Below, one piece after another: positions 1-39,502 of a stretch of DNA of 39,502 bases. Position numbers and translations under genes: made by a program. The first letter of the stretch is position 1, and the number at the start of each line of letters is the position of its first letter. This stretch comes from Flavobacteriaceae bacterium (GTDB lineage Bacteria; Patescibacteriota; Minisyncoccia; Phycocordibacterales; UBA1006). The stretch is taken from assembly GCA_047614005.1 (NCBI GenBank), contig JBLHIK010000003.1:1-39502 (forward strand). Reading direction: 5' to 3'. The notes under the pieces were generated by a model. It saw only the letters and a list, made by a program, of their open reading frames with translations. It had not been told where the DNA came from and ran no database searches.

Positions 1-21
1 TGGTGTTATTTTTATTGTAAT

Positions 22-127
22 TGTATCAAAAAGCACTTTTTGATTTTTGAGTCTGAGGTCTTGCTATTTTGAACAAAACATGCTTTAATAAGAGTAAATA
101 ATATAGATCGTCTATATTTTGAATTTG
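22..127 (+). repeat. 106-bp direct repeat (copy 1) carrying a sigma70-type promoter; copy 2 at 929..1034
   Basis: Matches 929..1034 with one mismatch (agagtaaat vs agagcaaat). Contains TTGCTA-17bp-TTTAAT with an extended TGn (61..89). Confidence 0.9.
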
Positions 128-148
128 TAATTTATAAATTAAATAGCC

Positions 149-805
149 ATGAAGAAAAAAGAACTTGATTTACAGAACTTAAGTGCTGAAGATTTTCTAA
201 AACTCTTAGAAGATAAAAAAGGCGACTTATCTAATGTGTACTATACTGTCATAGAAGCTGTGGTGATGAAAGGCATTTATTATTTCTCCATATCTCTAGG
301 CAATGGAACTTTCAAAGGTGTATACAATTGCAATAATGCTATTTTTGAAAATATATACAATTGCAATAATGCTACTTTTAAAGATGTATACCATTGCGAT
401 GATGCTGCTTTTGAAAATGGATACCATTGCGATGATGCTGCTTTTGAAAATGGATACTATTGTGATAATGCTACTTTTAAAGATGGCTACTATTGTCATA
501 ATGCTACTTTTGAAAATGGATACTATTGTGATAATGCTACTTTTAAAGATGGCTACTATTGTCATAATGCTACTTTTGAAAATGGATACTATTGCGATAG
601 TGGAACTTTCAAAGGTGTGTATTTTTGCGATAATGCTACTTTTAAAAATGGATACCATTGCCACAATGCTACTTTTGACAATGGATACTATTGCGATAAT
701 GCTACTTTTGATGGTCATTTTTACGCATATAATCATGCGAAAATAGGACAAGCATATTTCATGTGGAAAACGACAAAAGTCCATCTAGACTGGAGACAGC
801 TTTAA
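149..805 (+). CDS. Cys/His/Tyr-rich decapeptide (pentapeptide-like) repeat protein
   Basis: About 14 tandem 30-bp repeats encoding (D/H)NATF(E/K)(N/D)GYYC. Preceded by a promoter and followed by a terminator. Confidence 0.8.
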   Translation: MKKKELDLQNLSAEDFLKLLEDKKGDLSNVYYTVIEAVVMKGIYYFSISLGNGTFKGVYNCNNAIFENIYNCNNATFKDVYHCDDAAFENGYHCDDAAFENGYYCDNATFKDGYYCHNATFENGYYCDNATFKDGYYCHNATFENGYYCDSGTFKGVYFCDNATFKNGYHCHNATFDNGYYCDNATFDGHFYAYNHAKIGQAYFMWKTTKVHLDWRQL

Positions 806-825
806 AATCATTTTTTTTAAACAAA

Positions 826-862
826 TAAAACCTGTCTATGCAGTAAATAGACAGGTTTTTTT
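826..862 (+). terminator. Intrinsic terminator
   Basis: aaaacctgtcta...tagacaggttttttt hairpin with a T-tract directly after ORF 149..805. Confidence 0.75.
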
Positions 863-865
863 ATA

Positions 866-957
866 TCAAATTTGATAAATCAAAAAAAACGTCGCCCGTA
901 AGGGTGACGTTTTTTAGTATTTAAACTGTGTATCAAAAAGCACTTTTTGATTTTTGA
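866..957. repeat. ~91-bp direct repeat containing a bidirectional terminator hairpin; second copy at 1613..1703
   Basis: tcaaatttgataaatcaaaaaaacgtcgcccgtaagggtgacgttttttagtatttaaactgtgtat..aaaagcactttttgatttttga occurs at both positions. Confidence 0.9.
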
Positions 958-1034
958 GTCTGAGGTCTTGCTATTTTGAACAAAACATGCTTTAATAAGA
1001 GCAAATAATATAGATCGTCTATATTTTGAATTTG
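929..1034 (+). repeat. 106-bp promoter-containing direct repeat (copy 2)
   Basis: Near-identical to 22..127. Confidence 0.9.
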
Positions 1035-1055
1035 AAACTTGTAAAATAAATAACG

Positions 1056-1547
1056 ATGGAAAAAGAAAATTTAATTGCGCAAGCATATAAAAAAGGTTGT
1101 TTGCATTTAATCAAAAAAAATTACCTACTGGAATGGCTAAAGGATAAGGATAGTGAAAAAATAATTGAGGTGTTTTCTAAAGAGAAAGATGGCGAAGTTT
1201 CTAAGGTATTAAGCTATCACTTACTTGAAACAATACAGGGTTTTGAAAAGATTAAATCTCTTTTTCTTAGTCTAACAAACTGGTTAAAAAGAAGAGAATT
1301 TACTCAATCTTTTTCAAATAATTTTTCTGCAGAAAATTTTATAAAATTAATTCATTCAGAGTCTATTGCTTGTATACAAAGTAGTCTTTTTGAAAAAATG
1401 AAAGAAGTACATCCTGACTACATTAGTAAAATCCCCATTACGCAAGTTGAACTTCTTTACAAAAACGAGAACTCTTTTCTTAAGATTCAAGATAAAAATT
1501 CTCTAAAGATGGCACTGTTGAGGACTAGCGATATAATCAGCATGTAA
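1056..1547 (+). CDS. Hypothetical protein (163 aa)
   Basis: AT-rich ORF between the duplicated promoter and a hairpin terminator (1563..1600). No recognisable motif. Confidence 0.65.
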   Translation: MEKENLIAQAYKKGCLHLIKKNYLLEWLKDKDSEKIIEVFSKEKDGEVSKVLSYHLLETIQGFEKIKSLFLSLTNWLKRREFTQSFSNNFSAENFIKLIHSESIACIQSSLFEKMKEVHPDYISKIPITQVELLYKNENSFLKIQDKNSLKMALLRTSDIISM

Positions 1548-1612
1548 TCTTATACATAATACAACCCGCGAAACAGATTTTCTGTTTCGACGGGTTTTCT
1601 TTTTATATCAAA

Positions 1613-1703
1613 TCAAATTTGATAAATCAAAAAAACGTCGCCCGTAAGGGTGACGTTTTTTAGTATTTAAACTGTGTATTGAAAAGCACTTTTTGATTTT
1701 TGA
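1613..1703 (-). terminator. Probable 16S transcript terminator (hairpin ~1628..1661) inside repeat copy 2
   Basis: aaaaaaacgtcgccc-gtaa-gggtgacgtttttt lies just past the 3' processing-stem strand of the 16S gene. Confidence 0.7.
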
Positions 1704-1874
1704 AATAATTTAAGAAATATACTTTATTTTGTTTCGTTCCAGCCTTTGGTACCACCCAAAGGTCTTTCGTTTTCTTATCCCAGAAAACAAGGGGCTTGTT
1801 TATACTGTCAAACGCAGTTCATGTTTTCACATATGTATATACATATATATTCGACCCTTCCTTTTATATAAAAT

Positions 1875-3378
<1,504 letters not shown>

Positions 3379-3681
3379 AGACTAGGTTCTAAATGAAAAC
3401 TACTAAGTAGATGTACATTTAGAATGGATTGTCTTGAAACGAAACAAAATAAAATATATTTACTTTGTTATTTCTTGTTTGTTATTTTGAAATATATTGT
3501 GAGTTGTTAACACAATATATTTCATGTTGATTATTTCAATCATCATTTAGGTTTTGGAATATATCTCCTCGCTGATACAAAAGTGGTTTACCTCTAAGTA
3601 TCGTAAGATATATTCCGGTGCTTTTCAATTGACAATTTACAGTGCTATTCAGGAAACAATGTGTAACCTGATGCGTGAGCT

Positions 3682-3709
3682 ATTATACACGTAGAACAAA
3701 CCATGTCAA
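3682..3709 (-). promoter_or_regulatory. rRNA promoter
   Basis: Minus strand TTGACA-16bp-TATAAT about 300 nt upstream of the 16S 5' end. A 16-bp spacer is typical of rrn P1 promoters. Confidence 0.8.
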
Positions 3710-3840
3710 ATGATTTTGTGGAGAAAATAATATATCTACTTCACACTACATTTATCACTTCTGCGCAAGCCTCCTTATGTGAACTTTTGCTAAGATTTTT
3801 GACAAGATTCAACCTTAATAAAAAGTTATTTTACAAACAA

Positions 3841-3868
3841 AAAAAGAGCCGTGAGGCTCTTTTTTTTA
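3841..3868 (-). terminator. Intrinsic terminator
   Basis: aaaaagagcc-gtga-ggctcttttt hairpin downstream of ORF 3907..4143. Confidence 0.7.
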
Positions 3869-3906
3869 CATGATTATTTCAAAAAATTGTAATCATTTTT
3901 TTAATA

Positions 3907-4143
3907 TTAATTAAAAGAATTACGTGCTGATGTTTCGTTTAATAAAATAAGAGCATCATAAAATTTTTTAGTAAATTTTGCTTTATGATTTTTTTCATAA
4001 TATTCCAATTGATTTATAGTAGCTTTTCGAATACTTTTTACAAATCTACTTTGTTCAGTTTCTCTCTCTTTACCTTCAAGTTGAACATCTATATCTTTAA
4101 TATTCTTAGTTTCTTGTTTTGAGGTTGGAAATTGCTCTTTCAT
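3907..4143 (-). CDS. Hypothetical protein (78 aa)
   Basis: ATG-started ORF, co-oriented with 4158..4424 and followed by a terminator. Confidence 0.55.
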   Translation of the reverse strand: MKEQFPTSKQETKNIKDIDVQLEGKERETEQSRFVKSIRKATINQLEYYEKNHKAKFTKKFYDALILLNETSARNSFN

Positions 4144-4157
4144 ATCTGCATTATATA

Positions 4158-4424
4158 CTACTCTTGTAAATCTTCAAAGTATTGTGCTTCTTCTTCAAAT
4201 AAATCTTCCCAGAGAGTGTAGTCTTTGTGCTGTATTGCTTCTTCTTTTTGTCTTTGAATAGAAGTAAATTTTGATATATTTTCTTTTTGAGAAAATATCA
4301 AATCAATAAAAAGCATTTTGGATTCGTGGTCTTCTACTTGGGAAAGTTTGCGTTCCCAAAAAGCCCTATCCTCTGTGGAAAGTGCGACGCGCGATAATAG
4401 CATTGTATATTCATCCGTACTCAT
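4158..4424 (-). CDS. Hypothetical acidic protein (88 aa)
   Basis: ORF with a TATACT -10 box 6 nt before the ATG. Confidence 0.65.
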   Translation of the reverse strand: MSTDEYTMLLSRVALSTEDRAFWERKLSQVEDHESKMLFIDLIFSQKENISKFTSIQRQKEEAIQHKDYTLWEDLFEEEAQYFEDLQE

Positions 4425-4500
4425 AAACTAAGTATAGCAAAAAAATAAAAACATGTAGTTCTTTTTACACAGAAAAAATGACAGGGGAATCTCCTCGAGA

Positions 4501-4547
4501 TTTTATAAAAAGTGTGAGAGGTCGGACCTCTCACACTTTTTATAAAA
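4501..4547. repeat. Perfect 23-bp-arm palindrome centred on GAGGTC-G-GACCTC (REP-like)
   Basis: ttttataaaaagtgtgagaggtc-g-gacctctcacactttttataaaa. The same core recurs at 17157..17198 and 22187..22239. Confidence 0.85.
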
Positions 4548-4553
4548 CTGGTT

Positions 4554-4991
4554 TTACTTTTTTAGAATATCTCGAATATCAGAAAGAATAAGCTCCTCTC
4601 TCGATGGTTTGTAAGTTTCTTTTGGTTTATCGTCTTCTTCTCTCTTAAGCCTATTGATACCTTTTATCACTACAAATAGACCAAAGGAAACTATAGCAAA
4701 AGCAAGAAGCGCGTTTATAAACAAACCATATCCCAGAGCTACTCCTCCAGCAGAACGAATAGCAGATATTGAAGTCATATCAATACCTTCTATTGTAGGC
4801 ATGCGTAATATCATAAAGAGGTTTGAAAAATCTGGACTCTTGAAGATTCCAGAAACAATAGGCATCAGAACATCGTCTACGAGAGATTTTATAACTGTAC
4901 CAAATGCAACACCAATAACTATACCTACAGACATATCTATCATGTTGCCTTTAATAGCAAATGTTTTGAATTCTTTAAATATCTTTTTCAT
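4554..4991 (-). CDS. mscL: Large-conductance mechanosensitive channel
   Basis: FKEFKTFAIKGNMIDMSVGIVIGVAF...SLVDDVLMP and C-terminal EELILSDIRDIL motifs. Start placed at MKKIF. Confidence 0.95.
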   Translation of the reverse strand: MKKIFKEFKTFAIKGNMIDMSVGIVIGVAFGTVIKSLVDDVLMPIVSGIFKSPDFSNLFMILRMPTIEGIDMTSISAIRSAGGVALGYGLFINALLAFAIVSFGLFVVIKGINRLKREEDDKPKETYKPSREELILSDIRDILKK

Positions 4992-5002
4992 GTTTTTGAA
5001 TT

Positions 5003-5503
5003 TTAATTTTTCTGTAGCCAATCAATCATTTCTTGATATGTTCCTGGACCAGGTTCACCATCAGAAGTAATACCTGCTGACTTTTGAAAAGCAACAATGC
5101 TTGCCTTTGTGCCATTTCCAAAATCGTTGTCGATGCGTGCATCTTTTCCTTCGAAAACATTTAAGAATTTTTGGACAGTACCGACGCGTGTCCCCCTTGA
5201 TCCTACTTTCATGACAACCTTGTCGTCAATGAGTTTGTCTAGCTCAGTTATAAGAGCGTTATGTTCAGTTGAAGGAACTACTTCGCTCTTCACCTCATCT
5301 TGTTTTGTGTCGGGAGATATTTCTTCCTCTTCTTCTATTTGAATATCAGGTAAGGGATCACTCTCCACCTCTTCTTTTTTAATATCTTGTACGAGAAATT
5401 CATCCCCTTTTTCTAAACCGTATACAGCCATAACCCCAAGAAAAACTAAAATACCGATACAGAGAAAATAAAAGACGAAAGATTTGATTTGTTCTTTATG
5501 CAT
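5003..5503 (-). CDS. Membrane-anchored peptidoglycan-binding domain protein
   Basis: N-terminal TM segment, acidic linker, and C-terminal PG_binding_1-like GSRGTRVGTVQKFL...DNDFGNGTKASIVAFQKSAGITSDGEPGPGT. Confidence 0.85.
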   Translation of the reverse strand: MHKEQIKSFVFYFLCIGILVFLGVMAVYGLEKGDEFLVQDIKKEEVESDPLPDIQIEEEEEISPDTKQDEVKSEVVPSTEHNALITELDKLIDDKVVMKVGSRGTRVGTVQKFLNVFEGKDARIDNDFGNGTKASIVAFQKSAGITSDGEPGPGTYQEMIDWLQKN

Positions 5504-5598
5504 ATATCTATTGTATCAAATTTTTTTATATCTGTACAAGAAAAAATACACCATTGTGAATATGGTGTATTTTTTAAAATTATATAGACATAGTAAAA

Positions 5599-7242
<1,644 letters not shown>

Positions 7243-7253
7243 TTACTAATAAA

Positions 7254-7556
7254 TTATTTAAGAATTGCTAAAATATTATCTTCTCGAACGATAAGATATT
7301 TTTCTCCCTCTACCTCTATTTCATCAGGACCATATTTTGCAAACAAAACAGTATCTCCTACAGATACATTCACAGGGATAGTAGTCCCGTCATCTTTCAT
7401 TTTACCAGGACCCACAGCTATCACTTCTCCTTGTTCTTTTTTCTCTTCTTGAGTTGAAGCAGGAAGGATAATACCTGACGCTGTGACGGTGTCTACTGTT
7501 TGTGGTTTTACTAACACTCTATCTCCAAGTGGAGTAATACTAATATTTTTTGACAT
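7254..7556 (-). CDS. groES: Co-chaperonin GroES
   Basis: PLGDRVLVK, TASGIILP and GEVIAVGPG motifs; directly upstream of groEL. Confidence 0.99.
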   Translation of the reverse strand: MSKNISITPLGDRVLVKPQTVDTVTASGIILPASTQEEKKEQGEVIAVGPGKMKDDGTTIPVNVSVGDTVLFAKYGPDEIEVEGEKYLIVREDNILAILK

Positions 7557-7641
7557 AATTAATTTATTAACTAAACATATATATCATCCATATATGTATT
7601 CTTATAATACGAGACCTATTGTATACGCAACACAAATGATG

Positions 7642-7860
7642 TCAAATCACCTCAACAAGTTTTGAACTAAAGTGATGACCTTTTACGATACGCAAGTTTG
7701 CGGGTAGTACTCCTATCTCACCTGCGAGTAGCTCCAGAATTCTTTTATTTGCAAGATTGCGTTCTGCTAGCTCTTTTACTGATACGAGATATTCGTCAAC
7801 ACTCATGCGCTCTATGTATTCTTTCTTTGCTTTTGTGACAACCTTCACTCTTAAATACAT
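7642..7860 (-). CDS. DUF167 (YggU-like) protein
   Basis: 72 aa with VKV..KAK, VSVKE.AE.N.AN and I.KG..S.K pattern. Confidence 0.8.
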   Translation of the reverse strand: MYLRVKVVTKAKKEYIERMSVDEYLVSVKELAERNLANKRILELLAGEIGVLPANLRIVKGHHFSSKLVEVI

Positions 7861-7873
7861 AGACTCCTATCTA

Positions 7874-9109
7874 CTATGAAATAGGAAAAGTAAATTTTCC
7901 ATCTTTGTAGATAATCATCTCTCGTCCGTCTTGAAGAATAGCCGTGACTGTCCTGCGTGTCGTTGAAATAATATCAGTGTGAACTGATGATTCATTGTAA
8001 CCGAGTTTTTCCCATTCACTTTTCTTCACTTTGGAAGCGTCTCCTTTATAACAACCACTTCTATATGCATTTCCAAGAGCAAGGTGAGTATTACCATATA
8101 CACCTCCTGTATTTTCATCATAGAGTGTCTCTCCCATGAATTTGGTGATCTTTGACATGCGAGCATCAGTCAGAGAATACTCCCCTACTTTATCTGCATT
8201 TTTTGTAGCTATCATAGCTTTGAGTACTTTTTCATTTTTTGTTGCACTACTCTTTATCACCTTCCCTTTTTTAAAGCGAAGCTCTATTCCTTCTATTTTA
8301 TTTCCATATCGATAGAGAGGTTCGGAAAATCTCACCCACCCTTCTGTACGTCTCCAATCAGGAGAAGTAAAGCATTCAAAGCTTGGAATATTTCTCCCTG
8401 TGCCTGCTTGCCATGCGCTCTTAGGAGAAAGGCCAATATGCAAATCAATATCAGGTCCTTCTATGTGCATAGTATCGATACACAAGTCATTGAGCTTTTC
8501 CTGAATAGTGCGAAGTGAACGAAGTGTCTTTTTCCATTCTTCTTTTGAATCTTTCTTATTGAGAAAACATGCTTTTATAATCTGCGCCCAATAATCTTTC
8601 TGAGAGAGACCAGCCTCTTGTGCCATTGATTGCGTTCCATAGAGAGCAAGTGTCCACGTAAAGTTTTCTTTATCTTCTTTGTCGCTCAACCAATCAAAAA
8701 GAGGCTTACGCGCTTCTCCTATTTTCATTATTTTTTTAGTATCAACGCCTTTGAGTTCATCTTTGTCTGTCTCTGAAATAATATAAATACTATGATCAAT
8801 TACTTCAGCAAATGCTTTCCAGTATTTCTCAGGGAAAAATTCCAACTGATGCTTTTGAGCGTGAGTATAGAAATCTTTAGAAATATTATATTTCGCATCT
8901 GTAGAAGGAACAAAGAAAGGCAATACATGCCCACCCCTCTTCCATACTGCAACACATACCTCTCTATAGAGAGGCTTTGCAACCTCGGGACACACAACAC
9001 GCACGACAGCTCCTTTTTTCAGGGGCTTTCCTTCATTCAGAGCAAAGTTTACAAGCACGTCTGCATACTTTTCTAATATTTTTTTACTTGGTGTATATTC
9101 TTTTTCCAT
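7874..9109 (-). CDS. M29 family aminopeptidase (AmpS/PepS-like)
   Basis: KYADVLVNFAL, NIPSFECFTSP, GEYSL, LYDEN, HLALG and NESSVHTD motifs. Confidence 0.92.
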   Translation of the reverse strand: MEKEYTPSKKILEKYADVLVNFALNEGKPLKKGAVVRVVCPEVAKPLYREVCVAVWKRGGHVLPFFVPSTDAKYNISKDFYTHAQKHQLEFFPEKYWKAFAEVIDHSIYIISETDKDELKGVDTKKIMKIGEARKPLFDWLSDKEDKENFTWTLALYGTQSMAQEAGLSQKDYWAQIIKACFLNKKDSKEEWKKTLRSLRTIQEKLNDLCIDTMHIEGPDIDLHIGLSPKSAWQAGTGRNIPSFECFTSPDWRRTEGWVRFSEPLYRYGNKIEGIELRFKKGKVIKSSATKNEKVLKAMIATKNADKVGEYSLTDARMSKITKFMGETLYDENTGGVYGNTHLALGNAYRSGCYKGDASKVKKSEWEKLGYNESSVHTDIISTTRRTVTAILQDGREMIIYKDGKFTFPIS

Positions 9110-9127
9110 ATTTCTACAATATCACTA

Positions 9128-9649
9128 TTAATTTACACTACTCAATCTCTTTTCTCTTTTTTCTTTAAGAAAACGAATAAGATAATAGACAATCAAAATT
9201 CCCCATAGTGAGAAAAATATCTGAGGCGTTCCCCATGGAATACCTATAGGTAGAGTGTATGTTGAAAGTGGAAAGAGAAAAGGTGTCGGAAAGAAATCAG
9301 GAGAGTGAAGTGGTATATCCATAATAATATGAAGTGGCCACGCAAAGAGAGGTAGCCACCATTTTTTAGATATCACGCGCACAAGTAAAAGTACGCAAAG
9401 AAATATAATGAGACTATGTGAAAAATTATAAATATAAGCAGAGAGATCAAGATTCCCCATTCCCGAATGATGTCCTCCGTGACCATTAAAAATTCCTATA
9501 AAAAAAGATGGTGCAAAAGCAATGAAGTCTGGCAAAATACCAAACAAAAAAGCCCACCAGAAAAAACGCTTCCTTTTCTCTTTTGGGATTTTATTTCTCA
9601 ATGCTTTTGAAAGAGCTCCTCCATATAAACCATGTGCAAGTATATCCAT
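9128..9649 (-). CDS. Inner-membrane putative metal-dependent hydrolase
   Basis: MDILAHG, LPD, SHSL and HIIMD pattern with several TM segments. Confidence 0.75.
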   Translation of the reverse strand: MDILAHGLYGGALSKALRNKIPKEKRKRFFWWAFLFGILPDFIAFAPSFFIGIFNGHGGHHSGMGNLDLSAYIYNFSHSLIIFLCVLLLVRVISKKWWLPLFAWPLHIIMDIPLHSPDFFPTPFLFPLSTYTLPIGIPWGTPQIFFSLWGILIVYYLIRFLKEKREKRLSSVN

Positions 9650-9747
9650 TTAAAAAGTATAACATTAAAATATTTATAAGTGTCCTATCTTTGAATGTGT
9701 ATATCATTCAACTTGCATAATAAAAGCTTTTATGTACAATACCACCT

Positions 9748-9972
9748 ATGAATACAATTATTCCATGGCTACAGATAGTAGTTGTCGTTATCCTTGTCGT
9801 ATCAGTTCTCCTACAACAAACAGGCGCAGGCCTTGGAGGAGCTCTTGGCGGAGGATCAGATGCTGGTAGCAATTTCCACACACGACGAGGACCAGAAAAA
9901 GTACTATTCTATGTTACTATAGTAACAGGAATTATTTTTACACTGCTTTCTATTATGACGCTTTTTATATAG
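9748..9972 (+). CDS. secG: Preprotein translocase subunit SecG
   Basis: Two TM segments, LLQQ.GAGLGGALGG loop, TRRG.EK.L motif. Confidence 0.93.
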   Translation: MNTIIPWLQIVVVVILVVSVLLQQTGAGLGGALGGGSDAGSNFHTRRGPEKVLFYVTIVTGIIFTLLSIMTLFI

Positions 9973-10093
9973 TCTTCTAAAGATTATATCTATATAAGAA
10001 CGTACTGTAAGAATGTTACAGAGGTATTTCTTCTGTTTCCATGAAATAATATATTTTAATTTATCATTAATTTATCACATACTAACTTTATAT

Positions 10094-11773
10094 ATGGGAA
10101 AATTCACAACACTACGTGCAAATCTCTTGCGAGCTGTACGAACACTCTCTCATCGAGAATGGTTTGGTTTTATGACACTAGTCTTTATTGCGCTTTTAAG
10201 CATGCTTGTTCTTGCAGGAGCAGCTTATAGGCTACATACAGTAGAAACACCATCGAGCGGAGGAACTCTCCACGAAGGGTTTATTGGATCACCTAACATC
10301 ATAAATCCAGTATTGAGCAATACCGATATAGATCAGTCTGTATCAACACTTGTCTTTTCTGGACTCATGAGACTCGACCCAGAAACAAGAACATACACAC
10401 CTGACCTTGCAGAAGGATACACTCTCTCTGAAGATGAAAAAACATACACTTTTATTCTCAAAGACAATCTTGTATTTCATGACAATACACCTATCTCTAC
10501 TCAAGACATTGCACTGACTATAGAACTTGTGCAAAACAGAAGTGTAGAGAGTCCTCTTTTTACGCGTTGGCAAGGAGTACAAGTAGATGTCATAAACGAA
10601 AAAACCATCAGCTTTACTCTAGAAAATAAATATGGTGAATTTCTCCAAAACACCACTCTTGGAATTCTCCCTCATCATATTTGGTCACAAATACCAACAG
10701 ACCAAATAGAGAAGGCGAGTACTCTTGAATTCCCTATAGGTAGTGGTCCTTTCAAAGTTCACAATATAGAAAGAGATTCTACAGGAATTATTACACGGAT
10801 AGATATGAAGCGTTTTAAGTCATTTGCTCTTGGAACACCTTATCTTAAGAAAGTAGAGTTATTATTTTTTCCGAATGAATCAAAGCTCATAAAAGCTCTT
10901 AATAAAAACAACATAGACAGAGCAATAGCCCTTTCTCCTCAGTCCCTCGAAGAACTTTCAAAAGATATAAAAATAAGCACACATCCTCTTTCTCGCATCT
11001 TTTCACTCTTTATTAATACAAGCGAAAATGAAGCTCTCAAAGAAAAAGAAGTTCGTGAACTTCTTGAAAAGATGATAGATAAAGAAGATCTTATATCAAC
11101 ATCACTGAATGGATTTGGGATACCTGCAAACAGCCCCCTTCCGTCATATACTCCTACTGAAGAAAAATTCCTTGTCTCAGTAGAAGATTTTATAGAAAAC
11201 TCAAAGAAGATCTCACTCAACGAAGAAGGAACAGTACTATATGACTCAAAGCCTATCTCTTTTACTATTAGCACTGCTGATACTAACGAACTTGTATCAG
11301 GTGCTGAATATATAAAAGAAAAACTTTCACCTTATGGTATAAATGTTACTCTTGCTGTTTTTGAAACAGGAACATTAACACAAGAAATCATACGAACAAG
11401 AAGATACGAAGTCCTTCTCTTTGGTCAAATCATACAACAATATTCAGACCTCTTTGCATTCTGGCATTCTTCTCAAAGAAATGACCCTGGTTTAAATATT
11501 GCCCTTCTTACAGATTCTGATCTTGATACTACACTAGAAAAATTTGTAGAAACAAGCAACGAGGAAGAGAGAAAAAAACTGTTAGAAAAAATACATACGA
11601 GCATCACAGAGGACACTCGAACTATTTTTCTCTATCAGCCAGAACTCATAATGGGAGAGCAAAAAAACCTCACCTCACACAATTCAAAATATACATTTAT
11701 CAATAACTCATCAGAGAGACTGATAAACATATATAAAGAATTCAAGAGAACTCATCGCAAATGGAAACAATAA
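10094..11773 (+). CDS. ABC transporter peptide/nickel substrate-binding protein (family 5)
   Basis: INPVL, LVFSGL, PDLAE, YTF.LK..FHD, PIGSGPF and FWHSSQ motifs. Start moved to ATG 10094. Confidence 0.9.
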   Translation: MGKFTTLRANLLRAVRTLSHREWFGFMTLVFIALLSMLVLAGAAYRLHTVETPSSGGTLHEGFIGSPNIINPVLSNTDIDQSVSTLVFSGLMRLDPETRTYTPDLAEGYTLSEDEKTYTFILKDNLVFHDNTPISTQDIALTIELVQNRSVESPLFTRWQGVQVDVINEKTISFTLENKYGEFLQNTTLGILPHHIWSQIPTDQIEKASTLEFPIGSGPFKVHNIERDSTGIITRIDMKRFKSFALGTPYLKKVELLFFPNESKLIKALNKNNIDRAIALSPQSLEELSKDIKISTHPLSRIFSLFINTSENEALKEKEVRELLEKMIDKEDLISTSLNGFGIPANSPLPSYTPTEEKFLVSVEDFIENSKKISLNEEGTVLYDSKPISFTISTADTNELVSGAEYIKEKLSPYGINVTLAVFETGTLTQEIIRTRRYEVLLFGQIIQQYSDLFAFWHSSQRNDPGLNIALLTDSDLDTTLEKFVETSNEEERKKLLEKIHTSITEDTRTIFLYQPELIMGEQKNLTSHNSKYTFINNSSERLINIYKEFKRTHRKWKQ

Positions 11774-11812
11774 ATTATTAAACATTATTATAAATATCAA
11801 TACTAAAACAAC

Positions 11813-13741
11813 ATGACAGATTACAATAGGCAAAGAGAACAGAACAGTGGAGACGATACACTCAATAAAGCAATAAAGAAAATCATACCAAAGCAAGCAC
11901 GAACAGCAAAAGGTACGAGAAATCAACAGCAACAAAACCAGCAAGGACAATACAGCGGTGGTAATAAAAGAAACATAATAAAGACACCAAAGCCTGCTAA
12001 AAGGACTCCTATGCGTCGTCGAAGAAATCCTCTTCCACGAAAAGCAGTGTATAATGTGCCACCACTTGCTCCAAACACTATCCGAATAGTTCCTCTTGGA
12101 GGAACAGAGGAGATTGGGCGAAACATGACTCTTGTTGAATACAATGATCAAATTATTGTTATTGATGCAGGTATTGAATTTACTGATGCTGATACACCAG
12201 GAGTTGATTATATTATTCCAAACACAACATACCTTGAAGAGCGAAAACATCTCATCAAAGCTGTTGTGATCACTCATGGTCACCTCGACCACATCGGTGC
12301 ATTACCTTACCTTATAGAAAAAATAGGAAATCCTCCTATCTACTGTCGCGAATTTGGTGCTCTTCTAATCAAGCGTAAGCTAGCAGAATTTCCACAACTT
12401 CCCCCTATCAACATAAAGATTGTTGAAAAAGATGATGGTTCTCTCAAAATCACAGATGATCTATCTGTAACTTTCTTTGGACTTACTCACTCTATTCCTG
12501 ACTCTACAGGTGTGATCATAGAAACTCCTTTTGGAGATATTATATCTACAGGAGATGTGCGTGTTGAAAATATTGATGGAATACCAGTGCAAAAAGAAAT
12601 TGATCAGTATAAATTCCTTGCAGATCGAAATGTACTTCTCATGACTATGGACTCGACAGGTATTACTGATCCGGGATGGTCTCAATCAGAAGAACGCGTA
12701 CTTGATAACCTTGATGAGATTATTCGTACAGCAAAAGGACGTATCATACTTGCTACGTTTGCTTCTCAAGTAGAGCGTATTATTTCAATACTTGAAAGTG
12801 CTAAAAAGTATGGACGTGTTGTTGTCATAGAAGGACGAAGCATGAAGATGAATGTATCTATTGTAGAGGAGCTCAAGCTCACTGATCTTTCTCATATTAT
12901 TGAACCAGAATACATGGATGACTATCCACCTCACAAGCTCATTATGATCGCTACAGGTGGTCAAGGAGAAGAGTTTGCCGCGCTTTCACGTATAGCAAAC
13001 AAGACACACAAAAGCATCCGCCTCACCTCTCTCGATACAGTGATTCTTTCATCATCTATTATTCCAGGGAACGAAGCTGCTATTGATAAACTCAAAGACA
13101 ACCTTTATCGCTCTGACGCACATGTTCTTACATATATAGACTCTATGGTGCATGCATCAGGACACGGACGACGAGACGAGCTTGCATGGATCCATACACA
13201 GATACCTTACAAATACTTCATGCCAATCCATGGACATCATTATCGGCTCAAAATGCACAAAGAGCTTGCTATAAAGCTCGGAGCTCAAGAAGATAGAGTG
13301 ATCGTTCCAGACAACGGAAGTATTATTGAAATAAGCAACAATGGAGACACTATAATATTGAGAGATGAAAAAGTACCAGCTGAGAAAATAACAATCGATG
13401 GTACGAAGATCTCAGAGAGACAAGAGCTCGTACTTCGAGATCGAAAGATACTTGCAAATGACGGTATCTTCGTTATCGTTGCAACTCTCAACATGAAGAC
13501 AAAGAAACTCAAGAAATCTCCTGATATTATTTCTCGAGGATTTGTCTATCTCAAAGAAGAACGAGATCTTCTCAAAGATTCAAGAAATCTTGTAAAGAGA
13601 CTTGTAGAAGGTGCTGCTGAAAAAAGTAAACCAATAGACTTTGATAGACTCAAAGACGATATTACAAAGAAGCTCACTCAGTTCCTTTTCCAAAAAACTC
13701 AAAAGGAACCTCTTATCATTCCTGTGGTGATTGTTGCGTAA
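11813..13741 (+). CDS. rnj: Ribonuclease J
   Basis: PLGGTEEIGRNM, THGHLDHIG, THSIPD, TGD, HASGH, MPIHG and PDIISRGF motifs. Confidence 0.97.
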   Translation: MTDYNRQREQNSGDDTLNKAIKKIIPKQARTAKGTRNQQQQNQQGQYSGGNKRNIIKTPKPAKRTPMRRRRNPLPRKAVYNVPPLAPNTIRIVPLGGTEEIGRNMTLVEYNDQIIVIDAGIEFTDADTPGVDYIIPNTTYLEERKHLIKAVVITHGHLDHIGALPYLIEKIGNPPIYCREFGALLIKRKLAEFPQLPPINIKIVEKDDGSLKITDDLSVTFFGLTHSIPDSTGVIIETPFGDIISTGDVRVENIDGIPVQKEIDQYKFLADRNVLLMTMDSTGITDPGWSQSEERVLDNLDEIIRTAKGRIILATFASQVERIISILESAKKYGRVVVIEGRSMKMNVSIVEELKLTDLSHIIEPEYMDDYPPHKLIMIATGGQGEEFAALSRIANKTHKSIRLTSLDTVILSSSIIPGNEAAIDKLKDNLYRSDAHVLTYIDSMVHASGHGRRDELAWIHTQIPYKYFMPIHGHHYRLKMHKELAIKLGAQEDRVIVPDNGSIIEISNNGDTIILRDEKVPAEKITIDGTKISERQELVLRDRKILANDGIFVIVATLNMKTKKLKKSPDIISRGFVYLKEERDLLKDSRNLVKRLVEGAAEKSKPIDFDRLKDDITKKLTQFLFQKTQKEPLIIPVVIVA

Positions 13742-13816
13742 GACACAACACTCAAATAAATAAAAACGCTTTCCTTATGAACAAAAACAGAGCTTTCGCT
13801 CTGTTTTTGGTATCTG

Positions 13817-13964
13817 CGGGTCTTGGACTCGCTTATTCTCGTGGATATTTTCCTTCATGTATTCGGAAAATATCTCACTCCCTTAGGCTACACTCGGCCA
13901 TTCACCCTTCCTTTCAGTCAGGTCGGCTTCGCATGGCCTCGGTTTCGAGTCCTCGTGGACTCTC
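13817..13964 (-). repeat. tRNA-Trp-associated structured element, distal copy (variant core)
   Basis: Bounded by cgggtcttggactcg and ttcgagtcctcgtggac, which are inverted copies of the tRNA-Trp 3' end. Confidence 0.75.
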
Positions 13965-14010
13965 GCAAAAGCAAACGACACAAAGGCTCTGCCTTTGTGT
14001 CGTGCTTTTG

Positions 14011-14160
14011 CGGGTCTTGGACTCGGCCACTCTTATGGATATTTATTTCGTCTTGCAGGCTCATAAATATCTCATGCGTTCGGCCCCAAAAACTCATCTG
14101 CAATTTCGATAAAGTCTCATTGCAGTAAATTCGTTTTCTTTCGAGTCCTCGTGGACGCTC
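14011..14160 (-). repeat. tRNA-Trp-associated structured element, proximal copy
   Basis: Same tRNA-derived ends as 13817..13964. Core similar to the elements at 19540..19689 and 22270..22421. Confidence 0.8.
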
Positions 14161-14206
14161 GCAAAAGCAAACGACACAAAGGCTCTGCCTTTGTGTCGTG
14201 CTTTTG

Positions 14207-14277
14207 CGGGTCCACGAGGACTCGAACCTCGGACGTCGGTTTTGGAGACCGAAATTTTACCACTAAACTATAGACCC
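14207..14277 (-). tRNA. tRNA-Trp (CCA)
   Basis: GGGTCTATAGTTTAGTGGTAAAATTTCGGTCTCCAAAACCGACGTCCGAGGTTCGAGTCCTCGTGGACCCG folds as a cloverleaf. 3' CCA not encoded. Confidence 0.95.
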
Positions 14278-14343
14278 ATTATGAAGTTATAATTATAACT
14301 TCATAAATATAGCATATTTTATTCTTTTTCCTAAAAATAAAAG

Positions 14344-17052
14344 CTATTTTTTTACTATTTCTTTCTTCTTTGTTCTCTTTGTCTTTGTCTTTGTCTTTGT
14401 CTTTGTAAGATTATCTAACACCAGAGACTGTATACCTTTTTCTTCTTGAACTGATACGAGTACAGTATCTCCTTCTTTTATTTTATTTCCAATAAGATCA
14501 GTTGCTACTGGATTCAGTATTTCTGTCTGTATAAGACGAGCAAGAGGTCGTGCTCCGTAGTGAGGATCATATCCTTTCTTTGCAAGATACTCTGAAGCTT
14601 CCTTCGATAGAGTAAGAGTAATGCCTTTTTCTATAAGCATTTTTTCTATTTTTGCAATACGAATGTCTACAATACGAGCAATAGCTTCAGCAGAAAGAAT
14701 ATCGAATATTACTATTTCATCAATACGGTTGATAAATTCTGGACGGAAATGATCTTTGAGTGTTTCTTGTATCTTTGTTTTCGTTTGAGCATAGTCTTCT
14801 GCATCAGTATTCTCAGAAAAACCAAGGGTTTCCATTTTTTCTACATGCTGTGAACCAATATTACTCGTCATAATGATAATAGTATTTTTGAAGTTTACTA
14901 CGCGCCCTTTACTGTCCGTAAGTCGCCCATCATCGAGAACTTGAAGAAGCATATTAAAAACTTCTGGATGTGCCTTTTCTATCTCATCGAAAAGAACCAC
15001 TGAATATGGACGGTGTCGCACTTGTTCTGTGAGTTGCCCTGAGTCATCATGACCAATATATCCAGGAGGAGACCCTATGAGCTTTGAGATACTATGTGCT
15101 TCCATATACTCACTCATATCAATACGAATAAGAGCTTTTTCATCGTTGAAAATAAACTCTGCAAGGCTTTTTGTCAGTTCTGTTTTACCTACACCAGTCG
15201 GACCTAGAAGCAAGAATGAACCGATAGGTTTTTCAGGATCAGCTATACCAGCTCTCGAACGACGAACTACGTGTGCTATTTTCTCCAGAGCGTTATCTTG
15301 ACCGATGACACGCTTACGTAGAACATCTTCCATCTTCGCTAGTTTTGCTCGATCCTCTTCAATCATTTTTGCAAGTGGTATACCTGTCCACTTCGCAACC
15401 ACCTCAGCAATGTCTTCGCTGTTGATTTCCTCTTTCAAAATCCTTCTGTTTTTCTGAAGTTTTTTCAAACGATTCATTTTCTTGTCGAGTTCTTTTTTCA
15501 TTGCTGGTATTTTGCCATACCAGATTTCAGCAGCAGAACCAAGATCTACTTTTTGTTCTGCATTTTCTGCCTCGAGACGCAATGACTCAAGATTATGTTT
15601 TATCTCTCGAATACTCATGAGTATTTCTTTTTCATTTTTCCATTTTAGCTCGAGCTCTTTTGAATTTTCTTCAAGATTTGCAATATTGCTTACAATTTCC
15701 TTCATGCGATCTTGTGTCTTTTTATCTTTTTTAGTACTTGAATCAAGCTCTTGTTTGAGAGCTTGTCTTTCTATCTCAAGGCTCATAATCTTTCTATTTG
15801 CCTCTTCTAGAGCTGGCGGCTTGTTTTCAAGAGCCATGCGTAGTGAAGATGAAGCTTCGTCGATAAGATCAATAGCTTTATCTGGAAGGTAACGACTCGT
15901 GAGATATCTCTTTGAAAAAGTCACTGCAGACGTAATAGCGTCGTCAGTAATACGCACTCCGTGAAAGAGTTCATATTTCTCTTTTAATCCTCGTAGGATA
16001 GCTACAGCGTCTTCTACAGATGGTTCTTCTACGTAAACAGGTTGGAAACGTCGAGTAAGAGCAGGGTCTTTTTCTATATGCTTTTGATACTCACGCAAAG
16101 TAGTCGCGCCGATAGCACGTAGCTCGCCACGAGCAAGGGCAGGTTTGAGTAGATTTGCAGCATCAAGTGACCCATCAGTAGCACCAGCGCCGACAATGGT
16201 ATGTATTTCATCTATAAAAAGGATCATGTTACCATCTGCTTTTTCCATGTCTTTCAAAACCCCTTTGAGTCTTTCTTCAAATTCTCCTCGATATTTAGTA
16301 CCAGCTAAAAGCGAGCCGAGGTCAAGCGACACTATCTCCTTTCCCTTAAGAGATTCTGAGACATCATTTTTTGCGATACGCTGAGCGAGACCTTCTGCGA
16401 CAGCAGTCTTACCTACACCAGCTTCACCGATGAGAATAGGGTTGTTTTTTGTGCGTCGTGAGAGTATTTGCATAATACGCATGATTTCACTATCGCGTCC
16501 TATCACAGGGTCGAGCTTATCTTCTCGAGCAAGGTCGGTGAGATTGCGTGTGTATTTTGTTAGGAATCGATATTTTGGATTTGGCTTTTTTTCAGGAGAA
16601 GACTCTTCATCACGAAGTTCAGCGACTATCTCTAGTACCTTTTCTTTTTTAATACGGAAGCGAGAAAGGAGTTTTTGTACATCTCCTGGAACTTCCAAAA
16701 GAGAAATGAAAAGATGCTCTGTCGATACAAATTCATCTTTCATATATTCTGCCACCTTCCCTGCATTTTCTATTACCTCTGCAACATCAGGAGTAAGATA
16801 CATTTGATACGATGGCGCTGTGGCATCTTTTGTAATAGGCATGTCAATAGATTCCAAAATAGAGTCAGTAAGGTGTATTGTGTCCACTTCCAACTTATCT
16901 AGAATAGATAGTACGATAGACTCATCCTGCATCAAAAGTGCAGCAAAAAGATGAAAGGATGATACATGATTTTGGCCACGTTCAATAGCCAGCTCGTGAG
17001 AGCGTTTTATAGATTCTTTTGCTTTTGTTGTAAAATGATGAAATGGAATCAT
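14344..17052 (-). CDS. clpB: ATP-dependent chaperone ClpB
   Basis: Clp N-domain, two AAA modules ([16 protein letters not shown]) and a long coiled-coil middle domain. Confidence 0.93.
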
Positions 17053-17156
17053 ATGTATTTATATTAGTTAACTCCTCCTATAATAACACATTGCTATATT
17101 TACTTAAAGTTTTTCAAAAAGCAAGTACTTTTCCAGTTCATATAAAAAAATGAAGG

Positions 17157-17198
17157 AGGTCCGACCTACACATGCAGGAGGTCGGACCTCCTGCATGT
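17157..17198. repeat. Two AGGTC(C/G)GACCT palindromic repeats
   Basis: aggtccgacct followed by acatgcaggaggtc-g-gacctcctgcatgt. Confidence 0.8.
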
Positions 17199-17286
17199 TT
17201 TTTCTTTTTGACTTTATAAGAAAGAGGCGTATACTTTCATCTGTTCTTTTAATAAATCTCATTTAATTTAACTAAAGCTGGAAAAT

Positions 17287-17517
17287 ATGATTGATATAAC
17301 AGATTTCTTCTTTTTTATGAGCCTCTGCATTTTGATCTTTTTACTTATGAGATATCTCATAAAATCTATCACAATGTTTTCCAACATTATGATAGATTAT
17401 AAAAAAAATCAAAAAGATATTTTTGATACATGTGCCATTTGCATACTAATGGCACTTGGCATTATCATCGTACCTTTAATGGCACTCATAATACCTTTTT
17501 CTGGTGACATTAAATAA
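17287..17517 (+). CDS. Small two-TM hypothetical membrane protein
   Basis: Hydrophobic 76-aa ORF downstream of TTGACT-16bp-TATACT (~17208..17235). Confidence 0.55.
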   Translation: MIDITDFFFFMSLCILIFLLMRYLIKSITMFSNIMIDYKKNQKDIFDTCAICILMALGIIIVPLMALIIPFSGDIK

Positions 17518-17557
17518 ACTTGAATATAGTAACCTCACATACATAAGTATGATGAGG

Positions 17558-18751
17558 TTATTTTTTATACTTTCCTTTTATCTCTATGAGAGCTTTTATG
17601 AGAATATCAATATCTTTTTTTTCTGTCTCTCTTCCAAAAGAAAGACGTATTCCAGCTCTATTTTCCTCAGAGACACCAAGATAATGAAGAGGTGTTACTA
17701 TTTCATCGTGATTTACTTTACACGCTGAAGCTGTTGCTACATATATTCCATGTGCATCAAGCTCAAACAAAAGCACTTCGCTCTTCATATTTTCCATACT
17801 GAAAAAGAGAATATGCGGTGAGATATTCTCAATATCTCCATATGCTACAGCATTCACTAAAGAGAGCTTTTCTCTTATATACGTTTGTATTTCCTTTAAT
17901 CGATCATATTCCTTCTCTTGATTCTTCTTTATGTCTCGACATGCAATACGCATACCTTCAATAAGTGGAGTTGCAGGACTTCCCCCTCTCCTTTTTCTTT
18001 GATGACCCGTTGAAAATATAGTTGGATCTACATATACACCTTCTTTTATAAAGAGAATACCTATTCCTCTCGGTCCATATATTTTAGAGCCACCAAATGA
18101 AAGAAAGTCTACTCCTAGTTTTTTTACATCTATAGGAAGATAAGGGAATGCCTGTGCCGCGTCGGTAAATAAATATGGAAAAGAAGAAATAGATGTTCTG
18201 CTGTGTTGTTTTTTAAATTTACGAATTATTTTTGAAATCTCTGAAATAGATTGAACTGTACCAAGTTCATTTTGTACATAAATAATAGACACGAGAACAG
18301 TGTTTTCTTGTAGACTACTACGAACCTCTTCAGGTGATATATATCCATGCTCATTTACTGATATCCATGTAATCTCAACTCCGTATTTTTTCAGCTCATG
18401 AGCTGTTTCTATAGTAATACTATGCTCAAATTCAGAGAGTATGATGTGAGGATTTACGACACCTTTTTCGAGAGCATTTTCCACAACACCACGAAGAACA
18501 GTAACGATGTTTTCGGTACTACCTGATGTAAAAACTATTTCTCGCTCACTCGCTCCTATGTATTGTGATATTTCTTTTTGAGCATTTGTAATACACAGAG
18601 ATGCTTCTACTCCTTTTTTGTGCAAGGCAGAGGGATTTGCAAAACAGTTCTGCTCAATCTCCCTCATCGCATTTGAAACATTTTCGCTCACCGGAGTAGA
18701 CGAAGCATAGTCAAAATATATTTCTTTTTTCTTTTTTCTAAAAAAACTCAT
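17558..18751 (-). CDS. Cysteine desulfurase (IscS/NifS family, PLP-dependent)
   Basis: YFDYASSTP, ANPSALH, FTSGSTE, NELGTVQ, TDAAQ, SKIYGPRG and ASAC motifs. Start set at ATG 18751 because the longer ORF overlaps a tRNA. Confidence 0.9.
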   Translation of the reverse strand: MSFFRKKKKEIYFDYASSTPVSENVSNAMREIEQNCFANPSALHKKGVEASLCITNAQKEISQYIGASEREIVFTSGSTENIVTVLRGVVENALEKGVVNPHIILSEFEHSITIETAHELKKYGVEITWISVNEHGYISPEEVRSSLQENTVLVSIIYVQNELGTVQSISEISKIIRKFKKQHSRTSISSFPYLFTDAAQAFPYLPIDVKKLGVDFLSFGGSKIYGPRGIGILFIKEGVYVDPTIFSTGHQRKRRGGSPATPLIEGMRIACRDIKKNQEKEYDRLKEIQTYIREKLSLVNAVAYGDIENISPHILFFSMENMKSEVLLFELDAHGIYVATASACKVNHDEIVTPLHYLGVSEENRAGIRLSFGRETEKKDIDILIKALIEIKGKYKK

Positions 18752-18752
18752 G

Positions 18753-18836
18753 TGCCGAGAGCGGGAATTGAACCCGCACGCCATATATGGCAAGGGATTT
18801 TAAGTCCCTCGTGTCTACCTATTCCACCATCTCGGC
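18753..18836 (-). tRNA. tRNA-Leu (TAA)
   Basis: GCCGAGATGGTGGAATAGGTAGACACGAGGGACTTAAAATCCCT...GGTTCAATTCCCGCTCTCGGCA, with a long variable arm. Confidence 0.95.
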
Positions 18837-18926
18837 ATAAAAATATGTCTATATTTTTAATATGTTTAATACTATCAATATTTAGTTCAATAAACAAGAA
18901 AGCCTAAGTTTTTCAAAACTTAGGCT

Positions 18927-19325
18927 TTAGTATTTTTTTCTTGTTTGATTTTTGCCGTAATTTTTTACGAACAAAATGACAAGAATTAAAAATAAAAAAA
19001 TAGAATATAACATTACTACAGAAAAATATGTTATTTTGAAAAGATTAAATACATACGTTATTGTAATAATATTTGGCATGAAACATAGTGCTGCTACAGA
19101 CGCAACAGCTAAAGATCTTTTCATGTCATATGTTCTAAAATTTCTTGTAATAAAATAAATCATTTGTACAAAAAAAGCAGTACAAATAATAAATAAAAAC
19201 AACAATAAATAGTTACGAGGTATTAAAACTGGAGCAAAAAACCTTATCCCAGCACTAACCAAAGATACTAAAAACAAAACCAACACAATAACACATCTCT
19301 TTTGTGCACTCATTTTCTTTTTCAT
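18927..19325 (-). CDS. Four-TM hypothetical membrane protein
   Basis: Very AT-rich hydrophobic ORF with an upstream TTGAGT..TATAAT and a downstream hairpin (18898..18927). Confidence 0.65.
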   Translation of the reverse strand: MKKKMSAQKRCVIVLVLFLVSLVSAGIRFFAPVLIPRNYLLLFLFIICTAFFVQMIYFITRNFRTYDMKRSLAVASVAALCFMPNIITITYVFNLFKITYFSVVMLYSIFLFLILVILFVKNYGKNQTRKKY

Positions 19326-19432
19326 GTTTGAGAATTTTTAAGGTTCACAATATACAGCATGTATATATAAAAAGTATTATACTCTTTTTATATAAAAACT
19401 CAATAGAAAGAGCTTTGCTCTTTGTGTCTATT

Positions 19433-19537
19433 TTAAAACAACAAAAAATACACTTAGGTGTCTTTTCTTAAAACAACAAAAAACACACTTAGGTGTCTTT
19501 TCTTAAAACAACAAAAAACACACTTAGGTGTCTTTTT
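19433..19537. repeat. Three tandem 35-bp repeats of the tRNA-Cys 3' trailer hairpin
   Basis: ttaaaacaacaaaaaa(c/t)acacttaggtgtctttt starts at 19433, 19468 and 19503, with another copy at ~19731..19766. Confidence 0.9.
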
Positions 19538-19539
19538 TG

Positions 19540-19689
19540 AGGTACGGGGATTCGGCCACCGTTTTGGAGATTTTTACGAATTAGAAATTCGTAAAAATAT
19601 CTCAAAACCTCGACCCCGTCGCCTCATCTGCAATTTCGCCAAAGGCTCAATGCAGTAAATTCGGCTTTCTTCGAATCCCGCCTGTACCA
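19540..19689 (-). repeat. tRNA-Cys-associated structured element
   Basis: Bounded by aggtacggggattcg and ttcgaatcccgcctgtacc, inverted copies of the tRNA-Cys 3' end. Core shared with the Trp and Leu elements. Confidence 0.8.
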
Positions 19690-19767
19690 AGAAAATAAAG
19701 AACCCAAAGCATAGCTTTGGGTTCTTTATTTTAAAACAACAAAAAACACACTTAGGTGTCTTTTTTG

Positions 19768-19839
19768 AGGTACGGGCGGGATTCGAACCCGCGCATGTTG
19801 GTTTTGCAGACCAATGTGTTACCACTTCACCACCGTACC
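19768..19839 (-). tRNA. tRNA-Cys (GCA)
   Basis: GGTACGGTGGTGAAGTGGTAACACATTGGTCTGCAAAACCAACATGCGCGGGTTCGAATCCCGCCCGTACCT cloverleaf with U73 discriminator. Confidence 0.95.
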
Positions 19840-19852
19840 GCCTCCTTTTTTA

Positions 19853-20194
19853 TTATTCTTCTTGAGAGACACCTTCTTGTATAGAAATTTCTTCTATACG
19901 TTGACGATTCACCTCTCCATAATCAACACTGAAATCAAAGAAAGGGACACGTCGCGTGTTAGTATTTTTCATGATAGCTGAACGCAAATCATCTCTTTTG
20001 CGTTGCAAGAATGCCAACACTTCTTCTTCCTTTTCTCTTGGCAAAACTGTAACATAAATAGTAGCTCTTTTAAAGTCACGAGACATGTTGATATTTGAAA
20101 CAGTTATAAGAGAATCCCTGTTGGACTCTTGAATAATGAAGTTTGCTATCACTTCACGTAAAACTTCTTTCATTTGTAGTACTCTATCGTGCAT
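19853..20194 (-). CDS. rbfA: Ribosome-binding factor A
   Basis: ITV...MSRD.K.A.IYVT and RRVP.F.F..D motifs; directly downstream of infB. Confidence 0.9.
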   Translation of the reverse strand: MHDRVLQMKEVLREVIANFIIQESNRDSLITVSNINMSRDFKRATIYVTVLPREKEEEVLAFLQRKRDDLRSAIMKNTNTRRVPFFDFSVDYGEVNRQRIEEISIQEGVSQEE

Positions 20195-20205
20195 AATTAT
20201 ATATA

Positions 20206-21705
20206 TTATCTTATTTCTGTCGTATAAAAAGCCAAAACATCTCCTGCCTCCATGTCGGCATCAGCCATCACCTCCATTCCACACTCATCCCCTTTTTCCA
20301 GCTTGTCGGTGCTTTGTTTTGCGCGCTGTATGCCTTCTATTTTCCCTTTTCCTACTTTTTCATCATTGCGAATAATATCAAACTTAGATTTGAGAACTGC
20401 AATACCGTCTTGCATGCGACCACCTATCACTTGTCGCTTTTTTTGATTATTAAATATTGCAAGAACTTTCAAAGACCCAATATCATCACGTCTCTCTTTG
20501 AGAGGTTTCTTTTCAAGAAGTATTTTCTGTAGCCATTCTTCAAGCTCATAGATAATAGAAAAGTTTTTCATTGTTGCGCCAACGGCTTCTTGAGCAGCTT
20601 GCGCATTCGCATCTATATTACTATTAAAACCTACTATTACTGCATTACTATCAGCAGCAGCGAGATGTACGTCATTTTCACTAATAGCTCCTACATCAGC
20701 AACAAGCACCTTGTAGCATATCTCTTCATGAGCAACACGCTCTACTATGCCTTGCACTGCCTGAACAGAACCAATAGTATCAGCACGTATCACAAGAGGA
20801 ATACATACATCACCTGTCACATTTGAATGCAATGGAGCAGTACCCTCATTAAAAGCGCGATATTCTGTCACACACTCCTCCATCCCCTTTTTATCATCAG
20901 CTGATGAGAAAAGTGATCCAGCTACTGGCACTTCAGAAAATCCAGTGATTTGGACAGGAGTAGAAAATGTAGCTTCTTTAATAGCTTTTCCATTAAAATC
21001 TTCAAATATTCTTACTTTTGCATATGATTCATTTTGAGCAATAGCAAACATTCCACTCTTTAGTGTTCCATCTTTTATAATCATAGTAGCTGACACTCCT
21101 CTTTTTGCATCACGATGTGACTCTATAATAAAACCAGTTGCAGGAATATCTGGATTCCCTGTGAGCTCTTCGAGCTCAGCAACCAACAGCAACACATCCA
21201 AAAGATCATCTATTCCCGTTCCTTCTTTTGCTGAAATAGCAGTTACAGGAATATCTCCTCCATATCCTTCAACATACACTTCATTTTCCATAAGTGTTTG
21301 TTTTGTCCGGTCTATGTTTGCATTTGGTTTATCAATCTTATTAATAGCAACCACAAAAGGTATTTTTGCTTTTTTGATAGCATCGAGAGCTTCTTTTGTT
21401 TGCTCTTTTACTCCGTCTTCTGCAGACACCACAAGAATAGCAATATCAGCAGCACCAGCACCTGATGCACGCATAAGAGAAAAAGCCTCATGTCCAGGAG
21501 TATCGAGAAATGTAACTTTCTTTTTCTCTCCTTCGTGTTCGTGCACTACCTCATAAGCACTGATTGCTTGAGTAATACCACCAGCTTCACCATCTACGAT
21601 ATTAGTCTTTCTTATATAGTCTAAAAGTGTTGATTTGCCATGATCAACATGTCCCATAACAACCACTACAGGTGAGCGTGGTATTTTTACCATTTCTTTA
21701 TTCAT
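20206..21705 (-). CDS. infB: Translation initiation factor IF-2 (short, no N-terminal domain)
   Basis: RSPVVVVMGHVDHGKST, GEAGGITQ, FLDTPGHEAF and NKID motifs. Confidence 0.97.
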   Translation of the reverse strand: MNKEMVKIPRSPVVVVMGHVDHGKSTLLDYIRKTNIVDGEAGGITQAISAYEVVHEHEGEKKKVTFLDTPGHEAFSLMRASGAGAADIAILVVSAEDGVKEQTKEALDAIKKAKIPFVVAINKIDKPNANIDRTKQTLMENEVYVEGYGGDIPVTAISAKEGTGIDDLLDVLLLVAELEELTGNPDIPATGFIIESHRDAKRGVSATMIIKDGTLKSGMFAIAQNESYAKVRIFEDFNGKAIKEATFSTPVQITGFSEVPVAGSLFSSADDKKGMEECVTEYRAFNEGTAPLHSNVTGDVCIPLVIRADTIGSVQAVQGIVERVAHEEICYKVLVADVGAISENDVHLAAADSNAVIVGFNSNIDANAQAAQEAVGATMKNFSIIYELEEWLQKILLEKKPLKERRDDIGSLKVLAIFNNQKKRQVIGGRMQDGIAVLKSKFDIIRNDEKVGKGKIEGIQRAKQSTDKLEKGDECGMEVMADADMEAGDVLAFYTTEIR

Positions 21706-22147
21706 GGAATGCGAGAGCTAAGGCTTTTTTTTCTTCTACAGAGAGTTCTACAGAACAAATACCTCCTTCTACCTCTTTTGAAAATACACTTGTTCTCTCT
21801 CTAGAGTAAAGGCTCGATATTATACATCCATCTTGATTATCATTAAGAAGAGCAAGAGCAAAACTTTGTTTTGCTCCAGTATCAGAAAAAGCATCAAACC
21901 GAACAAGGCCTTTCTTTGAAAAGGCATTGTCAGCTCTATTTTCAAGCACTTTTACTTGAGAGAGGAGTGACATGTGTGCTGTTTTGAGATCTTTGTTTTC
22001 AGAAAGAAGAGTGGCAAAAACCGATTCCATGCTCTCCCCGTTCTTTCCTTTCATAAAAGCAGATATTTTTATCCATAAAAAAACCACAGCGGCAAAGCTG
22101 AGTATTGAAAGTGAAGCTATGAGATATATGATAATTTGATTTGACAT
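21698..22147 (-). CDS. DUF4446-like membrane-anchored protein
   Basis: N-terminal TM, coiled coil, then GLVRFDAF.D.G..QSFALALL...DG.IISSLYSRE. Confidence 0.8.
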   Translation of the reverse strand: MSNQIIIYLIASLSILSFAAVVFLWIKISAFMKGKNGESMESVFATLLSENKDLKTAHMSLLSQVKVLENRADNAFSKKGLVRFDAFSDTGAKQSFALALLNDNQDGCIISSLYSRERTSVFSKEVEGGICSVELSVEEKKALALAFHE

Positions 22148-22186
22148 AAGTAATTAAAATAAGAAAAAAGTAAGTTGTGTATTTTC

Positions 22187-22239
22187 GAGGTCCGACCTCA
22201 TCTTCAGAGGTCGGACCTCATCTTCAAAGGTCGGACCTC
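22187..22239. repeat. Three tandem AGGTC(C/G)GACCTC palindromes, 20-bp period
   Basis: gaggtccgacctcatcttca-gaggtcggacctcatcttca-aaggtcggacctc. Confidence 0.85.
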
Positions 22240-22269
22240 AAAAATGTTCATTCGAAATTGTTGTTTATG

Positions 22270-22421
22270 TGCGTGAGAGAGGACTTGGTCACCGCTACGG
22301 ATTCAGAGTTCGTCCTGAGGACTCCTCTTCATCTCGCAGCCTCGACCCCGCTGCTTCGCCTGTAATTTCGCAAAAAGCTCATTACAGTGAGCGAAACTTT
22401 TTTCAAGCCCTCTCTTACGTA
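22270..22421 (-). repeat. tRNA-Leu(TAG)-associated structured element
   Basis: Bounded by tgcgtgagagaggacttg and ttcaagccctctcttacgta, inverted copies of the tRNA-Leu 3' end. Core has ctcgaccccg...ctgtaatttcg..ctcattacagt. Confidence 0.8.
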
Positions 22422-22469
22422 AAAAACATACAATCTAAACACTGTCGTATTTAAATTGTTGTTTTTATG

Positions 22470-22551
22470 TGCGTGAGAGAGGACTTGAACCTCCACACCT
22501 TGCGGCACCAGCTCCTAAGGCTGGCGTGTCTACCAATTTCACCACTCACGC
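22470..22551 (-). tRNA. tRNA-Leu (TAG)
   Basis: GCGTGAGTGGTGAAATTGGTAGACACGCCAGCCTTAGGAGCTGGTGCCGCAAGGTGTGGAGGTTCAAGTCCTCTCTCACGCA. Confidence 0.95.
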
Positions 22552-22612
22552 ATATGTCTCAAAGACATTAGAGAGTATAGTATATTTGAGATATTTTACA
22601 AGACAAAAAATT

Positions 22613-22894
22613 TTATTTAATAAAGAGTTTACAAATAGCAGTGTCGCTACCATCTTTTTCTGCCATAGACATGTTTACCTCTTCTTTCATATCATTATTT
22701 TCAAGATATTCTTGTATTTCACCTTTCATTTTCAAAGCTTTTTGTATATCTTCAACTACCATACCACCCTCTGTTCCTTTAGTCATTTTTAGTATTTTTT
22801 CCACAAAAGCAGGCATGTCTTGCGCACTAATCTCAGGTACCACTTGTTCTTGCTTCAGATTCATTTCCATATTCATTCCCATTTTCATATTCAT
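22613..22894 (-). CDS. Hypothetical Met-rich protein (93 aa)
   Basis: ORF co-oriented with and closely following the MYG1-like gene. Confidence 0.6.
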   Translation of the reverse strand: MNMKMGMNMEMNLKQEQVVPEISAQDMPAFVEKILKMTKGTEGGMVVEDIQKALKMKGEIQEYLENNDMKEEVNMSMAEKDGSDTAICKLFIK

Positions 22895-22907
22895 AGTATC
22901 TTTTATA

Positions 22908-23801
22908 TTAAATTTCTAATGCTTTTTGAGCGAGCTCGAGAGCTCCCTCTTTGCTCTTTGCAACTATCAAGAATCTTCCATTGTGACAAAAGTATGCGTC
23001 AGACACTCCAGTCATCTCAGCCAACTCTTCGTCGCGCACCCCTGCCCAACTTTCAGGAAAATCACGACGAGCCTCAAAGCTATCCATGCTTTTTCGCACC
23101 ACTTCTGCCTTCCAGTGCCCCATAGACTTTGGATAGACGAAATACACTGGCTCTGGATATTCGGAAAGTACAGGGAGTATTGCATCCCGAGTAAAACCCT
23201 CTTCTAGTAGAATGATTCTTTTATCTTCTGCTTCTTCATATGCTTTTTCTATTTTCGTGCGAGCTTCAGCTCTATCAGTAGCTGTTATTATTTCTCGAGA
23301 CAAGATACCTTCTGCAAGCTCTACAAGAGCGAGAAAGTTATCGTCTTCTCCCTGTATGTCTTCTTTCCATGTAGGTCTATATGCGCCCACTATAGATTGG
23401 AAACTATATGGATAGATACCGTCTACGAGAGTTTTAGATATATCATATCCATTATCCACTGCATCTATAGGCTGGCATATCTTCTCGTCTATATATTGAA
23501 TGAGAGTACCTTCTACGAGCTCGGGTCCGTATTTTTTCCATACGAGACCGCACGATGCATAAGGGATTCCATTTTCACGCTCACCTGCACCACCTTTTTG
23601 ATGATGGTCAAAACGATCGAGAGATGCGTCATATATACCACCAACATCAAAGACGACGTCTGCCTCTTCTATCAGCTTTGGATCACGTGTTCTTGTGACC
23701 TGCCACTCTATGTTTTCTTTTTTATAAACGAGAGAAAGTATTGCACATGCAAAAACATCATCAGAGTGAAAGTTACCATTATGTGTTACAAGCTTTTTCA
23801 T
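22908..23801 (-). CDS. MYG1 (UPF0160) family DHH-like exonuclease
   Basis: THNGNFHSDDVFA, RTRDP, DVGG.YD...FDHHQ, IDAVDNG and FCHNGRF motifs. Confidence 0.93.
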   Translation of the reverse strand: MKKLVTHNGNFHSDDVFACAILSLVYKKENIEWQVTRTRDPKLIEEADVVFDVGGIYDASLDRFDHHQKGGAGERENGIPYASCGLVWKKYGPELVEGTLIQYIDEKICQPIDAVDNGYDISKTLVDGIYPYSFQSIVGAYRPTWKEDIQGEDDNFLALVELAEGILSREIITATDRAEARTKIEKAYEEAEDKRIILLEEGFTRDAILPVLSEYPEPVYFVYPKSMGHWKAEVVRKSMDSFEARRDFPESWAGVRDEELAEMTGVSDAYFCHNGRFLIVAKSKEGALELAQKALEI

Positions 23802-23802
23802 A

Positions 23803-24177
23803 TTAAAATACTTTCATACCAAGCCATCCAACAATAGACATAATGATAGCTCCCCATAGAGCATCGAAAAATCCTAAGATAGAAACTCCGTCTACAAGTG
23901 GAGAAATAAACCAAAACAAAAGAACATTAATAATCACAGCAAAAATACCAAAAGTAATAATAGAAAAAGGAAGAGCTATAATATGAATGATTGGTTTTAC
24001 AATAAGAGTAATCATAGTAAAAACCAAACCAGCAACAAGAGCTGTTATGAGTGGATGTCCTAGCGCACCTGAAGTGATGTTAATGCCATCTATGAGATAT
24101 GCACATGCCGCTATACCTAAAGTAAAAACGATCGTATATCTAAAAAATCTATTAAGTGAAAATGTTTTACTTGCCAT
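23803..24177 (-). CDS. YvlD/DUF360 (phage holin superfamily IV) membrane protein
   Basis: Four TM segments with IVKPI..IIALP..IITFG.F..IIN. Confidence 0.85.
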   Translation of the reverse strand: MASKTFSLNRFFRYTIVFTLGIAACAYLIDGINITSGALGHPLITALVAGLVFTMITLIVKPIIHIIALPFSIITFGIFAVIINVLLFWFISPLVDGVSILGFFDALWGAIIMSIVGWLGMKVF

Positions 24178-24187
24178 ACATATCGTT

Positions 24188-24640
24188 CTATTCGTATAAT
24201 TTTTCTATTTCTTTTTTGACGATAGTCCCGTCGACCTTGCCTTTAAGGTCTTTCATAACAGTACCTATTACCATTCCTATTTTTGTTTTATCTGAGAGAT
24301 CGAGGTCTGCCTTCTTGCTTTCGAGAAATGCTCGTACTTCTTCTTCTGTCATCTGAGCTGGAAGATATTCTTCGAGTATTGCGAGTTCTACTTTTTCTTC
24401 AGCAGAGAGATCTTCTCGTCCTGCATCTTCATATTGAGAAATACTGTCTTTTCTTTGCTTTACGAGACGTGCTATCACTGTCATCACTTCACTATCTTCG
24501 AGAATATCTTGTGGAGTTCGCTTTGTTGCTACGAGCTCATTGACGCATGAAGTCATAAGTCCGCGAAGTGTCTGTACGCGTACTTTATCCTTATTTTTCA
24601 TCGCTGATATCATTTGTTCTTTTATTTGTTTTTGCATCAT
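24188..24640 (-). CDS. GatB/YqeY domain protein
   Basis: AMKNKDK.R...LR, KQRKDSI.QY..AGREDL and E..ILEEYLP.QM motifs. Start set at ATG 24640. Confidence 0.92.
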   Translation of the reverse strand: MMQKQIKEQMISAMKNKDKVRVQTLRGLMTSCVNELVATKRTPQDILEDSEVMTVIARLVKQRKDSISQYEDAGREDLSAEEKVELAILEEYLPAQMTEEEVRAFLESKKADLDLSDKTKIGMVIGTVMKDLKGKVDGTIVKKEIEKLYE

Positions 24641-24666
24641 ATGTTTATATGATACCATACAAGTAT

Positions 24667-25407
24667 ATGAACCCACAGACAAAATATAATTTAATGTTTC
24701 TCGACACAGAAACAACAGGAAACACAAAGGACGACTATCTCTGCCAAGTAGCATATCTTGTAGGAGACGAGCGATACAATGAACTCTTTACTCCGATCGT
24801 ACCCATTCCTCCAGAAGCATCTGCTGTACATCACATACGACCAAAACATATTGAAGGAAAACCAGCATATAAAGGAAGTGATTTTTCACAGACACTAGAA
24901 AAAAAACTAGAGGATGAAAATACTGTGTTTATTGCACACAATGCTATTTTTGACATAGATATGCTCGCAAAAGAAGATACAAAAGTAAATACCTACATAG
25001 ACACTCTCAAAGTAGCACAACATCTCGATACAGAAGACAAGCTAAACAGATACAATCTCCAGTATCTTCGATATGCGCTCAATCTCGACGACGAGGCAGA
25101 AGGAGAAACTATTCAAGCTCACGATGCACTCGGAGATATTATCATCTTGCGAGCACTCTTTAATAGACTTTTTGAAAAGGCTCGCAAAGATTTTAAGGAC
25201 GATGATGAGACTATAGAATATCTCATCAAACTCACCCACACTCCTGTTCTCATTTCAAAAATCAACTTCGGAAAACATGCCGGAAAAACTATCAAGGAAA
25301 TAGCAGCGATAGACAAAGGATATCTCAGCTGGCTCTACGGACAAAAGAAAGAGAGCGAGCAAGACGAGACAGACTGGCTCTATACTCTTGAGCAATACTT
25401 AAATTAG
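24667..25407 (+). CDS. DEDDh 3'-5' exonuclease (ExoX-like)
   Basis: FLDTETTG, AHNAIFD, IDTL and AHDALGD motifs, plus C-terminal FGKH.GK...YL.W. Start set at ATG 24667. Confidence 0.9.
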   Translation: MNPQTKYNLMFLDTETTGNTKDDYLCQVAYLVGDERYNELFTPIVPIPPEASAVHHIRPKHIEGKPAYKGSDFSQTLEKKLEDENTVFIAHNAIFDIDMLAKEDTKVNTYIDTLKVAQHLDTEDKLNRYNLQYLRYALNLDDEAEGETIQAHDALGDIIILRALFNRLFEKARKDFKDDDETIEYLIKLTHTPVLISKINFGKHAGKTIKEIAAIDKGYLSWLYGQKKESEQDETDWLYTLEQYLN

Positions 25408-25466
25408 GTATTTTAAAAGGCTTTTTCGCAAGAAAAAGCCTTTTTGTTTTAATTAAACTAAGAAAT

Positions 25467-25946
25467 TTACTCTCGAACAACGAGAAGCGATATTGTGTCT
25501 ATAGAATGGGGATTCCATCTATACCAGAGTTTTAATTTTTCTCTCAGAGACTCGATGGAATTATATCCATAACAGCTCACAATATCGTATTCGCCTACTC
25601 CGTCGAAAGCAGGCATTACTGATTTCATATCCACAAAGTGTTTATGTTTTCCATCGTTATCATTAAGAAAAATAATGGCAGTACTGTCTTCAAATACACA
25701 AAGTATTGTAATATCTGAATCAATCTCAGCTTTAGAGAAATTTTCAAAAGAGATTACTCGCCCTTGGTTTTCCTCTAGTGTCAAATAAGCATTGACACTG
25801 TCTACTTTATATATATACCACATCCAGATAAGTAAAGAAGCAAAAGCTATTATTTTATGTTCTTTAAAAAGATATTTAGCTATGATATATAAAAATATAC
25901 CAGAGAGCATAGAAATAAAGAGCATGTTTAAAAAAGTATTTTCCAT
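25467..25946 (-). CDS. Hypothetical membrane protein
   Basis: Two N-terminal TM segments. Own TTGACA..TATAGT promoter (~25987..26014) and a shared terminator at 25416..25445. Confidence 0.65.
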   Translation of the reverse strand: MENTFLNMLFISMLSGIFLYIIAKYLFKEHKIIAFASLLIWMWYIYKVDSVNAYLTLEENQGRVISFENFSKAEIDSDITILCVFEDSTAIIFLNDNDGKHKHFVDMKSVMPAFDGVGEYDIVSCYGYNSIESLREKLKLWYRWNPHSIDTISLLVVRE

Positions 25947-26058
25947 CGTGTAAAATTTTTAGTGAGCAATATTAAATTCCCTCTTACTATAGACCTGCGT
26001 ACAAGTTTGTCAATAAATCTTTTTTTATCTCACTGCTCATGTGATATGATACAAGCAT

Positions 26059-27105
26059 ATGATATTTTCAATTAGTTTAGGTATTGCTCTTGTGGTACTC
26101 GCTGTTCTCTTTTATTTAGAAAAAAAGAAAAACACCACAACTGCACAAAACCTCAGTACACAAGAGAGTTCACTTCTTCTACAGCAGATGAATGAATTAC
26201 AGAGAAGTATCGATGAAAAACTCGGCAACTCTGAAAAGCAAATGCAAGAATCTCTCAAATTTCAATCAACGCGATCACACGACCTCATCAGAGAAATCAC
26301 TCGAGAGCTCACAGAGGTAAAAAAGACAGGAGAGCAAATGCTCCAGTTCGGAGAACAGCTCCAAAACCTTCAAGACATTCTCAAAAACCCAAAACAAAGA
26401 GGTATTCTCGGAGAGTACTATCTCGAAACTACTCTGAAAAACGTCCTTCCTCCAAAAAGCTATCAAATGCAGTATGCTTTTGCAAACAAGGAAATAGTAG
26501 ATGCAGTCGTCTTTGTAAAAGACAAGATCATACCTATCGACAGCAAATTCTCTCTCGAAAACTACAACAGACTCTTGAGCGAAAAGAGCAAAACAGAACG
26601 TGCTCTTCTCGAGAAGTCCTTCAAGCAAGATATTAAAAACAGGATAGACGAAACGAGTAAATACATTCGACCAGAAGAAAACACGATGGATTTTGCCTTT
26701 ATGTTCATACCTCACGAAGCTATCTACTATGATCTCCTCGTAGCAGAGATTGGAGGTATCAAGGTCAACACACAAGACCTCATACAATATGCGTTCTCAA
26801 AGAACGTTCTCATTGTATCCCCTACTTCTTTCCTCGCTTTTCTCCAGACAGTCATGCAAGGTCTCCGTGCACTACAAATAGAAGAAAGTGCGAAAGAGAT
26901 ACGAAAGAGAGTTGGTGAGCTCGGGCGACACATCAGCGCATATGAAAGTTTCCATAGTAAAGTAGGAAATACCCTCTCGACAACAGTCAATCACTACAAC
27001 TCGGCGAGCAAAGAGCTCAAGAAAATAGACAAGGACGTCACGCGTATCGACGGAGAATCCATCGGTCTCGATATAGAAACAATATCCAAACCTGAATTAG
27101 AATAA
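26059..27105 (+). CDS. rmuC: DNA recombination protein RmuC
   Basis: N-terminal TM and coiled coil, with NPKQRG.LGE..LE, PIDSKF, YI.P...T.DFA.MF.P.E and VSPT motifs. Confidence 0.93.
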   Translation: MIFSISLGIALVVLAVLFYLEKKKNTTTAQNLSTQESSLLLQQMNELQRSIDEKLGNSEKQMQESLKFQSTRSHDLIREITRELTEVKKTGEQMLQFGEQLQNLQDILKNPKQRGILGEYYLETTLKNVLPPKSYQMQYAFANKEIVDAVVFVKDKIIPIDSKFSLENYNRLLSEKSKTERALLEKSFKQDIKNRIDETSKYIRPEENTMDFAFMFIPHEAIYYDLLVAEIGGIKVNTQDLIQYAFSKNVLIVSPTSFLAFLQTVMQGLRALQIEESAKEIRKRVGELGRHISAYESFHSKVGNTLSTTVNHYNSASKELKKIDKDVTRIDGESIGLDIETISKPELE

Positions 27106-27192
27106 AAATAGAAATTTTTAAAAGCATTGACAAATTTTTAATTGTATGCTATTATTAATATTGAATACGAACCATTTTAAAGACCCAAAATA

Positions 27193-27366
27193 ATGAAAGA
27201 TTTTATTATATTGTGGCGTTCATTTGCAATATGTTACGCTATTGGATATGTGCTTTTTATAAAACCAATAATTCCTGTTTCTATAATTACATATGTTAAT
27301 ATTATTTTCTATTTAAGTTTAATTGTTTTTTCTTACTTGAATTACAGAACACTTAAGAAAACATAA
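27193..27366 (+). CDS. Small hydrophobic protein (57 aa; absent from the ORF track)
   Basis: MKDFIILWRSFAICYAIGYVLFIKPIIPVSIITYVNIIFYLSLIVFSYLNYRTLKKT*. Preceded by TTGACA-17-TATTAT (27127..27155) and followed by a terminator (~27388..27427). Confidence 0.6.
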   Translation: MKDFIILWRSFAICYAIGYVLFIKPIIPVSIITYVNIIFYLSLIVFSYLNYRTLKKT

Positions 27367-27440
27367 AAACTTTGAATATTTACCCAGAAGTCCAGTTTTG
27401 TTATTATTACAAAATTGGACTTTTTTTATATTTATTTTTT

Positions 27441-27578
27441 AATATATTATAGACTTGCACATATCCTTTTCATCGTGTATATTTGTTGAACATCTGCTTT
27501 CGGCTTGCCTTAAGTAGATGTACTGAAAAATGACTGCTTCGGCAGGCATTTTTCATTTTCGATAAAGACCAAAGCAAA
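27441..27578 (+). ncRNA. Promoter plus candidate ~70-130-nt small RNA, copy 1 of a 138-bp direct repeat
   Basis: TTGCAC-17bp-TATATT, then two hairpins (acatctgctt..aagtagatgt and tgaaaaatgactgc-ttcg-gcaggcatttttca). Near-identical copy at 28235..28372. Confidence 0.55.
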
Positions 27579-27642
27579 TAATCTTAATTAAAAAAGGCGC
27601 TCCTCACGGAGCGCCTTTTTTAATACGTATATTAGTTTACTA

Positions 27643-28128
27643 TTAAACCTCTACAGTAACACTTCCAGAAATAGTCATCTCACCATGTACAATCTCCTTA
27701 TGGTCATTCGTAGAGAGACGAACCTCTATCTTATGCTCTCCTTTTTCTAGACCTGTTAAATGGTACCATTCACCATAAATACGAGAGATTTTAACACCAT
27801 CTACATATATATGAGCATGACCTTCCCCTTCTTTATGTACACCTCCTGCATTTTCAGGTGCAAATATAAAGTTTTCTGTTGAGATGTTTATATTAAATCC
27901 ATTCACAGAATCTGAAGTAGCAATAATGTCTACTGATGGCTTACTATCGAGCATTGAAACATCAAAAACACCATGAACATGACTGTATCCATCGCTCATA
28001 TGAGCACCATCTGACATATGAACATTGTCATGCATGTCTTCTGGTGTATAACTATAAGGACTTACAATAAGAGCTCCTACAATACCTCCAAGAACAAAGA
28101 CACCTACTGCTAAAATATTTTTTTTCAT
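27643..28128 (-). CDS. Secreted or membrane-anchored His-rich putative metal-binding protein
   Basis: Signal/TM segment, HDNVHMSDGAHMSDGYSHVH linker, and EGHAHIYVDG...G.H.IEV.L.TNDH. Confidence 0.75.
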   Translation of the reverse strand: MKKNILAVGVFVLGGIVGALIVSPYSYTPEDMHDNVHMSDGAHMSDGYSHVHGVFDVSMLDSKPSVDIIATSDSVNGFNINISTENFIFAPENAGGVHKEGEGHAHIYVDGVKISRIYGEWYHLTGLEKGEHKIEVRLSTNDHKEIVHGEMTISGSVTVEV

Positions 28129-28234
28129 ATTAATTAAAATAATCTATTATAATGTTATATATTATAACATTATAAATAATATAAAAGTATAGGTATATCT
28201 TCTTTAATTTCTTCTATTTTGTAAAATATGGCAT

Positions 28235-28372
28235 AATATATTATAGACTTGCACATATCCCTTTCATCGTGTATATTTATTTTACATCTGCTTTCGGCTT
28301 GCCTTAAGTAGATGTACTGAAAAATGACTGCTTCGGCAGGCATTTTTCATTTTCGATAAAGACCAAAGCAAA
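28235..28372 (+). ncRNA. Promoter plus candidate small RNA, copy 2
   Basis: Repeat of 27441..27578 at offset 794, followed by a related terminator hairpin (28380..28410). Confidence 0.55.
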
Positions 28373-28453
28373 CAACCCTAAAAAGAGCGCTTCTCACGAA
28401 GCGCTCTTTTTGTATCCTTTCCCCCGTTCCCTCTAAAAATAAAATGTTTATAT

Positions 28454-28547
28454 TGGTGAGCCTTCTCGAGCTCGAACCAAATAAATTCGTTACAGGGTAA
28501 GGCTATTTTGAAGTACTTATGTATTATCATAACGACCCCTCTCGAGC
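28454..28547 (-). repeat. att-like site resembling a tRNA 3' end (copy 1)
   Basis: Minus strand GGTTCGAGCTCGAGAAGGCTCACCA plus a second gaccc(c/t)tctcgagc motif. Repeated at 29408..29505. Confidence 0.65.
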
Positions 28548-28581
28548 TGAGCAATAAGTGACAAAAGTGACCCATTTTCTT

Positions 28582-29340
28582 CTACTCATAGTTCCAAGTA
28601 GCAAGATTGAGACGAGTGAAGTCATAAAGCTTTTTCGATTCCAGATCATAGAAAGAGTTTTGATAAGGATTTTCTGACCAATCTAGATTAAAAGGGTTTA
28701 GTTGAAAAAGATACACCGTGGACTTAAGTGGTACTCCAGGATAACAAAACAGTATCCACTTCTGTCTATTTTCGATAAAGTCGTTCGGAAGTTGCACCTT
28801 GTTCTTAAGAAGTAAGTAGAACATAAGGATCTCTTCTAGGAAGAAGTTGACTTGATTTTCTCCTATATCTCGAGCAAACCTCTCACAGTCTTCTTGAATA
28901 TACCCCTGGAATGATTCGTCGTTATCGTATATCTTTTTTATTTCATCGAACTTAAGATTGAAATCTGAACTCCCGAGATACAACTGATTCCACACCATAT
29001 AATTGACTGCTTTTTGGATCTGGAACTCAATAGGGTTTTTCTGAAGAATTTTCTGGATACCATTCTTATGGTTAATCACAGAGTGCATAAATGAGCGCTT
29101 AAGTTCTGGAGCTGGCTTATCTGAATAAAGATACAAGAAGTCAGAATAGATAAAGTTAGCACCAATTGTAGGAGTTGAAACTTTTGATAGATTAAAAGTT
29201 CTCAGATGTTCAATACAATCTTTCACAGATTGTCCACCATGATCAAGCTTGTTCATCGATAATCCAAAAAGTAGGAGCCCCTCTTGTGCGGGGAGTTTAT
29301 TAATATCGAAGAAGGTATTTTCGGGGAGATGTGTATTCAT
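28582..29340 (-). CDS. Putative tRNA-dependent cyclodipeptide synthase (CDPS)-like protein
   Basis: ~250 aa with LLLFGLSMN near the N-terminus, then W, FFLEE and CYPG in the order of the CDPS catalytic Ser/Glu/Tyr motifs. Pattern recognition only. Confidence 0.5.
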   Translation of the reverse strand: MNTHLPENTFFDINKLPAQEGLLLFGLSMNKLDHGGQSVKDCIEHLRTFNLSKVSTPTIGANFIYSDFLYLYSDKPAPELKRSFMHSVINHKNGIQKILQKNPIEFQIQKAVNYMVWNQLYLGSSDFNLKFDEIKKIYDNDESFQGYIQEDCERFARDIGENQVNFFLEEILMFYLLLKNKVQLPNDFIENRQKWILFCYPGVPLKSTVYLFQLNPFNLDWSENPYQNSFYDLESKKLYDFTRLNLATWNYE

Positions 29341-29407
29341 TTGCACATAATTCTACCATACATCCTGAACACACCAACTTGTATACAAAATTTGTGAACA
29401 TTAGAAC

Positions 29408-29505
29408 TGGTGAGCCTTCTCGAGTTCGAACCAAGCAAAGTCATTGTGGTGTAAAGTTTTTTTTAGTTATTATATAGAAATTCAAAATGACCCTTCTCGA
29501 GCGCT
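29408..29505 (-). repeat. att-like site resembling a tRNA 3' end (copy 2)
   Basis: tggtgagccttctcgagttcgaaccaa matches 28454..28480 at 26/27. The cttctcgagcgct 13-mer is shared with 33665..33677. Confidence 0.65.
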
Positions 29506-29648
29506 GTTGGGTTTTCACTATAGGCGCCAATTGCTGTAATAGGGTTTTGCTCCTCTAGAAAAAACTTCTCCCGGACCACTTCAAAAGCCACCGCTGTGTC
29601 CTGTTGATTCATTTCGTGGAAAACCTTTATTTTCTCTTTCCATGTTTT

Positions 29649-31439
29649 TCATTGCTTTTTTATATTTTCTGTACCAAACCATTCAGTTATTTTAATCATT
29701 GCCGAATCTCCCATTTGAGAAAGAGCTAAAACAACTAAATTTTCTTTAGCCCTAGAACAAGAAACATAAAACAGATTTTTAGTTCGTAACTTCCTGTGTT
29801 CTTTGTCATCTGTGTCATTAAAGAATTTTTGGAAATCATATTTTGCAACCCAACTTGTATCATCAATTACAACCAAAACATTTCTATATTCTTCTCCTTT
29901 TGTTCCGTGCTTTGTAGAGTATGATGTTTGCTCTTGAATGTGTTTAAAAGCACAAATCATTTCATTATAATTGGTAAGCATTAATGTTTCATAGAATAGT
30001 TTATTTTTAGTTGCTCTTTTTAACTCTTCTTCATCACTAATAGTTGAGACATCTATAGCTATCTTTTCTAAAAATTTTTGTAATTTTCTAGAGGGAAGCG
30101 ATAACTTATTTTCTTGGCAAAAATTAAAAACATCTTGGATTGTTCCAGTCGTTCTTAAAGTTGTTAATTCTTTTAATTTATTTTCTATTTCTTGTTTGTC
30201 TGAATGTTTAGTTAGAGAGCTAAAAACACCTTGTTGTTTTAGATACTTTATAACTCTGTTATAATTTTTGTCCGCCCAAAAAGAAACTAAATGTTCAATT
30301 CCTGTTTCTCGTTCACTAGAGTTTTTTTTGTCTTTAGAACCAAAGAAGTAAGACGAAAAATGATTTTCTCTATTTAATAATTCAGTTTTAGGGTCATAAA
30401 ACCTTTTTGAATAAGTTTTATATAGATTTCCAAAACCTGCTCTTTCTGCAACTTTGCTATTTGCAATTATTAGAATCTTGTCATCACCTGATTCTGAAAA
30501 GTCCCAACCTTCTGCGTCTAATCTTGTAATAATACTGTCATAGTCTAAATCTTTTTTAGGTGCTATTCTCGCTCGATAAGGTGCACCTTTTTCTTTTGGA
30601 TTCCTTGAAGCATTTGTACAATTAATAAATTGAACGCTTCCATCAATACTTTCTTTACTTTCAGGTATTGTTTGAGTTATATTATCTCGAATGTTATTTA
30701 ATAGATTAACAACACTTTCGGAAGAACGATAATTGTCGTCCTTTGTCACAAGTTCAAGCTTGTTTGAATCAATATAAGGTTGTAATGAACCAATACCAGT
30801 GTCGTAAATTTTTTGATAAGAATCTCCATAGAAACCAACTAATAGTTTCGCTTTGTTTCTTTCAAGTAGATAACTTACAATCGCATCAACAGTTTCACTA
30901 GCAGTATCTTGATATTCATCTATAAATAAGTAAGGATATTTTTGGCCTAAAATATGAGTTAAGGATGTATAGTTTTTAAACATTCGTAAAGACAAAGTTA
31001 TTACATCATCATGATGAAGACTTCCTTGTTCAAAATCTCTATAACCACTATCATCATAAGTAACTTCTTTAATTCTATCTTTTAATCCAGTTTTGTATTT
31101 ATCTGGCTTATCAATAAGCATAGCTTCATTTAATAAATCCAATTGGATTATTAATTGTTTGTTGAATCTTTTGATGCAATCCCATAAAAATTCGTGAATG
31201 GTAGAGACAATGACTAAAGGATTATTTTCAAGCCTTTCAATAATTTCATTTTTTGCTACATTAGTATATGTAATACAAACAATTTTTTGATTGTTTAACT
31301 TGATACTTTCTCCTTTTGTTTCTAAAACGTGATTTATCGTTTGAATTAAAGTATATGTTTTTCCTGAACCTGCTCCAGCTTCAAGTACATAACTTTTATT
31401 TTCTTCTATATGTTCTATTATTTGTTCTATAGCTGTCAT
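29649..31439 (-). CDS. gajB: UvrD-like helicase, Gabija GajB-type
   Basis: VLEAGAGSGKT, CITYTNVA, STIH, FIDEYQD, GDSYQKIY, NYRS, TKHGTKGEEY and LFYVSCSRAK motifs. Starts 1 nt after the OLD nuclease stop codon. Confidence 0.8.
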   Translation of the reverse strand: MTAIEQIIEHIEENKSYVLEAGAGSGKTYTLIQTINHVLETKGESIKLNNQKIVCITYTNVAKNEIIERLENNPLVIVSTIHEFLWDCIKRFNKQLIIQLDLLNEAMLIDKPDKYKTGLKDRIKEVTYDDSGYRDFEQGSLHHDDVITLSLRMFKNYTSLTHILGQKYPYLFIDEYQDTASETVDAIVSYLLERNKAKLLVGFYGDSYQKIYDTGIGSLQPYIDSNKLELVTKDDNYRSSESVVNLLNNIRDNITQTIPESKESIDGSVQFINCTNASRNPKEKGAPYRARIAPKKDLDYDSIITRLDAEGWDFSESGDDKILIIANSKVAERAGFGNLYKTYSKRFYDPKTELLNRENHFSSYFFGSKDKKNSSERETGIEHLVSFWADKNYNRVIKYLKQQGVFSSLTKHSDKQEIENKLKELTTLRTTGTIQDVFNFCQENKLSLPSRKLQKFLEKIAIDVSTISDEEELKRATKNKLFYETLMLTNYNEMICAFKHIQEQTSYSTKHGTKGEEYRNVLVVIDDTSWVAKYDFQKFFNDTDDKEHRKLRTKNLFYVSCSRAKENLVVLALSQMGDSAMIKITEWFGTENIKKQ

Positions 31440-31440
31440 T

Positions 31441-33486
31441 CTAATCGTTTTTAGCTAACCAAATCAAACCTTCATTTATATATTCTGGAACTTTCCATTT
31501 GCCATATTTCTTTTCATCAAATGACATAATATCAAATGTGAATTCTGTTTTTTGTTTAGATGTAAACTCATCAGGTATTTCTTTAGAAATATCTTTGTTT
31601 TTTAGATACGAAAACTCATTTTTAATGACTAGATTTTCTTCTCCGTCCTCAATATGTTCAGATAAAAAAAACTCTTTATTTGTATTTATAAAAGCATCTT
31701 CAAAACTTCTTGCGTTAAAACCGTTTTCATTTGTTTGATAAGAGACACAGATATTATCCTTTATTTTTTCTTTAACTTTACAACTTGTTAACTCTGAAAT
31801 AGTTGTCTTACTTGGTAACCATTTTATTAAAGTATAGTTTGTAGTAAATTCGCCAACATCAACTTTACATTTTCTAGTTTTCTTTTTTTCTCCGTCTTGG
31901 TATTTTTGTGCAGAATCAATATCTGTTATTATTAATGTTCTAACATTAATAAACTCTAACATTTCTTTGAATGAATGTGCATAAGCTCCACCAACTTCAA
32001 GTATAGAAACATACTCATTGCATAATAAATTCGCAGATTTCTGTATCATTTGTGGTAAAAGCATACGTTCGGTTGTTCCTTCAACCAATATAACTTTATC
32101 AGCAAAAAATAAATCAGATTTATGAAGCGTTAAATATTGCCTTAAAAATCTAAAAGTTCGTTTATCATTTTTAATTTCTAAATTATTAAAATCTTGATTT
32201 GTTATTTTGAACCCAGTTATAGTTGGTAATCTATTAAAATACCTAATTCTATTAAACCCTTTTTCTGTGTCAATTCCTGATTCTGACAGAATATGTGAAG
32301 AATGTGTTGTGATAATTACTTGTATTTGTATATCAGTATCCTTTTTAGCGTCTTTTACGAGTTCTGAAACTTGACTGATAAAGACCTGTTGCATTTGAGG
32401 ATGCATATGAGCTTCGGGCTCTTCTATAAGCACTACAAGGAAATTTGATAGCTTTTCTTCTTTTGAGTTTTTAAACTTCTCAATAAAACTTGCTAACTCT
32501 AAAATCATATAAATTAGATTGCTATAACCAAGTCCATTATAACTTTCAGGTAAATCTATTTCATCTTGTTTGTAAAGATATTGGATGTTGTTTTTTATAA
32601 TTTTTTCAGAATCAAATTTTGAATCAATTATTATTGGTGGAATTGTAATTGGAGTTTTTGCTCCAAATTTTTTAAGTTTTGTTTGAATACTTTTAAGTAC
32701 TTTATTGTAGTTAATTTTTAAATCTTCTGATACTAATTTAAGAGCAGTTTCTAATTCAATTACATCTTTATGGTCTTTATCTCTTTGATTATAATAATTA
32801 GAAAACCCAAGAGATAAAGCATTGTTAGAATCACCTTTTGTGTCATCTAAAATTCTCATTGCTTTAATACTTTCAAAAAGTACTACTTTTTGAATTTTAG
32901 TTTTAAAGCTATCTTCGATTTTTCTATTAAAATCAGATTCTTTATCAATAGCATAGCAAACAGTTTCGTATAAAAAATTTATGTTTTTATGCAGATATTC
33001 TATTAATTCAATTGTTTTATCTTCTCTGTTTTCAAATGATTGAAATACCTTTAAAGTGTTTTTTGGTTCAAAAGAAATGCAAATTGTAGCATCATTTCTA
33101 GCATCCTCTAAATCAGTAATAAATTCACTAAGCTCAACTAATGATTCATTATCTGCTTTATTGTACTCGATTTCAAAATTGATTTTAATTTTTGGAACTT
33201 CAACTATTAATTGTTTTTCAAGTTCATTACGCTCTTCTTCTGAAATTCCTTTTTTCTTGGATTTTAAATATGTACTATGAACAGCTTTGAAAACAGCATA
33301 AGAACTTTGAGAAAAGTCCTCAAAAATAAATTTTCCATCAGTAGAAGTAGCCAATTTTATTGCTTCAAAAAAAGAAGTTTTTCCTGTGTTATTTTTTCCT
33401 ACAATTAGCGTTATATCGTCTTCTAAATTACAAATCACTTCCTCTAAAAGGCGAAAATTTTTAACTTCTATTTTTTTTATTTTCAT
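31441..33486 (-). CDS. gajA: OLD-family ATP-dependent endonuclease (ABC ATPase plus TOPRIM), Gabija GajA-type
   Basis: KNFR, VGKNNTGKTS, GLGYSN, IEEPEAHMHP, TTHSSHI, FFADKVILVEG..E and TDID motifs. Start at MKIKK, 6 nt after TATAAT. Confidence 0.82.
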   Translation of the reverse strand: MKIKKIEVKNFRLLEEVICNLEDDITLIVGKNNTGKTSFFEAIKLATSTDGKFIFEDFSQSSYAVFKAVHSTYLKSKKKGISEEERNELEKQLIVEVPKIKINFEIEYNKADNESLVELSEFITDLEDARNDATICISFEPKNTLKVFQSFENREDKTIELIEYLHKNINFLYETVCYAIDKESDFNRKIEDSFKTKIQKVVLFESIKAMRILDDTKGDSNNALSLGFSNYYNQRDKDHKDVIELETALKLVSEDLKINYNKVLKSIQTKLKKFGAKTPITIPPIIIDSKFDSEKIIKNNIQYLYKQDEIDLPESYNGLGYSNLIYMILELASFIEKFKNSKEEKLSNFLVVLIEEPEAHMHPQMQQVFISQVSELVKDAKKDTDIQIQVIITTHSSHILSESGIDTEKGFNRIRYFNRLPTITGFKITNQDFNNLEIKNDKRTFRFLRQYLTLHKSDLFFADKVILVEGTTERMLLPQMIQKSANLLCNEYVSILEVGGAYAHSFKEMLEFINVRTLIITDIDSAQKYQDGEKKKTRKCKVDVGEFTTNYTLIKWLPSKTTISELTSCKVKEKIKDNICVSYQTNENGFNARSFEDAFINTNKEFFLSEHIEDGEENLVIKNEFSYLKNKDISKEIPDEFTSKQKTEFTFDIMSFDEKKYGKWKVPEYINEGLIWLAKND

Positions 33487-33855
33487 ATCTCTATTATACA
33501 TCACAATAAAATATATTATAATAAAAAAACCTTTTTAATAAGTTTTTTTTATTTTTATGAAGTTTTCTGTAGTCTCAAAGAATCACTTGAACTCTCAACC
33601 TGTATGAGGTAAATAGTAATCAAACAAAAAAGAGCCCTCGTAGAAGTACTCTTTTTTTCTTATGCTTCTCGAGCGCTCACACTAGCGCTCTCTATTGTGA
33701 CACAAGTCACTAAATATAATTTTTTGCTTACGCTCAAATTCTACGTAAGTGCTCACAACCCCATCTCGCTGTTTTTCTTTTTAGTGAAAAGAAAAAAATA
33801 GCTCCGACTTCACAAAGCTAAAAAAGTAAAATAGTTTACTTTTTTTACGCTTTGT

Positions 33856-33927
33856 GACCCTACAGAGAATCGAACTCTGATTACCAGATTGAGAACCTGG
33901 TGTCCTAACCGTTAGACGATAGGGCCA
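33856..33927 (-). tRNA. tRNA-Glu (CTC); ends approximate to within 2 nt
   Basis: GGCCCTATCGTCTAACGGTTAGGACACCAGGTTCTCAATCTGGTAATCAGAGTTCGATTCTCTGTAGGGTCA. Confidence 0.93.
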
Positions 33928-34434
33928 ATTATTTATGTATTGTATTTAGATTGCTCTAGTCTTACAAGATAATTCTCAATTGAGAACCTAACCTATTTCA
34001 TCATGCTCATGACTTCGCATAGATGAAATTCCTTCGGAGCGGAGAAAATATAAAACTATTTATATTTTCTTCCTAACCGTTAGACGATAGGGCCAATTAT
34101 TTATGTATTGTATTTAGATTGCTCTAGTCTTACAAGATAATTCTCAATTGAGAACCTAACCTATTTCATCATGCTCATGACTTTGCATAAATGAAATTCC
34201 TTCGGAGCGGAGAAAATATAAAACTATTTATATTTTCTTCCTAACCGTTAGACGATAGGGCCAATTATTTATGTATTGTATTTAGATTGCTCTAGTCTTA
34301 CAAGATAATTCTCAATTGAGAACCTAACCTATTTCATCATGCTCATGACTTCGCATAAATGAAATTCCTTCGGAGCAGAGAAAATATAAAACTATTTATA
34401 TTTTCTTCCTAACCGTTAGACGATAGGGCCAATT
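33903..34434 (-). repeat. Tandem array of 168-bp units (three full plus a partial) containing tRNA-Glu 5' fragments
   Basis: tcctaaccgttagacgatagggccaatt starts at 33903, 34071, 34239 and 34407. Units differ by only a few SNPs. Confidence 0.95.
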
Positions 34435-34516
34435 GTATTTTATTATAAAGAAATGCAATATAAATACGATACCACTATACATTATTCTTCTGTAATTTAA
34501 AACACCTATATCTATT

Positions 34517-34591
34517 CTAGCTACGCTCAATCATCTTAATCTCTTCCCCATTCACGCCATACAATCCGTATACCATCTGATCGATTTCTTC
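34517..34591 (-). pseudogene. C-terminal remnant of a type IIG/Eco57I-like restriction-modification protein
   Basis: Minus-strand frame reads EEIDQMVYGLYGVNGEEIKMIERS*, matching the typical IDxxVYxLYGLTxEEIxxxE tail. An in-frame stop lies just upstream. Confidence 0.6.
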
Positions 34592-34727
34592 AATATCATA
34601 GGTTTTTGAGTTTACTATCTAACCCCAAACAATACTCATAAATGGATTGATAGTATTGAAAAAAAGAAAATTATATGAGTTTAATCTTCCATGAGGTGTT
34701 TTTTCTATGATCATAGGTTATAATACT
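34591..34727 (+). repeat. ~136-bp direct repeat ending in a TATAAT -10 box; copy at 35830..35965
   Basis: caatatcataggtttt...ctatgatcataggttataatact occurs at both positions. Confidence 0.9.
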
Positions 34728-34784
34728 ACCTGTACTAGCCATGACAATCACAGAAAAACTCACAATCATACAAACAATTTTTAC

Positions 34785-35282
34785 ATGATTACTTTTACAA
34801 AAAAAGAAAATTCTGATCAACAAGAATCAGAAAAAACTCACATTAAAACTAAAGCTCAAGAAGAAGCTGGAAATCTTGCAATATTAGACACAACAGTAAA
34901 AAAAACGGTGTCTGCTTTTCATGGGCTTATCGTCGCGATGATTATGTTATCCGTAGTTATATGGCTCTTTGTATACGTCTTCTGTTTTGTTGAGGATTCT
35001 TGCGAATCATTAGTAGCGATAGGTGGTGTATTTATGATTTTAGCTTTTTATCTCTCTTATATTGTAAATAAAGTAAAAAAGACCACCAACTACTTAGAAA
35101 TCAAAAAGAGTTTAAATACTCTCTTTTTAATTCTTATTCCTTTTTCTTTATTTATAAGTATGCTCATGATTGTGGGTTCAATATTAGGAATCATAATGTT
35201 TCTAACTTTTATTATGTTATCAATTCGTGCGTTTAAATTCTATAGAGCATTTAATTACGCAAAAAGAAATAATCTTATATAA
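34785..35282 (+). CDS. Four-TM hypothetical membrane protein, paralog 1
   Basis: MITFTKKENSDQQESEKTHIKTKAQ...AFNYAKRNNLI; tandem paralog of 35287..35784. Confidence 0.75.
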   Translation: MITFTKKENSDQQESEKTHIKTKAQEEAGNLAILDTTVKKTVSAFHGLIVAMIMLSVVIWLFVYVFCFVEDSCESLVAIGGVFMILAFYLSYIVNKVKKTTNYLEIKKSLNTLFLILIPFSLFISMLMIVGSILGIIMFLTFIMLSIRAFKFYRAFNYAKRNNLI

Positions 35283-35286
35283 AAAT

Positions 35287-35784
35287 ATGATTACTTTTGA
35301 AAAAGAAGAAAATTCTGATCAACAAGAATCAGAAAAAACTCACATTAAAACTAAAGCTCAGAAAGAAGCTGGAGATCTTGAAGCGCTAGATAAAATAATA
35401 AAAATAATAATATCTGTTTTTTATTGGCTTATTGCAACTATGATTGCACTAGCTATAATTATATTGTTTTTTTCATTTGTACTCTATTATTTTGATGAAT
35501 CTTATTCACGAGGAGTAATAGCAGGTGGTGCATTTATGATTTTAAGTTTTTATCTTTTTTATCTTACAAGTAAAGTAAAAAAGATCACCAACTACTTAGA
35601 AATCAGGCACAGACTGAATATTCTTTTTTTTATTTTTATTCCTTTTTCTTTTTTTATGTGTATTCTTATAGTAATGATTCCAATAGTAGGACTCATAATG
35701 TTTACAATATTTATTATACTACTAATTCATACGACCAAATTCTATAAAGCATTTAATTATGCAAAAAGAAATAATCTTATATAA
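35287..35784 (+). CDS. Four-TM hypothetical membrane protein, paralog 2
   Basis: MITFEKEENSDQQESEKTHIKTKAQ...AFNYAKRNNLI; 502-bp period relative to paralog 1. Confidence 0.75.
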   Translation: MITFEKEENSDQQESEKTHIKTKAQKEAGDLEALDKIIKIIISVFYWLIATMIALAIIILFFSFVLYYFDESYSRGVIAGGAFMILSFYLFYLTSKVKKITNYLEIRHRLNILFFIFIPFSFFMCILIVMIPIVGLIMFTIFIILLIHTTKFYKAFNYAKRNNLI

Positions 35785-35829
35785 AAATATGATTACTTTT
35801 ACAAAAAAAGAAAATTAAAATAGACAAAC

Positions 35830-35965
35830 CAATATCATAGGTTTTGGAGTGTACTATCTATCCCAAACAATACTCATAAATGGATTGATAGTATTGAAAA
35901 AAAGAAAATTATATGAGTTTAATCTTCCATGAGGTGTTTTTTCTATGATCATAGGTTATAATACT
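35830..35965 (+). repeat. Second copy of the 34591..34727 promoter repeat
   Basis: Direct sequence match. The -10 box sits 6 nt before the SOUL ATG. Confidence 0.9.
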
Positions 35966-35968
35966 TAC

Positions 35969-36601
35969 ATGAAAACATTTTTTATTGTAATTATCGTAGT
36001 TTTATTCGTTTGGATTGTATGGAGTTTTTTTACTGACAGTAGTCTTGAATCTCCTACATATATAGTACTTGAAAAGAAAGCAGGATATGAAATCCGTGAA
36101 TATGATTCACACATCATAGCTGAAACAACCGTGAGTGGAAATGCGTCAAATTCTACTGGCAAAGCTTTTAGAGAGATTGGAGGATATATCTTTGGCGAAA
36201 ATACTGAGAATCAAAGTATAGCTATGACTACCCCTGTGACAACAGCACAAGCCAGCACTGTTATAGAGATGACCGCTCCTGTGACTACAGAGACAAAAGA
36301 CAACATGATGACTATGTCATTTATGATGCCTTCAAGGTTTAATCTAGACAATCTCCCTAATCCAAATTCTAACAACGTCTCATTTAGAGAAGTCCCATCA
36401 GGTACATTTGCTACGATAGCATTTTCAGGACGGGCAAGTACTCAAAAACGTCTTAAGAAAACACAGCAACTTACTGAACTATTAAAACGTGACGGAGTTT
36501 CCATAGTATCAGAGGCACAGTTATTGCAATATGATCGACCGACCAAATTTCCATTACTGCAAAAAAATGAAATCAAAATAGAAATACAGAACTATGAGTA
36601 G
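35969..36601 (+). CDS. SOUL heme-binding family protein
   Basis: E.P.Y.V, YEIR.Y, AFR.I.GYIFG.N, IAMT.PV, M.F.MP, LP.P and NEI motifs. Confidence 0.9.
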   Translation: MKTFFIVIIVVLFVWIVWSFFTDSSLESPTYIVLEKKAGYEIREYDSHIIAETTVSGNASNSTGKAFREIGGYIFGENTENQSIAMTTPVTTAQASTVIEMTAPVTTETKDNMMTMSFMMPSRFNLDNLPNPNSNNVSFREVPSGTFATIAFSGRASTQKRLKKTQQLTELLKRDGVSIVSEAQLLQYDRPTKFPLLQKNEIKIEIQNYE

Positions 36602-37220
36602 GCTTTGCATTTTTGGTGCTGATGGACGTACTGGAATTCAAGTCGTAAAAACCGCTCTTGCGGATGGTCATGATGTAGTTGCTTTCGTTTATGATAAAGA
36701 AAACATGAATCATTTTGATGAATCAGTACAGGTTATACACGGAAATATTCTTGATGCACTAGCCGTAGAGGAAGCTATCAACGGTGTAGACATAGTGATC
36801 AGCGTTGTTGGTCATATAAAAAATAGTGACCCTTTAATGCAAACCAAAGGTATTAAAAACATTATTTCTGCAATGAAGAAAAATAACATTAAAAGACTGG
36901 TAAGTCTTACTGGAACAGGAGCACGTATACCTGGAGATACGCCTTCATTGGCTGATCGTTTCCTCAATATGATTGTCAATAAAATCGACCCTGAACGTAT
37001 CAATGACGGAAAAGAACATTTAGTAGCCATACAAGAGTCTCATCTTGATTGGACAATTTTGAGAGTCTTAAAGCTAACAAATAGTGACTTCAATGGAAAG
37101 TATAACCTTACAGAACATGGACCAGTTGAGCTCACTACTTCTCGAAGAAGAGTAGCCAGGATTATGATTGATTTGGCAATCTCCGAAGATTACATCGGTA
37201 AGATGCCAATTTCATCTTAA
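36594..37220 (+). CDS. NAD(P)H-binding oxidoreductase (flavin reductase/BVR-B-like)
   Basis: IFGADGRTG Rossmann motif, LDWTILR, and SR..VA; 208 aa. Confidence 0.85.
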   Translation: MSRLCIFGADGRTGIQVVKTALADGHDVVAFVYDKENMNHFDESVQVIHGNILDALAVEEAINGVDIVISVVGHIKNSDPLMQTKGIKNIISAMKKNNIKRLVSLTGTGARIPGDTPSLADRFLNMIVNKIDPERINDGKEHLVAIQESHLDWTILRVLKLTNSDFNGKYNLTEHGPVELTTSRRRVARIMIDLAISEDYIGKMPISS

Positions 37221-37335
37221 AAAAGAACACCTTTGTCGCAAAATAATGAGTTTCAGAAAAACTATAGCTCTTTTATACTGAGTATATGATAGTAGAATTT
37301 TTTAAGTCTGAGCTGAATATGATATGATACATAGC

Positions 37336-38859
37336 ATGAAAAACACTAGAAAAAAAGTAGTCGTTATTGGTGGAGGTATTGGAGGCCTTGGAACAGCATG
37401 TCTACTATCTAAACGTGGATATGAAGTAACGCTGGTTGAAAAAAATAAAAACCTTGGAGGTCGTGCAAATATTTTTACCGCTGAAGGATTTACTTTTGAC
37501 ATGGGACCATCATGGTATTTGATGCCAGATGTTTTTGAAAACTTCTACAAACTCGTAGACGAGGATATTAATGACCATTTAGATATCATTCGCCTCTCAC
37601 CATCATATCGAGTTTTTTTCCCAGGAGACGAAAATATTCCTGTCTTAGACATGGAGTCTGATTTGGAAAAAGATTTACCAACATTAGAAAAATTAGAACC
37701 TGGAGTAACCGACCGAATGAGAAGATATCTAAAAATATCTGAAAAACAATACGGCATTGCTCAACAACATTTCATGCACCGTAACTACAACTCTGTATGG
37801 GACTATTTGAAATGGGAGATTGCAAAAGAAGGTCGCAGTATGAACCCACTTCAAACAATGGAGAAATATCTTAATAAGTGGTTCAAAGATGAGCGTTTAA
37901 AAAAGATACTTGAATATACTCTCGTATTTCTTGGTTCTGCTCCATCAAAAACCCCCGCCCTCTACAATGTCATGAATCATGTTGATTTTGGTATGGGTGT
38001 ATTTTATCCTCGAGGTGGAATCTATACCATCATTGAATCATTCAAAAATATGAACGAGAAATTTGGTACTAAGATCATGACGTCATCTCCAGTGAAGAAG
38101 ATTAATGTTGAAAATAAAAGTGTTACAGGAGTAGAACTTGAATCAGGAGAAATCATTAGCGCTGACTATGTAGTTTCCAATGCTGACATGTGGTTTACTG
38201 AAACAAAACTTCTAGAGAAAGAACAACAAACCTTTCCTGAAAAATATTGGGAAAAAGCGACAATGGCTCCAACAGCATTTATTATGTATTTAGGTCTCAA
38301 TACCACAGTACCGAACCTCACTCATCACAACTTACGGTTCTGCAAAGACTGGAAACAAAACTTTGTTGAGATATTTGATAAACCTCAATTACCAAACGAT
38401 CCATCATATTATGTTTGCAAACCAACGCACACTGATAAGAACATAGCACCAGAAGGAAAAGATATTCTCTTTGTACTCGTTCCTCTTCCATATGAAGTTA
38501 CTCCAACTGAAGAACAAAAGAAATCTTATAGAGACAAAATAATATCTATGATGAAATTAGATTTGGATTTACCAGATCTTGAGGATATGATTTCCTACGA
38601 GCGAAGCTATTGGGGGGATGATTTTGGCCGTGACTATAATGCCTACAAAGGTAATGCTTTGGGTGGAATGGCTCACACATTGAAGCAAACATTATTACGA
38701 CCCAAGAACTTTAGTAAGAAAGTTAAAAACCTCTATTATGCTGGTGCAGGTACAAATCCAGGCATAGGAGTCCCAACAAGCTTAATCTCATCTCAATTAG
38801 CTTATAAGCGTATTGAAAATATTACTCACCCTCACCCACTAACAAGTCTTGATGGATAA
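37336..38859 (+). CDS. crtI: Phytoene desaturase family protein (CrtI/CrtD-like)
   Basis: VIGGGIGGL, EKN..LGGR, GFTFDMGPSWYLMP, YP.GG, VSNAD and NLYYAGAGTNPGIGVP motifs. Confidence 0.9.
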   Translation: MKNTRKKVVVIGGGIGGLGTACLLSKRGYEVTLVEKNKNLGGRANIFTAEGFTFDMGPSWYLMPDVFENFYKLVDEDINDHLDIIRLSPSYRVFFPGDENIPVLDMESDLEKDLPTLEKLEPGVTDRMRRYLKISEKQYGIAQQHFMHRNYNSVWDYLKWEIAKEGRSMNPLQTMEKYLNKWFKDERLKKILEYTLVFLGSAPSKTPALYNVMNHVDFGMGVFYPRGGIYTIIESFKNMNEKFGTKIMTSSPVKKINVENKSVTGVELESGEIISADYVVSNADMWFTETKLLEKEQQTFPEKYWEKATMAPTAFIMYLGLNTTVPNLTHHNLRFCKDWKQNFVEIFDKPQLPNDPSYYVCKPTHTDKNIAPEGKDILFVLVPLPYEVTPTEEQKKSYRDKIISMMKLDLDLPDLEDMISYERSYWGDDFGRDYNAYKGNALGGMAHTLKQTLLRPKNFSKKVKNLYYAGAGTNPGIGVPTSLISSQLAYKRIENITHPHPLTSLDG

Positions 38860-39502
38860 TATAGCTTTGAAAAGGAATATTTTGATATTCCTGTCAATTC
38901 TATTTCTAGGAATTGGACTAGGTATGAGCATTATTCCACCTGATCAATTCATTGAAGCAGGATCAATCATTGCGGTGATTATAATTTCACTGCCTGCCTT
39001 TTTTGGTTTGTATAAAATATACGGAAAAAGAGGAATTACTGCTGTGTTGATACTTGGACTTCTTGCTCTTACGATTGAGACTATTGGTATCCATACAGGA
39101 TTTCCTTATTCACCGTTTAAATACATTATGGAATTCGGTTACCTATTATTTGGAACAACTCCATGGACGGTATTTATTGCATGGAGTCCACTCGTAATAG
39201 GATCCTTCCTCTTGTCTCAAGTGTGGTTCAAGAAAATCTGGTCTAGATTATCTGTCTATTTGGGTATCCTTGTTAGCACGGATGTCATACTAGACCCTGG
39301 AGCTGTTGCTCGTGGCTTATGGCAATACAGCAATGGTGGAGCTTGGTTCGGTGTACCTCTACAGAATTTTCTTGGTTGGGTACTGAGCGGAGTCATTGCG
39401 TACTTAATACTTATATTTATCTTAAGGAATTCTAAAGATATTAAATTGGACTATATTTGGCTTGGATCGTTGTCACTAATCGTATCTATATTTTTGTGGG
39501 CT
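38852..39502 (+). CDS. cruF: Carotenoid biosynthesis membrane protein (CruF/DUF422-like hydratase), truncated by the window end
   Basis: My translation from ATG 38852 gives ETIGIHTGFPY, PWTVFIAW, DVILDPGAV, W.Y..GG.WFGVPLQNFLGW. Overlaps the crtI stop. Confidence 0.8.
   Translation, partial: MDNIALKRNILIFLSILFLGIGLGMSIIPPDQFIEAGSIIAVIIISLPAFFGLYKIYGKRGITAVLILGLLALTIETIGIHTGFPYSPFKYIMEFGYLLFGTTPWTVFIAWSPLVIGSFLLSQVWFKKIWSRLSVYLGILVSTDVILDPGAVARGLWQYSNGGAWFGVPLQNFLGWVLSGVIAYLILIFILRNSKDIKLDYIWLGSLSLIVSIFLWA

What the first reader, a model, noticed from the sequence alone, without database searches (positions are those of the whole stretch)
13817..22421. Family of ~150-nt structured elements whose ends are copied from each neighbouring tRNA
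Seen in sequence: elements lie ~50-80 nt past the 3' ends of tRNA-Trp (14011..14160, plus a variant at 13817..13964), tRNA-Cys (19540..19689) and tRNA-Leu-TAG (22270..22421). Their termini are inverted copies of the adjacent tRNA's T-loop-to-acceptor segment, so the ends differ at each locus. The cores are homologous. On the + strand they read gg(c/t)cac, then hairpin 1 (atgga..tctcat / gttttgga..tctcaaaac / gctacgga..tctcgcagc), then tcg(a/g)cccc, then hairpin 2 (ctgcaatttcg-N7-ctca(t/a)tgcagt / ctgtaatttcg-N7-ctcattacagt). The stems show compensatory changes. Junctions fall in the TTC(G/A)A T-loop. Established: the tRNA T-loop is a common crossover site for tyrosine integrases. Inference: this may be a non-autonomous mobile element or recombination site that rebuilds its ends from the target tRNA. 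Alternatively it is a co-transcribed RNA whose antisense arm could pair with the pre-tRNA 3' half to control maturation or act as a decoy. I cannot assign it to any named family.
Basis: partly seen in the sequence, partly recalled or inferred. Interest (0 to 1): 0.9.

Follow-up and report, generated by a model that had tools for sequence, protein, structure and literature searches.

The report
Structured cassettes behind tRNA genes
Behind many tRNA genes of this tiny bacterium sits a folded 150-250-base element flanked by one backward and one forward copy of that tRNA's last 19 bases; it matches no described family and probably spreads between tRNA genes.

Summary
On the tRNA strand (window minus strand) each unit reads: tRNA, a terminator-like hairpin (T1), an inverted copy (a') of tRNA positions 56-74, a three-way-junction core, a direct copy (a*) of 56-74. 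Junctions lie in the T loop.

A covariance model found 15 matches in this 598-kb genome. 12 of 33 tRNAs and the tmRNA carry units. It also hit 17 of 60 relatives, 3 of 150 class genomes and 0 of 150 phylum genomes. 36 of 40 matches lie at most 450 nt behind a same-strand tRNA or tmRNA.

Covariation is strong (90% of cells paired against 66% shuffled). G-U outnumbers A-C 84 to 21, so the tRNA strand folds, not the + strand. No Rfam family matches.

Two loci share a 97%-identical core that stops at the T-loop junctions, while the arms stay locus-specific. Where a and a* differ (5 loci), a' follows the tRNA.

No reverse transcriptase, TnpB or IS110 gene was found. There is one Xer-like recombinase per genome, and the HUH gene does not co-occur.

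Best reading (0.5): non-autonomous cassettes that enter and swap at tRNA 3' ends by hairpin-driven template switching. Main rival (0.3): a functional RNA. No RNA data exist.

The parts
14206..14277 (-). tRNA-Trp (CCA). Its last 19 nt (14206-14224, positions C56 to 74) are the source 'a' of both arms.
   Evidence: ARAGORN; Rfam tRNA 66.3 bits; coordinates of 'a'
14162..14205 (-). T1 hairpin, copy 1. It is terminator-like and bidirectional (A tract, 13-bp stem, T tract), and lies between the tRNA and element A.
   Evidence: Terminator-like site 14199-14171 on the - strand; identical second copy located
14010..14161 (-). Element Trp-A (core type A). Inverted arm a' 14140-14161, hairpin P2 14098-14125, long hairpin P3 14035-14075, direct arm a* 14010-14025 (carries an internal deletion relative to the tRNA).
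   Evidence: R1 match 159.1 bits; fold; sub-part coordinates; arm comparison
13966..14009 (-). T1 hairpin, copy 2, identical to copy 1.
13816..13965 (-). Its arms share the same derived changes as those of Trp-A.
   Evidence: R1 match 30.8 bits, E 1.3e-6
13782..13808 (-). Different hairpin with a T tract after the last direct arm; the likely native terminator (T2) of the tRNA-Trp locus.
   Evidence: Sequence read; coordinates. The scan did not flag it.
19767..19839 (-). tRNA-Cys (GCA); source 'a' is 19767-19785.
19692..19766 (-). Spacer made of the native flank f (19731-19766) followed by T1-type hairpin 19694-19730.
   Evidence: The scan did not flag this hairpin as a terminator.
19539..19691 (-). 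Element Cys (core type A). a' 19670-19688 (one mismatch to the tRNA), a* 19539-19554 (short deletion).
   Evidence: R1 148.7 bits
19450..19538 (-). Flank f repeated in tandem after a*. Full copy at 19503-19538, with further copies whose cores lie at 19485-19499 and 19450-19464. The direct repeat here is therefore a + f, about 55 nt.
22469..22551 (-). tRNA-Leu (TAG); source 'a' is 22469-22487. Promoter-like sites lie upstream at 22606-22574 on the - strand.
22424..22468 (-). 45-nt spacer with no predicted terminator hairpin, so co-transcription with the tRNA is plausible at this locus.
22269..22423 (-). Element Leu-TAG (core type A). a' 22402-22419, a* 22269-22287 (19 of 19 identical to the tRNA, and the repeat runs about 16 nt further into the flank).
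   Evidence: R1 158.6 bits; most stable fold, -68.7 kcal/mol, z -6.95

Best explanation
These are non-autonomous, structured DNA cassettes that live at the 3' ends of tRNA and tmRNA genes in a lineage of Patescibacteria.

Anatomy (shown), read on the tRNA strand:
- the tRNA, ending in 'a' (positions 56-74);
- a T1 hairpin of a conserved type;
- a', the reverse complement of a;
- a three-way-junction core with two or three hairpins that carry tandem G-A motifs;
- a*, a direct copy of a;
- usually a second, different terminator.

Both core boundaries lie in T-loop-derived heptamers.

Mechanism (inferred):
1. Cores enter and are exchanged between such sites by copy-choice or recombination at the near-universal, partly palindromic T-loop sequence.
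2. The inverted arm is written, and rewritten, from the adjacent tRNA by hairpin-primed template switching across T1. This is the process known for quasipalindrome correction.
3. The 19-nt or longer direct repeat, together with the inverted repeats, allows precise loss by replication slippage. That loss leaves an intact tRNA.

The host replisome or a still unidentified trans-acting enzyme does the work. The element encodes nothing.
For: Association with tRNAs:
- R1 gives 15 matches in G000.
- 36 of 40 matches in 35 loci lie at most 450 nt behind a same-strand tRNA or tmRNA, and 33 of 40 lie within 100 nt. The usual gap is 41-48 nt.
- 12 of 33 tRNAs in G000 have both arms. The tmRNA does too. 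tmRNA loci are also occupied in two relatives.

Patchy spread:
- 14 of 36 genomes of the family, 3 of 24 other families of the order, 3 of 150 in the class sample and 0 of 150 in the phylum sample carry matches.
- MAGs labelled Paceibacterota and Saccharibacteria carry the same architecture.
- The orthologous tRNA-Gly(tcc) locus in genus g2 is occupied in 2 genomes, empty in 3 and indeterminate in 1.

Exchange of cores:
- The cores at tRNA-Gln and tRNA-Arg(cct) differ at 5 of about 180 columns. Identity stops at the T-loop junctions, while T1, a' and a* differ.
- Core types do not follow tRNA identity: 26 label changes against 25.7 in shuffles. The same tRNA carries different types in different genomes.

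Arrays and remnants:
- Tandem units occur at Trp, Ser(gga), Asp and the C7 contig end.
- Lys(ttt) has a solo a-T1-a'.
- Leu(gag) has a deletion remnant.

Origin of the arms:
- a' is a complement of the tRNA 3' strand, not a copy of the 5' strand. At the Trp U6-G67 wobble it carries the base complementary to G67.
- In the 5 G000 loci where a and a* differ (Trp, Cys, Tyr, Gln, Met), a' follows the tRNA. At Gln it matches 19 of 19.
- Direct repeats always start at C56. They run from 19 nt to about 89 nt (a, a+flank, a+T1, a+T1+a').
- T1-type hairpins are nearly confined to element sites: 8 of 10 distinct places.

Precedent for the process: template switching that creates, perfects and expands inverted repeats is described in PMC8794818, PMC7202029 and PMC13100816. 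I saw only their titles and abstract starts in the listing.
Against: - No enzyme was found. RVT_1, the TnpB Zn-ribbon domain and IS110 DEDD were not found in G000, which is 90.9% complete.
- Only one tyrosine recombinase is present in the element-rich genomes.
- The RAYT-like HUH gene is present in 4 of 17 element-positive and 13 of 43 element-negative relatives.
- No clean filled/empty pair with conserved flanks on both sides was obtained. Insertion boundaries and target duplication are therefore inferred, not seen.
- The 97% core identity could come from gene conversion between old copies rather than from movement.
- The tree of cores is poorly resolved: 4 of 37 inner branches are starred. 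Clustering by genome is weak: 26 changes against 28.1 in shuffles, minimum 25.
- The elaborate, strongly covarying three-way junction with conserved unpaired bases is more than a passive DNA hairpin needs.
- The G-U excess fits RNA as well as single-stranded DNA.
- In relatives a* is often 19 of 19 identical to the tRNA while a' has decayed to exact runs of 8-14 nt. This asymmetry needs an extra assumption: conversion of a*, or selection against long perfect palindromes.
- 4 of 40 matches have no recognised tRNA upstream.
Confidence: 0.5

Rival explanations
1. It is a functional non-coding RNA made by read-through from the tRNA promoter or from its own start. The stem a':a* replicates the acceptor and T stems of the cognate tRNA (a minihelix with the core in place of the T loop). 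RNase P, RNase Z and the CCA enzyme could therefore trim it. It could then act as a tRNA-specific mimic, decoy or antisense partner of the tRNA 3' half.
For: - Covariation is strong and unpaired blocks are conserved over 40 sequences.
- G-U outnumbers A-C 84 to 21 on the tRNA-sense strand, and one G-U pair is kept in 27 of 40 sequences.
- Three tandem G-A motifs are typical of protein-binding RNA (the attribution is recalled).
- No terminator is predicted between tRNA-Leu(TAG) and its element.
- a* is kept identical to the tRNA in most relatives.
- RNase P RNA is present in the genome.
- Folding the read-through transcript gives a very stable alternative. The tRNA 5' strand pairs with a*, and the tRNA's own 3' end pairs with a' (z -8.96 and -7.18).
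Against: - A terminator-like hairpin sits in front of most units, and no promoter-like site is found for the elements.
- The distribution is very patchy even within a genus.
- Several unrelated core types, tandem arrays, solos and remnants exist.
- The antisense arm decays in relatives.
- In 5 G000 loci a' and a* no longer match each other.
- Expression is untested.
Confidence: 0.3
2. They are scars or miniature derivatives of integrase-driven integrative elements or prophages. These insert in the T loop of tRNA and tmRNA genes and carry a replacement 3' end, as cis-mobilisable elements do.
For: - A direct repeat running from the T loop to the 3' end of the tRNA gene, and use of tmRNA as well, is the classic footprint of tyrosine-integrase insertion (recalled: Williams 2002).
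- The repeats are seen.
- Relatives with more than one integrase are somewhat more frequent among carriers: 6 of 17 against 7 of 43.
Against: - The six genomes richest in elements have only the single Xer-type recombinase.
- No phage or integrase gene adjoins any locus examined.
- One viral-contig pattern scan found no element.
- An integrase element has one fixed attP. Here near-identical cores sit at different tRNAs with arms matching each.
- An inverted copy of the target is not produced by such recombination.
- The structure is conserved by compensatory change.
Confidence: 0.1
3. They are single-strand DNA transposon derivatives (IS200/IS605 PATE or REPIN type) moved by the RAYT-like Y1 HUH protein encoded on contig C2.
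For: - Folding of one strand, hairpin-rich ends, and a GCGAAGC-type mini-hairpin motif in T1 loops and in P2 (the stability of that DNA hairpin is recalled).
- G000 has a 195-aa Y1_Tnp protein.
Against: - That protein family is present in 4 of 17 carriers and 13 of 43 non-carriers.
- The termini are not constant.
- No TnpB was found.
- A different palindromic repeat in the genome is a better candidate partner for that protein.
Confidence: 0.05

Closest known systems
Tyrosine-integrase attachment sites in tRNA/tmRNA genes and integrase-less cis-mobilisable elements (CIMEs)
   Same: The insertion junction lies in the T loop. A direct repeat runs from the T loop to the 3' end, so the tRNA stays intact. 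tmRNA is also used. Units can pile up in tandem.
   Different: There is no integrase beyond the universal Xer-type one. Unit size is 150-250 nt. An inverted copy of the target is present. The same core sits at many different tRNAs. The core fold is kept by covariation.
MITEs and REPINs (non-autonomous inverted-repeat elements)
   Same: Small, non-coding, multi-copy and hairpin-forming, with patchy distribution and mosaic modules.
   Different: The terminal repeats are not constant. Only the inner 7-9 nt (T-loop-derived) are shared, and the rest copies the local tRNA. There is no fixed-length target duplication and no matching transposase or RAYT.
Integron cassette arrays with folded attC sites, and single-strand phage attP that mimics a chromosomal site (CTX-phi type)
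   Same: Cassettes are separated by imperfect palindromes whose structure rather than sequence is kept. A folded single strand recreates a duplex identical to the target. Cassettes exchange at short conserved core sites.
   Different: No IntI-type integrase is present. The cassettes carry no ORF. The anchor is a tRNA rather than attI or dif. The junction motif is the T loop, not the GTTRRRY core site (recalled).
Quasipalindrome template-switch mutagenesis and inverted-repeat expansion
   Same: It explains, with no enzyme, how an arm can be rewritten in one step to match the sequence across a hairpin, and why repeats flanking hairpins are lost precisely.
   Different: It is known as a mutational process at single sites, not as the propagation route of a conserved multi-copy element family.
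tRNA-like minihelix RNAs processed by tRNA enzymes (for example mascRNA-type 3' modules and viral tRNA-like structures)
   Same: The closing stem reproduces the acceptor and T stems and the discriminator of a real tRNA.
   Different: The T loop is replaced by a three-way junction of over 100 nt. The mimic is specific to the neighbouring tRNA. Expression and processing are unknown.

Membership tests
Any Rfam 15 family | Match at or above the family's gathering score | tested here: not met
   (whole window) found only 16S rRNA and 5 tRNAs. One search (E up to 10, 13700-22700) gave only far sub-threshold hairpin hits over the elements or T1, for example mir-5881 at 28 bits against a gathering score of 87. 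on relatives' loci gave the same result.
MITE | Constant terminal inverted repeats shared by all copies | tested here: not met
   The arms differ at each locus and match the local tRNA. Only the T-loop-derived inner bases are shared.
MITE | Target-site duplication of fixed length | tested here: not met
   The direct repeat always starts at C56 but runs 19, about 30, 36, 55, 63 or about 89 nt.
REPIN / IS200-IS605 PATE | Co-occurrence with a RAYT or TnpA Y1 HUH gene | tested here: not met
   The homologue of P0001 is present in 4 of 17 carriers and 13 of 43 non-carriers among 60 relatives.
IS605 omega/reRNA | TnpB or IscB nuclease in the genome | tested here: not met
   PF07282 was not found in G000, which is 90.9% complete. 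IscB was not searched.
IS110 bridge RNA | DEDD recombinase next to, or in the same genome as, the RNA | tested here: not met
   PF01548 was not found in G000.
Integrase-type integrative element or CIME | Direct repeat from the T loop to the tRNA 3' end flanking the insert | tested here: met
   A 19-nt repeat from C56 is present in most loci.
Integrase-type integrative element or CIME | A cognate integrase in the element or in the genome | tested here: not met
   One Phage_integrase match in G000 and in the other five element-rich genomes. No integrase gene was seen in the sequence around any locus examined.
Integron cassette / attC | IntI integrase and GTTRRRY / RYYYAAC core sites at the palindrome ends | tested here: inconclusive
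   Only a single tyrosine recombinase per genome was found, and its subtype was not determined. The junction motif is the T loop, which does not fit the recalled consensus at its fourth base. The consensus is recalled, not from a tool.
Group II intron (class that inserts after terminators) | Domain V/VI RNA and a reverse transcriptase | tested here: not met
   No Rfam intron match. RVT_1 was not found in G000. The size of 150-250 nt is too small.
Self-cleaving ribozymes (hammerhead, twister, hatchet, pistol, HDV-like) | Match to the family model | tested here: not met
   None appears among the 35 matches at E up to 10. The tandem G-A next to a short stem resembles hammerhead domain 2 only superficially (recalled consensus).
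tRNA-like minihelix RNA | Transcribed and trimmed by RNase P, RNase Z and the CCA enzyme | not testable with these tools
   No RNA run is listed. The stem geometry fits by construction.

The most novel reading that the evidence does not exclude
This would be a new kind of mobile genetic cassette that needs no enzyme of its own. A conserved three-way-junction fold, bounded by T-loop look-alikes, makes the host replisome switch templates at tRNA T loops. The cassette is thereby copied behind any tRNA or tmRNA gene. Its inverted arm is written from the target by hairpin-primed synthesis. It can also be lost precisely. The read-through RNA would in addition form a strand-swapped tRNA whose 3' strand is supplied by the distal copy. 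That would amount to a bacterial insertion in the T loop with two interchangeable 3' ends.
Probability: 0.25. Interest if true: 0.9.

Novelty: categorically new. Interest (0 to 1): 0.8.

Why it matters
If the reading holds, up to 40% of the tRNA genes of some ultra-small bacteria carry a passenger built partly from the tRNA itself. That would be a new route of DNA spread in genomes that have almost no transposases.

It would also explain the repeated assembly breaks at tRNA loci in such MAGs. In one search the source-run contigs break at these repeats.

It gives a natural system for studying hairpin-primed template switching.

If the RNA reading is right instead, it is a new widespread RNA class that mimics each tRNA's acceptor arm. 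That would bear on tRNA processing or charging in organisms with minimal RNA machinery.

Either way, the family deserves a curated RNA/DNA model so that annotators stop calling ORFs across it. ORF listing one search finds spurious ORFs of 101-111 aa over the Trp units.

Tried and rejected
- RNA evidence. The look-up of sequencing runs listed two DNA runs and no RNA holder. Laying their contigs showed contigs breaking at the repeated hairpins. It showed no empty site or informative joint, so it says nothing on expression or excision.
- Genome-collection pattern scan. Of the 80 loci listed, I tested only 7 with R1. I picked them because their titles named Patescibacteria-type or unclassified bacteria. 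2 of the 7 matched. The other 73 were not examined and are probably chance hits in GC-rich genomes.
- Viral contigs. One pattern scan gave one stretch with no R1 match and no tRNA. One exact pattern is a weak search.
- Enzyme hunt. RVT_1, Y1_Tnp, Phage_integrase, the TnpB Zn-ribbon domain and IS110 DEDD were searched in G000. P0001 and Phage_integrase were also searched in 60 relatives. None tracks the element. Serine recombinases, DDE transposases, IscB, Cas1 and primase-polymerases were not searched.
- Clean filled/empty pairs. In genus g2, synteny downstream of tRNA-Gly is not kept. In genus g9 the His and tmRNA loci are occupied in both genomes, and the Trp locus of G008 holds a divergent tRNA-Trp (79% identity) with another gene behind it.
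- Tree of cores. It is too poorly resolved to tell movement from conversion.
- Ideas rejected:
  - Hammerhead-like or kink-turn readings of the G-A motifs: the geometry does not fit the recalled consensus and there is no Rfam hit.
  - A primer-binding site for a retroelement: the arm lacks the CCA complement and no RT was found.
  - A protein-coding reading: compensatory changes, no conserved frame.
  - Assembly artefact: the same architecture appears in many independent assemblies.
- Literature. Five full-text searches listed nothing describing such elements. I read only listings, no paper body. Supplements are closed.

Full report
WHAT IS THERE

The window is one whole contig (C3) of a 598-kb, 30-contig, 35% GC genome that is 90.9% complete. 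Its five tRNA genes all lie on the minus strand. The three close copies are 77% identical and all four are 70% identical.

Read on the tRNA strand, every unit has the same order:
- the tRNA, whose last 19 nt I call 'a' (T-loop C56 to one base past the discriminator);
- a spacer of about 45 nt that is usually a hairpin with an A tract before it and a T tract after it (T1);
- an inverted copy a';
- a core;
- a direct copy a*.

At tRNA-Trp two units follow each other, each preceded by an identical 44-nt hairpin. The scan calls that hairpin terminator-like on the minus strand. At tRNA-Leu(TAG) no terminator is predicted in the spacer. At tRNA-Cys the hairpin is of the T1 type, but the scan did not flag it.

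IS IT MORE THAN CHANCE, AND WHICH STRAND FOLDS

All copies fold better than their shuffles on both strands. Leu and Cys are more stable on the minus strand: -68.7 against -50.9 kcal/mol, and -54.3 against -50.6 kcal/mol.

A covariance model from the three close copies (R1) gave 15 matches in the genome. It gave 40 matches in 35 loci of this genome and its relatives. On that alignment:
- 90.0% of cells are paired, against 66.3% in shuffles and 27-45% when partners are slid.
- 38 of 41 pairs show changes on both sides.
- A G-U pair at the foot of the long hairpin is G-U in 27, A-U in 9 and G-C in 2 of 40 sequences.
- Over all stems, G-U cells number 84 and A-C cells 21. Without the conserved pair the counts are 57 and 21.

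The alignment was fitted to a model built on that strand, which favours it somewhat. The asymmetry is nonetheless large. The folded strand is therefore the tRNA-sense strand, as RNA or as single-stranded DNA.

No Rfam family matches at gathering score or at E up to 10.

HOW BIG THE FAMILY IS

In this genome 12 of 33 tRNAs have both an inverted copy about 46-84 nt downstream and a direct copy further on. In addition:
- The tmRNA has the same arrangement with another core type.
- tRNA-Leu(gag) keeps only T1, the last 15 nt of the long hairpin and a decayed a*.
- tRNA-Lys(ttt) has a, T1 and a 17-of-17 inverted arm but no core.
- Two more units sit at the end of contig C7.

There are at least four core types. 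Most share the 3' hairpin, and modules are mosaic.

Among relatives:
- 14 of 36 genomes of the same family and 3 of 24 other families of the order have R1 matches.
- An even sample of the class gave 3 of 150, and of the phylum 0 of 150. Both used stricter filters.
- Two named MAGs found by the pattern scan, one labelled Paceibacterota and one Saccharibacteria, carry the same architecture.
- R1 misses decayed or other-type units. An example is the G016 tRNA-Gly locus. These counts are therefore lower bounds.

Of the 40 matches:
- 33 lie within 100 nt and 36 within 450 nt downstream of a same-strand tRNA or tmRNA.
- Two follow tmRNA.
- Four have no recognised tRNA upstream. Two of those follow an unknown conserved sequence that itself ends in a T-loop-like motif.

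WHAT THE ARMS TELL

The direct repeat starts at C56 in essentially every locus. It runs for 19 nt in many loci and further in others:
- about 36 nt at Leu(TAG);
- about 55 nt at Cys (a plus the native flank);
- 63 nt at a tRNA-His of G008 (a plus T1);
- about 89 nt at a tRNA-Tyr of G026, where the order is tRNA, [a-T1-a'], core, [a-T1-a'].

After a* there is usually a different hairpin, probably the native terminator.

T1 hairpins at different loci, and even in distant lineages, share their apex. A regular-expression search finds them almost only beside elements, at 8 of 10 distinct places.

The inverted arm is a true complement of the tRNA's 3' strand. At the U6-G67 wobble of tRNA-Trp it carries the complement of G67, not a copy of U6.

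In the five loci of this genome where a and a* differ (Trp, Cys, Tyr, Gln, Met), a' follows the tRNA and not a*. At Gln it is 19 of 19, while a* looks like the end of another Gln-type tRNA.

In relatives the pattern is reversed. a* is often 19 of 19, while a' keeps only 8-14 exact bases.

WHAT MOVES

The loci behind tRNA-Gln and tRNA-Arg(cct) share a core that differs at 5 of about 180 columns. The identity begins and ends abruptly at the T-loop-derived junction bases. T1, a' and a* are locus-specific. The Tyr and Cys units share a nearly identical 5' module but differ in the long hairpin.

Core types do not follow tRNA identity. The same tRNA carries different types in different genomes. On a weak tree, tRNA labels change as often as shuffled labels: 26 against 25.7.

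In genus g2 the orthologous tRNA-Gly(tcc) site is occupied in two genomes, empty in three and cut by a contig end in one.

Taken together, the cores behave as cassettes that are gained, lost and exchanged at sites bounded by T-loop look-alikes.

WHO COULD DO IT

G000 has no RVT_1, TnpB Zn-ribbon or IS110 DEDD match. It has one tyrosine recombinase. Nearly every relative also has one, including the five other genomes richest in elements. Extra integrases occur in 6 of 17 carriers and 7 of 43 non-carriers.

G000 also has a 195-aa Y1 HUH (RAYT-like) protein. Its family is in 4 of 17 carriers and 13 of 43 non-carriers, so it does not track the element. A viral-contig pattern scan found nothing.

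MECHANISM I COMMIT TO (confidence 0.5; steps marked)

- Shown: the anatomy, the T-loop junctions, locus-specific arms, core-only recent identity, patchy occupancy, and the absence of a correlated enzyme among those searched.
- Inferred:
  1. Cores are copied or converted between sites by template switching or recombination at the conserved, partly palindromic T-loop sequence.
  2. a' is written from the adjacent tRNA when the nascent strand folds back on T1. This is the same process that perfects and expands quasipalindromes (titles and abstract starts of PMC8794818, PMC7202029 and PMC13100816 in the listing; mechanism otherwise recalled).
  3. The direct repeat, together with the hairpins, permits precise loss by slippage and leaves an intact tRNA.
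  4. Long perfect palindromes are then selected against, which would explain the decay of a'.

The model accounts for the solo a-T1-a' unit, the tandem arrays and the variable repeat length. It does not explain why the core fold is so elaborate, or why T1 has a conserved apex.

MAIN RIVAL (confidence 0.3)

The element could be a functional RNA. By construction a':a* reproduces the acceptor and T stems of the cognate tRNA, so the unit is a minihelix with a three-way junction in place of the T loop. RNase P RNA is present in the genome.

Folding the read-through transcript of two loci predicts a strand-swapped form. In it the tRNA 5' strand pairs with a*, and the tRNA's own 3' end pairs with a'.

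The covariation, the G-U bias and the conserved single-stranded blocks fit this reading. The terminator in front, the patchiness, the multiple core types and the decaying antisense arm count against a housekeeping role. No RNA data exist to test it.

The two readings are not exclusive. A selfish cassette may well be transcribed.

COMPARISON WITH KNOWN SYSTEMS

The element works most like an integrase-less cassette at a tRNA attachment site. In having palindromic separators it resembles integron arrays. It fails the defining tests of MITEs, REPINs, IS605 and IS110 guide RNAs, group II introns, integrase elements and every Rfam family (see the membership table).

I found nothing in print in five full-text searches, for which I read only the listings.

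VERDICT

This is a real, sizeable and previously undescribed family. Interest 0.8.

Noticed in passing
window 22175-22240 (+ strand reading), and G000 C15 about 70-115 nt downstream of tRNA-Ala (9950-10023, - strand): A different short palindromic repeat with a GGTCGGACC-type core occurs three times in tandem downstream of the Leu(TAG) element and as an inverted pair behind tRNA-Ala. It looks REP-like and may be the real partner of the RAYT-like gene.
   Followed up: no
G000 C2:20907-21491 (- strand), locus L044/L046: A 195-aa Y1 HUH (IS200-like / RAYT-like) protein with an HUH motif, Pfam Y1_Tnp 30.3 bits. It is present in 17 of 60 relatives, mostly outside the window's family.
   Followed up: partly
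window 19450-19538; G000 C7 downstream of tRNA-Val(gac) 12796-12869: Terminator-like units of about 35 nt are repeated three to four times in tandem behind the Cys element and behind tRNA-Val(gac).
   Followed up: no
G000 C8:18113-18488 and the following 260 nt: The tmRNA gene is followed by a T1-type hairpin, an inverted copy of its 3' end, a core of another type and a direct copy. The tmRNA genes of G008 and G020 carry R1-type units.
   Followed up: partly
L020 and L031 (about 60-260 nt upstream of the R1 match); G000 C13 about 18330-18390: An unknown conserved GC-rich hairpin-forming sequence is shared by two relatives. It ends in a T-loop-like motif. A similar sequence, in the opposite orientation, lies about 1 kb from tRNA-Ser(tga) in G000. 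There is no Rfam match.
   Followed up: partly
G000 C11, about 300-340 nt downstream of tRNA-Gln (16961-17032): A decayed copy of the last third of tRNA-Gln (from the anticodon-stem 3' strand to the 3' end) lies beyond the element. It suggests an older, different duplication or insertion event.
   Followed up: no
L038:2331-2448 (genome G016): A LOOT RNA (Rfam RF03000, 73.4 bits) lies about 700 nt from one of the elements that has no recognised tRNA upstream.
   Followed up: no
window 13777-14128: Mechanical ORFs of 111 and 101 aa run across the two Trp units on the + strand. They are likely to be miscalled as genes.
   Followed up: no
window 1884-3378 (- strand): A complete 16S rRNA gene (Rfam 1354 bits) of ordinary length, so it has no large insertion.
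   Followed up: no

Follow-up and report, generated by a model that had tools for sequence, protein, structure and literature searches.

A Predicted Cyclodipeptide Synthase of a Divergent XYP-Type Family, Encoded in a Putative Cassette Stack behind tRNA-Glu in a Patescibacterial Genome

Organization of the Locus

The window, i.e., the whole stretch of 39,502 nucleotides analyzed here, is contig C3 of a patescibacterial genome of 598 kb (completeness 91%). Its minus strand carries an open reading frame that extends from an ATG at 29340 to a TAG at 28582; an alternative in-frame GTG at 29346 would add two residues, and the ATG is the start of the closest homologs. The encoded 252-residue protein contains, in this order, GLSMN (S28), W117, FFLEE (F166 and E170) and CYPG (Y200 and P201). 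These are the motifs and the order from which an earlier note, made from the letters alone, had proposed a cyclodipeptide synthase (CDPS), and the Tyr of YxxxE is indeed replaced by Phe. The genes gajB and gajA, and then tRNA-Glu(CTC), lie upstream, likewise on the minus strand; the Gabija neighbor named in the earlier note was confirmed by PADLOC as both GajB and GajA. In line with a further remark of that note, none of the window neighbors scanned was recognized as a tailoring enzyme. A promoter scan remained at chance level (five matches vs. 4.4). In run X1, possibly the source sample, a single contig covers both the CDPS gene and the end of gajB with zero differences. The features of the locus are as follows.

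28445..28562, minus strand: downstream copy of the att-like boundary element
28582..29340, minus strand: predicted divergent XYP-type cyclodipeptide-synthase gene, 252 aa, GC 36.5% (genome 35.7%)
28738..28743, minus strand: Tyr200-Pro201, putative YP of the XYP subfamily (AlbC Y202), aligned with YPG of Rgry-CDPS
28831..28833, minus strand: Glu170, putative equivalent of AlbC E182
28843..28845, minus strand: Phe166, putative equivalent of AlbC Y178, naturally Phe
29257..29259, minus strand: Ser28, putative equivalent of AlbC S37 (aminoacyl acceptor), aligned with GISM of Rgry-CDPS
29400..29518, minus strand: upstream copy of the att-like boundary element, about 100 nt, between the gajAB and CDPS cassettes
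29649..31439, minus strand: gajB, Gabija helicase (PADLOC E = 6e-155), GC 29%, most likely a separate cassette
31441..33504, minus strand: gajA, Gabija OLD-type ATPase/nuclease (PADLOC E = 1e-171), GC 26.5%, most likely a separate cassette
33665..33701, minus strand: partial site that contains the core of the repeat and is 89% similar to the tRNA-Glu(TTC) gene of contig C7 over its 3′ end and flank
33854..33926, minus strand: tRNA-Glu(CTC), anchor of the cassette stack

A Family with the Predicted Fold of Cyclodipeptide Synthases

The protein has no real match in Pfam, NCBIfam or PADLOC, and a phmmer search against the PDB returned esterases only (E ≥ 0.17). A homolog search, by contrast, placed 342 of 637 candidates at E ≤ 0.001, so that the label “orphan” given in the earlier note holds for annotation and fails for homologs. 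The best 120 homologs are 62–88% identical to the protein, identity across family members spans 21–88%, 167 representatives match at 50% clustering, and the record titles name Patescibacteria or Parcubacteria. Relatives were found in none of the IMG/VR viral contigs, PLSDB plasmids and GenBank phages, and a phage- or plasmid-borne origin is thus unsupported in those collections. A search for family forms of at least 523 aa returned none, which is weak evidence. The Pfam CDPS model (PF16715) matched one of 66 distant members scanned, with E = 5e-4 and 20.2 bits against a cut-off of 27.

An AlphaFold2 model built from a 72-sequence alignment reached a pLDDT of 96.7 and a pTM of 0.93. In a VIA-wide structure search, which is independent of Foldseek and covered 48,161 chains, ranks 1–9 were all titled CDPS, one of them putative (Z 11.6–14.7, rmsd 3.1–4.0, 187–200 residues aligned), and TyrRS came next with Z 10.6. 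With Foldseek, every match listed at E ≤ 0.001 was a CDPS (44 matches counted); the best was 5OCD (E = 2.4e-6, TM 0.52), and the first synthetase appeared at rank 47. The solved CDPSs share only 10–19% identity with the model at TM-scores of 0.42–0.53. The family profile matched Rgry-CDPS (5MLP) with E = 1.5e-4 over positions 12–228, and the GISM and YPG motifs fall in register; for Fdum-CDPS (5OCD), E was 0.084. In the HMMER alignment to 5MLP, an insertion leaves the helix of YxxxE (YFLEE) out of register. A language-model search yielded neighbors at 0.96 and clusters that were 24–26% Pfam CDPS.

Tests of fold, profile and conservation agree, and both the CDPS identification and the structural comparison proposed in the earlier note (AlphaFold plus Foldseek) come out in favor of CDPSs as the best structural matches. 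It is very probable that the protein is a tRNA-dependent enzyme with the CDPS fold. The family is likely a new, divergent subfamily of XYP-type CDPSs that is invisible to Pfam, and the protein itself is probably active. A class Ic aminoacyl-tRNA synthetase of the TyrRS or TrpRS kind was also considered and rejected, since the protein is a single domain of 252 aa whose consensus lacks HIGH and KMSKS, tRNA-synt Pfam matches are absent, and synthetases rank below CDPSs structurally.

Some individual members deserve mention. Locus L009 is a tandem of two unrelated CDPSs, with the divergent homolog overlapped at its 3′ end by a canonical Pfam CDPS (L009:6743-7375, E = 2e-30); in a profile comparison, the canonical gene was related weakly to the family (probability 48%, 70 columns). 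Protein P0131 (525 aa) carries the family domain at its C-terminus behind a winged-helix-like N-terminal region, and has ILDD at the position of FLEE. Two homologs lie in bins labeled Nanoarchaeota and SR1 (L035 and L038), which suggests transfer among ultra-small lineages, or mis-binning.

Putative Catalytic Residues and Predicted Pocket

Four canonical CDPS residues have been defined, together with the XYP subfamily, which has a residue other than Asn at AlbC position 40 and the pair Y202-P203 (PMC11580168). S37 and Y202 are described as strictly conserved in active CDPSs, and Y178 and E182 as well conserved (PMC5935735). Conservation was counted in two sets, comprising 65 close and 72 diverse sequences. 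S28, directly after the model strand 21–27, is kept in 65/65 and 69/72 of these, respectively, E170 in 65/65 and 71/72, Y200 in 65/65 and 71/72, and P201 in 63/65 and 61/72. The serine, glutamate and tyrosine on whose conservation the earlier note had staked its reading are thus retained, and the secondary-structure positions of the catalytic residues in the AlphaFold2 model fit those of a CDPS. K31, at the position of AlbC 40, is K or R in 63 of the 72 diverse sequences, which, with Y200 and P201, places the family in the XYP type, as had been suggested. D67 is D in 61/65 close homologs. The family also has near-invariant residues of its own, namely Y65 (71/72), H91 (68/72) and E169 (71/72), and these could be marks of a different reaction.

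Position 166 is F in 59 of the 65 close sequences (Y in six) and in 69 of the 72 diverse ones (Y in two), so that the Tyr-to-Phe change pointed out in the earlier note is a property of the family. The equivalence of F166 and AlbC Y178 is assigned by motif reading, because HMMER left the YxxxE helix out of register with 5MLP. The missing hydroxyl of the Y178 equivalent might be taken to mean that the protein is a relic, catalytically dead or decaying, and a few metagenome homologs are indeed split over two frames (L102, L107, L118, L127, and L128). However, the frame studied here is intact, the X1 contig runs over it without differences, and the catalytic positions are kept across members that are only 21–88% identical; a relic is therefore highly improbable. 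ParcuCDPS Y167F still yields cHP, in a lower amount, and the ring is considered to outweigh the hydroxyl; three other XYP enzymes are cited as active with the same change (PMC7613923). Since the ParcuCDPS mutant remains productive, Phe166 is no argument against activity, and by analogy the replacement would mark a variant rather than a loss of function.

The positions of the P1 pocket were taken from PMC5816076 and give LGISWMFF for the protein. When 5MLP is read in this way, the result is LGVTWIII, reproducing the first seven letters of the published LGVTWIIV; in the supplement of PMC5816076, LGVTWIII belongs to the Rgry paralog and LGVTWIIV to CDPS 24 (cFF 54%, cFL 47%). The resemblance of LGISWMFF to the pocket of Rgry-CDPS leads to the prediction of a hydrophobic first substrate, and the first residue is probably of the Phe/Leu/Met type, as far as the pocket letters can tell.

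Boundary Elements and the Putative Cassette Stack

The gene is flanked by direct repeats of about 95 nt that are 75% identical (28454-28547 and 29408-29502). Their 13-nt core occurs three times in the window vs. 0.04 expected, and a third copy of the element is located on contig C7, near tRNA-Glu(TTC). With a sequence model made from seven copies, the element was detected in 29 of the 54 other genomes that represent the taxonomic family, at 1–6 copies each; among the 29 element loci, tRNA-Glu lies within 1.5 kb in six and tRNA-Gln in two. In L200, tRNA-Glu is followed by a gene for a large serine recombinase, encoded on the opposite strand, and then by cargo and the element. Recombinase genes are also present in L199 and L205, and a gene with Resolvase and Recombinase domains in L158, L200, and L205. 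The element bounds recombinase-bearing islands (L199, L200, and L205) as well as stacks at tRNA-Glu (L200, L202, and L203), and some stacks of cargo-element units are free of a recombinase (L201, L202, and L203). The window has the recombinase-free layout, in the order tRNA-Glu, gajAB, element, CDPS, element. A search of the 91%-complete genome for a serine recombinase was negative, a single tyrosine recombinase being encoded elsewhere, and a joint that skips the CDPS gene between the repeats was absent from four contig sets, which drop rare variants.

The att-like repeats seen in the earlier note thus turn out to be an element that recurs across its taxonomic family, along with recombinase genes and tRNA targets. 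They are read here as scars of att sites left by putative recombination, and the insertion of the CDPS cassette would have been driven by a recombinase. Since the repeats mark the boundaries of cassettes in tRNA-Glu stacks throughout the family, Gabija and the CDPS are most likely separate cassettes stacked behind the same tRNA gene.

Several simpler descriptions of the repeats were rejected. The cores are direct repeats with no significant hairpin (z −0.83 to +0.71), unlike integron attC sites. The repeats are not specific to the CDPS, because the model is absent from the other homolog loci (99 loci) except for the C7 control and a weak match in L043 (E = 0.0015). A plain duplication of a tRNA 3′ end does not fit either, as none of the 33 tRNAs found shares the 3′ end of the repeat.

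The CDPS-family gene itself is patchy, being present in four of 60 relatives and four of 400 genomes of the phylum. At 11 of 38 loci, a tRNA gene on the same strand is located no more than 500 nt upstream, as against 10 of 359 for other ORFs and 21 of 475 for the gene's own genome; in the metagenome set, 10 of 47 loci have such a tRNA, kin being not independent in these counts. Patchiness and tRNA proximity fit repeated horizontal insertion at tRNA hot spots. A link to one tRNA species was discarded, the upstream tRNAs being Ala, Ser, Lys, Met, Gln, Arg, Leu, and Cys.

Further repeats were observed in the window. A second direct-repeat pair of 148 nt (27440-27587 and 28234-28381; 95%) contains two hairpins (z −2.4) and encloses a His-rich gene of 161 aa (27643-28128) with no Pfam match above the cut-off; this gene forms another cassette, bounded by an element of a different kind. 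Upstream of tRNA-Glu(CTC), at 33903-34434, three tandem units of 168 nt are 99% identical, each ending with the first 24 nt of the tRNA gene, and the unit shows about 78% similarity to the sequence upstream of the C7 tRNA-Glu(TTC) gene; the units could be a real amplification or an assembly effect, X1 coverage being thin at 34248-34571. An exact direct repeat of 104 nt (34624-34727 and 35862-35965) encloses tandem paralogous membrane-protein genes (34707-35282 and 35227-35784) that are 77–81% alike. Finally, in the genome as a whole, the 3′ end of 11 of 33 tRNA genes recurs in inverted form about 45–80 nt downstream of the gene, compared with 0 of 33 upstream, and a long hairpin would form in each case; examples in the window are tRNA-Trp (14206-14277), tRNA-Cys (19767-19839), and tRNA-Leu (22469-22551).

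Neighborhood and the Question of Defense

Because gajAB is adjacent on the same strand, the product might be an anti-phage enzyme that acts with or beside Gabija, either by draining charged tRNA or by making a cyclodipeptide alarm signal, as the earlier note had proposed. The homolog loci available for comparison comprise 44 from genomes, 71 from metagenomes and a few from relatives, some of them redundant. A tblastn search of the GajA and GajB of the window against 122 homolog loci (894 kb) gave zero matches at E ≤ 1e-5. PADLOC screening covered the 150 nearest of 392 neighbors (43 genome loci) plus 147 neighbors at 65 further loci; in these 108 loci, plausible defense neighbors numbered only two, namely PDC-S13 at L085 and a Fic protein at L042. 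Pfam identifies the remaining PADLOC hits as housekeeping look-alikes (DEAD and UvrD helicases, ClpB, a class-V aminotransferase, PolA, ABC ATPases, and methyltransferases), and a ShosA match beside topA would be DprA. The closest homologs lie beside tRNA-Lys (88% identity in L060-L062, 84% in L063), with polA and a holA-like gene upstream in the case of L060-L062, and the boundary repeats are absent at L060-L063.

The two modules also part company within the locus. The boundary element lies between them, and the host-like GC content of the CDPS gene (36.5%) differs from that of gajB (29%) and gajA (26.5%). In runs X2, X5, and X9, near-identical gajB contigs stop matching at 29645 and continue with 33–41 non-aligning letters, i.e., they diverge beyond that point; contig depth over the body of the CDPS gene is zero in X2 and X5 with traces in X9, which proves nothing alone.

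The cargo of the element gives some weight to the other side. Clear PADLOC matches were found at six of the 29 element loci (three CBASS, two AriA/OLD-type ATPases, and one PDC-M50A), with weak matches at two more, and a defense role therefore keeps a small prior, although most of the element cargo consists of non-defense genes. CBASS and OLD/AriA-type ATPases were seen as element cargo in relatives at L150, L151, L166, L140, and L163. None of the papers listed in a mostly open-access literature search connects CDPSs with phage defense. Taken with the absence of Gabija from all 122 loci and the two plausible defense neighbors in 108, the defense enrichment that the earlier note had suggested scoring does not emerge, and an anti-phage enzyme is improbable. 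Adjacency to Gabija within a cassette stack is thus weak evidence of a defense role, and the unannotated cargo of the element may be worth screening for defense.

A SET-Domain Partner

A SET methyltransferase gene is located directly downstream on the same strand at nine of the 96 loci with 500 nt of room (L028, L031, L032, L054, L088, L090, L114, L115, and L126), which are all the SET-clade genes in the loci, and two family members are fused to SET (P0172 and P0182). The SET-linked members fall in three or four distinct regions of a quick tree with many long branches. Apart from SET, the neighbors across homolog loci are mostly unrelated. When longer proteins were searched with the SET alignment, seven of the best 13 were fusions to Pfam-positive CDPSs, and the fusion CDPSs show the GxSL, YxxxE, and YPG motifs. 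A canonical-type CDPS with a C-terminal SET domain was seen in P0272-P0275, P0277, P0279, P0282, and P0284 (seven Pfam-positive; P0279 by eye). That canonical CDPSs have the same SET partner speaks for a role in biosynthesis.

Among 400 genomes of the class, a SET match occurs in 48, and only one is at clade level (E = 9e-66; the next 1e-35). The CDPS family was found at none of 30 SET loci examined, including L169 (G549:C12), where a SET gene of the partner clade was seen clustered with an aminotransferase-like gene and a methyltransferase-like gene (both by eye) and one divergent gene of 462 aa. BurB is a precedent for small-molecule methylation by a SET enzyme (PMC12542666); its substrate is free Met. 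A specifically BurB-like partner was nevertheless rejected, as histone methyltransferases score better (3.6e-15 vs. 2e-9 for BurB). Methyltransferase partners of other kinds are named in PMC5767969 and PMC2922099, and a mostly open-access literature search found no SET-domain tailoring enzyme for cyclodipeptides. No SET domain was found in the genome of the present CDPS gene, and the product there would thus be unmodified.

Proposed Reaction

By analogy with AlbC, S28 would accept the first aminoacyl group, with E170 and the aromatic ring of F166 keeping it in place. Reaction with the second aminoacyl-tRNA would then give a dipeptidyl-enzyme, and Y200 would help cyclization. D67 is the likely partner of S28, like D58 of ParcuCDPS, which supports the catalytic serine of that enzyme (PMC7613923).

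The same fold might also serve another outcome, namely a tRNA-dependent aminoacyl transferase that forms a linear dipeptide, transfers the residue to a small molecule or protein, or hydrolyzes aminoacyl-tRNA. Such an enzyme would accord with an identity of 10–19% to all characterized CDPSs, with the family's own Y65, H91, and E169 and its fixed Tyr-to-Phe change, and with the recurrence of peptidase S51 (L007, L013, and L101) and D-Ala-D-Ala dipeptidase (L005 and L037) among the neighbors. However, these peptidase neighbors are few and come in part from related genomes, the cyclization tyrosine Y200, reported as strictly conserved in active CDPSs (PMC5935735), is present in 71/72 sequences, and the SET partner is common to canonical CDPSs. 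A transferase of this kind is accordingly rather unlikely.

We therefore favor, with a probability of roughly two in three, a stand-alone enzyme that would make a cyclodipeptide from two aminoacyl-tRNAs and would be carried in its own cassette, independently of Gabija. That the protein produces a cyclodipeptide at all is, again by analogy, probable. As a caution, 10 of 42 CDPSs tested in E. coli were inactive, and many of the inactive XYP CDPSs came from fungi, cyanobacteria or metagenomes (Gondry et al., PMC5816076). It is tempting to speculate further, though only tentatively, that the product is a hydrophobic cyclodipeptide that is modified in part of the family by a dedicated SET methyltransferase of the histone type, e.g., by S-methylation of a Met side chain, as with BurB on free Met, and that the gene travels as a single-gene cassette among episymbionts, which depend on imported amino acids and would nonetheless spend charged tRNA on a diffusible compound, possibly one that signals to host or kin.

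Comparison with Known Systems

The arrangement of the locus has its closest counterparts in islands of large serine recombinases at tRNA genes, which likewise have direct-repeat sites between cargo units of one or two genes behind a tRNA; the full islands carry a recombinase, whereas none was found in the present genome. Integron cassette arrays are comparable in that cargo units are separated by direct repeats, but attC-like hairpins have no match here. Gabija (GajA/GajB), the immediate neighbor in the window, is unlinked at 122 homolog loci.

To our knowledge, ultra-small bacteria have been thought nearly devoid of secondary metabolism. CDPSs known in this phylum include ParcuCDPS and the CPR entries of the 2018 catalog (PMC5816076). 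A mostly open-access literature search (Patescibacteria/CPR, SET domain, phage defense) returned neither this CDPS family nor the SET pairing nor a defense role.

Among the characterized enzymes, the best profile match is Rgry-CDPS (CDPS 24 of Rickettsiella grylli, 5MLP), an XYP enzyme that makes cFF and cFL. It resembles the model (Z 12.5, rmsd 3.3, 193 residues aligned) and shares GxSM, YPG and, by prediction, a similarly hydrophobic P1 pocket, but its identity is 16–18%, and it has Tyr in YFLEE where the new family has Phe. Unlike Rgry-CDPS, the new family escapes the Pfam CDPS model, and CDPS mining profiles miss it entirely, leaving at least 342 sequence clusters hidden in ultra-small bacteria. 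Nbra-CDPS (5MLQ), Fdum-CDPS (5OCD), and a putative CDPS of Porphyromonas gingivalis (9GUN) are structurally closer (Z 14.1–14.7, rmsd 3.1–3.3), with only 11–15% identity; the products reported for Nbra-CDPS (Glu/Ala) and Fdum-CDPS (Gly/Gly) (PMC12945691) are not predicted for the new family.

ParcuCDPS (CDPS 90 of Parcubacteria bacterium RAAC4_OD1_1, 7QB8) is an active enzyme of the same phylum that makes cHP and cHE. It shares the fold (Z 11.8) and presumably a Ser/Asp dyad, with D58 there and D67 here, but it belongs to another lineage (14–19% identity) and is missed by the family profile. Its pocket, GAYAWELY, is polar and accommodates His, whereas that predicted for the new protein is hydrophobic. 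Its active Y167F mutant mimics the natural Phe of the new family, in which the Tyr-to-Phe site consequently offers a ready test of the role of the catalytic tyrosine.

Follow-up and report, generated by a model that had tools for sequence, protein, structure and literature searches.

REP elements are short hairpin repeats that carry no gene, and copies of them bracket the cognate RAYT gene. The attL/attR scars of tRNA-targeting integrative elements are laid out so that the target tRNA is split and restored and the displaced fragment is left beside it. In Escherichia coli, each of the tRNA-linked repeats (TLRs; tyrT repeats/rtT, rrA/rrB/rrF) contains a stretch of 18-19 bases that exactly matches the 3' end of the gene just ahead of it, and their function is described as largely unknown (PMC8144298). 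For the RAYT/TnpA-REP context, processing of single-stranded DNA by the enzyme has been described (PMC6006769). Short hairpin insertions that are not introns have been published in the 23S rRNA genes of CPR bacteria, in a report whose text does not mention tRNA (PMC11270868).

We analyzed a 39,502-nucleotide (nt) stretch of DNA (the window) in which a tandem array precedes an intact tRNA-Glu(CTC) gene, each unit holding displaced pieces of that tRNA around a three-hairpin core. Like the TLRs described (PMC8144298), the array consists of tandem units (one to five in TLRs) by a tRNA or rRNA gene, and each unit exactly reproduces a short stretch of a gene end. TLRs, however, are found downstream and reproduce the 3' end; the array unit is found upstream, reproduces nt 1-24 and 29-39 on either side of the core, and has a fold-back. 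Like REP/REPIN-RAYT systems, the element is a multicopy noncoding hairpin with tandem forms that is likely handled as single-stranded DNA by an enzyme acting in trans. Unlike them, the core interrupts RNA genes that have a replacement copy next to them, its strand follows transcription rather than replication, the RAYT-like gene of this genome is flanked by different palindromes, and a single-sequence query of low sensitivity found Y1 at 0 of 78 core loci. With att scars it shares the restored target gene and the retained displaced fragment; it differs in having no adjacent integrase or cargo, in the loss of 2-4 bases, in the fold-back copy, and in targets that include 23S rRNA and protein gene ends. 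The element thus resembles TLRs, REP elements, and att scars and departs from each in a defining property.

Structure of the array

The host genome (598 kb in 30 contigs, 91% complete) has 33 tRNA genes. The features of the array are as follows, all on the minus strand of the window.

33854..33926, minus: intact tRNA-Glu(CTC) gene
33903..34434, minus: tandem array, 3.2 x 168 bp (TRF)
34263-34430, 34095-34262, and 33927-34094, minus: array units, with a 28-nt direct repeat at their borders
34407..34430, minus: displaced tRNA nt 1-24 of unit 1 (outermost), exact copy
34239..34262, minus: displaced tRNA nt 1-24 of unit 2, exact copy
34071..34094, minus: displaced tRNA nt 1-24 of unit 3, exact copy
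34328..34406, minus: three-hairpin core of unit 1 (covariance models)
34160..34238, minus: three-hairpin core of unit 2 (covariance models)
33992..34070, minus: three-hairpin core of unit 3 (covariance models), with the ATAGG end seen in most family members
34043..34070, 34211-34238, and 34379-34406, minus: hairpin 1, an AT-rich perfect stem of 12 bp with a 4-nt loop
34030..34038, and again at +168 and +336, minus: hairpin 2, the CCGAAGG mini-hairpin with a GAA triloop and C-G closing pair (sequence)
33995..34029, minus: hairpin 3 with a tandem G-A internal motif (fold)
33973..33989, and again at +168 and +336, minus: tRNA nt 29-39 (anticodon loop) folded back, a 14-nt palindrome
33939..33967, 34107-34135, and 34275-34303, minus: sigma-70-like site TTGTAA-17-TACAAT (consensus match only)
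34437..34464, minus: promoter-like site outside the array, upstream of all its units (consensus match only)

The original prediction, made from the sequence alone, was of a 168-bp tandem array, and TRF bore it out at 33903-34434 (period 168, 3.2 copies, 98% matches, score 1043). The three units do lie directly upstream of the intact gene, as had been read: exact copies of tRNA nt 1-24 occur at -168, -336, and -504 relative to it, and exact copies of nt 29-39 at -63, -231, and -399. No copy of the T-arm was found in the array units, again in agreement with the earlier reading. Each unit is made up, in order, of nt 1-24, the core of about 80 nt, nt 29-39, which fold back at the anticodon, and a spacer resembling a promoter, with a sigma-70-like site of its own 12 nt ahead of the next tRNA start. 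Units differ from one another at unit positions 54, 73, and 79 only, and the 28-nt direct repeat at their borders consists of 4 flank bases plus tRNA nt 1-24.

Details of the original prediction needed revision. The start of the unit had been taken as the 5' acceptor strand and D-arm; nt 1-24 are indeed copied exactly, but the piece stops one base short of the full D-stem. Where two hairpins per unit had been described, three are present, the middle one being the TCC-GAA-GGA mini-hairpin. Folding one unit, the check that had been suggested, gave a structure better than shuffles (z of -4.2 as RNA and of -4.1 and -4.9 as DNA). In the predicted unit fold, the anticodon is paired inside a stem and not displayed in a loop. 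The unit had no match or fitting family in Rfam.

Several known classes were considered and rejected. For a group I or group II tRNA intron, there was no Rfam intron match, and the unit lacks nt 25-28 and 40-73, so that exons could not be joined into a complete tRNA. For a T-box or attenuator, Rfam gave no T-box or leader match and the array has no terminator-like site inside it. For a GIY-YIG tRNA cassette, the window has no GIY-YIG open reading frame (ORF) between fragment and intact tRNA. As judged by eye, the arms of an integron attC site (GTTAGG/CTAAC boxes) are not complementary and the TTC copy is without GTT; a box C (RUGAUGA) is likewise missing from the TTC copy. A full tandem inversion duplication fits only imperfectly, as the inverted piece is no more than 7-22 bases long.

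Behind tRNA-Glu lies a decayed 3'-type element (33700-33853, minus) that has a further A-rich/T-rich hairpin and repeats a short part of the tRNA 3' end; 37 bases there also match the flank of tRNA-Glu(TTC). A model of the array as the mirror image of such 3' elements was rejected as well, the GA motifs of both types being on the tRNA sense strand. The internal-loop motif of the unit had been said to recur in the Trp, Cys, and Leu elements of the window; GAGC/GCGAA is present in Cys and Leu(TAG) and only degenerate in Trp. Neither covariance model matched these elements, which therefore share a motif with the array but not the core. A 35-bp tandem repeat (19419-19548) behind the tRNA-Cys element derives from the tRNA-Cys 3' flank.

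The surroundings hold further features. A GajA/GajB (Gabija) pair lies just downstream of tRNA-Glu(CTC) (29649-33504, minus; PADLOC E values of 1e-171 and 6e-155). Two tandem paralogous membrane protein ORFs spaced by 502 bp are bracketed by a 104-bp exact repeat (34591-35965), and a 33-bp tandem repeat of about 12 copies lies within an ORF (269-763). A 33-codon open stretch (34520-34618, minus) resembles the C terminus of type IIG restriction-modification enzymes; it had no NCBIfam match.

Distribution of the core

In the host genome, 5' cassettes stand at 6 of the 33 tRNAs, namely, Glu(CTC), Glu(TTC), Val(TAC), Ile(GAT), Ser(GCT), and Leu(CAA). The core before tRNA-Glu(TTC) is identical to that of the window at 71 of 80 bases, and the anticodon piece and fold-back of this cassette match tRNA-Glu(TTC), not CTC. 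Since they match their own tRNA, we infer that these pieces were copied from the local target. The core also occurs at the 3' end of topA, where the last ~75 bases of the gene are duplicated behind it.

A search for similar cassettes in relatives, also suggested at the outset, was productive. With the first covariance model, 7 of 55 genomes of the family proved to contain the core. A core-only model, R2, was built from 13 sequences and has two-sided changes at 12 of its 16 pairs; it matched 57 of 150 genomes of the order at an E value of ≤0.005 and 46 at ≤1e-4, this genome included. In a phylum-wide sample, matches at ≤1e-4 were obtained in 2 of 101 genomes, again counting this one. The presence of the core is patchy, and the layout seen in the window recurred at 1 of 29 other tRNA-Glu loci. 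Patterns for the exact junction, which proved too narrow, gave four matches in genome contigs, three of them in contexts other than tRNA and one (L034) identical in sequence to L014 and therefore counted once; among 401 genomes of the order, they matched only this one. The core pattern had no match in viral contigs.

We surveyed 69 loci, taken best matches first and making up about half of those listed. In 36, at tRNA 5' ends of eight isotypes, a 5' fragment, the core, and a tRNA follow one another; the core lies behind a tRNA in 12, before a tRNA without a clear fragment in 5, in 23S rRNA in 5, and with no tRNA within 500 bases in 11, among them the ends of rpsI and rny. At none of the 69 was a tRNA found solely on the other strand, although one locus (L163) looked antisense by eye. 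At the rpsI end (L112:1501-1594), the final codons of the gene (W-S-K-R-stop) are supplied by the left arm of hairpin 1, and the former gene end lies behind the element. Two loci of one genome (L005 and L048, G053) have 5' tRNA-Glu fragments, that of L005 being split by a GC-rich hairpin; its anticodon arm matches the other Glu isoacceptor, which suggests exchange between tRNA loci.

No description of the element was found in the literature searched, which covered few subscription papers, and the core, common in one large order of reduced-genome bacteria, is likely an uncatalogued mobile element. The insertions published in CPR 23S rRNA genes may include the 23S site found here (PMC11270868). 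When the hairpin 1 left arm was profiled from 58 non-23S cores, the native 23S site ranked among the best 1% of positions at 22 of 28 loci; the arm may have been taken from 23S rRNA, or the 23S site may be targeted by its likeness.

Junctions and fold-back

Comparison of loci showed that the core enters tRNA genes behind a GG/AGGA site, in the D-loop or the D-stem. Past the insert, the interrupted copy continues from nt 27-29, with 2-4 bases lost, and it is always accompanied by an intact tRNA, which lies downstream of it (the arrangement in the window), lies upstream of it, or sits within the hairpin 3 loop. Of 36 loci, 15 had a fold-back that could pair with the tRNA of the same locus, versus 2.4% of 1066 control comparisons, and the other 21 had none. 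Flank duplications of at least 5 bases occurred at only 6 of 26 loci. No same-species pair of empty and filled alleles was seen.

A screen of 91 loci revealed 14 in which a tRNA starts right after hairpin 2, and in 13 of those (Gln and Leu-TAG) the loop of hairpin 3 consists of the intact tRNA. In this nested form, the front of the old tRNA copy stands before the core and its rear after the right arm of the core, the rear remnant beginning at nt 27-29 in the six best-kept loci. This arrangement indicates that the core inserts into a tRNA gene and interrupts it close to the junction of D-stem and anticodon stem, with the loss of a few bases.

Folding and strand of the core

In counts inflated by related loci, the perfect mini-hairpins of 68 cores had GNA triloops in 19 cases, versus 7 on the opposite strand, GNRA in 5, and UUCG in none, and GCGAAGC occurred 21 times. 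The core alignment, from which the structure itself was derived and whose pair counts related loci likewise inflate, held 44 two-sided changes and 1 G-U in 205 paired cells. Around the tRNAs of this genome, the flanks have 18 mini-hairpins in sense and 4 in antisense orientation, with 2.6 expected. The sense strand folds slightly better in 62 of 68 cores as RNA and in 61 of 68 as DNA. Mini-hairpins of this type have far greater stability in DNA than in RNA, according to a report that also describes CCGAAGG in the single-strand initiation signal ssiA of RSF1010 and mini-hairpin DNA in the phage G4 origin (PMC13037366). Hairpin 2 of the unit is the CCGAAGG described there for ssiA, with only 7 bases shared. 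The sequence patterns favor a core that would act as folded single-stranded DNA.

The core follows the transcribed strand even at a head-on tRNA (Val-TAC, contig C13, uniform skew). Lagging-strand targeting is described for IS200/IS605 (PMC6006769); the orientation at the head-on gene argues against it here, and a role as RNA would fit that orientation as well.

Proposed origin of the array

The explanation we prefer, with a probability of roughly 65%, is that each unit is the truncated front of a spare tRNA-Glu carrying a gene-less mobile three-hairpin insert of about 80 nt and that the three copies arose by later tandem amplification and are functionless. The core would enter after GG/AGGA in the tRNA D-loop or D-stem and the copy would resume at nt 27-29, as the compared loci show; the intact tRNA would stay downstream, upstream, or nested in the hairpin 3 loop, in the three positions observed. 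The locus-complementary fold-back, itself a recurring pattern, would suggest that DNA synthesis switched template at the local target. The core may fold on the non-template DNA strand, where an enzyme acting in trans, most likely an HUH/Y1-type or GIY-YIG nuclease, would cut and join. Unequal recombination or slippage at the 28-nt direct repeats would then give three to four copies, and the expansion itself is probably neutral.

GIY-YIG genes and candidate enzymes

Among 105 flanking ORFs of 54 loci, no member of the transposase, integrase, or reverse transcriptase families and no 23S-IVP family member was found; one GIY-YIG was. The single-sequence query of low sensitivity that returned no Y1 found GIY-YIG at 1 of the 78 core loci, and among 13 metagenome loci one had a GIY-YIG gene, on the opposite strand. 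No integrase was found among the 15 window proteins scanned, and the sole PF00589 gene of the genome sits on another contig. The genome does encode, both away from the array, a RAYT-like protein and a small GIY-YIG protein, either of which could act in trans on the core. The RAYT-like gene passes the Pfam Y1 cutoff and scores 27, versus 80 for NF047646. It adjoins a tRNA cluster (L053:1285-1869, contig C2), and its flanking TTTCACGTGAAA palindromes are unrelated to the core.

The GIY-YIG genes allow another origin, in which the unit would be the gene-less remnant of a selfish GIY-YIG cassette that duplicates a tRNA front and the hairpin core would be a later passenger in the dead copy. Four of the 29 GIY-YIG loci of the family lie less than 500 nt from a tRNA, and two (L084, Leu; L096, Asn) have a 5' fragment, a hairpin, a continuation, a GIY-YIG ORF, and an intact tRNA, but their hairpins are GC-rich and unlike the core. 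At L133, a duplicate tRNA-Thr copy holds both the core and a GIY-YIG ORF; this ORF, however, has its own inverted repeats at a different site. A stretch of 52 bases directly behind the stop codon of the small GIY-YIG gene (contig C16) matches window positions 34457-34508 at 88%, yet the window contains no GIY-YIG remnant (best E value of 0.53), and the nested, 23S, and protein gene forms require no such cassette. We consider this origin unlikely. In the duplicate tRNA-Thr of L133 (1105-1800), the two inserts are nested, the core being in the D-loop and the ORF near the T-arm, and a perfect 7-base tandem repeat of about 11 copies (L133:1030-1105) directly precedes tRNA-Thr.

Possible expression of the units

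A strong promoter-like score was obtained for 21 of 25 cassette-free tRNA-Glu genes. At the cassette loci, such a score fell outside the cassette at 11 of 26 and inside it at 5 of 26, in a comparison biased against inner sites by their short spacers; in the window array, the inner and outer sites score equally. Cotranscription of the units with the tRNA, or read-through into it, is plausible from these sites, and RNase P, whose RNA is present in the genome, would free the intact tRNA from any read-through leader. In the predicted best fold of a unit-plus-tRNA transcript, displaced nt 1-7 pair with the 3' acceptor strand of the tRNA, a modeled pairing that is possibly a cost or a control point.

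This pairing is in keeping with another reading, in which the unit would adjust the output of tRNA-Glu as a functional RNA leader, through acceptor-strand competition, or as a promoter multiplier, through one added promoter per unit. Nested forms are necessarily cotranscribed, the core strand follows transcription, and the stronger promoter of relatives is usually outside the cassette, all of which would suit such a role. Against it, the layout is absent at 28 of the 29 other tRNA-Glu loci examined, Rfam yields no match, the loops are of the DNA type with almost no G-U pairs, and the core is found at unrelated gene types. The attenuation leader offered in the original prediction gained no positive support, given the missing Rfam match and the patchy presence. 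A function as an output-tuning leader or promoter multiplier is in our view quite improbable.

Copy number and probable tandem amplification

In public run X1, the repeat collapsed to one 198-nt contig (168+30) with a depth of 28.8, versus 7.2-8.7 in neighboring contigs. The ratio of 3.3-4 suggests that the array holds three to four copies, contig depth from a run that is possibly the source sample being a hint and no direct copy number. Perfect or near-perfect tandem forms recur as 3.1 x 161 at a 23S site, as 2.1 x 151 and 2.1 x 184 at tRNA-Glu(TTC), and as 2.1 x 170 at tRNA-Ser in this genome, in a comparison in which two loci (L219 and L224) possibly come from one organism. Although the assembly is from short reads and no contig spans the array, a real cassette whose threefold repetition is an assembly artifact is very unlikely; the depth of the collapsed contig, the three positions that differ among units, and the tandem forms known in other genomes all speak against it.

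The integration scars of the original prediction came closest among the earlier readings, except that repeated integration had been supposed. One insertion with subsequent tandem amplification accounts for the array better than three integrations would, given units that are 98-99% identical and have the 28-nt direct repeat at their borders, a repeat on which slippage or unequal exchange could readily act. Neither MutS nor ExoVII turned up in this genome, a weak negative at 91% completeness. The earlier proposal of tRNA fragment decoys, taken here as units processed so as to titrate anticodon nucleases or other tRNA-binding proteins, to which the cognate anticodon-loop sequence and the adjacent defense locus would lend themselves, is extremely unlikely, with an anticodon paired in a stem and not in a loop, many family members that end before the anticodon or sit in 23S rRNA or at the ends of rpsI, rny, and topA, and a neighbor that matches GajA/GajB and no anticodon nuclease.

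Implications

Beyond the truncated tRNA-Glu front with its mobile insert, the core could represent a previously unrecognized class of selfish DNA without genes. It would fold on the non-template strand where genes are highly transcribed, serve as its own priming or nicking signal, insert in essential tRNA, rRNA, and protein genes while making a replacement through local fold-back synthesis, sometimes take the functional tRNA along as cargo in hairpin 3, and have captured hairpin 1 from 23S rRNA. We put this forward tentatively, as a rather improbable whole. In the genomes concerned, the element creates pseudo-tRNAs, contig breaks, and rRNA insertions, which matters for annotation. It repeatedly breaks essential genes without their loss, and its fixed junctions, locally copied fold-back, and nested tRNA provide a defined substrate of about 80 nt for finding the enzyme. 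The element also offers a route to study site-directed insertion with built-in gene rescue and without an encoded transposase.
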